Below, piece after piece: positions 1 through 5,995 of a stretch of 5,995 nucleotides of DNA. This stretch comes from Escherichia coli (GTDB lineage Bacteria > Pseudomonadota > Gammaproteobacteria > Enterobacterales > Enterobacteriaceae). Below the pieces are notes generated by a model, which had not been told where the DNA came from, ran no database searches, and saw only the letters and a program-made list of their open reading frames with translations. The position numbers and the translations under genes are program-made. The stretch lies in NCBI RefSeq assembly GCF_003334385.1, contig NZ_QOWN01000079.1. One strand, given 5' to 3'. How positions within the stretch are numbered: position 1 is the first letter of the stretch; each line of letters begins with the position of its first letter.

Positions 1-77
1 TGATCCCGTTACCTTCCGGGACCAAAATTTGGCTGGTTGCCGGTATCACCGATATGAGAAATGGCTTCAACGGCCTG
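1..77 (+). mobile_element. tnpB: 5' fragment of an IS66-family tnpB (orf2); truncated remnant
   Basis: Frame 3 from nt 3 translates [25 protein letters not shown], which I recognise as the conserved N-terminus of IS66-family TnpB. The window opens inside an ATGA overlap (tnpA stop / tnpB start), as is typical for IS66. The resemblance stops at about nt 77 and the frame terminates at 114-116, so the rest of tnpB, tnpC and the right inverted repeat are missing. Confidence 0.5.
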
Positions 78-457
78 TTAAGAATTTCCTGGCGAAGAAC
101 TCTTTCTTTTGCATGAGCTGAATTAATTCGGATATCCAATGGCATGGCAAGTCGCTCAATCGTATAAGAATACACCCCATTCTGAGCATTCATTATATCG
201 GTATGGATATGACGACTAAAGATCGCTATGCTGAAGGCAAGAAAAATCATACCTATAACAGAAATTGAGAAAATAAGTGAATAAGTAAAACCCAGTCTCT
301 GATAAAGAAAATAAACAGCCATACTGATTTCTACAGTAATTGGGAGTAGTGTCCAGAAAACAGATAATGTCAGCGCACTGAATGATTGCGCACCACGATC
401 AATATTTGCAGCCAGGACCGCCGGCTCAAATTCCTTTTGTTTCCGGAAACATATTCC
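78..457 (-). pseudogene. open minus-strand frame encoding a hydrophobic membrane-protein fragment (possibly a transporter transmembrane segment); no credible start, runs into the IS66 fragment
   Basis: Reverse-complement translation is open from the stop at 458-460 to the window edge: ...[118 protein letters not shown]... The first in-frame ATG is at 322-320 although protein-like hydrophobic sequence continues upstream of it, suggesting an internal gene fragment. The ORF track does not list it because it has no stop inside the window. Confidence 0.25.
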
Positions 458-546
458 TTAATGAAAATGAAACACCTACAACCTACATTGGTTGCCAATT
501 GCTCAATAACCATGAAAAATATAACTACTTATTTTAAAGTGTCAAT

Positions 547-565
547 GCGAATGATAATCATTTTT
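547..565. promoter_or_regulatory. Fur-box-like sequence
   Basis: gcgaATGATAATCATTttt matches the Fur consensus GATAATGATAATCATTATC at 15 of 19 positions, with the central ATGATAATCATT matching 12/12. It lies in the junction DNA between the minus-strand fragment and the colicin remnant. Confidence 0.35.
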
Positions 566-679
566 TATCATCAATGGTGGGGTTCTGAGGTGAAGATCAC
601 GAAATGGAAAAATCGTACTCTAAGCCGTTCACCCGTTTTCCGTCATCTGGTAGGTGTTGCAGTTACAATAAAATCACCT

Positions 680-1087
680 TTGCTGAATCTGCGGTAAATT
701 CGGCGAGAAATAACGTCAGTGCCAGAACAAATGAGCAAAAACATGCAAATGACGTTCTTGATGTAAAAAGAGAATTTTTGTTGCCAGCTTGCCGACATCA
801 ACCAGAAGAGAGCTGAAGAGAAAACAGGGTGAACTGAAGGCAACGATTTTGCTGACTGGAGCACTGAGTTTGGTAAGGTTGTCTGGACAGATAACTGGCG
901 TCCATTTTTTGTAAAACTTGAATCACTGGCAGCAGGAAGAGCTGCTTCATCTGTTACCGCATGGACGTTTTCCGTCATGCCGGGGACCCTTGTAGGTATT
1001 CTGGGTTTTGCAATTATTATGGCTGCTGTGAGTGCGCTTGTTAATGATAAGTTTATTGAGCAGAACAATAAACTTATTGGTATCTGA
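680..1087 (+). pseudogene. remnant of a colicin Ia/Ib-family pore-forming colicin gene (channel-domain fragments only; internal deletion and frame changes)
   Basis: Frame 1 (about 680-765) gives AESAVNSARNNVSARTNEQKHANDVLDV. Frame 2 (782-829) gives LADINQKRAEEKTG followed by a stop at 830-832. Frame 2 (833-1087) gives TEGNDFADWSTEFGKVVWTDNWRPFFVKLESLAAGRAASSVTAWTFSVMPGTLVGILGFAIIMAAVSALVNDKFIEQNNKLIGI*. These match, from memory, the start of the colicin Ia channel domain (NSARNN-SARTNEQKHAND) and its C-terminal hydrophobic hairpin (DW-TEFGK...WRP-FVK...hydrophobic hairpin...KLIGI/KFWGI). About 110 codons of the middle of the channel domain and the entire N-terminal translocation and receptor domains are absent. 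Confidence 0.65.
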
Positions 1088-1099
1088 CATATAATGATG

Positions 1100-1126
1100 C
1101 CCTTTCATTTTCCTGAAAGGGTTTTG
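1100..1126 (+). terminator. rho-independent terminator of the colicin transcript, overlapping the 3' end of the convergent immunity gene
   Basis: Stem CCCTTTCA (1100-1107), loop TTTTCC (1108-1113), stem TGAAAGGG (1114-1121), then TTTT (1122-1125) on the plus strand, 13 nt after the colicin stop codon at 1085-1087. Confidence 0.5.
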
Positions 1127-1452
1127 CAGAATATAAATATTAAGTAAATGGCAACTACAGGAACTGATATAACGAAACAGAATAATTCAAATATTACAGT
1201 TAAGCTTCCGCCAACTGGATTAGTAAAGAAGTCTTTTTGCCAGACTTCTTTCCCTGTAAACCTTATTACCATTTTCTGTATTATCTTCATTGAAAAAGGA
1301 AAAGTAATGGAGCTGATAATGCATCCGATGAACGCATAAAACATTCTTGAATTTTCCTGGTTATCTTTCCATCCCAGATAAAAAACTGTAAGAATAATGA
1401 AACCTGGTATCAGGCTTTTCAGAAAATACTTTACAGATATATCCGCTTTCAT
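1105..1452 (-). CDS. pore-forming-colicin immunity protein (colicin Ia/Ib immunity type), 115 aa, integral membrane
   Basis: Intact 115-aa ORF, convergent with and immediately downstream of the colicin remnant, which is the canonical arrangement for pore-forming colicins. It is strongly hydrophobic with several predicted TM segments (GFIILTVFYLGW, FIGCIISSITFPF, SLTVIFELFCFVISVPVVAIYLIFIF). An AAGGAG ribosome-binding site sits 7 nt upstream of the ATG on the minus strand (plus 1460-1465). Confidence 0.65.
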   Translation of the reverse strand: MKADISVKYFLKSLIPGFIILTVFYLGWKDNQENSRMFYAFIGCIISSITFPFSMKIIQKMVIRFTGKEVWQKDFFTNPVGGSLTVIFELFCFVISVPVVAIYLIFIFCKTLSGK

Positions 1453-1562
1453 CTGGTTTCTCCTTTATTGTCATCGTGTACTGGTGCGTGATAACATAAT
1501 GATAATAATAATCAATAACAATAAACTGTGTCACGTTTACATCATGGAACGGAGGTACTCCT

Positions 1563-1910
1563 GTGACTTTTGAGCAGAAAAAAGCCCGGGCCATTGCCCT
1601 GATGGACAGTAAAAAGATGTGGCGGAGCAATTATGCCCCTCCTCTTCTGCGTATTCTCTGGCGGCTGGGTATCCGGCTTCCGCCATTACCCTTTATGCCG
1701 TTCTGGCAGGTCACGGTGCTGACGGGGGGCTTATGGGGCATTTCCTGGGGATGTGCAATGTGGTTTATCTACTGGGGGCCGTCAGGAATGGTGGCAGGTG
1801 AGGCCATTATTATAAGTATCACGGGTGGTTTTTTGTTCGGACTGCTCATGGCCTCTTTCCACTGGTGGCGCAGGAAAGTTAACCGGCTGCCACCATGGGA
1901 TGATGTGTGA
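1563..1910 (+). CDS. small hypothetical inner-membrane protein (Trp/Gly-rich, two predicted TM helices); GTG start
   Basis: 115-aa ORF starting at GTG 1563, preceded by GGAGG (1549-1553) with a 7-nt spacer. Hydrophobic core VTVLTGGLWGISWGCAMWFIYWG and AIIISITGGFLFGLLMASF. A possible promoter is TTGTCA at 1468-1473 with TAACAT at 1492-1497. Confidence 0.5.
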   Translation: MTFEQKKARAIALMDSKKMWRSNYAPPLLRILWRLGIRLPPLPFMPFWQVTVLTGGLWGISWGCAMWFIYWGPSGMVAGEAIIISITGGFLFGLLMASFHWWRRKVNRLPPWDDV

Positions 1911-1927
1911 ATCGTGCAGGCATGTTT

Positions 1928-2518
1928 TTACGGGGTGACGCTTTCATTAACCTGTACACGAACTTTTATTCCGGCATCATGACAGGCCTGCAGCCACTGC
2001 GCCACTTCCAGCGGATCGCCCTCCCGGCGTACCACCCTGCCTTCTCTGTTCCATAACTGCAGACAGGTACTGCCGTCGAGACGTACCACAAAATCCCCAC
2101 GGCAGGCCTGATATGTCATGCCGTTCAGCTCCACCGCCAGATCAGTGGCAGAAGTGCCGTCTGCGGGCAGACCTGATGCCGGGACCAGCGGCAGTACGAC
2201 GACTTCTGCCGCACGCTGTTCTGCCCGGAGGCGGTCCTGTTCTGCCAGCAGAAGAGGCTGTGCCACGGCCCGGCCGGCGTCCGTCAGCTCCACTGTCAGC
2301 TGCAGGTTCGGAGCGCGCAGGGTACGCAGCCAGCCGGCATCCTCCAGACGACGGCAGGAGGCGCGCAGGTTTGGCCCGTAGACCGGGGCTTCCCCGCTTC
2401 GCTCCAGCACCCGTTCTATGTCCCGCGTCAGTACGGGCCCCGGCCGTTTTTCATCAAGGGCAGCCAGCACAATCAGCACTCTCCGCTGCAGTGGCGACGG
2501 TCGGCGGCTCTGGGTCAT
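1928..2518 (-). CDS. hypothetical protein, 196 aa, G+C-rich; Arg-rich N-terminus with a possible winged-helix DNA-binding region; second gene of a coupled pair
   Basis: ORF MTQSRRPSPLQRRVLIVLAALDEKRPGPVLTRDIERVLERSG...NLRASCRRLEDAGWLRTLR...; its ATG (2518-2516) overlaps the TAA of the upstream gene as TAATG, indicating translational coupling. Codon usage is consistently G+C-rich. Function unknown. Confidence 0.55.
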   Translation of the reverse strand: MTQSRRPSPLQRRVLIVLAALDEKRPGPVLTRDIERVLERSGEAPVYGPNLRASCRRLEDAGWLRTLRAPNLQLTVELTDAGRAVAQPLLLAEQDRLRAEQRAAEVVVLPLVPASGLPADGTSATDLAVELNGMTYQACRGDFVVRLDGSTCLQLWNREGRVVRREGDPLEVAQWLQACHDAGIKVRVQVNESVTP

Positions 2519-2775
2519 TACCTGTCATCCTCCGGCCAGATGAGCTTTCTGAGGCGCTGAAAGTCGGCGTCAATGAGCTCCGGTCTCTTTATGGCATTCA
2601 TTGAGGCATAGCCATTTATGGCCAGTTCATGCCAGAAGATCAGCACTGCTCCGGCTTTGGCTGACTCGCAGAGATAAATTGCGCCCTGGCTGTCCAGATT
2701 GCATTCCCGGATGCGTCGTTCCGCAAACCGGGTCAGTTGTTCATAGCTGAGTGAAAACATCCTTTCTTCATCCAT
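2518..2775 (-). CDS. hypothetical small protein (~85 aa), first gene of the coupled minus-strand pair
   Basis: The track ORF 2518-2892 has an AT-rich N-terminal extension that overlaps the palindromic repeats. The preferred start is the ATG at 2775-2773, preceded by GGAG with an 8-nt spacer, giving MDEERMFSLSYEQLTRFAERRIRECNLDSQGAIYLCESAKAGAVLIFWHELAINGYASMNAIKRPELIDADFQRLRKLIWPEDDR. Confidence 0.45.
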   Translation of the reverse strand: MDEERMFSLSYEQLTRFAERRIRECNLDSQGAIYLCESAKAGAVLIFWHELAINGYASMNAIKRPELIDADFQRLRKLIWPEDDR

Positions 2776-2851
2776 CCTGCACACTCCATCTGATAATGTC
2801 CTGTTAAGAAATAAATCATATTTTGAATCATTTATTTCTGCGCCTGTAAAC

Positions 2852-2904
2852 ATCATATCAGATATGATTATGTGATTAATGATAAATATCATATCAGATA
2901 TGAT
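2852..2904. promoter_or_regulatory. two identical perfect 17-bp palindromes (candidate tandem operators) upstream of the minus-strand operon
   Basis: ATCATATC-A-GATATGAT occurs at 2852-2868 and again at 2888-2904, 36 bp centre to centre. Each copy has 8-bp perfect inverted arms. They lie 80-130 bp upstream of the start at 2775; the AT-rich tract 2921-2933 carries TATAAT-like hexamers on both strands. Confidence 0.5.
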
Positions 2905-3222
2905 TTCATGTGTTTTTCTTGATTATAATATTAGTTGCTGGTTTTCCGCCGCGCAGATCCGGTTTCTGGTGGTCACGGATCTTCCTCTCCCCCACACAAC
3001 GCCACCTCCTATCAGCACAACATGTGGTATCTCATTCGGTTGCTTATGACACTATATGTTGTGTCATCTCCCTGACCTGTGATGCGCCGCGCAGGGGCGG
3101 AAAACAGCGATATGATTATTTTCTCAGCGTGGTACACTTCCGGAAAGTTGTGATATTCCGGAAAGTCGGATCTGACGGAAACGGCTCTCCGGTAATTTAA
3201 CGGCGTGGTTATATGGATGCTT

Positions 3223-3302
3223 GTTATCATGGTGATGATGATAACGGCATGATGTTATCAGACGGCGTGACGGTAAGGGCAGTGATGATGGATGACGTTA
3301 TC
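3223..3302. repeat. cluster of alternating GTTATC / GATAAC hexamers and GTGATGATG repeats upstream of the recombinase operon
   Basis: GTTATC at 3223-3228, GATAAC at 3240-3245, GTTATC at 3254-3259 and 3297-3302; GTGATGATG at 3232-3240 and 3282-3290. All lie 40-120 bp upstream of the ATG at 3343. Confidence 0.3.
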
Positions 3303-3342
3303 GCATGACCGTCCCTGCCCGGAAAAGAAAAAGGAGTCACCC

Positions 3343-3756
3343 ATGTTTTTTATTGAGAATGAAGGTCAGGCTGTCGCCGGAACGGATTACTGGCAGTCTG
3401 TACAGGCGCAGGCCGGATATGTCTACCTCAGCTGGAATGCCGGCGCAGCCAGGCTGCTTGTCCCGGATGCGGCAAAACATTTACTCAGGGAGATGCGGGG
3501 GGCTGAGTACGTCATCATCAGTAAGGGAACGCTGAATGGCCGCGATGCGCTGGAACTGGTATTTGAAGACGGCAGCGATGCGCCGTTTGTGATCCACATG
3601 CTGAGTGAGCAGTGCGATCGCCTGCTCCCCGAAAACAACCAGGGAGGGGGTTTTGTTGTCACCGTCTGGACGCGTGGCGGTAACCAGCGCCGTTATCCGG
3701 GAAAGTACCGTGTTGTGGAAAACCTGCCCGACGTTTCCCCGTGGAGTGAACACTGA
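3343..3756 (+). CDS. hypothetical protein (137 aa), translationally coupled to the downstream tyrosine recombinase
   Basis: ATG 3343 is preceded by AAGGAG (3331-3336) with a 6-nt spacer. Its stop TGA (3754-3756) is followed one nucleotide later by the recombinase ATG (TGAtATG). Sequence MFFIENEGQAVAGTDYWQSVQ...; no motif I recognise. Confidence 0.55.
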   Translation: MFFIENEGQAVAGTDYWQSVQAQAGYVYLSWNAGAARLLVPDAAKHLLREMRGAEYVIISKGTLNGRDALELVFEDGSDAPFVIHMLSEQCDRLLPENNQGGGFVVTVWTRGGNQRRYPGKYRVVENLPDVSPWSEH

Positions 3757-3757
3757 T

Positions 3758-4537
3758 ATGCAGCACCTGCCGGCACCGATCCACCATGCCCGGGATGCTG
3801 CTCAGCTTCCTGTTGCCATCGATTATCCGGCAGCGCTGGCACTCCGCCAGATGTCGATGGTTCATGATGAACTGCCAAAATACCTGCTGGCCCCTGAAGT
3901 GAGCGCCCTGCTCCATTACGTGCCGGATCTGCGCCGCAAAATGCTGCTGGCCACACTGTGGAACACCGGTGCGCGCATTAATGAAGCACTGGCGCTGACG
4001 CGGGGGGATTTTTCGCTCACGCCTCCGTATCCGTTTGTGCAGCTGGCCACTCTGAAGCAGCGGACAGAAAAAGCCGCCAGGACGGCAGGAAGGATGCCCG
4101 CCGGTCAGCAGACTCACCGTCTGGTTCCGCTCTCCGACGCCTGGTACGTCAGCCAGCTGCAGACGATGGTGGCCACACTGAAAATCCCCATGGAACGGCG
4201 TAATAAACGAACAGGCAGGACAGAGAAAGCGCGGATCTGGGAAGTGACGGACAGAACGGTCAGGACCTGGATTGGGGAGGCGGTTGCCGCCGCTGCCGCT
4301 GATGGTGTGACGTTCTCTGTCCCGGTCACGCCACATACGTTCCGCCATTCCTATGCGATGCATATGCTGTATGCCGGTATACCGCTGAAGGTCCTGCAGA
4401 GTCTGATGGGGCATAAGTCCATCAGCTCAACGGAGGTCTACACGAAGGTGTTTGCGCTGGATGTGGCTGCACGGCACCGGGTGCAGTTTTCGATGCCTGA
4501 GTCCGATGCGGTGTCTATGCTCAAAAGAATTCCATAA
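3758..4537 (+). CDS. tyrosine site-specific recombinase (plasmid multimer-resolution type, ResD/XerD-like), 259 aa
   Basis: Contains the tyrosine-recombinase signature residues: box I Arg (LWNTGARINEALAL), HTFRHSYA (H-x-x-R), and LMGHKSISSTEVYTKV with the catalytic Tyr. The track ORF 3605-4537 is trimmed to the ATG at 3758, which abuts the upstream stop. From memory it resembles the F-plasmid ResD protein. Confidence 0.85.
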   Translation: MQHLPAPIHHARDAAQLPVAIDYPAALALRQMSMVHDELPKYLLAPEVSALLHYVPDLRRKMLLATLWNTGARINEALALTRGDFSLTPPYPFVQLATLKQRTEKAARTAGRMPAGQQTHRLVPLSDAWYVSQLQTMVATLKIPMERRNKRTGRTEKARIWEVTDRTVRTWIGEAVAAAAADGVTFSVPVTPHTFRHSYAMHMLYAGIPLKVLQSLMGHKSISSTEVYTKVFALDVAARHRVQFSMPESDAVSMLKRIP

Positions 4538-4560
4538 GCTCTGACTTTTTTAAATCCCTT

Positions 4561-4712
4561 TCGGATATCTCATGGATATATTATCGGTATTTCATATTCT
4601 GTTGACATGCAGGACCGGTATAGAGTAAAAGAACATCTATTGAGTACCTCTTGGATATCCGAAAGGTGTCTTATGGGGTCTTTATGGGTATTACATGTGG
4701 ATTCTGGAGATA
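4561..4712. repeat. centromere/operator-like iteron cluster with promoter upstream of parA
   Basis: Repeated [C/T]GG[A/G]TAT motifs: cGGATATc 4562-4569, tGGATATa 4573-4580, cGGTATt 4585-4591, tGGATATCc 4652-4660 (palindromic GGATATCC), tGGGGTCt 4674-4681, tGGGTATt 4685-4692, tGGATTCt 4698-4705. A consensus -35 TTGACA sits at 4602-4607 but no clear -10 was found. Confidence 0.45.
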
Positions 4713-4716
4713 CACT

Positions 4717-5361
4717 ATGCCTGTTATTGCTAATACGCATCCCAAAGGTGGTGTGGGGAAGACAACTTCATCCGTAAACATTGTTGGTGAAATGAAGTCT
4801 GATACAGTTGATCTGGATACTCATACCGGGCTTTCTATCATTCTGGGGCTGAGACCTGAAGGAAAAGAAATTTCCGTGAAAGTACCCAAAACAGTGGATG
4901 AGTTAATCGAAATTATGACTCCCTACAAGAACAGCGATAAGACGTTACTTATTGACTGTGGGGGATTTGACTCAGATCTTACCCGTACTGCGATTGCCTT
5001 TGCAGACTGCGTTATTGTCCCTTCAAAAGACTCCCTGACTGAACGTATTGGTTTGATGCATTTTGATGGAGTACTGGACGAAATCAGCTCTATCATGGGG
5101 ACCGATATAACTGCTCACCTGTATCTCTGTAAAGTTAATCCTAACAAGAAGAAATTCCCTAAGCTTGATGCAATCCTGCCATCGTTCAAACATCTGAAGC
5201 TGATGAAGAGCCGCATTTCTGCTCGTGCAGAATTTGAGGATGTCATTGAGACTGGGATGGGAATCACTGAGTCTGTTCATGGGCGCTATTCGGCAGGAGG
5301 TAAGGAAGTTATTGCCCTGATCGAAGAAATCAATCATCTGATTGAAAATAACAAACAGTAA
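4717..5361 (+). CDS. parA: small ParA-family partition ATPase (type Ib, deviant Walker A), 214 aa
   Basis: N-terminal MPVIANTHPKGGVGKTT carries the deviant Walker A motif KGGxGKT. A hydrophobic strand ending in Asp (TLLIDCGG) resembles the Walker B region. The size is typical of small ParA/ParF-type proteins. GGAGA lies 6 nt upstream of ATG 4717. The track ORF starting at 4651 (TTG) is an N-terminal over-extension. Confidence 0.8.
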   Translation: MPVIANTHPKGGVGKTTSSVNIVGEMKSDTVDLDTHTGLSIILGLRPEGKEISVKVPKTVDELIEIMTPYKNSDKTLLIDCGGFDSDLTRTAIAFADCVIVPSKDSLTERIGLMHFDGVLDEISSIMGTDITAHLYLCKVNPNKKKFPKLDAILPSFKHLKLMKSRISARAEFEDVIETGMGITESVHGRYSAGGKEVIALIEEINHLIENNKQ

Positions 5362-5362
5362 G

Positions 5363-5447
5363 GTGTGTCTATTGGGTATCCATATAGTATCCTTTGGGCT
5401 TTTAATGGATATCTTTTAAGTATCTAACAAACATCCTGGGTTATCTC
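5363..5447. repeat. iteron cluster between parA and the adaptor gene
   Basis: tGGGTATCc 5373-5381, tAGTATCc 5385-5392, tGGATATCt 5406-5414, aAGTATCt 5418-5425, GGGTTATCTCATG 5438-5450. GTGTGTCT at 5363-5370 recurs at 5785-5792, and TATCTCATG at 5442-5450 recurs at 4566-4574. Confidence 0.4.
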
Positions 5448-5756
5448 ATGAGCAAAGCGAAATTTAGTGCACAGGCTGAAAAACTGAAAAACCTGGTGGA
5501 TTCTGCCAGATTACAAACTTCTTCTTCTGCCGTAACAGCAACAGCCCCGTCTCAGCCAAATGAAGGTGCAGAGGTAGTTTCAGGTCGTCCCGTGGCTGCC
5601 AGGACGAAGGCTAAGAATCTTAAGGCCATACCGCTGTCGTATTTTGAAGCTCATGCGGAACTTAAAGCGACCAGTAAAACATCTCTGGATTTTAGCTCAT
5701 ATATTATTGAGGCTATAAGAGAGAAGCTTGAACGTGATGGTGCAATAGGTCAATAA
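5448..5756 (+). CDS. small partition adaptor / centromere-binding protein (ParG/ParB-like, probable ribbon-helix-helix C-terminus), 102 aa
   Basis: Sits immediately downstream of the small ParA in the same orientation. It has a low-complexity Ser/Thr/Ala-rich N-terminal tail and a C-terminal segment (KAIPLSYFEAHAELKATSKTSLDFSSYIIEAIREKLER) consistent with a strand-helix-helix DNA-binding fold. Flanked by the iteron clusters. Confidence 0.55.
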   Translation: MSKAKFSAQAEKLKNLVDSARLQTSSSAVTATAPSQPNEGAEVVSGRPVAARTKAKNLKAIPLSYFEAHAELKATSKTSLDFSSYIIEAIREKLERDGAIGQ

Positions 5757-5759
5757 ACT

Positions 5760-5816
5760 ATCGGATACCTTAAGGGTATCTGATGTGTGTCTTTTAAATG
5801 CGTTATGGGGATTCTT
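5760..5816. repeat. iteron cluster downstream of the adaptor gene
   Basis: cGGATACCt 5762-5770, aGGGTATCt 5773-5781, GTGTGTCT 5785-5792, tatGGGGATTCt 5804-5815. These are the same motif families as the clusters at 4561-4712 and 5363-5447. Confidence 0.4.

Positions 5817-5995: not shown

Follow-up and report, generated by a model that had tools for sequence, protein, structure and literature searches.

The window, i.e. the whole stretch of 5,995 nucleotides analysed here, originates from contig NZ_QOWN01000079.1 of an Escherichia coli assembly (GCF_003334385.1). Its left end carries the beginning of an IS66-family tnpB gene, a fragment of an ABC exporter gene on the minus strand, a putative promoter and Fur-box-like site, a spacer and the remnant of a colicin Ia/Ib gene (Table 1). 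Megablast searches against 72,556 plasmids (PLSDB) and 5,426 complete E. coli genomes split this region into three pieces, namely 1-77, 75/78-450 and 449-1100, and a gap-free blastn alignment set the bounds of the middle piece at 78-450. The third piece matched DNA located approximately 2.75 kb away from the ABC-gene piece in the same plasmids. Neither of the two junctions, nor the pieces side by side, occurred in any record of these two collections (0 hits), and no PLSDB plasmid or complete E. coli genome covered 80% or more of positions 1-700 or 1-1100 in one place. An Rfam search (E-value mode) over positions 1-1700 retrieved no match. Every component of the locus, including the IS66 remnant, the ABC-exporter pseudogene fragment, the Fur-type operator and the colicin remnant, is of a known kind, and the locus itself is a case of ordinary decay.

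Table 1. Features identified at the left end of the window (positions in nucleotides of the window)
Feature	Position	Strand	Evidence
ISEc8 (IS66-family) tnpB 5' end, codons 1-26	1-77	+	100% identity to annotated tnpB
Junction J1, IS66 interior to ABC-gene interior, blunt	77-78		Sequence comparison; recurs in related contigs
Fragment of ABC exporter gene D, codons 122-245 of 574	78-450	-	98.9-99.2% DNA identity
Junction J2, scar of 2,748-bp deletion, 2-nt 'ac' microhomology	449-450		Alignment to intact cluster
Surviving precursor RBS and ATG, 8-codon ORF	426-459	-	Translation; comparison with intact start region
Predicted promoter (sigma-70 type) for the lost lasso precursor operon	518-545	-	11/12 match; hexamers invariant
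Fur-box-like operator (candidate)	547-572		15/19 consensus match; conservation
Spacer between operator and colicin remnant	573-666		Common only to E. coli plasmids with the lasso cluster
Colicin Ia/Ib gene remnant, internally damaged	667-1087	+	Approximately 90% matches to colicin Ia/Ib genes

The leftmost 77 nucleotides were identical (77/77) to the start of the tnpB gene found beside a gene annotated as 'IS66-like element ISEc8 family transposase' in plasmid pE2865-2, and the same 100% match to the 5' end of tnpB was returned from thousands of E. coli records. This segment encodes 26 residues, the A of the tnpB start codon falling just left of the window. Beyond codon 26 an intact ISEc8 (tnpA-tnpB-tnpC) continues as ...aacggcctg/gctgcgaaag (a slash marks the breakpoint), whereas the window continues with ttaagaatttcc, the copy present here being cut inside tnpB. 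At the corresponding position the ABC exporter gene, referred to below as gene D, reads ...catacaga/ttaagaattt in the version of the immediate-ancestor type and ...catactga/ttaagaa in another version, and the sequence across the junction in the window (J1) is ...aacggcctg/ttaagaattt. Sequence comparison found neither microhomology nor an IS end at J1. An earlier note on this DNA, written from the sequence alone, had claimed that the IS66 tnpB homology stops after about 26 codons, short of any IS terminus, and that this stop represents a deletion or recombination junction; the alignment with ISEc8, which places the breakpoint between positions 77 and 78, agrees on both points.

In a related metagenome contig (L007), the left end of the IS (GTAAGCG...) was located intact 470 nt upstream and tnpA was also intact, with nothing of the truncated ISEc8 copy to be found beyond tnpB codon 26; tnpC and the right inverted repeat were absent in the related contigs. 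This copy does not possess both inverted repeats together with tnpA, tnpB and tnpC, as a complete IS66 element would, and is a dead remnant that is neither complete nor autonomous. An IS66 copy nonetheless abuts the ABC-gene fragment, and a second IS66 copy lies directly to the left of the truncated one in contigs L006 and L007, an arrangement that would be compatible with J1 having been made by IS66 transposition, either through insertion or through an IS-mediated deletion of adjacent DNA. Junctions generated by a transposase fall at the inverted repeats, however. The breakpoint observed here is remote from both ends of the element, 77 nt inside tnpB, and 77/78 shows neither a target duplication nor an inverted repeat of IS66 type; a transpositional origin is accordingly very unlikely. 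With its breakpoint in the interior of the IS and the left IS end intact upstream, J1 is instead the scar of an illegitimate deletion or recombination and not a product of transposition.

On the minus strand a reading frame is open from position 463 down to position 1 and past the window edge, whereas stops occur in all three minus-strand frames over 464-680, and the suggestion that the opposite strand stays open across the whole of 1-680 therefore holds for the first part of this interval only. The same frame had been described as strongly hydrophobic, lacking a start codon and probably derived from a transporter, and this description was borne out. It includes two hydrophobic segments (19-residue Kyte-Doolittle means of up to 2.6), lacks a start codon at its 5' end, and over 373 nt (positions 78-450) is 98.9-99.2% identical in DNA sequence to the interior of the 574-aa ABC genes of pLAO40, pEco118UIb and the FDAARGOS_1249 plasmid, the matching plasmid gene being annotated as 'ABC transporter ATP-binding protein'. 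At the protein level the translation does have homologues, as 122 of its 123 residues are identical to residues 122-245 of the full-length ABC exporter, the single substitution being S172R; the fragment includes the motif ...NIDRGAQSF...LLPITVEI....

A comparison of the minus-strand translation with transporter families, as the earlier note had proposed, was unproductive, since a Pfam search with the 123-aa fragment by itself gave no match even at E <= 10. The identity of the fragment rests on its near-identity to the full-length gene, because the fragment alone matches no Pfam family. The full-length parent protein D contains PF00005 at residues 368-520 (E = 3e-26), with the Pfam ABC_membrane model remaining below threshold. 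The closest solved structures to its transmembrane domain (residues 35-308) were those of ATM1-type, or type IV, ABC exporters such as PDB 4MRN (E = 6e-9), although the similarity is low and the context of D is one of peptide export, not of metal or Fe-S export. The fragment has no start codon, nucleotide-binding domain or stop of its own, and does not amount to a six-helix transmembrane domain with an ABC cassette. To judge from the near-identity described above, positions 78-450 are a pseudogene fragment comprising part of the transmembrane domain of D, the ABC exporter of a lasso-peptide cluster.

It could be argued that this frame constitutes a functional gene for a small membrane protein, in the form of a 121-aa ORF that begins at an internal Met at position 322 and extends into IS66. 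Gene calling on contig L006 yields a 121-aa product at this place, and the frame is open and hydrophobic, with an apparently intact promoter upstream. Such a gene is nonetheless highly improbable, given that the DNA matches the inside of a 574-aa ABC gene at approximately 99% identity, that the last 34 codons or so are the antisense of IS66 tnpB/tnpA, and that the ATG proximal to the promoter opens another frame, which reaches a stop after 8 codons. There is moreover no Pfam match, and two of the six transmembrane helices without a nucleotide-binding domain cannot make an ABC exporter. Gene prediction will probably report a '121-aa hypothetical membrane protein' at this locus, and annotators should be warned that it is not a gene.

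The other end of the pseudogene fragment is formed by a second junction, J2, at 449/450. The earlier note had treated positions 1-680 as containing one composite junction; a junction is indeed present, but there are two, and J2 had been missed. In the alignment with the intact cluster (L001), window positions 78-450 correspond to 880-1252 and window positions 449-1100 to 4001-4651, the window being short of the 2,748 bp in between. The intact ABC gene reads ...tgtttccggaaac/taatag at the break and the intact precursor start region reads ...ttttttcatac/atattcctta, whilst the window reads ...tgtttccggaaac/atattcctta. The two nucleotides 'ac' are common to both sides of J2, a microhomology typical of illegitimate deletion. 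The deleted segment comprised the precursor gene A, genes C and B, and the first 121 codons of D. Comparison with the intact precursor start region (AAGGAATATGTATGAAAAAA...) demonstrated that the RBS (AAGGAA, 459-454) and the adjacent ATG (452-450) have been retained on the minus strand. This ATG now opens an ORF of 8 codons (MFPETKGI, stop at 428-426) in a frame that differs from that of the D fragment, and the resulting ORF is meaningless.

Both junctions were recovered from other sources. J2-spanning ORFs occur as exact copies on at least 5 and at least 12 public contigs, and ORFs spanning J1 were absent from the collection used for the exact-protein look-up. Contigs encoding a J2-spanning ORF led to six contigs that carry J2. 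Four of them (L006, L007, L008 and L010), derived from four JGI metagenome samples that by their identifiers apparently belong to at least two projects, matched the window continuously from position 1 and hence contain both J1 and J2, at 97.5-99.98% identity. The remaining two (L009 and L011) matched only from position 78, with D running on to its 3' end, and therefore contain J2 without J1; L009 also has the S172R substitution. The 2.7-kb deletion at J2 came first and the IS66 junction at J1 second, because L009 and L011 carry only J2 and still possess the 3' part of D.

These contigs also bear on whether the composite could be an artefact of assembly or a chimera. The highly repeated nature of IS66, which occurs in up to 18 places per genome, and the lack of any PLSDB plasmid or complete E. 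coli genome with the region in one place might point in that direction. Against it stand the exact J2-spanning ORFs on multiple public contigs, the four contigs from JGI samples with J1 and J2 in contiguous sequence, and the two further contigs with J2 alone. An assembly artefact can be ruled out with near certainty, because the junctions recur in independent metagenome contigs.

To the right, homology to colicin Ia/Ib starts at position 667, at about codon 395 of the colicin and from about the KITSAESAVNSARNN region onward, leaving a remnant without the first 395 or so codons and without the colicin promoter. In relatives, this remnant is annotated as 'colicin-like pore-forming protein', and in the window an apparently intact 115-aa immunity gene (1105-1452, minus strand) lies next to it. 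Positions 667-1087 and the immunity gene match the colicin Ia/Ib and immunity module of IncI/IncF plasmids, from which the present locus differs in the truncation of the colicin gene. The boundary at 667 was common to all of the E. coli plasmids examined that carry the cluster along with the colicin remnant. The spacer (573-666) was covered by the plasmid matches to 449-1100 and was not conserved in Salmonella salamae. A colicin origin for the spacer was rejected, the colicin-frame translation being without similarity before 667.

Between the pseudogene fragment and the spacer, positions 451-572 keep the RBS, leader and promoter of the lost precursor gene. The best sigma-70-like promoter within positions 1-1600 was located here on the minus strand, with a -35 hexamer TTGACA (545-540) and a -10 hexamer TATATT (523-518) separated by a 16-nt spacer, and matched 11 of 12 consensus positions. 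Both hexamers are invariant in the E. coli, pLAO40 and S. salamae versions, and in intact relatives the promoter faces the 62-aa precursor gene, whose ATG lies approximately 65-70 nt downstream of the -10 hexamer. No terminator-like site was present between the promoter and the start of the window.

Adjacent to this promoter, the sequence GCGAATGATAATCATTTTT at 547-565 matches 15 of the 19 positions of the Fur consensus GATAATGATAATCATTATC. The match is perfect across consensus positions 4-16 (window 550-562, AATGATAATCATT), which form a 13-bp palindrome. A Fur-consensus search permitting no more than three mismatches did not return this site, finding a pair at 1495-1519 instead, and a custom scan was employed. 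At four or fewer mismatches, the chance expectation is 0.003 sites per window, as determined with simulated sequence that had the base-to-base transition frequencies of the window. In the window as in the intact relatives, the box lies 1 nt upstream of the -35 hexamer. With the predicted start near the equivalent of position 511, it spans approximately -36 to -54 and so sits farther upstream than many Fur operators do. The AATGATTA-N-CA core of the box does not vary among the three enterobacterial variants, S. salamae included. In the relatives a second box register, shifted by 6 bp and matching 15-16 of 19 positions, extends the site to about position 572, and in the window this second register is disrupted by an extra T in a T-run. 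The near-consensus box that had been reported at this place is thus present, in the position claimed for it between the end of the fragment (450) and the colicin homology (from approximately 667), and the accompanying suspicion that a gene had once stood beside it proved correct, in that intact relatives have the 62-aa lasso precursor gene there.

The region is AT-rich and the box has four mismatches, the pair at 1495-1519 lies in simple ATAATA-type sequence, and colicin Ia uses the iron-regulated Cir receptor, all of which could be taken to mean that the box is a chance match or that it belongs to the colicin or to some other neighbour. Chance is difficult to reconcile with the low expectation cited above and with a palindromic core that is perfect over 13 bp, and ownership by the colicin is difficult to reconcile with the absence of the 5' end and promoter of the colicin gene. 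The S. salamae plasmid provides a further indication, as its cluster is 80-90% identical and has kept the -35 hexamer, the -10 hexamer and the box core, with similarity ending just upstream of the box, and no colicin homology was detected at that locus. We consider a fortuitous or colicin-owned box unlikely. The box appears to be part of the lasso operon, rather than of the colicin, because it travels with the lasso promoter in S. salamae, at a locus without colicin homology. In the more distant Pantoea agglomerans cluster, a scan at up to five mismatches found no Fur match upstream of the precursor gene, with 13/19 positions matching by eye, and no Fur-like box was found near mcjA at the locus of microcin J25 (MccJ25; L012).

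For microcins in general, low iron has been documented to induce production (PMC10233263, section 'Regulation'). Iron-regulated, Fur-repressed microcin and bacteriocin promoters likewise have a site resembling the Fur consensus on a sigma-70 promoter that precedes an antimicrobial-peptide operon (PMC10233263), but the candidate box described here would abut the -35 hexamer from upstream and would not cover the -10 hexamer or the start site. The promoter and operator look intact, and from their sequence and conservation we infer that the promoter may be under the control of iron through Fur.

The cluster from which the window descends was examined in pLAO40, pEco118UIb and the FDAARGOS_1249 plasmid. 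In these intact relatives the genes are co-linear on a single strand in the order A-C-B-D, D being the last gene, and encode products of 62 aa (A), approximately 462-498 aa (C), 227 aa (B) and 574 aa (D). The precursor A is the 62-aa ORF MKKQSKEVKTSGSEHREIMIEIDASKSTNGTGGGSIIEGSYTVYRCDGGSVPSRPFGPPFCP. Protein B, annotated as 'lasso peptide biosynthesis B2 protein', scored 82.6 bits against NF033537 (lasso_biosyn_B2), for which the cut-off is 33, and C is an asparagine-synthase-related protein that matched lasso/macrolactam cyclase models weakly and below their cut-offs. The exact precursor sequence was present on at least 1000 public contigs and, within PLSDB, on 25 plasmids from E. coli and one from Salmonella; the cluster is intact on about 25 plasmids of the former and one of the latter. 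A relative in Pantoea agglomerans has the same A-C-B-D order and a precursor that is 39-40% identical. The precursors of E. coli, Salmonella and Pantoea all have the unvarying motif T-N-G-x-G-x-G-S-h-h-E (h standing for I, L or V), with cleavage read between TN and G, and two cysteines in the tail are likewise conserved among them. A lasso precursor is expected to carry Thr at position -2, Gly or another small residue at core position 1 and Asp or Glu at core position 7-9. The motif and the tail cysteines suggest a predicted core of 33 residues with a Gly1-Glu9 ring, and the ring, the core length and the tail cysteines would be unusual features of the predicted lasso peptide. The window does not itself contain a lasso cluster, since A, B and C all lie inside the deleted 2,748 bp.

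The obvious point of comparison is MccJ25 (mcjABCD, pJKHS016_3, L012), which is similarly plasmid-borne in enterobacteria and similarly combines a small precursor, a B protein for protease and recognition functions, an asparagine-synthetase-like C cyclase and an ABC exporter. The MccJ25 exporter is responsible for self-immunity as well as for export (PMC13361873). Protein D is 24% identical to McjD (E = 3e-25), parent C is 24% identical to McjC, parent B is 35% identical to McjB over 62 residues, and the parent precursor is unrelated in sequence to McjA. The gene orders also differ, in that A-C-B-D lie on one strand in the parent cluster, whereas mcjA is divergent from mcjBCD (PMC13361873). 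The parent is a lasso-peptide cluster but not that of MccJ25, because identities to the Mcj proteins are low and the gene order is different. A designation of D as an 'McjD orthologue' was rejected, McjD not being among its best PDB matches, and 'distant homologue' is preferred. Relative to MccJ25, the window holds just 124 codons of D in addition to the promoter.

In the literature searched, by peptide sequence, WP accession and topic, no published description of the cluster was found, which is not proof of novelty. We tentatively propose, with rather less than even confidence, that the remnant points to an undescribed yet widespread and probably Fur-controlled lasso 'microcin' of E. coli and Salmonella plasmids, having a 33-residue core, a Gly1-Glu9 ring and two tail cysteines, and that the lineage of the window has lost the cluster whilst keeping its presumed iron-responsive promoter, which would now read antisense into an IS66 remnant.

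Taken as a whole, positions 1-680 are very probably a scar of three pieces, left behind as a bacteriocin island on an enterobacterial plasmid decayed step by step. At the outset, a co-linear minus-strand lasso cluster (A, C, B, D) would have come to adjoin a truncated colicin Ia/Ib gene; its transcription presumably began at a strong sigma-70 promoter whose -35 hexamer was immediately preceded by a Fur-type operator. An illegitimate deletion of 2,748 bp at a 2-nt microhomology then took genes A, C and B together with codons 1-121 of D, fusing the promoter, leader and RBS out of frame to codon 122 of D. A second illegitimate event joined D at codon 245 to a nearby ISEc8 copy at codon 26 of its tnpB, and what was left of D and of tnpB was lost. 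The bounds of the pieces, the two junctions, the order in which these arose and the identity of the parent genes are established. Nothing functional of the cluster is left at this locus, be it a peptide, a maturation enzyme, an exporter or an immunity function. The remaining promoter would probably still fire under low iron, giving a junk transcript that would pass through the D fragment and continue, in antisense, into what is left of IS66 tnpB/tnpA.

The higher value of the locus lies in its being a pointer to an apparently uncharacterised plasmid-borne lasso cluster that is common in E. coli, possibly Fur-controlled and distinct from MccJ25. If the cluster makes an active peptide, it would provide a second lasso microcin for E. 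coli, and a connection of lasso-peptide production with iron limitation could then be put to the test. The window itself matters little, other than as a clear example of the erosion of a plasmid bacteriocin island, an intermediate stage of which has been kept in other samples.

The complete form of the lasso-peptide cluster was found as a co-linear A-C-B-D arrangement in two sequences, NZ_CP069461 and pLAO40, and encodes a precursor of 62 amino acids. The exact sequence of this precursor is present in at least 1000 public contigs; the searchable literature yielded no description of the cluster. Its proteins are just ~24% identical to those of the MccJ25 system. A distant homologue carried by the Pantoea agglomerans plasmid pCFSAN047154_3 retains the TNG...E and YRC...C motifs, and encodes a precursor of 54 amino acids (MSNKTNVSKPSRKEVLVSVKASVATNGNGSGSLVEGRRRVYRCSSSSGIGFSVC); this cluster is followed by genes for an RND-type adaptor and an ABC permease.

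Coordinates of the cluster, its homologue and associated features
Feature	Location	Context
Intact co-linear A-C-B-D lasso-peptide cluster	NZ_CP069461 (L004) 2014-6125; pLAO40 (L002) 5014-9125	
Distant homologue of the A-C-B-D cluster	L013 5504-9623	Pantoea agglomerans pCFSAN047154_3
Colicin Ia/Ib remnant and immunity gene	window 667-1452	neighbours
Two IS66-family copies, almost in tandem	metagenome contigs L006 5167-9153; L007 84-975	left of window
Fur-like pair	window 1495-1519	intergenic, between colicin immunity gene (1105-1452, minus) and DUF6404 gene (1563-1910, plus)

In the plasmid pEco118UIb (L001 1613-3684), the C gene is broken into three ORFs, one of which is annotated as ‘7-cyano-7-deazaguanine synthase’, and B has also lost part of its length; the lasso cluster is therefore decaying via different routes in other lineages.

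The T-run adjoining the Fur core consists of six residues in the window (561-566), versus five in NZ_CP069461 (6238-6242) and in pEco118UIb (L001), the latter two representing intact clusters with the same promoter type. The extra T of the window throws off the register of the downstream TATCAT hexamer. The ~94 nt at 573-666, flanked by the putative operator on one side and the colicin remnant on the other, were confined to those E. coli plasmids that harbour the lasso cluster; no relatives were detected outside these plasmids.

The colicin Ia/Ib gene remnant lacks ~395 N-terminal codons and has sustained further damage, whilst the adjacent 115-amino acid immunity gene is apparently intact, in what looks like an orphan-immunity arrangement. 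In pLAO40 the colicin remnant is cut off by a Tn3-family transposase fragment, beyond which, ~1.4 kb from the lasso promoter, lies a candidate Fur box with two mismatches to the consensus (10547-10565; GTTAATGATAATCACTATC). The intergenic Fur-like pair of the window comprises two overlapping matches with three mismatches apiece (CATAATGATAATAATAATC and GATAATAATAATCAATAAC), which score higher than the Fur-box-like site at 547-565 but lie within simple ATAATA-type sequence.

To the left of the window, the truncated IS66 copy has its left end just ~90 nt away from the right end of the other copy, and in L006 the tnpC gene of the upstream IS66 copy harbours an IS110-family insertion.

Follow-up and report, generated by a model that had tools for sequence, protein, structure and literature searches.

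A colicin Ib-type immunity gene beside the decayed remnant of an apparent Ia/Ib mosaic colicin at a colicin I locus of Escherichia coli

Organization of the locus

The window, by which we mean the whole 5,995-nt stretch of E. coli DNA analyzed, was identical at 5994 of 5995 positions to nucleotides 7452-1458 of L014, from a 210-kb contig of E. coli assembly GCA_900447915.1, and its positions 887-5918 shared 96.4% nucleotide identity with the region 3' of cib in L002, an IncK2/Z ColIb plasmid. This region contains imm, a DUF6404 gene, ORFs of 196, 85 and 137 aa, a tyrosine recombinase gene, ParA and a 102-aa ORF. The immunity gene and remnant therefore occupy the position where plasmids of the I complex and their relatives usually carry colicin I. 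Two direct repeats of 23 nt, 96% identical and each with the palindrome ATCATATCAGATATGAT, are located at 2847-2905, upstream of the 85-aa ORF (2518-2775, minus strand), and resemble a paired operator site. In addition, repeated GGATATCC or GGATATC-type motifs at 4560-4700, 5370-5440 and 5760-5800 flank the ParA gene and the 102-aa ORF and are possibly partition sites. A search of the whole window against Rfam gave no match, and PADLOC returned nothing for imm, the toxin remnant or the DUF6404 gene.

The colicin Ib-type immunity gene, imm, is present at 1105-1452 on the minus strand as an intact, open frame of 115 codons, convergent with the colicin remnant and separated from it by 17 nt (colicin stop at 1087, imm stop at 1105). 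Its product was identical at 104 of 115 residues to WP_000762570.1, annotated as 'colicin 1B immunity protein', and at 105 of 115 to the IncK allele (90-91%), but at only 25 of 109 (23%) to the colicin Ia immunity protein. Residues 44-81 matched the profile PF03526 (i-E 8.6e-7), whereas no NCBIfam model was matched and a PDB sequence search found nothing. Kyte-Doolittle peaks mark hydrophobic segments at approximately residues 9-27, 37-58 and 81-110, a profile that predicts a small inner-membrane protein with three helices. On every sequence criterion, the protein is placed in the Ib immunity family.

The signals around imm also appear complete. A Shine-Dalgarno sequence, AAGGAG, lies 7 nt upstream of the imm ATG (1460-1465, minus strand), and the predicted promoter on the same strand, running from 1534 to 1505, consists of a -35 hexamer GTGACA (1534-1529), an 18-nt spacer and a -10 hexamer TATTAT (1510-1505). 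Two overlapping Fur-box-like 19-mers, at 1495-1513 and 1501-1519 on the minus strand, each match at 16 of 19 positions (0 of 200 shuffles reached two matches); they overlap the predicted imm -10 and lie just past the predicted -10 of the divergent DUF6404 gene, and these boxes and both promoter hexamers are invariant across Ia and Ib loci. Colicin Ib-type toxins enter through Cir and TonB, and the positions of the boxes suggest that imm, the DUF6404 gene or both may be regulated by iron in step with the Cir receptor. Next to the boxes, in the imm/DUF6404 intergenic region, the window has an 8-nt deletion at 1497/1498, where Ia and Ib loci carry ATCACAGA. On the plus strand, a hairpin at 1099-1122 with a 9-bp stem followed by UUUUG (-12.4 kcal/mol, z -2.4) overlaps the last imm codons and is likely the terminator of the colicin transcript; a consensus terminator scan did not flag it, because it is followed by just four U residues. 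The original prediction, made from the sequence alone, had called the convergent 115-aa immunity ORF, its ribosome-binding site and the inter-gene terminator intact, and all three were borne out. No functional cognate toxin was found within the window or the 12.3 kb of L014.

Decay of the colicin gene

With the intact 626-aa colicin Ib from L002 as the tblastn query, positions 667-762 were found to correspond to residues 385-416 (29/32 identical) and positions 845-1084 to residues 547-626 (67/80 identical, E 6e-34), the latter also matching PF01024, the colicin pore domain of 185 positions, from model position 113 to its end at 185 (E 7.3e-16). Alignment to both the Ia and Ib genes, which had been suggested as a check on the original prediction, thus gave significant matches to a pore-forming colicin and allowed the deletion junctions to be mapped. 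Based on a five-way DNA alignment and a segment-by-segment comparison, the remnant consists of four plus-strand segments: codons 385-416 in frame 1 (667-764), after the junction at 666/667; codons ~421-438 in frame 2 (765-818), after a net deletion of 11 nt; codons 441-449 in frame 3 (819-845), after a 5-nt deletion; and codons 547-626 with the stop in frame 2 (845-1087), after a deletion of about 290 nt comprising codons 450-546. All three deletions are out of frame. The last segment contains the C-terminal hydrophobic hairpin of the colicin.

A TGA stop is present in frame 2 at 830-832 of the window. Since 10 of 11 aligned related sequences have TGT at this position, with L004 also having TGA, the stop is a nonsense change that came later, when the gene was already inactive. 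The gene lacks its promoter and codons 1-384 (61% of its length), no colicin similarity being found upstream of 667, and with them the translocation and Cir-binding domains (residues 1-~385). The channel domain is likewise neither complete nor in a single frame: PF01024 positions 113-185 of 185 are left, with three frame changes and the TGA. In a 263-aa ORF of a related plasmid, L003, in which residue 23 is colicin residue 385, PF01024 starts at residue 77, equivalent to colicin residue ~439, and codons 385-449 thus lie almost wholly upstream of the channel domain, mostly in the upstream helix. cib is regulated by an SOS (LexA) and Fur-controlled promoter (PMC3879352), and in the window its native upstream region has been replaced by a transposon stub. 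A bare CTG-N10-CAG string at 647-662, inside that stub, was rejected as a LexA box. An active colicin cannot be made from the remnant.

The toxin gene had originally been described as two short channel-domain pieces, starting at 680, with frame changes, an in-frame stop at 830-832 and loss of the N-terminal two-thirds. The decay, the frame changes, the stop and the missing N-terminal portion are as described, but colicin homology starts at 667, the pieces are four, and the first stretch lies mostly outside the channel domain.

Mosaic origin of the remnant

The assignment of the remnant to an Ia/Ib-type colicin was correct as far as it went, but missed that its segments differ in their closest relative. 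Positions 819-845 were identical to colicin Ia at 26 of 27 nucleotides, just a 14-nt stretch aligning with Ib; positions 846-905 matched Ia at 51 of 55, only the last 19 nt aligning with Ib (17/19); and positions 906-1087 matched Ib at 173 of 182 and gave no alignment with Ia. Over 723-818, a stretch in which Ia and Ib scarcely differ, the window departs from Ib at 12 positions. This comparison marks the remnant as a mosaic of Ia and Ib. Among the codons of 667-818 that differ from Ib, 5 are synonymous and 7 non-synonymous, spread evenly over codon positions, as would be expected for unconstrained decay. A tblastn search of PLSDB found no intact colicin closer than about 82% to the distal remnant, and a protein homology search started from the 80-aa distal remnant yielded 12 hits, all of them short fragments, with no full-length colicin among them. 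A full-length counterpart would carry AASSVTAWTFSVMPGTLVG...EQNNKLIGI at its C-terminus.

Transposon end and lasso-peptide cluster remains

Immediately upstream of the colicin remnant is an 80-bp stub of a Tn3-family transposon (587-666, plus strand), made up of a 38-bp terminal inverted repeat (587-624, GAGG...CTAAG) and 42 nt of interior sequence, and joined directly to colicin codon 385 at 666/667. The repeat is of the GGGG...TAAG type that marks Tn3-family ends, with one mismatch in the GGGG, and tnpR and tnpA are adjacent in relatives. For example, positions 594-645 align with a Tn3-family end in NZ_CP024272.1 (L023), in which the inverted repeat is followed by tnpR and then tnpA; the inverted repeat in L001 has the same layout (GGGG...CTAAG); and similar unannotated ends are present in Salmonella, Xylella and Thauera plasmids. 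No transposase gene of the element is left in the window. We infer that a deletion associated with the transposon took away the promoter of cib along with the domains for translocation and receptor binding. The original account of toxin loss was right about the truncation but overlooked this transposon end as its likely cause. A chimeric ORF of 70 aa (604-816, plus strand) spans the junction, with 21 unrelated residues, colicin residues 385-416 and then out-of-frame sequence. Its ATG at 604 was rejected as a native gene start, being located inside the transposon inverted repeat, and the ORF is therefore an accident of the junction.

Farther upstream, the window contains the remains of a lasso-peptide cluster, which the original prediction had also missed in describing the locus. 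Positions 78-450 (minus strand) are a non-functional internal fragment, codons ~121-245, of its ABC exporter, 98.9% identical to L001 1768-2140 within the annotated ABC transporter CDS (777-2501). At 449/450, a 2.75-kb deletion corresponding to L001 nt 2141-4888 removed the 5' end of the exporter gene and all three other genes of the cluster, which encode the B2 protease, the cyclase and the precursor. What follows, at 450-586 (minus strand), is the promoter region of the deleted precursor gene, with a near-consensus sigma-70-like promoter running from 545 to 518 (TTGACA-16-TATATT), its -35 abutted by a Fur-box-like site at 547-565 (15/19). In relatives this promoter drives the lasso precursor, whereas in the window an ORF of 8 codons and then the exporter fragment lie in its path. 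On its other side, the exporter fragment abuts an IS66-family element that is cut at 77/78 and is represented by a 5' stub of tnpB (1-77, plus strand). A 38-aa ORF over this stub matches IS66 TnpB positions 1-20, and the adjoining ORF in L014 is IS66 TnpA (94.2 bits, cutoff 74); L014 7337-7830 holds IS66 tnpA and the first ~25 codons of tnpB, with fimbrial usher and chaperone genes beyond.

The complete lasso cluster was found in relatives L001, L004, L008-L013 and L015-L017 (L001 777-4888; L008 7004-11115). Its precursor is 62 aa long (MKKQSKEVKTSGSEHREIMIEIDASKSTNGTGGGSIIEGSYTVYRCDGGSVPSRPFGPPFCP), its cyclase is Asn-synthase-like, and the remaining two genes encode a B2 protease and the ABC exporter. 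An 87%-identical homologue is located on a Salmonella salamae plasmid (L021 1424-5611), its homology ending at window position ~563. A possible lasso core of 33 aa, with a G1 to E9 ring and two Cys, would be unusually long. A literature search by the precursor sequence and the RefSeq protein accessions found no description of the cluster.

Distribution of the module

At 99% identity or more, some 18-21 plasmids of PLSDB share the arrangement of remnant and imm, as do some 20 complete genomes of E. coli, and the exact Imm protein was found in 4455 index blocks of the assembly collection. RefSeq relatives with the same module annotate an identical immunity protein and a 96-aa remnant ORF. The complete lasso cluster adjoined the exact Imm in 9 of 10 places examined, and the backbones carrying the exact Imm included IncK2/Z (PLSDB typing) and Rep3-type (F-like) plasmids, as well as backbones with Tn3-family elements and backbones with colicin B/M genes. 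Some relatives carry other bacteriocin genes beside the module (L008 1-2734; L022 1-1813 and 10909-11726): genes for colicins B and M together with the matching immunity genes, immunity genes for microcin B17, and a gene for a nuclease resembling colicin E5. This is a bacteriocin-gene hotspot.

Elsewhere, cib or cia has frequently been truncated from its 5' side in independent events that likewise left imm in place. For example, an IS3-family element adjoins a 170-aa Ib remnant in L006 and an Ia-type orphan in L007, 5'-truncated cib with imm retained is present in H161, H180, H181 and H185, and H132 has an IS903B insertion. A 2025 survey in Nat Commun reported orphan colicin immunity genes in 243 E. 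coli plasmids, many of them beside heavily truncated toxins, and argued that these genes are maintained for defence (PMC12546727). An orphan immunity gene beside a broken toxin is thus of a kind already known and common in E. coli plasmids; what appears to be new here, as far as we found, is that the remnant is joined to a transposon end, that it combines Ia and Ib sequence, and that a lasso cluster, deleted in the window, lies next to it.

Retention of the immunity gene

Taken together, the locus is the relic of a colicin I module, toxin gene and immunity gene, of Ia/Ib-mosaic type, borne by a large conjugative plasmid of E. coli, and its Imm would probably shield the host from Ib-type toxins. 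The toxin gene lost its SOS/Fur promoter and codons 1-384, encoding the translocation and receptor-binding domains, at the junction with the Tn3-family transposon end, and then acquired three frameshifting deletions and, in the sub-lineage of the window, a nonsense codon. On the opposite strand, imm is complete, with its own conserved promoter region and ribosome-binding site. Immunity proteins of the E1/Ia/Ib type form three helices in the inner membrane and intercept the channel domain of the incoming colicin. By analogy with them, the 115-aa Imm would insert in the inner membrane and intercept the channel domain of incoming colicin Ib, and the host would be protected from colicin Ib-producing neighbours without the cost of toxin production. 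Against this stands the difference of Imm from canonical Ib immunity at 10 of 115 residues, and its Ib specificity is therefore a prediction.

Selection for immunity after toxin loss is plausible, and fits both the recurrent independent 5' truncations that keep imm and the argument for maintenance made in the published plasmid-cluster analysis (PMC12546727). All frameshifts fell in the toxin, and the proximal remnant has ~8% substitutions, while the imm frame and regulatory signals were kept. These observations count against a neutral relic, in which imm would now be useless, would be intact owing to its youth and small target size, and would have spread by linkage to the plasmid backbone or the lasso cluster; we regard this explanation as possible but rather unlikely. 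In its favour, divergence within the lineage is about 1%, so young that a 348-nt ORF could stay open by chance. The imm DNA is 100% identical in 15 PLSDB plasmids, whereas their remnants each show 2-7 differences from that of the window and fall into at least four identity classes, including TGT/TGA; however, the contrast in polymorphic sites, 2/348 in imm against 8/421 in the remnant, is not significant (Fisher p=0.12). Loci picked by the exact Imm protein are biased to unchanged imm, and plasmids ascertained by DNA were used too. Four disruptive events all falling in the remnant and not in imm would have a chance of ~0.1-0.2 by length alone and are weak evidence. The two imm substitutions seen within the lineage (L004) are both non-synonymous, and dN/dS of imm against canonical Ib is 0.4-0.7, a constraint that is not strong. 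In addition, imm is split by an IS3-family element in NZ_CP069461.1, and in five related plasmids that keep the lasso cluster, imm and the distal remnant have been deleted through a Tn3-associated rearrangement. A 1-nt imm deletion in LR890663.1 was set aside as a probable sequencing error, since it falls within a T5 run and the assembly shows five gaps per 1.5 kb. The original prediction, a decayed Ia/Ib colicin with an intact convergent immunity gene retained by selection, therefore holds for what is present, the immunity gene being of Ib type, while the selective reason is plausible and goes beyond what these data demonstrate.

A different specificity is also conceivable, in which a third type of colicin I gave rise to both the variant Imm and the mosaic remnant, and the orphan's target is that unsampled toxin and not classical Ib. 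The 10 Imm substitutions, the change in the remnant from Ia-like (819-905) to Ib-like (from 906), L->P and P->L changes in the hydrophobic hairpin, the distance of the distal remnant from every intact PLSDB colicin and the lack of PLSDB imm alleles between 95.7% and 99.7% identity would all be in keeping with this. However, most of the residues substituted in Imm are exchanged for similar ones (A/S, R/K, L/F, A/V), recombination after inactivation could have produced the mosaic, L003 being an example of such recombination at this junction, and no intact cognate toxin was found, and we consider this explanation improbable. It is similarly doubtful that a third colicin I immunity type existed of which nothing else survives than the variant Imm and the remnant, its intact toxin being absent from current plasmid collections; if so, the widespread orphan gene would be a shield against a colicin that is unsampled or extinct. 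A residual toxin-antidote pair, in which the remnant still yields a short membrane-active hairpin peptide that imm must counteract, is highly improbable: the 96-aa hairpin ORF is open in most relatives (those with TGT), where it is annotated as 'colicin-like pore-forming protein', but its annotated start is ATC, which is not a canonical start codon, the window copy is cut by the TGA, only a 36-aa ATG ORF (977-1087) without a Shine-Dalgarno sequence is left, and pore-forming colicins act from the periplasmic side and not from the cytoplasm.

If, as in the protective reading that we favour, the gene is active, hosts of the plasmid would resist colicin Ib while making no toxin. Colicin Ib has been shown to decide the competition between Salmonella and E. 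coli in the inflamed gut (PMC3879352). The locus records three events in succession: a transposon end put a colicin out of action, a microcin cluster of lasso-peptide type came to lie beside it, as seen in relatives, and that cluster was in turn deleted, after which only the shield was left in the lineage of the window, a natural series suited to asking whether defence outlasts offence on plasmids. The existing understanding of orphan immunity genes is unchanged by this locus, the specifics of which are of modest interest.

Comparison with known systems

The closest named system is cib-imm of ColIb-P9-type plasmids (IncI1/K/B/O), which shares with the window the backbone (DUF6404, 196-aa and 85-aa ORFs, tyrosine recombinase and ParA), the convergent gene order, the intergenic hairpin and the conserved region upstream of imm, with Imm 90-91% identical. 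In contrast to that system, the window toxin lacks codons 1-384 and 450-546 and the promoter, is frameshifted and is Ia-like at 819-905; Imm carries 10 substitutions; and the imm/DUF6404 intergenic region is 8 nt shorter. The colicin Ia immunity protein (Iia, 111 aa) belongs to the same Pfam family and size class as Imm and shares its three-helix hydrophobic layout, gene position and upstream region, but at just 23% identity (25/109) it leaves the window protein clearly of Ib type.

The orphans described in PMC12546727 likewise combine an immunity gene without a working toxin, a truncated toxin beside it and the same truncation across plasmids of different size and origin. That survey accepted only immunity proteins more than 99% identical to toxin-adjacent ones, whereas the window allele is 91% identical to canonical Ib Imm and may therefore be uncounted there; in the text consulted, no description was found of the junction with a transposon end, of a lasso cluster nearby or of a remnant combining Ia and Ib.

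In L003 (LR890264.1), the lasso cluster, the transposon stub and the junction at colicin codon 385 are identical to those of the module, but the sequence downstream is gap-free canonical Ib, with canonical Imm. Its open 263-aa ORF (6043-6834; PF01024 E 1.7e-49) starts at the ATG equivalent to window position 604 and consists of 22 unrelated residues followed by colicin Ib residues 385-626, including the complete channel domain. The presence of canonical Ib at the same junction therefore suggests that recombination with resident ColI plasmids continues at this locus.

Follow-up and report, generated by a model that had tools for sequence, protein, structure and literature searches.

The AT-rich hexamer tract at 1490-1525, which lies in the short gap between the divergently transcribed genes imm and ybaA on a plasmid fragment of Escherichia coli, probably works as a Fur operator for the repression of ybaA and possibly of imm; judged from sequence comparison, this reading is given a probability of roughly 65%. 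Most probably ybaA, rather than imm, is the regulated gene. We infer Fur binding, repression and the choice of promoter from the consensus match, its dyad symmetry, its overlap with predicted -10 hexamers and the recurrence of Fur boxes upstream of other DUF6404 genes. The initial annotation had named a Fur site as its leading option, with another AT-tract regulator or a curved AT-rich promoter as alternatives, and the same lines of evidence favour its first choice. It drew no distinction between the two genes as targets. Published expression data agree weakly with the Fur reading as well (PMC3438092).

The window, that is, the whole stretch of 5,995 nucleotides that was analyzed, is a mosaic plasmid fragment. 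Over positions 1000-2000 its identity is 99.5% with IncFIB plasmids, of which pEco118UIb is an example, and about 95.6% with colicin Ib plasmids of the IncI1/IncI-gamma groups from E. coli and Salmonella. The gene order is a colicin Ib stump, imm, ybaA, ydeA/ydfA, yedA, the recombinase gene resD and the partition genes yefA/yegA. At the left edge, 25 residues in frame 3 of positions 1-75 are presumably the N-terminus of an IS66-family TnpB-like protein, and a stop codon follows shortly beyond position 75. In pEco118UIb, the DNA adjoining the counterpart of this segment carries a cluster for lasso-peptide-like biosynthesis and an ABC exporter.

The imm gene (1105-1452, minus strand) was identified from the open reading frame, Pfam and RefSeq product names, and encodes a colicin Ib-type immunity protein of 115 residues. 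Its ATG occupies 1450-1452 and is preceded by the Shine-Dalgarno sequence AGGAGA, the reverse complement of 1459-1464. The protein matches the pore-forming-colicin immunity domain PF03526 (E 8.6e-7), and its DNA is about 93-96% identical to that of plasmids whose corresponding gene is annotated as 'colicin 1B immunity protein', so that the assignment to colicin Ib immunity holds. The ybaA gene (1563-1910, plus strand; open reading frame, Pfam and family alignment) starts with GTG at 1563, has the Shine-Dalgarno sequence GGAGG at 1551-1555 and encodes a DUF6404 membrane protein, also of 115 residues. The N-terminus of YbaA aligns with the DUF6404 family, and the match to PF19942 is full-length, covering residues 1-114 of 115 (E 2.1e-37). 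The protein keeps the family motifs SKKMWRSNYAPPLLR and NxLPDW, but the aspartate of the latter is replaced by proline (NRLPPW). Despite their equal length, a comparison found no homology between YbaA and Imm. Searches with YbaA for a function in NCBIfam, PADLOC and PDB sequences gave no matches.

The colicin gene itself is truncated. Intact cib homology is confined to 888-1087, which corresponds to about the last 66 codons and to the hydrophobic hairpin of the pore domain. The DNA upstream of the stump (596-887) is unrelated to cib and its reading frame contains stops, and the cib promoter is absent from the window. Because the colicin gene is truncated, imm is an orphan immunity gene in this plasmid lineage. 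Transcription of the colicin gene probably ends at a stem-loop in 1100-1125 (CCCTTTC-N8-GAAAGGG followed by TTTT); this stem-loop also takes in the 3' end of imm, which is on the opposite strand.

The run of six units that had first drawn attention to the region (GATAAC, ATAATG, ATAATA, ATAATC, AATAAC and AATAAA) is present at 1490-1525, one base to the right of the start given earlier as about 1489. Its setting was described correctly: positions 1453-1562 are exactly the imm-ybaA gap, and both flanking genes have intact open reading frames and encode small hydrophobic proteins. The A+T content is 86% in the tract and 64% in the entire 110-bp gap. The description of the tract as a run of NAT(A/T)AT-type hexamers was also borne out. 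On the plus strand perfect hexamers start at 1495 (CATAAT), 1501 (GATAAT), 1504 (AATAAT) and 1507 (AATAAT), with a mirror set on the minus strand; those at 1495, 1501 and 1507 are in phase and the one at 1504 is not. The units GATAAC (1490), AATAAC (1514) and AATAAA (1520) each agree with NAT(A/T)AT at five of six positions. In the hexamer model of Escolar et al., a Fur box reportedly consists of at least three contiguous NAT(A/T)AT hexamers, and the tract contains three, as in an E. coli-type Fur box.

The match to the longer Fur consensus sequences is centred on a predicted operator core, TGATAATAATAATCAATAACA, at 1500-1520, which agrees with the extended consensus tGATAATGATAATCATTATCa at 18 of 21 positions. 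The 19-bp consensus GATAATGATAATCATTATC is matched at 16 of 19 positions twice, at 1501-1519 and, six bases away, at 1495-1513. The latter match, CATAATGATAATAATAATC on the plus strand, reaches 3 mismatches only in a lineage with an 8-bp deletion, described below; the common variants have 4-5. In the model of Baichoo and Helmann, Fur is said to recognize a dyad of the 7-1-7 type, TGATAATnATTATCA. The sequence TGATAATAATAATCA at 1500-1514 has 1 mismatch to this motif on either strand, and a second 7-1-7 motif at 1506-1520 has 3 mismatches, as counted from the sequence.

The possibility was considered that the tract is no more than an AT-rich centre shared by two overlapping sigma-70 promoters and that neither gene responds to iron through it. 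The tract would then supply -10 hexamers and UP-like A/T runs, the resemblance to a Fur site would be a by-product of its (AAT)n composition, and H-NS may bind it non-specifically as horizontally acquired DNA. This explanation is the main rival but is unlikely. The best -10 candidates of both strands do lie within the tract, and a palindromic AT-rich site yields -10-like hexamers on both strands regardless of its function; moreover, the Fur core includes an (AAT)n run. However, composition does not reproduce the match. When the entire window was shuffled with dinucleotides preserved, none of 200 shuffles gave a 19-mer match with 3 mismatches. With the 110-bp gap alone as input, 20,000 such shuffles contained a 19-mer match at 3 mismatches or better in 0.015% of cases and a 7-1-7 match at 1 mismatch or better likewise in 0.015%. 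The corresponding frequencies were 0 and 0.01% when the shuffling was confined to the 46-bp AT-rich tract. Since the shuffles almost never recreate the match, A+T richness does not explain the resemblance to Fur sites.

Other kinds of element were also sought in the gap. No LexA/SOS box was found in 1453-1562 at 3 or fewer mismatches to the 20-mer, nor the LexA core pattern CTGT-N8-ACAG at 1 mismatch or fewer. Rfam gave no match to a structured or small RNA anywhere in the window, and the predicted fold of the ybaA leader is no better than that of shuffled sequences (z = 0.34). An 11-nt inverted repeat (1464-1474 and 1515-1525) that flanks the tract was taken as chance, because its arms lie on different predicted transcripts and are poorly kept in the ColIa variant.

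The Fur rule was calibrated by scanning the complete ColV-Ia plasmid pS88 (NC_011747, 133,853 bp) with the same threshold of 3 or fewer mismatches. Matches were found at nine places. Six of them lie upstream of iucA/shiF, cia, cvi-cvaC, cvaA, ORF123 and iroB, and two are the two copies of the imm-ybaA-type element. The genes behind the six promoters were induced about 5- to 355-fold by 2,2'-dipyridyl as measured by qRT-PCR (PMC3438092, Table 1). The induction by 2,2'-dipyridyl was significant for five of the six; cia was induced 5.11-fold (p 0.105) and reached significance in serum (PMC3438092). The threshold thus finds almost only iron-induced promoters on this plasmid, which argues against the explanation by AT-rich promoters. 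On the same scale, the pS88 sites before iron-responsive genes have 2-4 mismatches and the Fur site of the cib promoter, which has been linked to iron induction (PMC3879352, PMC4675545), has 2. By sequence score, then, the putative imm-ybaA site falls in the range of working Fur sites. The ninth place on pS88 (112000-112018, GAAAATGATAATCACTGTC, 3 mismatches) is close to iss and to phage Rz fragments but to no gene with evident iron regulation, and is the sole unexplained match at this threshold. The expression of iss on pS88 was 0.28-fold with chelator (PMC3438092).

The position of the core relative to the predicted promoters would suit a repressor site. The predicted imm promoter (1505-1534, minus strand) consists of the -35 hexamer GTGACA (1534-1529), an 18-bp spacer and the -10 hexamer TATTAT (1510-1505), and it agrees with the consensus at 10 of 12 positions. 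Its -10 hexamer lies at the centre of the Fur core, and an identical imm promoter is predicted in the ColIa and IncI ColIb variants. On the plus strand, the promoter prediction in the common variants places the ancestral form of the ybaA -10 hexamer, AATAAT, at 1504-1509. The full predicted promoter of ybaA reads ATGACA-18-AATAAT in the ColIa plasmids (10/12) and GTGATA-18-AATAAT in the IncI ColIb plasmids (9/12). The predicted -10 hexamers of both strands therefore overlap the Fur core, and both fall on one stretch of six to seven base pairs at the centre of the dyad (1504-1510). One operator could silence the two promoters together.

In the window the ybaA promoter has been altered. Alignments place the junction of an 8-bp deletion at 1498-1501, where CACAGAAT or an equivalent set of 8 bases was lost between AAT microhomologies, a form common to about 16 PLSDB plasmids. 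Relative to the common form, the deletion leaves the imm promoter and the Fur core intact. The -35 hexamer GTGATA (1488-1493) is now 10 bp from the AATAAT -10 hexamer, and because of this shortened spacing the ancestral ybaA promoter is probably disabled in the window. A substitute plus-strand promoter is predicted at 1468-1497 from a consensus match (9/12), with TTGTCA at 1468-1473, an 18-bp spacer and the extended -10 element TGn-TAACAT at 1489-1497. Transcription from it would begin within the operator, with the Fur core covering about -4 to +17. Predicted start positions are about 1498 on the minus strand and, on the plus strand, about 1504 in this lineage and about 1516 in the common variant. 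Through the same deletion CATAAT and GATAAC now lie in phase with the core, and this accounts for the second 19-mer match as well as for the length of the hexamer run; the two left-most hexamers adjoin the core only through this lineage-specific event. The Fur-consensus match is thereby improved rather than degraded.

These changes bear on whether the tract is a decaying relic that regulates nothing in this plasmid now, even if its ancestor did. The colicin gene reduced to about its last 66 codons and the ancestral promoter spacing cut to 10 bp are what such decay would leave. This is nevertheless very improbable, as both open reading frames are intact, the deletion spares the imm promoter and the Fur core and improves the Fur match, and a substitute extended -10 promoter is present.

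The operator appears to belong to ybaA rather than to its left-hand neighbour. The 26-bp core ATGATAATAATAATCAATAACAATAA and the 38 bp that separate it from the ybaA start were found in four different left-hand contexts, always with ybaA on the right. The left-hand neighbours are the ColIb imm gene, the unrelated ColIa immunity gene (iia), the ColV region, in which a yacB fragment lies downstream of the divergently transcribed cvaA, and yacAB directly. Plasmid pS88 carries the identical 26-bp core. This segment (1499-1524) was identical in all plasmid contexts examined with the exception of the variant at locus L006, which has one AAT unit fewer. There, yacAB abuts ybaA, the colicin locus is deleted, and the core at 2500-2518, GATAATAATC, has 5 mismatches to the Fur consensus. 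The length of the AAT run therefore varies between plasmids, and such variation in copy number fits an AT-rich promoter that owes its Fur resemblance to the trinucleotide run.

The core segment occurs in about 2,100 of the 72,556 PLSDB plasmids. Of 2,138 plasmids that match the 67-bp stretch 1499-1565, 2,095 do so with 95% identity or more. Together with the constant right-hand neighbour, this shows linkage of the core to ybaA. Conservation of the core was considered as evidence of selection and rejected, the core being identical at 26 of 26 positions and the ybaA coding sequence at 343 of 348. Because the entire right-hand module is about 98% identical between contexts, the invariance of the core is uninformative on selection, a point on the side of the AT-rich-promoter explanation.

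In the ColV plasmids, a second module of Fur core and DUF6404 gene is present at 18995-19405 of pS88 (L014) and at 2551-2961 of L004. It sits beside the truncated yacB, between the export gene cvaA and the strongly iron-induced ORF123. The pS88 copy of ybaA next to the ColIa immunity gene has a shorter annotation of 85 residues and may be damaged.

An operator that serves mainly imm, with ybaA as a passenger, was also weighed. Immunity would then rise when iron is limited, at the time when the CirA receptor is derepressed and colicin Ib is taken up. Several features suit this arrangement: GTGACA-18-TATTAT is the strongest promoter match (10/12) and is intact in every variant including the window, and its -10 hexamer in the middle of the core has the classical geometry of repression. 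In addition, the introduction of a preprint states, without data, that cib and imm are both Fur-regulated (10.1101/2024.06.29.601355). However, the operator is retained where the immunity gene has been lost (in L004, L006 and the second copy on pS88), and Fur boxes also occur at DUF6404 genes without a neighbouring immunity gene. Such a role for the site is quite improbable.

The published expression data for pS88 bear on both genes. The ybaA gene was induced 5.25-fold with chelator (p 0.197), 4.87-fold in serum, 8.90-fold in urine and 3.27-fold in vivo (PMC3438092, Table 1); p values were 0.10-0.20 and none of these changes was significant (PMC3438092). The known Fur target cia was induced 5.11-fold with chelator (p 0.105), 21.06-fold in serum, 6.03-fold in urine and 70.36-fold in vivo (PMC3438092). 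The chelator response of ybaA was thus similar in size to that of cia (5.25-fold vs. 5.11-fold). The authors counted changes of more than 4-fold with p <0.05 as real (PMC3438092). Because the ybaA values do not reach this level of significance, the induction is suggestive only. The signal is also open to confounding: cia has the same orientation, so that its transcripts may read through into ybaA, and the second DUF6404 copy may contribute. The ColIa immunity gene imm of pS88 was 1.10-fold with chelator (p 0.94), 5.58-fold in serum (p 0.048), 3.46-fold in urine and 3.17-fold in vivo (PMC3438092). The rise in serum, urine and in vivo would suit an operator for imm. However, this gene has the same predicted promoter as imm of the window, yet it was flat with the pure iron chelator, and the pS88 data speak against Fur as a strong regulator of the immunity gene. 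The geometry would allow imm to be co-regulated, but the single available data set does not support this. An unresponsive immunity gene and a ybaA response short of significance are also what an AT-rich promoter pair would give.

More distant relatives of ybaA provide a comparison outside this plasmid module. Searched for Fur boxes were 29 diverged DUF6404 loci, amounting to 146 kb, with 46-60% protein identity and with representatives that include Klebsiella, Serratia, Xenorhabdus, Salmonella, Kluyvera, Enterobacter and Yersinia. Five strong Fur matches were found, all within 300 bp upstream of a DUF6404 start, a zone that makes up 5.8% of the sequence searched, and none elsewhere. Because two of the loci (L025 and L026) are the same element, these are four independent cases. 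The centre of the box lies 55-69 bp before the start codon in L025-L027 and 53 bp before it in the window, and in L025 and L027 the predicted -10 hexamer is inside the Fur box. In a Salmonella homologue (L020, 2167-2500), the Fur box GATAATGAAAATCGTTATC, with 2 mismatches, overlaps a predicted -10 hexamer that precedes a small two-helix membrane ORF and then the DUF6404 gene. In L023 (141-5351), the DUF6404 gene lies between two genes for TonB-dependent receptors. The arrangements in L020 and L023 hint at an iron-related role for the family.

The boxes at these distant promoters, such as CGATAATCATTATCA and GATAATGAAAATCGTTATC, are not AAT repeats, which argues against a resemblance produced by the trinucleotide run. 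A Fur box is not a universal feature of DUF6404 genes, as most chromosomal homologues have none. As predicted from sequence, Fur control of the family is a recurrent feature rather than a universal one.

Earlier reports cover only part of this picture. Papers on colicin Ib describe Fur and LexA sites in the cib promoter (PMC3879352, PMC4675545). The searchable literature, which leaves out some figures and older sequence papers, contains no mention of a Fur box in the imm-ybaA gap, and no mention of DUF6404 was found in it. Nor did it yield reports of Fur binding, fur mutants or transcription starts for the imm-ybaA region, or a paper with the SL1344_P2 locus tags of the pCol1B9 genes. In the text and the supplements searched, a Salmonella fur-mutant transcriptome study does not mention cib, imm or ybaA (PMC5001712).

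If the tract is a Fur operator, it may work as follows. In iron-replete cells, Fe2+-Fur dimers would occupy the near-palindromic core at 1500-1520 and may spread across the flanking hexamers (1490-1525). Bound Fur would cover the opposed -10 hexamers at 1504-1510 and RNA polymerase would be excluded. When iron is scarce, Fur would depart and transcription would rise. CirA, the receptor for colicin Ib, would be derepressed at the same time, as would the colicin gene on plasmids that keep it intact. In the lineage of the window, where the 8-bp deletion has probably broken the ancestral ybaA promoter and has moved two extra hexamers to the core, the operator would act at the start site of the substitute promoter, on imm, or on both.

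A close parallel is the aerobactin iucA/shiF box of the ColV plasmids. Like the predicted imm-ybaA site, it is a single plasmid Fur operator in a short divergent gap with a membrane-protein gene on one side. The aerobactin site has reportedly been footprinted (de Lorenzo et al. 1987). On the same scale, it has 2 mismatches to the consensus and the imm-ybaA site has 3. The aerobactin operon and shiF share one common Fur box and both are induced by chelator (PMC3438092). The aerobactin site drives an induction of 8- to 45-fold, whereas that at the predicted imm-ybaA site is about 5-fold and not significant, and the genes at the latter, unlike those of aerobactin, are not iron-uptake genes.

The 'double lock' of Fur and LexA at cib and cia is part of one genetic module with the imm-ybaA site and is carried by the same plasmids. 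The imm-ybaA site is predicted to use the same repressor, and iron limitation would switch on both. The arrangement differs: the cib Fur site is upstream of the -35 hexamer and works with a LexA box, while the imm-ybaA site overlaps the predicted -10 hexamers and has no LexA box. In the enterobactin cluster, the overlapping divergent promoters of fepA-fes and fepB-entC are occluded by Fur within a compact region. The predicted imm-ybaA promoters would likewise form an overlapping divergent pair under Fur. The enterobactin promoters, however, are chromosomal, experimentally mapped and serve siderophore genes, whereas those of imm-ybaA are predicted and one of them serves a bacteriocin immunity gene.

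Two further sets of repeats were observed in the window. A perfect 17-bp palindrome, ATCATATCAGATATGAT, occurs twice, at 2852-2868 and 2888-2904, 36 bp apart and directly upstream of the ydfA-ydeA pair on the minus strand; paired in this way, the palindromes resemble an operator through which a two-gene module regulates itself. In pS88 the chelator lowered the expression of ydeA to 0.45-fold and that of ydfA to 0.17-fold (PMC3438092). Inverted and direct repeats that contain GGATATC are present at 4557-4569/4654-4666, 5396-5419 and 5774-5797, one of them a perfect 13-nt inverted repeat. They flank the ParA-like yefA and the small yegA and are likely centromere or operator sites of the yefA/yegA partition module.

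The novelty of these observations is modest. It lies in tying Fur to the uncharacterized DUF6404 family and in the overlap of a single putative operator with both opposed -10 hexamers, next to the gene for a bacteriocin immunity protein. As a Fur box the element would be of a standard type and its switch an ordinary one, with little practical consequence. A broader reading, offered as a long shot, is that YbaA and other DUF6404 proteins are members of the iron-starvation response in the Enterobacterales, sharing a Fur operator with the immunity gene on colicin Ia/Ib and ColV plasmids. Protection at the inner membrane would then scale with the derepression of the TonB-dependent receptors that import colicins and microcins, such as CirA, and YbaA would be an accessory protective factor, or one that modulates the receptor or TonB, rather than a passenger. 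If the operator is functional, it would be a second iron-controlled promoter region in the widespread colicin Ia/Ib module, and expression under iron limitation would be the first regulatory clue for DUF6404. Models of how colicin Ib shapes competition in the inflamed gut, which currently have Fur acting only at the cib and cirA promoters, would then be refined as well.

Follow-up and report, generated by a model that had tools for sequence, protein, structure and literature searches.

We show that positions 1563-1910 (plus strand) of a 5,995-nucleotide stretch of Escherichia coli DNA, hereafter the window, are a real and intact gene encoding an ordinary member of the DUF6404 family, a kind of protein that is already catalogued though uncharacterised, and that nothing sets the window protein apart within this family. 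The gene belongs to plasmid DNA flanking an exchangeable colicin Ia/Ib-immunity cassette and not to the cassette itself. The reading we favour, at a probability of about 0.6, is that of an uncharacterised inner-membrane hairpin acting autonomously via its cytoplasmic face, with its gene placed beside the colicin cassette at the edge of a cargo-swapping hotspot. The protein is probably neither a pore nor a lysis protein nor a colicin immunity protein. The features of the locus are as follows.

1105..1452, minus strand: colicin Ib-type immunity gene (115 aa), a neighbour only; Pfam PF03526 (E=8.6e-7), 90% identical to ColIb-P9 Imm
1468..1497, plus strand: candidate sigma70-like promoter of the DUF6404 gene, TTGTCA-18 nt-TAACAT with an upstream TG; predicted by consensus scan
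1505..1534, minus strand: candidate sigma70-like promoter of the immunity gene, GTGACA-18 nt-TATTAT; predicted by consensus scan
1551..1555, plus strand: Shine-Dalgarno sequence GGAGG, 7 nt 5' of the GTG; read directly, conserved in colicin Ia and Ib plasmids
1563..1910, plus strand: coding sequence of the 115-aa DUF6404-family protein ('ybaA' in some IncI1 records); ORF list, Pfam PF19942, phrog_31022, RefSeq plasmid CDS, purifying selection
1563..1700, plus strand: predicted cytoplasmic N-terminal region, codons 1-46; AF2 helices 3-16, 21-24 and 27-34 at pLDDT 94-97, 9 K/R
Codons 1-46, plus strand: motif SNYAPPLLRxLWxLG...PPxPF within the N-terminal region; A10, P26, P27, W33, G36 and P41 conserved
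1701..1775, plus strand: predicted transmembrane helix 1, Trp/Gly-rich (WGxxMW), codons 47-71; AF2, uncharged, G55, W62, G63, M66, W67 and W71 conserved
1776..1793, plus strand: predicted periplasmic turn of 6 residues, codons 72-77; least conserved segment of the family
1794..1862, plus strand: predicted transmembrane helix 2 with G89xxxG93, codons 78-100; Kyte-Doolittle peak 2.09, part of AF2 helix 78-106
1823..1836, plus strand: G/T run GGGTGGTTTTTTGT, codons 87-92, frameshift site in ColIb-P9 and other plasmids; ColIb-P9 alignment
1887..1898, plus strand: predicted C-terminal cytoplasmic LPxW motif, codons 109-112; conservation across 73 sequences

The open reading frame runs from a GTG start to a TGA stop and is translated into the 115-aa protein MTFEQKKARAIALMDSKKMWRSNYAPPLLRILWRLGIRLPPLPFMPFWQVTVLTGGLWGISWGCAMWFIYWGPSGMVAGEAIIISITGGFLFGLLMASFHWWRRKVNRLPPWDDV. 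The GTG start, which had been proposed in the original prediction, is borne out by the ORF list, by the GGAGG sequence preceding it and by near-identical plasmids, for which RefSeq/PGAP annotates the identical coding sequence with the identical start. Plasmid copies start with GTG, whereas the chromosomal DUF6404 homologues have ATG at the aligned position (M-T/S-F-E...); since the Pfam model aligns from residue 1 and the homologues' ATG falls on the aligned position, the start codon can be regarded as fixed. The protein had also been described as Trp/Gly-rich, of which the Trp part stands, with 10 of the 115 residues being Trp (8.7%; binomial P ~1e-5 against a 1.5% E. coli background), while the Gly content of 9.6% is weak and not significant. 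Charged residues are completely absent from residues 47-79. The only cysteine, C64, is located inside transmembrane helix 1, and the N-terminus is hydrophilic (MTFEQKKARA...).

The original prediction could not recognise the protein as a known family, a statement overturned by the homology search, which reveals a full-length DUF6404/PF19942 member that carries this name, or 'ybaA', in deposited plasmids. The Pfam search returns DUF6404 alone (PF19942; E=2.1e-37, score 128.4), with residues 1-114 aligned on positions 1-114 of the 115-position model, and the sole match in PHROGs is phrog_31022, annotated as 'unknown function' (E=1e-37). RefSeq uses the product name 'DUF6404 family protein' for the gene in about 2,000-3,000 enterobacterial plasmids, and one GenBank plasmid record names it ybaA; the literature matches for 'ybaA' concern unrelated genes of class 1 integrons and of the F plasmid and were discarded. 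A literature search on DUF6404, PF19942 and the WP accessions found nothing, and searches of NCBIfam, PADLOC and PDB sequences, done with the single sequence and with a profile, gave no match, PADLOC-DB yielding 0 families at E<=0.01. The window protein has the length and architecture expected of the family, i.e. about 110-130 aa (here 115 aa), a soluble N-terminal part and, after it, a hydrophobic hairpin of two helices, and it carries all five residues conserved across 73 members (A10, P26, P41, G93 and W112). It thus shares with Pfam DUF6404, phrog_31022 and the 'YbaA' of IncI1-type plasmids the same length, the full-length HMM match and these five residues.

When 1.84 billion representative proteins were scanned in full, 772 clusters at 50% identity were retrieved (E<=1e-3), nearly all of 112-125 aa and aligning end to end. 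All members of the 73-sequence alignment of diverse relatives match DUF6404 (73/73), and informative domain fusions were found in none of the longer relatives, the extensions being extra hydrophobic segments or mis-called starts. A search for related loci with an alignment of relatives found only 5 genome loci and 3 viral loci, the latter on three IMG/VR contigs. Structure matches in AFDB50 are relatives only, from alpha-, beta- and gamma-proteobacteria, some of which are labelled DUF2628. Compared with the copy on the colicin Ia plasmid, the window gene shows a dN/dS of 0.10, and compared with chromosomal homologues at 55-60% identity pN is ~0.28 with pS saturated at ~0.8. The family is under purifying selection and spans the alpha-, beta- and gamma-proteobacteria.

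The structural model agrees with the earlier proposal of a small two-helix membrane protein, the topology check yielding two hydrophobic AF2 helices at residues 47-71 and 78-106. Built on the 73-sequence alignment, the AF2 model (pLDDT 96.9, pTM 0.83) comprises helices 3-16, 21-24 and 27-34, a Pro-rich connector, transmembrane helix 1 (47-71), a turn of six residues, helix 78-106, which combines transmembrane helix 2 with a juxtamembrane helix, and a short C-terminal turn. Of the lysine and arginine residues counted, 9 fall within the first 46 positions, 4 within the last 15 and none in the turn of six residues, a positive-inside pattern seen in the window protein and family-wide, which argues for a hairpin with both N- and C-terminus inside. 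We infer an inner-membrane protein whose two ends are cytoplasmic and of which only about six residues face the periplasm; its cytoplasmic parts would consist of the structured N-terminal ~45 residues and a basic juxtamembrane stretch with the LPxW tail at its end. The conservation is distributed unevenly. The motifs PPLxRLLWxLG...PPPHF, WGxxMW, AGxxFGLxMA (containing G89xxxG93) and LPxW recur in the family; A10, P26, P41 and G93 are each at least 93% conserved in the 73-sequence alignment, with G93 present in 99% and G89 in 89% of the family. Within the LPxW motif, L109 is found in 89% and P110 in 82%, and W112 is the only invariant residue of the family (73/73 sequences). The periplasmic turn, by contrast, has a mean column entropy of 3.23 compared to 2.1-2.4 elsewhere, at a family mean length of 5.9 aa. 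A Foldseek search of the PDB with the AF2 model gave no match below E=1e-3. A tandem-fusion model, serving as a crude test of homodimerisation, reached a pTM of 0.48, with both halves folding well and their docking not being confident, an outcome that is still compatible with oligomers.

The gene is divergent from the colicin immunity gene and shares an intergenic region with it, as had been noted before and as is confirmed here by the immunity gene at 1105..1452 (-), a gap of 110 bp and promoter-like sites on both strands. Within 1050-3400 the consensus scan picked out two sigma70-like sites, which both fall into the 110-bp intergenic region, back to back and one per strand. Shuffled sequences give 3.1 sites per 2,351 nt, so the count for the whole region is not above the shuffle expectation; for 110 nt about 0.15 sites are expected as a rough estimate, in an intergenic region that is AT-rich and for sites that are consensus matches only. 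Judged from these matches, the DUF6404 gene is probably transcribed from a sigma70-type promoter of its own, placed back to back with the predicted promoter of the immunity gene. The predicted minus-strand promoter lies inside the predicted 5' leader of the DUF6404 gene, in a block conserved between Ia and Ib plasmids. A LexA box (CTGT-N8-ACAG, up to 1 mismatch) was found neither in nor near the intergenic region. Downstream, a convergent gene (1928..2518, minus strand) ends 17 nt past the DUF6404 stop codon; this 17-nt gap holds no terminator-like fold, and Rfam families are absent from the window.

By comparison with reference plasmids, the window represents the 'Col'-type variable region of IncI1-like plasmids in mosaic form. 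Its positions 887-2979 correspond to ColIb-P9 9974-12075 at 93% identity and positions 2971-5918 to ColIb-P9 15626-18575 at 98.7%, the intervening ColIb-P9 segment 12076-15625, which contains the annotated ibfA ORF as well as a DUF4238 gene, being missing. The colicin Ib gene itself is present as remnants only (667-824 and 887-1087). When the window is aligned jointly with a colicin Ia plasmid and ColIb-P9, the immunity genes of the Ia and Ib types find no alignment, homology between the Ia and Ib plasmids resumes at ~1468, i.e. at the -35 hexamer of the predicted plus-strand promoter, and the DUF6404 gene is more than 95% identical throughout. The GC content of the DUF6404 ORF is 54% compared to 32% for the immunity gene. 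The immunity protein and the DUF6404 protein share no similarity in BLASTP (E=14), and the Pfam search gave no match of the DUF6404 ORF to PF03526, the colicin E1/microcin immunity family to which the neighbour 1105..1452 (-) belongs. We counted 681 plasmids with an Ib-type and 1,025 with an Ia-type immunity gene; with about 1,700 immunity plasmids as compared to about 2,050 DUF6404 plasmids, linkage to colicin immunity is frequent in the plasmid lineage. The pattern of this linkage is that of a conserved flank and not of a co-varying partner. As the gene belongs to the cassette flank, its adjacency to the immunity gene reflects a position at the hotspot edge in IncI1/IncF plasmids and not a shared function.

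The full-length E. coli-type gene was found in 2,054 plasmids, and in an evenly spaced sample about 70% of the full-length plasmid copies bear the annotation of an intact CDS. Truncations, frameshifts and deletion junctions, many of them independent of one another, are observed in plasmids. ColIb-P9 carries GGGGGGGGGTTTT at the G/T run, resulting in a frameshift and a 106-aa ORF, at which RefSeq shows no CDS; this is probably a real allele, since the same break recurs in P0020 (50 members) and P0021 (85 members), two independent plasmid clusters. The R64-type ('Delta') plasmids have lost all of the gene but its final 75 nt, which adjoin an AAA-family ATPase gene. With 1,557 nt this ATPase gene has the length reported for ibfA of R64, and the class of 75-nt 3' remnants comprises 731 plasmid records. 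The frequent truncation suggests that the gene may confer little benefit in plasmids.

Outside the colicin plasmids, homologues of the gene turn up on chromosomes, in prophages and on plasmids, in more than 12 contexts that are unrelated to one another and all lack colicin. On a Klebsiella chromosome the gene has a secreted beta-propeller-like protein gene on one side and a sigma54 activator gene on the other; in Xenorhabdus stockiae it is part of a prophage, preceded by a gene for an Mrr_cat nuclease and followed by Arc/Ant genes; in K. aerogenes it is flanked by NUDIX and GIY-YIG genes, in Enterobacter by DUF4354 and Lcl_C genes, and on a metagenomic enterobacterial contig by two genes for TonB-dependent receptors. 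Further metagenomic contigs place it after a 98-aa ORF, after a rotamase gene or after dxs, in Pseudoxanthomonas it is located 4 nt past a P-II gene, and in Erwinia it adjoins a siderophore cluster. A Klebsiella IncFIB plasmid carrying the gene resembles a phage-plasmid, and two Klebsiella phage records of 110 kb each encode a homologue (2 of 50,697 phage records). A homologue at 54% identity is carried by about 950 Klebsiella IncFII(K)-type plasmids, 20 nt past finO and bordering a variable slot, which in one example holds a bacteriocin with an S-type-pyocin domain (klebicin-like) together with its immunity gene, 1.4 kb from the DUF6404 gene, and in another example unrelated genes. The finding of a bacteriocin module near the gene in two unrelated plasmid lineages (IncI1/IncF and IncFII(K)) keeps a bacteriocin-related role conceivable. 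None of the more than 12 neighbourhoods compared revealed a conserved neighbour or operon partner.

With the cytoplasmic and helix segments conserved, the turn minimal and variable and a conserved adjacent gene lacking, the protein most likely works alone at the cytoplasmic face. We propose that it would be a membrane-anchored module in the inner membrane, N-in/C-in, which may engage, on the cytoplasmic side of this membrane, a host component that is broadly conserved and would do so without a partner gene. This mechanism is derived from architecture and conservation only. Dividing the possible roles roughly, the modulation of a host membrane process takes the largest share, tentatively and at slightly less than even odds; an exclusion or protection function of mobile elements, discussed below, takes a clearly smaller one; a role linked to colicin is improbable; and roles of another kind make up the remainder.

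The leading alternative, which we nevertheless consider unlikely, is a factor protecting mobile elements by blocking phage DNA entry or bacteriocin import at a step in the inner membrane, in the manner of superinfection exclusion or tolerance, or by triggering abortive infection. The family has a PHROG of its own, phrog_31022, and is carried by the two 110-kb Klebsiella phage records and the three IMG/VR contigs. The Xenorhabdus copy lies in its prophage between the Mrr_cat nuclease gene and the Arc/Ant immunity-region genes, and this location beside an Mrr-like nuclease fits a role in defence or exclusion. The IncI1/IncF gene borders a slot occupied by colicin Ia/Ib or by an AAA-ATPase gene sized like the anti-phage ibfA of R64, and the IncFII(K) gene adjoins the variable slot with the klebicin-like bacteriocin. 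Weighed against this, the PADLOC search is without a match, the chromosomal neighbourhoods are mostly metabolic or regulatory and not defence islands, merely 2 of the 50,697 phage records carry the gene, and a 6-residue, unconserved loop seems ill suited to recognising phage or colicin parts that arrive from outside. Colicin Ib plasmids encode another small and hydrophobic protein of the same size in the same variable region, ColIb-P9 IbfA (114-aa ORF, NC_002122 13401-13745), which has been implicated in abortive infection of T5/BF23. We considered that the DUF6404 gene could be this ColIb ibfA/abi gene and rejected it: ibfA is a different ORF missing from the window, and its product is unrelated (best BLASTP hit E=0.41 over 15 residues). 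This lack of relatedness also weighs against the protection reading, as does the frameshift of the DUF6404 gene in ColIb-P9, the very plasmid with the T5/BF23 abortive phenotype. A wider version, according to which DUF6404 proteins form a new class of single-gene inner-membrane protection factors borne by mobile elements and disabling, from the cytoplasmic face, a conserved host component needed by phage DNA or bacteriocins, is more doubtful still; if true, it would explain the gene's occurrence at the edges of the colicin and klebicin slots and in a prophage accessory region.

The original prediction had suggested an additional immunity or lysis factor, and our data speak against both halves of this suggestion, for immunity and lysis alike through the divergent base composition, the missing similarity to the immunity protein, the flank conserved between Ia and Ib plasmids, the homologues without colicin, the ColIb-P9 frameshift, and the lack of a LexA box, a lipobox and an endolysin neighbour. 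Immunity to pore-forming colicins operates within the inner membrane, and an accessory immunity or tolerance factor for colicin Ia/Ib cooperating there with Imm would account for the gene adjoining the immunity gene across a common divergent control region and for the similar numbers of immunity and full-length DUF6404 plasmids. The immunity proteins of PF03526 (Ia/Ib/E1) also resemble the DUF6404 protein in being integral inner-membrane proteins of ~115 aa encoded beside a colicin locus, probably from a constitutive promoter of their own. They have three or four transmembrane helices compared to two in the DUF6404 protein, which shows no sequence or HMM similarity to them, does not co-vary with colicin type, has its conserved parts on the cytoplasmic side and is widespread without colicins. 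One allele flanks two different immunity genes, so the protein is not matched in specificity to either; its base composition is unlike that of the cassette, the colicin gene in the window is merely a remnant, and the frameshifted copy belongs to ColIb-P9, the reference colicin Ib-immune producer. Such a function is very unlikely. Equally improbable is a functionless hitch-hiker decaying in the plasmid lineage under relaxed selection and by chance intact in the window: the many independent disruptions, the 731 plasmids with only the 3' remnant and the ColIb-P9 frameshift are what such decay would leave, but the copy in the window is undamaged and preceded by a good Shine-Dalgarno sequence, dN/dS between plasmid copies is 0.10, most full-length copies in the evenly spaced sample are annotated as intact, and the family is conserved across three proteobacterial classes. 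We give least credence of all to a lysis or release protein, holin-like or standing in for the lysis gene which colicin Ia/Ib operons, to our knowledge, lack, and permeabilising the inner membrane. Class II holins and pinholins, e.g. S21 of phage 21, have two transmembrane helices, an N-in/C-in topology and a charged C-terminus; the DUF6404 protein is superficially similar in being a small N-in/C-in two-helix protein with a basic C-terminal tail, and the GxxxG motif of transmembrane helix 2 could mediate oligomerisation, although the tandem-dimer model gives no confident self-association. Its cytoplasmic N-terminal domain of 45 residues is longer than that of class II holins and well conserved, which is unusual for holins; its gene is solitary on chromosomes and under purifying selection, a lysis cassette is absent from the window and from the homologue neighbourhoods, none of the contexts examined having an endolysin or spanin gene nearby, and neither Pfam nor PHROGs returns a holin family. 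Colicin lysis lipoproteins (e.g. ColE1 Kil/CelA) have a signal peptide with a lipobox cysteine, a mature peptide of ~30 aa and a gene downstream of the colicin under LexA control. They share with the DUF6404 protein that a small envelope protein is encoded beside a colicin/immunity pair. The DUF6404 protein is twice their size and has neither signal peptide nor lipobox cysteine, so it is not a colicin lysis lipoprotein, and its gene is not located downstream of the colicin in an SOS operon, but on the far side of the immunity gene and divergent from the colicin transcript.

The inner-membrane hairpin acting alone at the cytoplasmic face thus stays our preferred reading, in which the DUF6404 gene adds nothing to colicin biology. 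What the analysis establishes for 1563-1910 is that the gene was called correctly and encodes a catalogued 'domain of unknown function', with annotations existing in thousands of records. Its wider interest lies in its prevalence: of the 72,556 sequenced plasmids about 3,000 carry the gene or a close relative, most of them being conjugative plasmids of Escherichia, Salmonella and Klebsiella, and the family is conserved in three proteobacterial classes. If the gene alters the susceptibility to phages or bacteriocins or the fitness cost of plasmids, it would be relevant to how resistance and virulence plasmids fare ecologically. As a side observation, the close upstream neighbours of the gene differ from case to case, being the P-II gene in Pseudoxanthomonas, the 98-aa ORF on a metagenomic contig and finO in the Klebsiella plasmids.

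The slot bordered by the DUF6404 gene (window 1563..1910, plus strand) holds either colicin Ia or Ib together with its immunity gene, or else a gene encoding an AAA-family ATPase. In R64-type plasmids, exemplified by NZ_MN641485.1 (2276-4075), the ATPase gene adjoins what is left of the DUF6404 gene, a 75-nt remnant from its 3' end, and therefore the DUF6404 gene marks one edge of the slot. The class carrying this 75-nt remnant comprises 731 plasmid records, and the ATPase gene of R64-type plasmids measures 1,557 nt, which is the size reported for R64 ibfA.

Of the colicin Ib structural gene, the window keeps only two remnants, both within 667-1087:

667-824, colicin Ib remnant 1, 85% to cib (colicin Ib structural gene) 9446-9614
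887-1087, colicin Ib remnant 2, the 3' end of the gene

The colicin Ib-type immunity gene is still intact, making it an 'orphan' immunity gene. The DUF6404 gene itself is broken in some plasmids, with a G/T run at codons 87-92 (window 1823-1836, corresponding to 10918-10935 of ColIb-P9) being a recurrent break point; frameshifted alleles are found in ColIb-P9 and in two clusters of plasmid copies, P0020 and P0021. In other plasmid copies the gene is cut by junctions with foreign sequence at codons ~37, 69, 84, 92 and 97.

Homologues in other hosts show further neighbourhoods. At the end of the tra region of Klebsiella IncFII(K) plasmids, exemplified by NZ_CP061397.1 (5385-10066), a DUF6404 gene of 54% identity has its start 20 nt past finO. 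In this one example it lies 1.4 kb upstream of a bacteriocin with an S-type pyocin domain and the accompanying immunity gene, representing a second, independent case of a DUF6404 gene near a bacteriocin module. The same post-finO slot bordered by the DUF6404 gene carries different cargo in another plasmid. In a single Pseudoxanthomonas lineage (4658-5363 of the locus) a gene of the P-II (GlnB/GlnK) type is followed 4 nt on by a DUF6404 gene, in the place that amtB often occupies behind glnK.

Convergent with the DUF6404 gene lies a two-gene unit with a GC content of up to 70%:

1928-2518, minus strand, gene 1 of the unit, 196-aa product
2518-2892, minus strand, gene 2 of the unit, 124-aa product

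The unit is kept in ColIb-P9, in colicin Ia plasmids and in R64-type plasmids, and its only family matches are weak ones, to phrog_19460 and to a VpaChn25_0724-like N-terminal region. Two identical 17-bp palindromes (ATCATATCAGATATGAT) at 2852-2868 and 2888-2904, spaced by 36 bp and both lying inside 23-nt direct repeats, overlap the start of the 2518-2892 gene; the pair is probably an operator for divergent or convergent small regulators at this place.

Beyond this unit, 3.5 kb of ColIb-P9 (12076-15625) are absent from the window, the junction being at 2971/2979. The absent segment contains a DUF4238 gene and a 114-aa ORF annotated as ibfA, a name that stands for abortive infection by T5/BF23; two further ORFs also lie in it.

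At the left end, the first ~75 nt resemble, by eye, the beginning of a TnpB gene of the IS66 family. Positions 75-450 match a portion of an ABC-transporter gene at 98.7% identity; that gene comes from a lasso-peptide (microcin-like) cluster of plasmid pEco118UIb, the remainder of this cluster being missing from the window. Towards the right end lie two genes:

4717..5361, ParA-like gene with a ParA match
5448..5756, 102-aa gene

Both are flanked by repeated motifs of the GGATATC/GGTATC type, recognised by eye at 4560-4680, 5370-5440 and 5760-5800, which probably represent partition-site or operator repeats.

Follow-up and report, generated by a model that had tools for sequence, protein, structure and literature searches.

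A conserved ydfA-ydeA gene pair of enterobacterial plasmids as a candidate autorepressed operon

Two overlapping genes in the window, the stretch of 5,995 nucleotides analysed here, correspond to ydfA and ydeA, a pair known from R64 and ColIb-type plasmids and present on IncI1/K/B-O and IncF plasmids. On balance we consider it probable that they form a self-contained, negatively autoregulated operon of IncI1/K/B-O and IncF-type plasmids, with YdeA as the operator-binding repressor. The palindromes before ydfA are supported in silico as conserved candidate operators that overlap a predicted promoter. The features on which this reading rests are collected in Table 1.

Table 1. Features of the ydfA-ydeA module, in window coordinates.
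Feature	Position	Strand	Description
ydeA	1928-2518	-	196 aa
coupling junction	2516-2533	-	GGAGG at 2529-2533 in the ydfA 3' end, then TAATG stop/start overlap
ydfA	2518-2775	-	85 aa; ATG at 2773-2775
5' leader ...ACATTATCAGATGGAGTGTGCAGG	2782-2803	-	strongly conserved before the ydfA ATG; contains Shine-Dalgarno GGAG
candidate operator O3	2815-2831		centre -48; degenerate here (ATCATATTTTGAATCAT, + strand); downstream of predicted transcription start
predicted sigma-70 promoter	2845-2879	-	TTAATC 2879-2874, 16 bp, TATGAT 2857-2852; start near 2845; read from sequence
candidate operator O2	2852-2868		perfect palindrome, centre -85
candidate operator O1	2888-2904		perfect palindrome, centre -121, directly upstream of predicted -35
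conserved TATTATAAT	2922-2930	-	TATGATAAT in most relatives; from the alignment
inverted repeat AGATCCG-N14-CGGATCT	2955-2982		conserved; preceded by GTTTTCCGCCGCGC

The original prediction of two minus-strand genes of 85 and 196 aa overlapping as TAATG was confirmed. The ydfA stop codon TAA (2518-2520) and the ydeA ATG (2516-2518) have one base in common, and among 20 loci compared an overlap of 1 or 4 nt is seen in 15. The remaining five have boundaries near each other or an ambiguous start, with nominal gaps of -31 to +6. The stop/start overlap is conserved. Translational coupling of the two genes, also proposed originally, is upheld in silico. A 124-aa open reading frame starting within a palindrome (2892) was rejected as ydfA, its start not being the conserved one. 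Purifying selection acts on both genes, with dN/dS of 0.43 in ydfA and 0.26-0.37 in ydeA. The coding DNA is G+C-rich (61-68% in ydeA versus about 40% in the control region), as had been noted, but the island is wider than the two genes and extends from ybaA (about 1500) to resD (about 4500).

Conservation of the pair, which the original prediction had proposed to check, is extensive: ydfA and ydeA are found together in >5000 PLSDB records from E. coli, Klebsiella, Salmonella and Shigella, each annotated as hypothetical. Transcription of both has been reported in pS88 (PMC3438092), and in pUA1135 RT-PCR detected ydfA-ydeA-ibfA-proQ-like as one transcript (PMC12111858). The plasmid genes share their names with chromosomal genes of E. 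coli K-12 but are unrelated to them, a coincidence that can lead functional interpretation astray.

We aligned the control region across 19 loci, comprising the window and 18 other plasmid and genome loci. As originally described, an identical 17-bp palindrome, ATCATATCAGATATGAT, occurs exactly twice, 36 bp start to start, at the sites here called O1 and O2. The number of tandem operators was in turn revised from two to three. The aligned loci share three candidate positions centred -121, -85 and -48 from the ydfA ATG, with consensus ATCAT-N7-ATGAT and a spacing of 36-37 bp; the last is a good palindrome in other plasmids. These positions are kept in all 19 loci despite the divergence of YdfA, and O2 is the best-conserved site. 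The ATCAT-N7-ATGAT core is matched three times in the window, where 200 shuffles give an expectation of 0.01. The complete ColIb-P9 plasmid (93 kb) has three matches versus 0.1 expected, all in the ydfA-ydeA region, and the sole exact match outside the ydfA control region lies 118 bp before yedA-resD. In related loci totalling 196 kb we counted 36 matches. Of these, 29 coincide with the three positions before ydfA, five mark a fourth site ahead of yedA-resD, and the remaining two are within a single conserved upstream gene. In the window the candidate fourth site occupies 3226-3242.

The promoter-proximal half of O2, TATGAT, coincides with the predicted -10 element. The predicted promoter matches 8 of 12 consensus positions, and a consensus promoter and terminator scan over 1850-3400 returned nothing, since such a match falls under the scan threshold for promoters. 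A BProm start at -69 in pUA1135 (PMC12111858) aligns to the same place, just downstream of O2. The hairpin of the ydfA leader was no more stable than shuffled sequence (z = -1.3), and Rfam contained no RNA family matching the window. A motif related to the leader also precedes yedA (repeat I1).

Further upstream, the conserved TATTATAAT had been missed originally. It may be an additional half-site, the fourth, that keeps the 35-37 bp phase of the three operators, or else a -10-like element lying upstream. Beyond it, the 2955-2982 inverted repeat keeps its arms while its loop sequence differs between lineages. Homology between plasmids with different neighbouring cargo ends at the distal arm of this repeat, which therefore marks the module edge.

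YdeA is predicted to consist of a winged helix-turn-helix (residues about 9-78), a long helix (80-104), a variable linker and a beta-rich C-terminal domain (127-190). For the N-terminus of the larger protein, seen originally as helix-turn-helix-like, the prediction of a DNA-binding winged helix (H1-H2-H3 and a beta-hairpin wing) is of high confidence, and in fold comparison the domain resembles operator-binding repressors. Residues 5-80 are almost invariant in the 19 aligned loci. Profile and structure searches, suggested with the original prediction, matched neither protein to a Pfam, NCBIfam, PADLOC or PDB family. The earlier statement that neither could be assigned to a family therefore stands, although the genes themselves had already been named. 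Weak sequence matches of YdeA point to the winged helix-turn-helix domains of MarR, DtxR and AbiEi. In Pfam nothing fell below E = 0.05 (best AbiEi_4, 0.057), NCBIfam gave no match above cut-off, and the best PDB profile match was a MarR (E = 0.007) covering 45 residues of the wing only. PHROGs was searched with both proteins, and its best match, phrog_19460 (E = 8.5e-7; function not annotated), was likewise to the YdeA winged helix-turn-helix. JetA was rejected as the family of YdeA, as its matches reflect this domain alone, and TPR and ankyrin repeat matches in the PDB profile searches were artefacts. Foldseek against AFDB50 returned only YdeA family members.

The C-terminal domain by itself had no PDB profile match, and Pfam revealed neither WYL nor WCX in YdeA, in the C-domain alignment or in a long form. 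The beta domain carries no fold assignment because the winged helix-turn-helix dominated every fold search. Some relatives bear a further C-terminal extension of about 110-230 aa. One such long form reached PaaX in Pfam at a sub-threshold E = 0.076; the extension itself matched nothing in Pfam, NCBIfam or PADLOC, and was not found as a standalone gene in short-form ydeA loci. Clusters of altered length are common. The 207-aa forms P0085 and P0105 account for 91 and 62 contigs, the latter with a frameshifted C-terminus, and many clusters are 169 aa long, among them P0120, in which the linker is missing in frame.

YdfA is predicted to be a generic three-helix bundle, with no catalytic motif and no recognisable DNA-binding fold in the predicted structure, and had no match in Pfam, NCBIfam, PADLOC or PDB profile searches. 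Its N-terminal FSLSYEQ motif is invariant and the next L and T are fully or almost invariant. YdfA is the fast-evolving partner, with identity dropping to about 27-37% among aligned loci and to about 37-39% relative to the window copy, and a mean pairwise identity of 48% versus 78% for YdeA. YdfA identity does not co-vary with that of the YdeA C-domain (r = 0.09). Co-evolution therefore does not support a physical YdfA-YdeA complex.

In the mechanism that we propose, YdeA would dimerise and contact the ATCAT-N7-ATGAT palindromes through its winged helix-turn-helix. Because residues 5-80 of YdeA are near-invariant, like the operator core, and YdfA is variable, YdeA is the better candidate for the binder. 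The three candidate sites would flank the -35, cover the -10 and reach just downstream of the transcription start, so that their occupancy should block RNA polymerase. Through translational coupling YdfA would be made in fixed proportion; its most likely role is that of a co-repressor or anti-repressor working together with YdeA or upon it. As no terminator was predicted after ydeA, the same promoter would drive co-oriented downstream cargo, such as ibfA in R64-type plasmids; in the window nothing lies co-oriented downstream of ydeA, and ybaA is convergent. The module lies between two hot spots of variable cargo, at which colicin genes, IbfA/HEC-04 (abortive infection), a TIR-domain PDC-S35 gene and ColIb ibf are among the genes carried.

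Several observations count against autorepression. The 36-37 bp spacing corresponds to about 3.5 helical turns and places adjacent sites on opposite DNA faces, which is unusual for simple cooperative dimers. From the predicted start O1 would lie near -51, a position also compatible with activation. More distant YdeA homologues occur without YdfA, and the 8/12 promoter match and the lack of co-evolution weigh in the same direction.

An alternative that we regard as unlikely, though the best placed of those considered, is that the pair is a sensor-regulator cassette for adjacent anti-phage or competition cargo, in the manner of the BrxR/CapW-type repressors that head defence islands. YdeA would then keep the defence genes beside it, on one flank or on both, at low expression until a signal through the beta domain or YdfA lifts repression. 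In R64-type plasmids the abortive-infection gene ibfA, whose product matches HEC-04 (E = 9e-42), is downstream of ydeA in the same transcript, and the efficiency of plating was 0.01 with the full operon versus 0.05 with ibfA alone (PMC12111858, Table 2). Divergent from the control region are a TIR-domain PDC-S35 gene (E = 2e-60) and a DUF4238 gene in loci L031 and L032, and a DUF4238 gene with ColIb ibfA in L033. DpdC-like and nuclease genes follow long-form ydeA in three genomes. However, ibfA has its own predicted promoter and confers the phenotype alone (PMC12111858), YdeA contains no WYL or other known sensor domain that we could detect, and both flanks are free of defence genes in the window and in many relatives. 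In the window the flanks are rfsF/resD and, on the other side, convergent ybaA with a decayed colicin gene. The notion that ybaA is the ColIb ibfA/abi gene was refuted, as ColIb-P9 ibfA (13401-13745) is a different, 114-aa membrane ORF and sits in a cargo segment absent from the window. Most other neighbours had no PADLOC match: among nine further upstream neighbours in genome loci a DEDDh exonuclease was the only one, and we therefore do not claim that the module is always in a defence island. The defence-type label given originally thus fits some neighbours, such as the co-transcribed ibfA, but not demonstrably the pair.

A more elaborate version is improbable. It holds that a portable two-protein cassette sets interchangeable anti-phage genes on both sides, YdfA being an infection-responsive anti-repressor and the YdeA beta domain a new sensor fold. 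The genes meant are IbfA/HEC-04 downstream and TIR PDC-S35, DUF4238 or ColIb ibf on the divergent side.

Addiction, one of the roles first suggested, is more doubtful again, and none of our tests spoke for it. YdeA would be a second-position DNA-binding antitoxin, as in higBA, mqsRA and hicAB, and YdfA a small toxin, or the two roles would be swapped. The pair has the look of such a system, being a small bicistron with overlapping genes under palindrome control and located near plasmid-maintenance functions, and the weak AbiEi_4 match points the same way. Against this, Pfam, NCBIfam and PADLOC gave no toxin or antitoxin family match for either protein, the 85-aa YdfA bundle lacks a catalytic motif, and disruption is tolerated. 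Tn21-derived insertions in ydfA (PMC9412624) and a replacement beginning inside ydeA (PMC8004404) have been reported, the whole operon was readily deleted from pUA1135 (PMC12111858), PLSDB includes copies with only part of ydfA or without the control region, and the length-altered YdeA clusters are widespread.

We give little credence to the idea that YdfA or a host factor binds the palindromes while YdeA has a different DNA or RNA target. The TATGAT half-sites are -10-like hexamers, and promoter function could explain part of their conservation; yet a -10 function does not require full dyad symmetry at three phased positions, and YdfA, besides lacking a recognisable DNA-binding fold, is far too variable for an invariant operator core. 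Least probable of all is an accessory role in rfsF/ResD multimer resolution, with the repeated sites and YdeA forming an architectural complex beside the recombination site: the module borders on an rfsF-like site and on yedA-resD in plasmids of IncI/K and of Serratia, a core match precedes yedA-resD in ColIb-P9, and inverted copies of parts of the control region lie at 3096-3119 and 3255-3269, but the Serratia plasmid has not kept the site before yedA, and the pair with its palindromes is equally conserved without adjacent resD, where IS66 elements, IS21 elements or cargo of 2-4 kb intervene. The palindromes were likewise rejected as part of rfsF, since a recombinase-type inverted repeat, conserved to Serratia, lies at 3016-3063 and the pair also occurs away from resD. 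A partition site was rejected for want of a motor gene.

The proposed autorepression by YdeA gives a pair annotated as hypothetical a testable mechanism, with a defined operator sequence, a candidate binder and a promoter. Among the IncI1, IncK, IncB/O and IncF plasmids that bear the pair are the principal vehicles of ESBL and AmpC genes. If YdeA/YdfA also controlled abortive-infection genes, this would help to explain plasmid-dependent phage resistance and phage-type conversion, as well as the swapping of defence cargo at the rfsF-proximal hot spot.

Among the closest known systems are the small winged-helix repressors of the HxlR/PadR/MarR type (such as QsrR, HypR, PadR and MarR) and the viral F-93 proteins. 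YdeA is predicted to share their fold but has no significant Pfam or NCBIfam profile match to them, and it adds a 70-residue beta domain, extended in some relatives by the further 110-230 aa or so; its gene also has three phased candidate operators and a small upstream partner gene. Like BrxR and CapW (wHTH-WYL-WCX), YdeA has an N-terminal winged helix-turn-helix followed by a small beta-rich domain, with a C-terminal extension in long forms, and ydeA has inverted repeats in its promoter and stands directly beside phage-defence genes in some plasmids. Unlike them, YdeA shows neither WYL nor WCX by Pfam and has a partner such as YdfA, BrxR and CapW being single genes, and many copies of the module, including that in the window, have no attached defence gene. 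AbiEi, the antitoxin and repressor of type IV AbiE, resembles YdeA in its N-terminal winged helix-turn-helix, and is said by Hampton et al. 2018 to bind two inverted repeats of its own promoter cooperatively. Unlike AbiE, the partner here is an 85-aa helical bundle and not the AbiEii nucleotidyltransferase, no NTase lies nearby, the gene order is reversed with the small gene first, and the YdeA C-terminal domain is unrelated by sequence. With the reverse-order type II systems higBA, mqsRA and hicAB the pair shares a small first gene, a larger second one whose product is predicted here to bind DNA, the overlap and the palindromes; it differs in having no toxin or antitoxin family homology and in tolerating natural disruption. 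Unlike TubR/ParR-type partition proteins, YdeA has no adjacent motor NTPase (TubZ, ParM or ParA). The architecture of ydfA-ydeA is compatible with an autoregulated toxin-antitoxin bicistron and, equally, any autoregulated operon.

The ydfA and ydeA genes form a real, very widespread and conserved plasmid operon that is functionally uncharacterised; it is most likely of an ordinary type, a transcription-factor operon that regulates itself and includes a small partner gene. The 1.3-kb region matched 4375 PLSDB plasmids by megablast, and ydfA with its control region gave at least 5000 PLSDB matches by blastn. Hosts were Escherichia, Klebsiella, Salmonella, Shigella and other Enterobacterales, and the matching records were mostly conjugative IncI1/K/B-O or IncF plasmids. 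Where names were given, the small gene was ydfA and the large gene ydeA, the product annotation always being 'hypothetical protein'. An exhaustive HMMER search through 1.84 billion cluster representatives brought up no more than 216 YdeA relatives, including many fragments; YdfA formed 549 clusters at 90% identity. The named source records and genome loci all belonged to Enterobacterales, except for three loci titled Clostridia, Terrisporobacter or Lachnospiraceae contigs. The plasmid genes are unrelated to the chromosomal E. coli K-12 genes of the same names, K-12 ydeA being an MFS L-arabinose exporter (PMC12987596; PMC5493296). In a 2026 IncK2 plasmid GWAS, a hit to plasmid 'ydeA' was taken to be the arabinose exporter (PMC12987596). 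If that hit is the gene described here, which encodes a 196-aa winged-helix protein, this reading would fail.

As originally predicted, the ORF coordinates define two overlapping minus-strand genes, the ydfA stop and ydeA start having one base in common (TAATG), and GGAGG is sited 10 nt ahead of the ydeA ATG. A mechanical ORF list also offered a 124-aa ydfA starting at 2892 within a palindrome, which was rejected because the start conserved in an alignment of relatives is that of the 85-aa form. Median dN/dS values of 0.43 for ydfA and of 0.26 and 0.37 for the N- and C-domains of YdeA indicate that both genes are under purifying selection. The proposed compositional island was correct in that G+C-rich coding sequence (61-68% in ydeA) adjoins an AT-richer control region (~40% G+C), but it reaches beyond the pair, from ybaA to resD (~1500-4500). 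Overall, the earlier observation was confirmed with small corrections.

Features of the window and of the YdeA protein, in order of position
Feature	Position	Strand	Description
Colicin Ia/Ib remnants	667-1084		Residues ~385-415 and 547-626 of 626, in different frames
Immunity gene	1105-1452	-	Intact
ybaA	1563-1910	+	DUF6404, 115 aa, predicted membrane protein
ydeA	ATG 2516-2518, end 1928	-	196 aa, downstream gene
ydfA	ATG 2773-2775, TAA 2518-2520	-	85 aa, upstream gene
ydfA leader			ACATTATCAGAYGGAGCGTGCAGG, last element before gene, highly conserved
O3, candidate operator	2815-2831		Dyad centre -48 from ydfA ATG; degenerate in window; ~+22 from predicted start
O2, candidate operator	2852-2868		Dyad centre -85; perfect; ~-15
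O1, candidate operator	2888-2904		Dyad centre -121; perfect; ~-51
P(ydfA), predicted	2879-2874 and 2857-2852	-	TTAATC, 16 bp, TATGAT; 8/12 consensus match
Conserved element	2922-2930		TATGATAAT (TATTATAAT in window), between GCGCGGCGGAAAAC and dyads
Conserved element			GCGCGGCGGAAAAC, gene-proximal of inverted repeat
Inverted repeat	2955-2982		AGATCCG-N14-CGGATCT; arms kept, loop varies by lineage
rfsF-like site, probable core	3016-3063		Inverted repeat CACAACATGTGG...CACTATATGTTGTG
Inverted recurrences	3096-3119 and 3255-3269		GGCGGAAAAC...GATATGATTAT
Paired copies	3138-3148 and 3156-3166		TTCCGGAAAGT, exact, 18 bp apart
Core match before yedA	3226-3242		ATCATGGTGATGATGAT
yedA-resD	resD 3758-4537		ResD, tyrosine recombinase
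ParA-like pair			Follows yedA-resD
YdeA winged helix-turn-helix	residues 9-24, 31-40, 48-60; 64-78		Three helices; wing (AlphaFold2)
YdeA long helix	residues 80-104		Followed by low-confidence linker (AlphaFold2)
YdeA beta domain	residues 127-190		Five to six strands and one helix (AlphaFold2)

The pair was kept together in the neighbourhoods of relatives: among 6 plasmid and 18 genome loci (18 different genome records), a YdfA homologue lay immediately upstream of ydeA in all six and in 15, respectively. Where both genes were complete they overlapped by 1 or 4 nt in 15 of 20 loci, with close or ambiguous boundaries in the remainder. YdfA was absent beside more distant YdeA homologues (30-55% identity). 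Residues 5-80 of YdeA are near-invariant (RRPSPLQRRVLIVLAAL...APVYGPNLRASCRR...GWLRTLRAPNLQLAVELT). YdfA identity fell to 37% against the window copy and 27% between loci, with few fixed positions, notably an N-terminal FSLSYEQ motif. The two YdeA domains co-vary (r = 0.74); YdfA and YdeA C-domain identities are uncorrelated (r = 0.09), and several loci, L003, L013 and L028 among them, combine a 95%-identical YdeA with a 60%-identical YdfA.

Neither protein matched a Pfam, NCBIfam or PADLOC family at threshold, so the initial failure to place them in families stood, although the genes do carry names; in YdeA, residues 21-90 hit a PHROG whose function is unknown (E = 8.5e-7). AlphaFold2 models built with family alignments were confident for both. 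The helix-turn-helix-like N-terminus suspected in the larger protein was predicted as a winged helix-turn-helix (wHTH; YdeA model pLDDT 88.7), and YdfA was predicted to be a three-helix bundle (pLDDT 85). The YdeA beta domain had no sequence match in Pfam or the PDB, and neither had the additional C-terminal extension (~110-230 aa) of some relatives. Many chromosomal and other-plasmid homologues are 300-430 aa long (loci L014-L019; protein clusters P0269, P0274, P0277 and P0278), their extension matching no family; YdeA of IncI and IncF plasmids ends directly past a conserved (V/I)NES motif. The linker (residues ~90-125) is hypervariable: common 169-aa forms lack it in frame, and 207-aa forms are frameshifted.

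The two identical palindromes of the original prediction were found as an exact 17-mer, ATCATATCAGATATGAT, present at O1 and O2 and nowhere else in the window. Its core, ATCAT-N7-ATGAT, has three matches in the window, where shuffled sequence would give 0.01. When the 215 bp ahead of ydfA were aligned across 19 loci, they showed a fixed architecture with three dyads of this consensus. In other plasmids O1 or O2 is degenerate and O3 good, and most loci keep at least two recognisable dyads; TATGAT-type half-sites repeat at intervals of 35-37 bp. Related loci totalling 196 kb contain the core 36 times: 29 copies at the three dyad positions, five at a conserved site before yedA-resD and two within one conserved upstream gene. 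The complete 93.4-kb ColIb-P9 holds three cores, all in the ydfA-to-yedA region (0.1 expected).

A consensus promoter scan reported nothing before ydfA. The predicted P(ydfA), whose -10 element is the proximal half of O2, agrees with the BProm start 69 nt before the ATG of the homologous operon on the R64-type plasmid pUA1135 (PMC12111858) and with the equivalent sequence of an R64-type locus. A dimeric wHTH protein, a dyad-symmetric operator and a -10 element inside that operator would together make a standard autorepressor arrangement. YdeA would be the natural binder, since it has the sole DNA-binding fold of the pair, its DNA-binding domain and the operator core are equally invariant, and a sequence so fixed could not be recognised by a protein as variable as YdfA. 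We infer operator binding by YdeA, the sign of regulation and a YdfA-YdeA contact: YdeA would occupy O1-O3 and repress P(ydfA), and YdfA, made in fixed ratio through translational coupling, would act with or on YdeA. Against autorepression stand the weak promoter match, the unusual 3.5-turn phasing of the sites and the position of O1, which is also compatible with activation; a complex of YdfA with the YdeA C-domain finds no support from co-evolution.

Control-region elements, including the leader motif TTATCAGACGGCGTG followed by ATGGATGA, recur inverted before yedA, pointing to an ancient event in which the control region was duplicated, in inverted orientation, around the rfsF site. The core match ~100 bp ahead of the yedA ATG is the sole exact one in ColIb-P9 outside the ydfA control region. 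Statistically it stands out. Its surroundings, however, are simple ATGATGAT sequence (ATGAT-repeat), and it is not conserved in a Serratia plasmid, so any link to resD expression is a lead only. The TTCCGGAAAGT copies between the rfsF-like site and yedA include the palindrome TTCCGGAA and could act as an operator bound by a different regulator, for example ResD or YedA.

It is plausible that YdeA and YdfA regulate flanking anti-phage cargo, which is the main rival to the autoregulation model or an extension of it. On pUA1135, RT-PCR placed ydfA, ydeA, the abortive-infection gene ibfA and a proQ-like gene on one transcript. There, ibfA alone caused abortive infection of a P22-like phage, and the efficiency of plating was somewhat lower with the cloned full operon (0.01) than with ibfA alone (0.05) (PMC12111858). 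Downstream of ydeA, an R64-type plasmid carries IbfA (HEC-04 match, E = 9e-42) and then a ProQ/FinO-family gene; the window, whose arrangement is ColIb/ColIa-type, and other Col-type plasmids carry convergent ybaA and colicin genes, and, apart from the DpdC-like and thermonuclease-like cases below, other genes in this position are of unknown function. The colicin gene of the window plasmid is decayed. YbaA strongly matches phrog_31022 (E = 1e-37), a family of phage proteins whose function is unknown. The ybaA and ydeA genes are convergent, their stop codons are 17 bp apart and no terminator is predicted; transcripts from P(ydfA) that run on past ydeA would therefore be antisense to ybaA. In three genomes (L016, L017 and L021) a long-form ydeA is followed by a gene for a DpdC-like protein of 215-226 aa (PADLOC, E = 2e-43), and in L016 next by a secreted thermonuclease-like gene. 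DpdC belongs to Dpd, the defence system based on 7-deazaguanine DNA modification; further dpd genes were not seen in the vicinity.

On the other flank, homology with other plasmid loci (L004, L031, L032 and ColIb-P9) ends precisely at the distal arm of the 2955-2982 inverted repeat, which looks like a cargo-insertion or recombination hot spot. Beyond it the window continues directly into rfsF and yedA-resD; some plasmids carry a TIR-domain PDC-S35 gene (E = 2e-60) and DUF4238, ColIb-P9 carries DUF4238, the ColIb ibfA gene and others, and further plasmids carry IS elements such as IS66. ColIb ibfA (2902-3246 of that locus, minus strand) encodes a 114-aa predicted membrane protein described in the literature as causing abortive infection of T5/BF23. 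It adjoins the DUF4238 gene between the ydfA control region and rfsF, and is missing from the PLSDB gene table; the window lacks this cargo segment. With varied cargo on both flanks, ydfA-ydeA thus sits between two cargo hot spots, where anti-phage or bacteriocin genes are often, though not invariably, present; PADLOC gave no match for most of the remaining neighbours tested. No description of this siting, of the fold assignment or of the three-operator architecture was found in the literature searched.

A toxin-antitoxin system, or the addiction module initially proposed, is down-weighted, because the pair has no toxin-antitoxin family match and is often disrupted in nature; a catalytic motif is also lacking. 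Tn21-derived insertions occur in ydfA (PMC9412624), a replacement begins within ydeA (PMC8004404), and some PLSDB matches cover only part of ydfA or lack the control region. YdeA clusters of altered length are widespread: 207-aa clusters represent 91 and 62 contigs, and 169-aa clusters are numerous; in one example of each, the former had a frameshifted C-terminus and the latter an in-frame linker deletion. Deletion of the operon from pUA1135 met with no reported difficulty (PMC12111858). A role of the palindromes in rfsF/ResD resolution is unlikely: the recombinase-type inverted repeat lies at 3016-3063 instead, and conservation of the pair extends to loci in which resD is not a neighbour. That repeat, probably the core of the rfsF site for ResD, is also conserved, though its spacer differs, ahead of the integrase gene in a distant Serratia plasmid. 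A partition site was dismissed, the operon having no motor gene.

Compared with known systems, the likeness of YdeA to AbiEi is limited to weak wHTH similarity. BrxR/CapW regulators resemble it in domain order (wHTH, then a small beta domain, with a C-terminal extension in the long forms) and, at some loci, in position beside defence genes. However, no WYL or WCX domain is detectable in YdeA, and those regulators lack a small partner gene such as ydfA. YdeA is not a sequence-level member of the MarR, PadR or HxlR families, but in mode of action the pair would most closely resemble an autorepressor of the MarR/PadR/HxlR type.

Follow-up and report, generated by a model that had tools for sequence, protein, structure and literature searches.

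An rfsF-type crossover core for an F-type ResD recombinase in the divergent intergenic region of an IncI plasmid

At which site does the tyrosine recombinase encoded on this IncI-type plasmid segment act, and does that site lie among the repeats that crowd the DNA between its two divergent operons? The window, by which we mean the whole stretch of 5,995 nucleotides analysed here (Escherichia coli, contig NZ_QOWN01000079.1), is identified by its ORF layout and database matches as part of an IncI-type plasmid (IncI1 / I-gamma / K). Read from the left, it comprises a colicin Ia/Ib remnant, an immunity gene, a DUF6404-type gene, a leftward operon for proteins of 84 and 196 aa, and a 570-bp intergenic region, followed by a rightward set of genes that begins with ORF137 and the recombinase. 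The recombinase is 94% identical over 251 aa to the ResD (D protein) of the F plasmid, shows 90% identity to the integrase on the IncF plasmid pETN48, gives partial matches to XerD/XerC-type NCBIfam models (E 1e-23), and its translation shows the motifs GARINE, HTFRHS, GHKS and EVYTKV, corresponding to the catalytic R, H-x-x-R, H and Y. The gene, resD, is intact and conserved in the window, where it is the last gene of the ORF137-resD operon. The features on which our argument turns are as follows.

2772 down to 1928, minus strand: leftward 84-aa/196-aa operon
2773-2929, minus strand: control region of that operon, with an ATCATAT half-site array
2930-2954, plus strand: pyrimidine-rich left flank, holding GTTTTCCGCC and the left copy of GCCGCGCAG
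2955-2982, no strand assigned: rfsF-type crossover core, AGATCCGGTT-TCTGGTGG-TCACGGATCT, made up of the left arm AGATCCGGTT (2955-2964), an 8-bp spacer TCTGGTGG (2965-2972) and the right arm TCACGGATCT (2973-2982)
2983-3197, plus strand: conserved block of about 215 bp, always found after the core, homologous to an F stretch annotated as oriV-1
3096-3105, plus strand: conserved island GGCGGAAAAC, the right arm of an inverted pair listed in the initial annotation
3130-3148, plus strand: most conserved island, TGGTACACTTCCGGAAAGT, which includes the first copy of TTCCGGAAAGT
3164-3173, plus strand: distal half-site of the core type, AGTCGGATCT, oriented like the core's right arm
3198-3342, plus strand: IncI-specific leader of ORF137 (145 bp), with four GTTATC/GATAAC hexamers and the ribosome-binding site AAGGAG
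3343-3756, plus strand: ORF137, first gene of the operon, function not assigned by family
3758-4537, plus strand: resD, the tyrosine recombinase acting at rfsF (94% identity to F ResD)
4717-5361: small ParA
5448-5756: ParG-like protein

We find that the region contains the known rfsF crossover site of the F-type ResD system, an ordinary site of plasmid dimer resolution and module exchange, and that the intergenic region as a whole is very probably the IncI version of the rfsF/ResD multimer-resolution locus of the F plasmid. The element that identifies it is a pair of perfect 7-bp arms, AGATCCG (2955-2961) and CGGATCT (2976-2982), 14 bp apart. This pair was missing from the repeats listed in the initial annotation, which had matched none of its arrays to a core; alignment against known sites, the check it proposed, matched rfsF at exactly this 28-bp element. 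The AGATCCG/CGGATCT pattern occurs once in the window, and shuffled sequences give a mean of 0.02 matches even when two mismatches are allowed. In their study of plasmid fusions, Xu et al. mapped the junctions to a 28-bp rfsF site consisting of two 10-bp inverted repeats and an 8-bp spacer, and searched for it with the pattern AGATCCGNAANNNNNNNNTTNCGGATCT (PMC8299605). Compared with the published AGATCCGNAA-N8-TTNCGGATCT, our core is exact in the outer 7 bp of each arm and in its 8-bp spacing, and differs at the inner arm positions. The F site itself, AGATCCGAAA-ACCCCAAG-TTACGGATCT, lies at NC_002483 45922-45949, and this is the coordinate (nt 45922) at which the paper describing pEC958 begins the RepFIA region, with "two rfsF sites followed by oriV-1, ccdAB and resD". 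Moreover, the window core aligns column for column with the sites of F, R64, ColIb-P9, pETN48, IncR and pSLT, the arrangement of core, block and resD operon is the same in 17 other loci, and the IncI1 literature places rfsF just upstream of this very gene set (PMC8004404). Thus the initial annotation was right to expect the site of the recombinase in this intergenic region, upstream of the recombinase operon, and it is the choice of the listed arrays as that site that does not hold up, as discussed below.

In this reading, ResD would bind the two inverted arms of the core (AGATCCG... and ...CGGATCT), with strand exchange expected at the boundaries of the 8-bp spacer, at a site 0.8 kb upstream of the resD gene. 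Such exchange would resolve plasmid dimers, and might occasionally fuse plasmids that carry rfsF or swap modules between them. loxP/Cre and FRT/Flp are built to the same design, with inverted arms bound by the recombinase on either side of a 6-8-bp spacer, the place of strand exchange (PMC5587640). In sequence, however, loxP, with its 13-bp perfect inverted arms and 8-bp spacer, has no similarity to the window, and unlike loxP and FRT the ResD arms are reliably conserved over 7 bp only and the site is embedded in a long conserved flank.

The closest relatives show which parts of the locus travel together. F shares with the window the 28-bp architecture, the outer heptamers, the position upstream of an operon ending in resD, and the block after the core (82% identical over 215 bp), and differs in the inner arms and spacer (AAA-ACCCCAAG-TTA in F, GTT-TCTGGTGG-TCA in the window) and in its neighbours, having ccdAB upstream in the operon and pif in the left flank where the window has ORF137 and the 84-aa/196-aa operon. 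F also lacks both the second copy of TTCCGGAAAGT and the GTTATC array. R64 and ColIb-P9 are 98.7% identical to the window from 2972 rightwards, including ORF137, resD and parA, but possess an F-type core, AGATCCGAAA-ACCCCARG-TTACGGATCT; the left arm and spacer of the window are instead those of a second, degenerate site of ColIb-P9 at 12051-12078, 3.5 kb upstream of its main site. The Salmonella virulence plasmids pSDL2 and pSLT carry counterparts of the system, crs and rsd (rsdB). In pSLT the core AGATCCGAAA-AAAGGTAG-TCCCGGATCT (19563-19590) has the same layout as in the window and is followed by a 75% identical block containing GTGGTACACTTCCGGAAAGT and AAAATCGGATC, and then by a polycistronic operon ending in rsdB, which unlike that of the window consists of ccdAB, two ORFs and rsdB. 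Krause and Guiney reportedly described in 1991 eight imperfect 17-bp direct repeats at crs, upstream of an oriV1-like segment; we found no 17-bp repeat array of this type in the window, and TRF found none in pSLT.

Further evidence comes from natural breakpoints, which fall in the core itself. A megablast search of PLSDB with the region matched about 3,600 plasmids (3,589), most of them only over window positions ~2955/2970-3197, while about 560-630 plasmids have the whole arrangement, a common one in IncI plasmids for an already known system. Among 60 plasmids sampled by spread, 44 lose similarity to the left-hand side of the window at 2954-2979, inside the core, and one more loses right-hand similarity at 2968. 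In the alignment with ColIb-P9, window 887-2979 corresponds to 9974-12075 and window 2971-5918 to 15626-18575, so that the 3.5-kb segment bounded by the sites at 12051 and 15610 is absent from the window. The window therefore reads as ColIb-P9 site A (degenerate, 12051-12078, AGATCCGGTT-TCCGGCGG-TTCCGGAGAT) through the spacer and as site B (canonical, 15610) from the right arm onward, the junction lying at the boundary of spacer and right arm. Locus L007 is an exact hybrid of the same kind, with the left half of site A and the right arm of site B, and L010 combines the left flank of the window with a right side of the F-like ccdAB-resD kind. In addition, RTT-type left arms are joined to at least five unrelated left flanks, and every pairing of a left-arm class (AAA or RTT) with a right-flank allele (CCCCCACACAAC or CCCTCCGCACAG), four in all, is found, which implies recombination inside the ~25 bp that separate the two. 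Left arm and most of the spacer are co-inherited as two allele classes (AAA-A... and RTT-TC...) and the right arm goes with the right flank, so that exchange may take place mostly at the right spacer boundary. Against this reading, the spacers differ between sites that have apparently recombined, and spacer differences normally hinder tyrosine recombinases; moreover, the clustering of breakpoints could come in part from selected module boundaries or from homologous exchange within the conserved block. The identity of the site, its homology, its linkage to resD and the presence of natural breakpoints in the core are nevertheless direct observations.

The block that follows the core invites the alternative that survives best, although we regard it as improbable: that 2983-3197 is a replication origin of the oriV1 type, as its homologue in F has been annotated. 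The window is indeed 82% identical from 2972 to 3197 to the F region that begins at rfsF, between pifC and ccdA, and the block proper is 82% identical to the oriV-1 stretch of F directly after rfsF (NC_002483, about 45939-46165), with 75% identity to pSLT and 78% to IncR. However, the block is present in about 3,600 PLSDB plasmids and accompanies resD-type operons in IncI, IncR and IncFIB/FII plasmids (e.g. pSLT) that have no RepFIA replicon, which links it to resD and not to the replicon. In the loci that we fetched (IncI, IncF and IncR), it lacks annotation and precedes an operon whose last gene is a resD-type "site-specific integrase", and it contains an invariant half-site of the ResD type. 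This distal half-site, (A/G)TCGGATC(T), has its TCGGATC invariant in 15 of 15 aligned sequences, reads CGGATCT at 3167-3173 in the window, and lies 191-192 bp after the start of the core in the 11 loci caught by a scan allowing three mismatches; the scan misses F (CGGATCC) and pSLT (CGGATCA) owing to their variant last base. Together with the left arm of the core it forms a perfect 8-bp inverted repeat, CAGATCCG / CGGATCTG. We infer that it is a putative binding site for ResD, accessory or repressive in function, and the D protein of F has reportedly been found to repress transcription. Two islands in the block are equally constant: none of the 15 aligned plasmids, F and IncR included, departs from CGGAAAAC, and TACACTTCCG is likewise invariant in all 15, again with F and IncR, and is present in pSLT too. 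The block probably belongs to the ResD system as accessory or regulatory DNA, and its islands, together with this third CGGATCT half-site, would most likely be accessory or regulatory sites for ResD or a host factor.

TGgTACACT (3130-3138) is, by inspection of the sequence, a candidate extended -10 element; a consensus scan for promoters and terminators found none, and a looser scan gave weak candidates only, so the regulatory roles proposed for the block and for the GTTATC array should be read as putative. The TTCCGGAA element, like the GTTATC array, may be an operator. A structured RNA was considered for the block and rejected: an Rfam scan of the whole window had no match (E<=1), and in RNAalifold the 15-sequence block alignment gave a covariation term of -0.19 kcal/mol with 1 of 52 pairs compensatory. 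We also observed that the block around 2983-3200 is 91% identical to R64/ColIb-P9 and 97.7% identical to the IncF plasmid pETN48, with the rest of 2972-5918 being 98.7% identical to R64/ColIb-P9, and the block beside rfsF is thus itself mosaic.

Slightly less probable still is that 2955-2982 is an inactive hybrid relic of a past rearrangement, its arms too degenerate for ResD, and that the region serves only as a divergent promoter/operator. This idea draws on the inner arm positions, where the core departs from the published pattern (GTT for NAA on the left, TCA for TTN on the right) and is asymmetric, reading GTT against TGA on the complementary strand, and on the right arm TCACGGATCT, a minority allele found only in the window and L010. 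On the other hand, neither arm has a mismatch in its outer 7 bp, the window has an intact, conserved resD, the whole arrangement recurs in about 560-630 plasmids, and the inner 3 bp vary in many plasmids whose resD is likewise intact, with AAA, GTT and ATT on the left and TTA, TTC, TCA and TCC on the right. Since the inner positions vary so widely among such plasmids, the published rfsF pattern is probably too strict, and the window's own core allele is putatively active in recombination.

The initial annotation had proposed that one of its repeat arrays might be the crossover or accessory site. All of these repeats are present where it placed them: GTTTTCCGCC (2941-2950) and GGCGGAAAAC (3096-3105) form a perfect 10-bp inverted repeat; (C)GCCGCGCAG occurs as direct copies at 2947-2956 and 3085-3094, the left of which overlaps the first two bases of the AGATCCG arm; TTCCGGAAAGT is directly repeated at 3138-3148 and 3156-3166, the second copy abutting the distal half-site; and GTTATC/GATAAC hexamers begin at 3223, 3240, 3254 and 3297, the first two forming a perfect 8-bp inverted repeat, GTTATCAT-N7-ATGATAAC. 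When 2941-3342 was compared with 500 dinucleotide shuffles, six or more direct 9-mer pairs were never reached (0/500), and the repeat density is thus real. A perfect 10-bp inverted repeat, however, arose in 36 of the 500 shuffles (7%), which makes the listed inverted pair unremarkable on its own, while an 11-bp direct repeat was reached in 10/500 and one hexamer four times within 80 bp in 5/500. As a separate observation, CGGAAA/TTTCCG occurs six times in about 380 bp (2943-3325) against an expectation of ~0.2; two copies alone, at 3098 and 3141, show no variation across the 15 aligned sequences, only that at 3141 is also retained by pSLT, and the multiplicity is lineage-specific.

Conservation decides against the arrays as the crossover site, for the left copies, the second TTCCGGAAAGT and the GTTATC array are poorly conserved while ResD is conserved. 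The left copies of GTTTTCCGCC and GCCGCGCAG drift even in relatives that share the flank (GTTTCCCGTC, GTTCTCTGCC, GCCGTGCAG, GCCGCACAG) and are absent from F, R64 and pETN48, in which ResD is still 90-94% identical; the right copies, in contrast, are invariant, and with an inverted repeat reached in 7% of shuffles we do not regard GTTTTCCGCC/GGCGGAAAAC and the two GCCGCGCAG copies as functional pairs. The second TTCCGGAAAGT is missing in F, pSLT, L009-L011 and L015 and is lineage-specific. Poor conservation beside a conserved recombinase, which the initial annotation had itself named as evidence against its proposal, therefore describes most of the arrays, with the right-hand GGCGGAAAAC and the first TTCCGGAAAGT as conserved exceptions that could be accessory or regulatory elements. 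The listed repeats are flanking or regulatory sequence.

Among these arrays the best candidate for a crossover site is GTTATCAT-N7-ATGATAAC (3223-3245), with the other two hexamers as accessory arms, and we consider it very unlikely that it plays this role. Its perfect 8-bp arms and 7-bp spacer do have the arm-spacer-arm shape of a tyrosine-recombinase core, the fourfold array is rare in shuffles as given above, and it lies directly upstream of the operon. However, it is absent from F, pETN48, L010, L014 and L015, which have a 90-94% identical ResD and keep the AGATCCG/CGGATCT core; no homology breakpoints cluster at the array, apart from the simple end of the conserved block; and the fusion junctions determined experimentally were at the 28-bp rfsF (PMC8299605). 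The hexamers, with a consensus of about SATGNYGTTATCA, belong to a leader that is nearly invariant in nine IncI-type loci (a single hexamer substitution) and gives way to different sequence in loci in which ccdAB or other genes come before resD. We therefore presume from its position and conservation that the leader is the promoter/operator region of the ORF137-resD operon, and 3198-3342 with its array may be an IncI-specific leader or operator of ORF137. The ORF137 product was considered as a DNA-binding regulator that would explain the array, and this candidate was set aside: the protein has 944 cluster representatives, has no match in Pfam, NCBIfam or PHROG and no sequence relative in the PDB, and its MSA-based model, although confident, has no structural neighbour there either. 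Its distant homologues occur in varied small-gene arrays and are not consistently beside recombinases.

Finally, there is next to no chance that the region carries a cer/dif/psi-like site for the host XerCD recombinases: many enterobacterial plasmids do resolve their dimers through XerCD, yet nothing specific to it was found here, the best dif, cer and psi matches reaching 15-17 of 28-30 positions against 15-19 in shuffled sequence. Xer sites consist of an 11-bp XerC arm, a 6-8-bp central region and an 11-bp XerD arm, resembling GGTGCG...TTATGTTAAAT; cer, psi and dif share with rfsF the role of plasmid multimer resolution, and differ in using host recombinases and non-palindromic XerC/XerD arms. 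The loxP search gave the same picture, with a best match of 18/34 positions in the region and a shuffled range of 18-20, so that none of dif, cer, psi or loxP matches the intergenic region above shuffled background.

In 12 left flanks of the rfsF core (those of the window, L001, L003, L005, L008, L009, L011, L012, L014 and L016-L018), most of them unrelated in sequence, the 25 bp adjoining the core are 64-84% pyrimidine on the top strand, compared with a mean of 50% and a 95th percentile of 68% across the window. This pyrimidine-rich stretch mirrors the TCTTCCTCTCCC tract on the right, and the functional site may extend beyond 28 bp. Everything to the left of 2955 probably belongs to an exchangeable left-hand module with its own operators. 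In L002, L006-L008, L010 and ColIb-P9, the segment 2773-2929 stays linked to the leftward operon regardless of what follows the core on the right, and it is a separate module outside the ResD system. Its ATCATAT array, which was seen to include two 17-bp palindromes ATCATATCAGATATGAT (2852-2868 and 2888-2904), is probably the operator array of the leftward operon, whose 84-aa and 196-aa proteins gave no informative family match.

Two other parts of the window deserve a brief description. The colicin Ia/Ib gene at 643-1100 is a C-terminal remnant and the adjoining immunity gene (1105-1452) is intact; similarity to ColIb-P9 is patchy around 643-1100, pointing to a plasmid without the colicin in which immunity has been kept. 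At the other end, GGATATC / GGTATC / AGTATC repeats and palindromes at 4557-4696, 5370-5424 and 5760-5784 flank the small parA and the ParG-like gene. They include CCTTTCGGATATC / GATATCCGAAAGG, a perfect inverted pair of 13 bp whose arms are 84 bp apart, and probably serve that ParA system as partition or operator sites.

In four plasmids we also observed second, directly oriented rfsF-like sites whose left arm is perfect and whose right arm is degenerate: at 12051-12078 in L005 (ColIb-P9), 3189-3216 in L001 (pETN48), 1298-1325 in L002 and 1700-1727 in L027. In the first three the second site lies 1.8-3.6 kb leftward of the main site, and for L027 the fetched sequence covers the left site only; in pETN48, two site matches were reached in 0/200 shuffles. 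The bracketed cargo is of toxin-antitoxin, defence-like or other kinds and comprises DUF4238 and other genes (ColIb-P9), RES-Xre (pETN48), a hydrolase with the leftward operon (L002) and S-4TM/nucleotidyltransferase genes (L027). These second sites suggest successive insertions at rfsF that accumulate on one side, and we tentatively raise the possibility, which we think more doubtful than probable, that rfsF is not only a dimer-resolution site but also a one-sided docking site for cargo, in which successive ResD-mediated insertions are locked in by the decay of one arm. The co-inheritance of left arm and spacer described above also fits this idea. If it were true, directionality would be set by accessory elements, namely the pyrimidine-rich flanks and the invariant half-site that lies 191-192 bp from the core.

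Taken together, these results leave the general picture of the rfsF/ResD system unchanged, in which it keeps large low-copy plasmids monomeric, and locating the core at 2955-2982 accounts for the mosaic structure found around the window. Fusion through rfsF/ResD has been described for Klebsiella virulence plasmids with IncF helpers (PMC8299605), and it is at rfsF that IncI1 plasmids exchange their Delta and Col gene sets (PMC8004404). Common alleles with an RTT-type left arm escape the published search pattern, and surveys that use that pattern will therefore undercount the plasmids that are capable of fusion.

Follow-up and report, generated by a model that had tools for sequence, protein, structure and literature searches.

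Genes and features of the window

The window, the whole 5,995-nucleotide stretch of Escherichia coli DNA analysed here, matches IncI1/I-gamma/K plasmids of E. coli, Salmonella and Shigella at ~97% identity in a megablast search of PLSDB and is an IncI1/I-gamma plasmid backbone. In records with the ColIb-P9/R64 gene names, the gene order is colicin gene, immunity gene, ybaA, ydeA and ydfA (minus strand), yedA, resD, yefA (ParA-like product) and yegA, and parM and parR come next in the matching records, past the window end. The yedA gene of the window lies beside these par/res maintenance genes and not in the leading region. The colicin gene is a remnant with an intact immunity gene. Two 23-nt repeats, each enclosing a 17-nt palindrome, are located upstream of ydfA, and a perfect inverted repeat of 13 nt encloses the region between resD and yefA. 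The GC content is mosaic; the flanks have 32–40%, yedA-resD 56–62% and ydeA as much as 68%. An Rfam search gave no match.

The yedA gene (3343–3756, plus strand) runs from the ATG at 3343 to the TGA at 3754–3756 and encodes 137 residues. A Shine-Dalgarno sequence, AAGGAG, can be read at 3331–3336, 6 nt 5' of the ATG. The alignments of the YedA family begin at this ATG and not at the upstream ATG at 3292 used by some databases. Comparison with a 76%-identical Cronobacter copy gave a dN/dS of 0.09, indicating that yedA is a real gene under purifying selection; against more distant copies the synonymous sites are saturated. Public annotation contains the identical two ORFs under the names yedA and resD, and the yedA product is the RefSeq entry WP_000465036.1, a 'hypothetical protein'. 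In one UniProt entry, YedA and ResD are fused into a protein of 398 aa.

The resD gene (3758–4537, plus strand) encodes a tyrosine recombinase, or plasmid multimer resolvase, of 259 aa with matches to the NCBIfam Xer-type and PHROG integrase families. The catalytic set R73, H193-x-x-R196, H219 and Y228 can be read from the motif positions. From residue 8 on, ResD is 94–95% identical to its F/IncFIA counterpart, and the first 7–16 residues differ. At the DNA level, homology to other plasmid families extends from ~3798–3809, ~40–50 nt into resD, to the resD stop codon.

The yedA-resD junction

The junction spans 3743–3760 on the plus strand and, as read from the sequence, consists of GGAG at 3743–3746, the yedA stop codon TGA at 3754–3756, a single t at 3757 and the resD start codon ATG at 3758–3760. 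The GGAG lies within the yedA 3' end, 11 nt ahead of the resD ATG. The original prediction had placed the end of the 137-aa frame one base before the recombinase start, exactly as found here. Adjoining yedA-resD pairs occur in 1084 plasmid records (PLSDB, at least 80% query coverage), indicating that the junction is no chance feature.

Pattern scans found no terminator-like site between yedA and resD, no sigma-70-like site on the plus strand inside yedA and no consensus sigma-70 site in the yedA leader. A single-strand promoter or hairpin 5' of YedA was not significant in the window or in the one leading-region homologue tested. RNA folding gave no significant structure masking the resD ribosome-binding site or start (z = +0.67), so that any coupling would proceed by termination-reinitiation. 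The geometry of the pair suggests that yedA and resD are co-transcribed and translationally coupled. The two genes had been called almost certainly co-expressed at the outset. The anatomy behind that claim holds, comprising the 1-nt gap, the lack of a terminator and a tight junction in six other architectures, whereas co-expression itself is put less firmly here, as a likely consequence of this arrangement.

The rfsF core and the conserved non-coding block

The 'intergenic' stretch of ~450 bp upstream of yedA carries a motif, AGATCCG-N14-CGGATCT, at 2955–2982, ~390 bp upstream of the gene, followed by a conserved non-coding block. The first A of the same motif in R64 is nt 43,620, the coordinate given as the start of the 'rfsF to yfcA' segment (PMC8004404). 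In F, the motif is present once, at nt 45,922, exactly where the RepFIA block described as 'two rfsF sites, oriV-1, ccdAB, resD' begins (PMC4398462). Comparison of R64 with the window showed that the sequence to the right of the motif is shared, and that the left flank and part of the spacer differ. A breakpoint at this position is the pattern expected if flanks exchange at rfsF. Because the R64 coordinate, the F coordinate and the R64/window breakpoint agree, the motif is assigned as the rfsF core, the presumed ResD crossover site. The slightly shorter form GATCCG-N14-CGGATC is located 5' of the cargo genes in all seven plasmid architectures compared below. An rfsF downstream of resD was also considered and rejected, as alignment with the F and IncR versions showed no homology there; the site is upstream.

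The conserved block (2983–3215, ~230 bp) was delimited by alignment and has its homologue in the rfsF/oriV1 region of F. The block holds CACTTCCGGAAAGT and AAAGTCGGATC, and TTCCGGAAAGT occurs in it twice, at 3138–3148 and 3156–3166, as a direct repeat. The segment 2954–3165 of the window is ~83–87% identical to the segment 220–420 bp upstream of ccdA in IncFIA plasmids, and shorter cores of the block are kept in the IncR, Klebsiella, Enterobacter and Cronobacter versions. Likeness to the F and IncR versions decays in the yedA leader (3216–3342, plus strand), which is particular to the yedA architecture. With the catalytic set of ResD and an rfsF in cis, upstream of the operon, the locus appears to fit an F-type ResD/rfsF multimer-resolution module.

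A replaceable slot between rfsF and resD

Seven plasmid architectures have rfsF and resD in common and differ in the intervening genes (ccdAB, yedA, a PDC-S67-like gene and mixtures of them). The slot holds yedA in IncI1 and ccdAB in F/IncFIA, where the ccdB stop abuts the resD start; the original prediction rightly named ccdB as the gene ahead of resD in F. IncR carries orf116 and an unrelated 247-aa gene with a 4-nt overlap with the resD start, a Klebsiella IncFIB plasmid carries ccdA-ccdB followed by a 227-aa S67-like gene, and an Enterobacter plasmid carries four hypothetical genes, one of them S67-like. In a Cronobacter plasmid, orf120, orf242 (S67-like), a YedA of 76% identity and orf280 precede a ResD of 88% identity. 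In all seven architectures, the distance from the stop codon of the last cargo gene to the resD start is between -11 and +3 nt. The recurrent cargo gene of 220–250 aa in the IncR, Klebsiella, Enterobacter and Cronobacter versions matches the PADLOC family PDC-S67 (E-values of 3.6e-45, for the IncR 247-aa gene, and 5e-34), and slot-mates in other plasmids also match HamC/DUF3223, weakly.

Since homology stops after the rfsF block and resumes inside resD, the unit comprises rfsF with its block, a variable cargo of ~0.6–3 kb and resD. The alignments mark ~3216–3800 of the window as the replaceable slot of this multimer-resolution module. Swappable accessory genes in the module account for the different genes found upstream of resD in different plasmid families.

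As yedA occupies the exact position of ccdAB between rfsF and resD, it might be regarded as a plasmid-stability function replacing ccdAB, either toxin-like or division-delaying, which couples host growth to plasmid or dimer status. Toxin-antitoxin pairs located between res sites and resolvase genes in Tn3-family elements (PMC7157771) provide a parallel. However, yedA stands alone in IncI, where no small partner ORF accompanies it, and no pair of toxin and antitoxin genes of recognisable family or fold was detected at yedA. Addiction modules are not typical of leading regions or of prophage lytic-module neighbourhoods, in both of which YedA is found. Furthermore, the IncI1 plasmid pESBL appears, from published reports rather than from sequence, to be stably maintained without yedA-resD (PMC4288162 Table 2, PMC7602700). 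A stability function is accordingly given little probability.

The YedA protein and its family

Searches with YedA retrieved 275 relatives at E ≤ 0.001 in a 90%-clustered database and 944 clusters in a 50%-clustered database. The E. coli plasmid protein is ~60% identical to prophage proteins of Thiocystis, Thiodictyon, Azoarcus and Rhodocyclaceae (Chromatiales included). Residues N6, G25, R37, L39, P41, G62, E71, D76, P81, R123 and P129 are kept in at least 90% of the wide family, with P41 present in all sequences. YedA is acidic (pI 5.1), and its predicted model is beta-rich, with nine beta strands, two short helices and no helix-turn-helix.

The remote-homology and structure searches, proposed at the outset as a way to place the protein, returned no known relative by sequence, profile or fold. 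YedA matched no entry of Pfam (even at E ≤ 10), NCBIfam or PHROGs, no PADLOC family at E ≤ 0.1 and no PDB entry by phmmer or family profile. Neither an Xis/RDF family match nor a winged helix was detected, and comparison with ArdA, KlcA/ArdB, PsiB, Ocr, Acr and other anti-defence proteins showed no similarity of sequence or fold. One 70%-identical homologue (P0040) bears a precomputed PF19942 tag. Long proteins with a YedA domain contain other uncharacterised domains and, in one case, DUF4262, and in the loci retrieved none of these fusion-partner domains was seen again beside YedA. The predicted model suggests that the fold of YedA is unlike any solved structure. A literature search found no yedA experiment or expression data, as the mentions of 'yedA' refer to a different gene or a map landmark, and the IncI transposon-insertion studies searched (one of them TraDIS) mention neither resD nor yedA.

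Genomic contexts of YedA relatives

Contexts were compared for 36 non-redundant loci, redundant copies having been merged by eye. Neighbours were called from precomputed Pfam tags, a pooled Pfam scan and PHROG searches, and viral contigs were scanned with a profile built from a closer sub-alignment of the family. Clustering of conserved neighbours revealed no universal neighbour or partner of YedA, and the neighbourhoods are heterogeneous. On plasmids, YedA directly follows ssb-psiB-psiA in one locus (L014), is near SSB in two others (L005 and L043) and is co-directional with ArdK and DUF1456 in a fourth (L068), where MobC/nikA lies ~6 kb away. A Salmonella copy has an AcrVA2-like gene 2.3 kb away. 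Five prophages share a block of SNF2 helicase, PAPS-reductase/DUF3440 and ParB_N genes upstream of YedA, and other prophage copies adjoin tail or terminase genes. A leading-region or phage early-region location is thus seen in L014, L068 and the five prophages, and not in the window.

These places bear on whether YedA is a cargo defence or exclusion gene acting against phages or competing plasmids. Integrase-proximal prophage zones often carry defence genes, and such a function would agree with the slot-mates that match the candidate defence system PDC-S67 and, weakly, HamC/DUF3223. It would also agree with the phage-inhibition genes ibfA and pifA, which R64-type plasmids carry in the IncI region next to rfsF (PMC8004404). 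However, YedA itself has no PADLOC match, and it is a small single domain in which no nuclease, NTPase or sensor domain is recognisable. The positions after ssb-psiB-psiA and near ArdK are more typical of counter-defence or establishment genes. Defence or exclusion is therefore regarded as an unlikely function of YedA.

YedA and site-specific recombinases

The upstream protein had originally been proposed to be either an accessory or regulatory factor for recombination or an unrelated hitch-hiker. The first proposal can be worded as a factor for directionality, architecture or expression that serves ResD and, in a broader form, the integrases of the carrier elements. Points in its favour are the position of yedA immediately 5' of resD in the 1084 plasmids and the Cronobacter YedA, which is in the same rfsF-resD operon though not adjoining resD. 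However, YedA was found by tblastn in 1159 plasmid records, nearly all of the I-complex, whereas ResD at 80–100% identity is present in at least 5000. Counts of the junctions (PLSDB, at least 80% query coverage) gave 2393 records for ccdB-resD, 1084 for yedA-resD and 933 for the IncR 247-aa gene and resD, showing that YedA is not a constant companion of ResD. Neither tblastn nor the family profile HMM detected a YedA homologue in the F plasmid, the ResD of which is 94% identical. YedA is likewise absent from thousands of plasmids with a ResD of 90–95% identity and the same rfsF core. This absence from most replicons with close recombinases is the very outcome that the original prediction had named as refuting, and it contradicts a dedicated recombination factor.

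The same conclusion is reached from the side of YedA. A home-made HMM detected a tyrosine recombinase within 2.5 kb of YedA in 8 of the 36 lineages and none in the other 28, so that YedA relatives mostly lack a recombinase nearby. Only two lineages, the IncI and Cronobacter plasmids, have a ResD-type enzyme; the other six have a phage-type integrase. Four of these integrases precede YedA on the same strand at a distance of 268–963 nt, a fifth lies 2.2 kb upstream, and the sixth is downstream in convergent orientation. The six cases, among ~21 viral lineages, would speak for a recombination factor, including the two in which the integrase is directly upstream on the same strand at 268–286 nt, and so would the five cases observed within 1 kb against ~1.3 of 21 expected, a rough estimate assuming random placement in a 40-kb prophage. 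By this rough estimate, integrase proximity exceeds uniform placement, and the order, orientation and recombinase type vary. The 8 of 36 lineages do show a looser link, either between YedA and modules of site-specific recombination or between YedA and the cargo hot spots next to such modules. Where the integrase is closest, in two lineages, the contig end is followed by int, YedA and convergent late genes, which is the arrangement of the accessory zone flanking the attachment site, and integrase-proximal zones are general cargo hot spots.

Further properties argue against a recombination factor. The neighbouring recombinases, ResD on the one hand and phage integrases of 330–430 aa on the other, have only the catalytic domain in common, yet YedA keeps 45–60% identity, although a site-specific partner ought to diverge along with its recombinase. 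Gene order and orientation with respect to the recombinase vary, and an acidic, beta-rich protein with no helix-turn-helix and no Xis/RDF or other Pfam match does not have the features of such a factor. A recombination factor is for these reasons considered quite improbable. The distributions of YedA and ResD are independent, and the unrelated hitch-hiker of the original prediction fits the data best. YedA is, with considerable confidence, cargo and not a dedicated recombination factor, and its adjacency and coupling to resD are a tempting but wrong basis for a recombination role. ResD/rfsF recombination has been reported for F, and as F is YedA-less, YedA is presumably dispensable for ResD/rfsF resolution. 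Because the pair is almost never split in IncI plasmids (1084 of ~1130 records), a lineage-specific functional link between YedA and ResD may exist within IncI.

Discussion

The observations are best explained by yedA being the cargo gene of an rfsF-cargo-resD operon, an explanation given a probability of roughly 60%. Under it, a promoter located in the rfsF block or just past it would drive a joint yedA-resD transcript. Ribosomes ending yedA would reinitiate at the resD ATG 1 nt further on, tying the output of resD to the expression of its cargo, for which the ccd-resD operon of F would be a precedent. YedA would not be required for ResD/rfsF recombination. It would be a self-contained member of a large mobile-element family spread over plasmids and prophages, whose typical sites would be plasmid leading regions (after ssb-psiB-psiA, near ArdK and oriT), prophage early regions and the cargo zone beside integrases.

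Less firmly, with well under an even chance, YedA may be an establishment or counter-defence (conflict) factor targeting a conserved component of the host or of a defence system, either on entry of the element into a cell or during its residence there. On this view, the IncI backbone would have captured yedA into the resolvase operon, where its expression would be constitutive. The contexts of the relatives and the slot-mates ccdAB and the PDC-S67-like gene suggest such a role, and because the IncI yedA is in the maintenance and not the leading region, it is the relatives that point to an action at entry. Against a conflict role, the family is unusually conserved, whereas anti-defence proteins usually evolve fast. 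It is also conceivable, though more doubtful, that YedA founds a structurally novel mobile-element class, with 45–60% identity kept between enterobacterial plasmids and the prophages of purple sulfur bacteria and other proteobacteria. Such a class would have a host or defence target at establishment, or would be a general helper recruited repeatedly by rfsF/ResD and att/Int modules. The rfsF-resD operon would be a dedicated shuffling slot for conflict genes such as ccdAB, the PDC-S67-like gene and YedA.

IncI, IncF and IncR plasmids are main carriers of ESBL and carbapenemase genes. The comparisons indicate that the multimer-resolution module of these plasmids contains swappable accessory genes, probably expressed with the resolvase, and the module may serve as a pointer to a recombination-prone slot through which addiction and candidate defence genes move. 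More than 1100 sequenced plasmids carry YedA, and its family comprises ~900 clusters, yet the protein has no annotation, domain or structural relative; it is a tractable 15-kDa target in the search for a new plasmid or phage establishment function. The interest would grow if YedA were indeed a new establishment or anti-defence class. The yedA ORF and its name were already public, and the ccd-resD operon of F and the exchange at rfsF in IncI plasmids were already published. The mapping of yedA to the ccdAB slot, the seven cargo architectures with a constant coupled resD and the placement of YedA in a large unannotated mobile-element family without a structural relative are new.

Comparison with known systems

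Excisionases and other recombination directionality factors resemble yedA in being small genes beside a tyrosine recombinase gene in some elements. In contrast to them, YedA is acidic and beta-rich, lacks a winged helix and retains high conservation even where the recombinases of the elements are unrelated, and no recombinase adjoins it in most members of the family. The leading-region genes ssb, psiB and ardA/klcA are similar in setting, as YedA homologues are located near ssb-psiB-psiA, SSB, or ArdK and oriT in L014, L005, L043 and L068, and YedA is likewise a small cytoplasmic protein found across unrelated plasmids and phages. However, YedA has no similarity to PsiB, ArdA, KlcA or Ocr, and the gene of the window is in a maintenance region.

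A further close system is the rfsF-oriV1-ccdA-ccdB-resD module of F, in which the ccd genes share an operon with the resolvase gene (PMC7157771). Both modules have the same rfsF core, a block of ~83–87% identity and a ResD of 94% identity, and in both resD comes last and starts right at the stop codon of the gene before it. The cargo differs, being yedA in the window and the ccdAB toxin-antitoxin pair in F, and the ccd promoter/operator sequence found just before ccdA in F is missing from the window. The modules of Tn3-family transposons, with toxin-antitoxin pairs between res and resolvase gene (PMC7157771), are similar in that accessory genes are placed within a module for site-specific resolution, the expression signals of which they use as well. 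They differ in using a serine resolvase or TnpI/TnpS-T on transposons with a recognisable toxin-antitoxin cargo, whereas the window combines a tyrosine resolvase on a plasmid backbone with a single-gene cargo of an uncharacterised family.

Cargo genes between rfsF and resD

The position between rfsF, the presumed ResD crossover site, and resD is occupied by different genes in different plasmids. A gene of 220-250 aa recurs in this slot in plasmids of IncR (locus L011, 1737-2480), Cronobacter (L044, 5258-5986), Klebsiella IncFIB (L069, 1778-2461) and Enterobacter (L070, 1445-2110). Two of these copies, from IncR and Cronobacter, hit the PADLOC candidate defence model PDC-S67 with E-values of 3.6e-45 and 5e-34, and the Klebsiella IncFIB and Enterobacter copies share 44-50% identity with the IncR copy. 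A small pool of genes, comprising ccdAB, the S67-like gene, yedA and small unknown ORFs, seems to be shuffled in the rfsF-resD slot.

Variants and possible fusions of YedA

A subset of the I-complex plasmids carries a YedA of 126 aa, which is 11 residues shorter and has about 90% identity (L017, 1828-2205; database relatives P0004 and P0005). The resD gene downstream of this shorter form is still intact. Elsewhere, resD itself is broken by a frameshift (L016, 4460-5652). The AlphaFold database entry A0A6D1P2I1, a 398-aa E. coli protein labelled 'Tyrosine recombinase XerD', has 75% identity to YedA across 136 columns. Its length is close to that of YedA plus ResD and therefore suggests that the two frames were merged, either by the change of a single base at the TGAtATG junction or through an error in sequencing. 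In some database proteins (P0126, P0133, P0156, P0224, P0234, P0136 and P0204), the YedA domain is fused to other unannotated domains. The partners are an N-terminal domain ('FEHITLNTGH...WLGDFERC'), a C-terminal domain ('ELxxWxCYPxDGGHS...VPVPV'), a domain containing 'SGDWGDL...' and, in one fusion protein, DUF4262. None of the partner domains recurs in the fetched loci, and the fusions may have arisen through faulty gene calling or may represent real neighbours.

Genes and repeats around the yedA-resD pair

Between resD and the ParA-like gene yefA lies a perfect 13-nt inverted repeat, whose arms CCTTTCGGATATC (4557-4569) and GATATCCGAAAGG (4654-4666) are separated by 84 nt. This repeat may be a centromere or operator for yefA-yegA, which encode a small ParA and a 102-aa protein. 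The protein 'Hp7' of pESBL may be the homologue of yegA. In a transposon study of pESBL, the 100-aa 'Hp7' is located beside a ParA-like gene and has a score of 0.80 for 'essential for maintenance' (PMC4288162).

On the minus strand, ydeA (1928-2518, 196 aa) overlaps ydfA (2518-2775) by one base. The GC content of ydeA is 61-68% versus 32-40% in the flanks, a composition that looks foreign. Its matches are weak only, to phrog_19460 (E-value of 8.5e-07) and to JetA/DUF5716 and VpaChn25_0724 (E-values near 0.005). Two copies of the 23-nt repeat TAAA[C/T]ATCATATCAGATATGATT (2847-2869 and 2883-2905), each containing the 17-nt palindrome ATCATATCAGATATGAT, are positioned just upstream of ydfA-ydeA and are probably an operator of this divergent operon.

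Further to the left, the colicin Ia/Ib structural gene (667-1087) has no intact ORF in the window and is only a remnant, the pieces of which match residues about 385-415 and 547-627 of 627. The immunity gene (1105-1452), of 115 aa on the minus strand, is intact and is thus an orphan. Bases 1-666 have no match to the usual IncI1 records; in the best-covering record, the features under the match include an IS3 transposase as well as genes for lasso-peptide biosynthesis, asparagine-synthase-related genes and ABC-transporter genes.

rfsF and its flanks in comparison with R64 and F

Upstream of yedA, positions 2955-3215 hold the core of rfsF (AGATCCG-N14-CGGATCT) together with a conserved non-coding block, which is homologous to the rfsF/oriV1 region of F. 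The rfsF-proximal block contains two copies of the direct repeat TTCCGGAAAGT (3138-3148 and 3156-3166) and an imperfect inverted repeat, CACAACATGTGG.../...CTATATGTTGTG (3016-3063). In R64, rfsF is flanked on its left by a gene (L041, 1-867) with the same protein accession, WP_000698737.1 (a P-loop NTPase), as the F gene at 42445-44670, which pifC adjoins. We take this gene to be pifA. The left flank of rfsF is therefore common to R64 and F. The window, from a 'Col'-type plasmid, lacks the left flank that R64 and F have, a difference consistent with flank exchange at rfsF.
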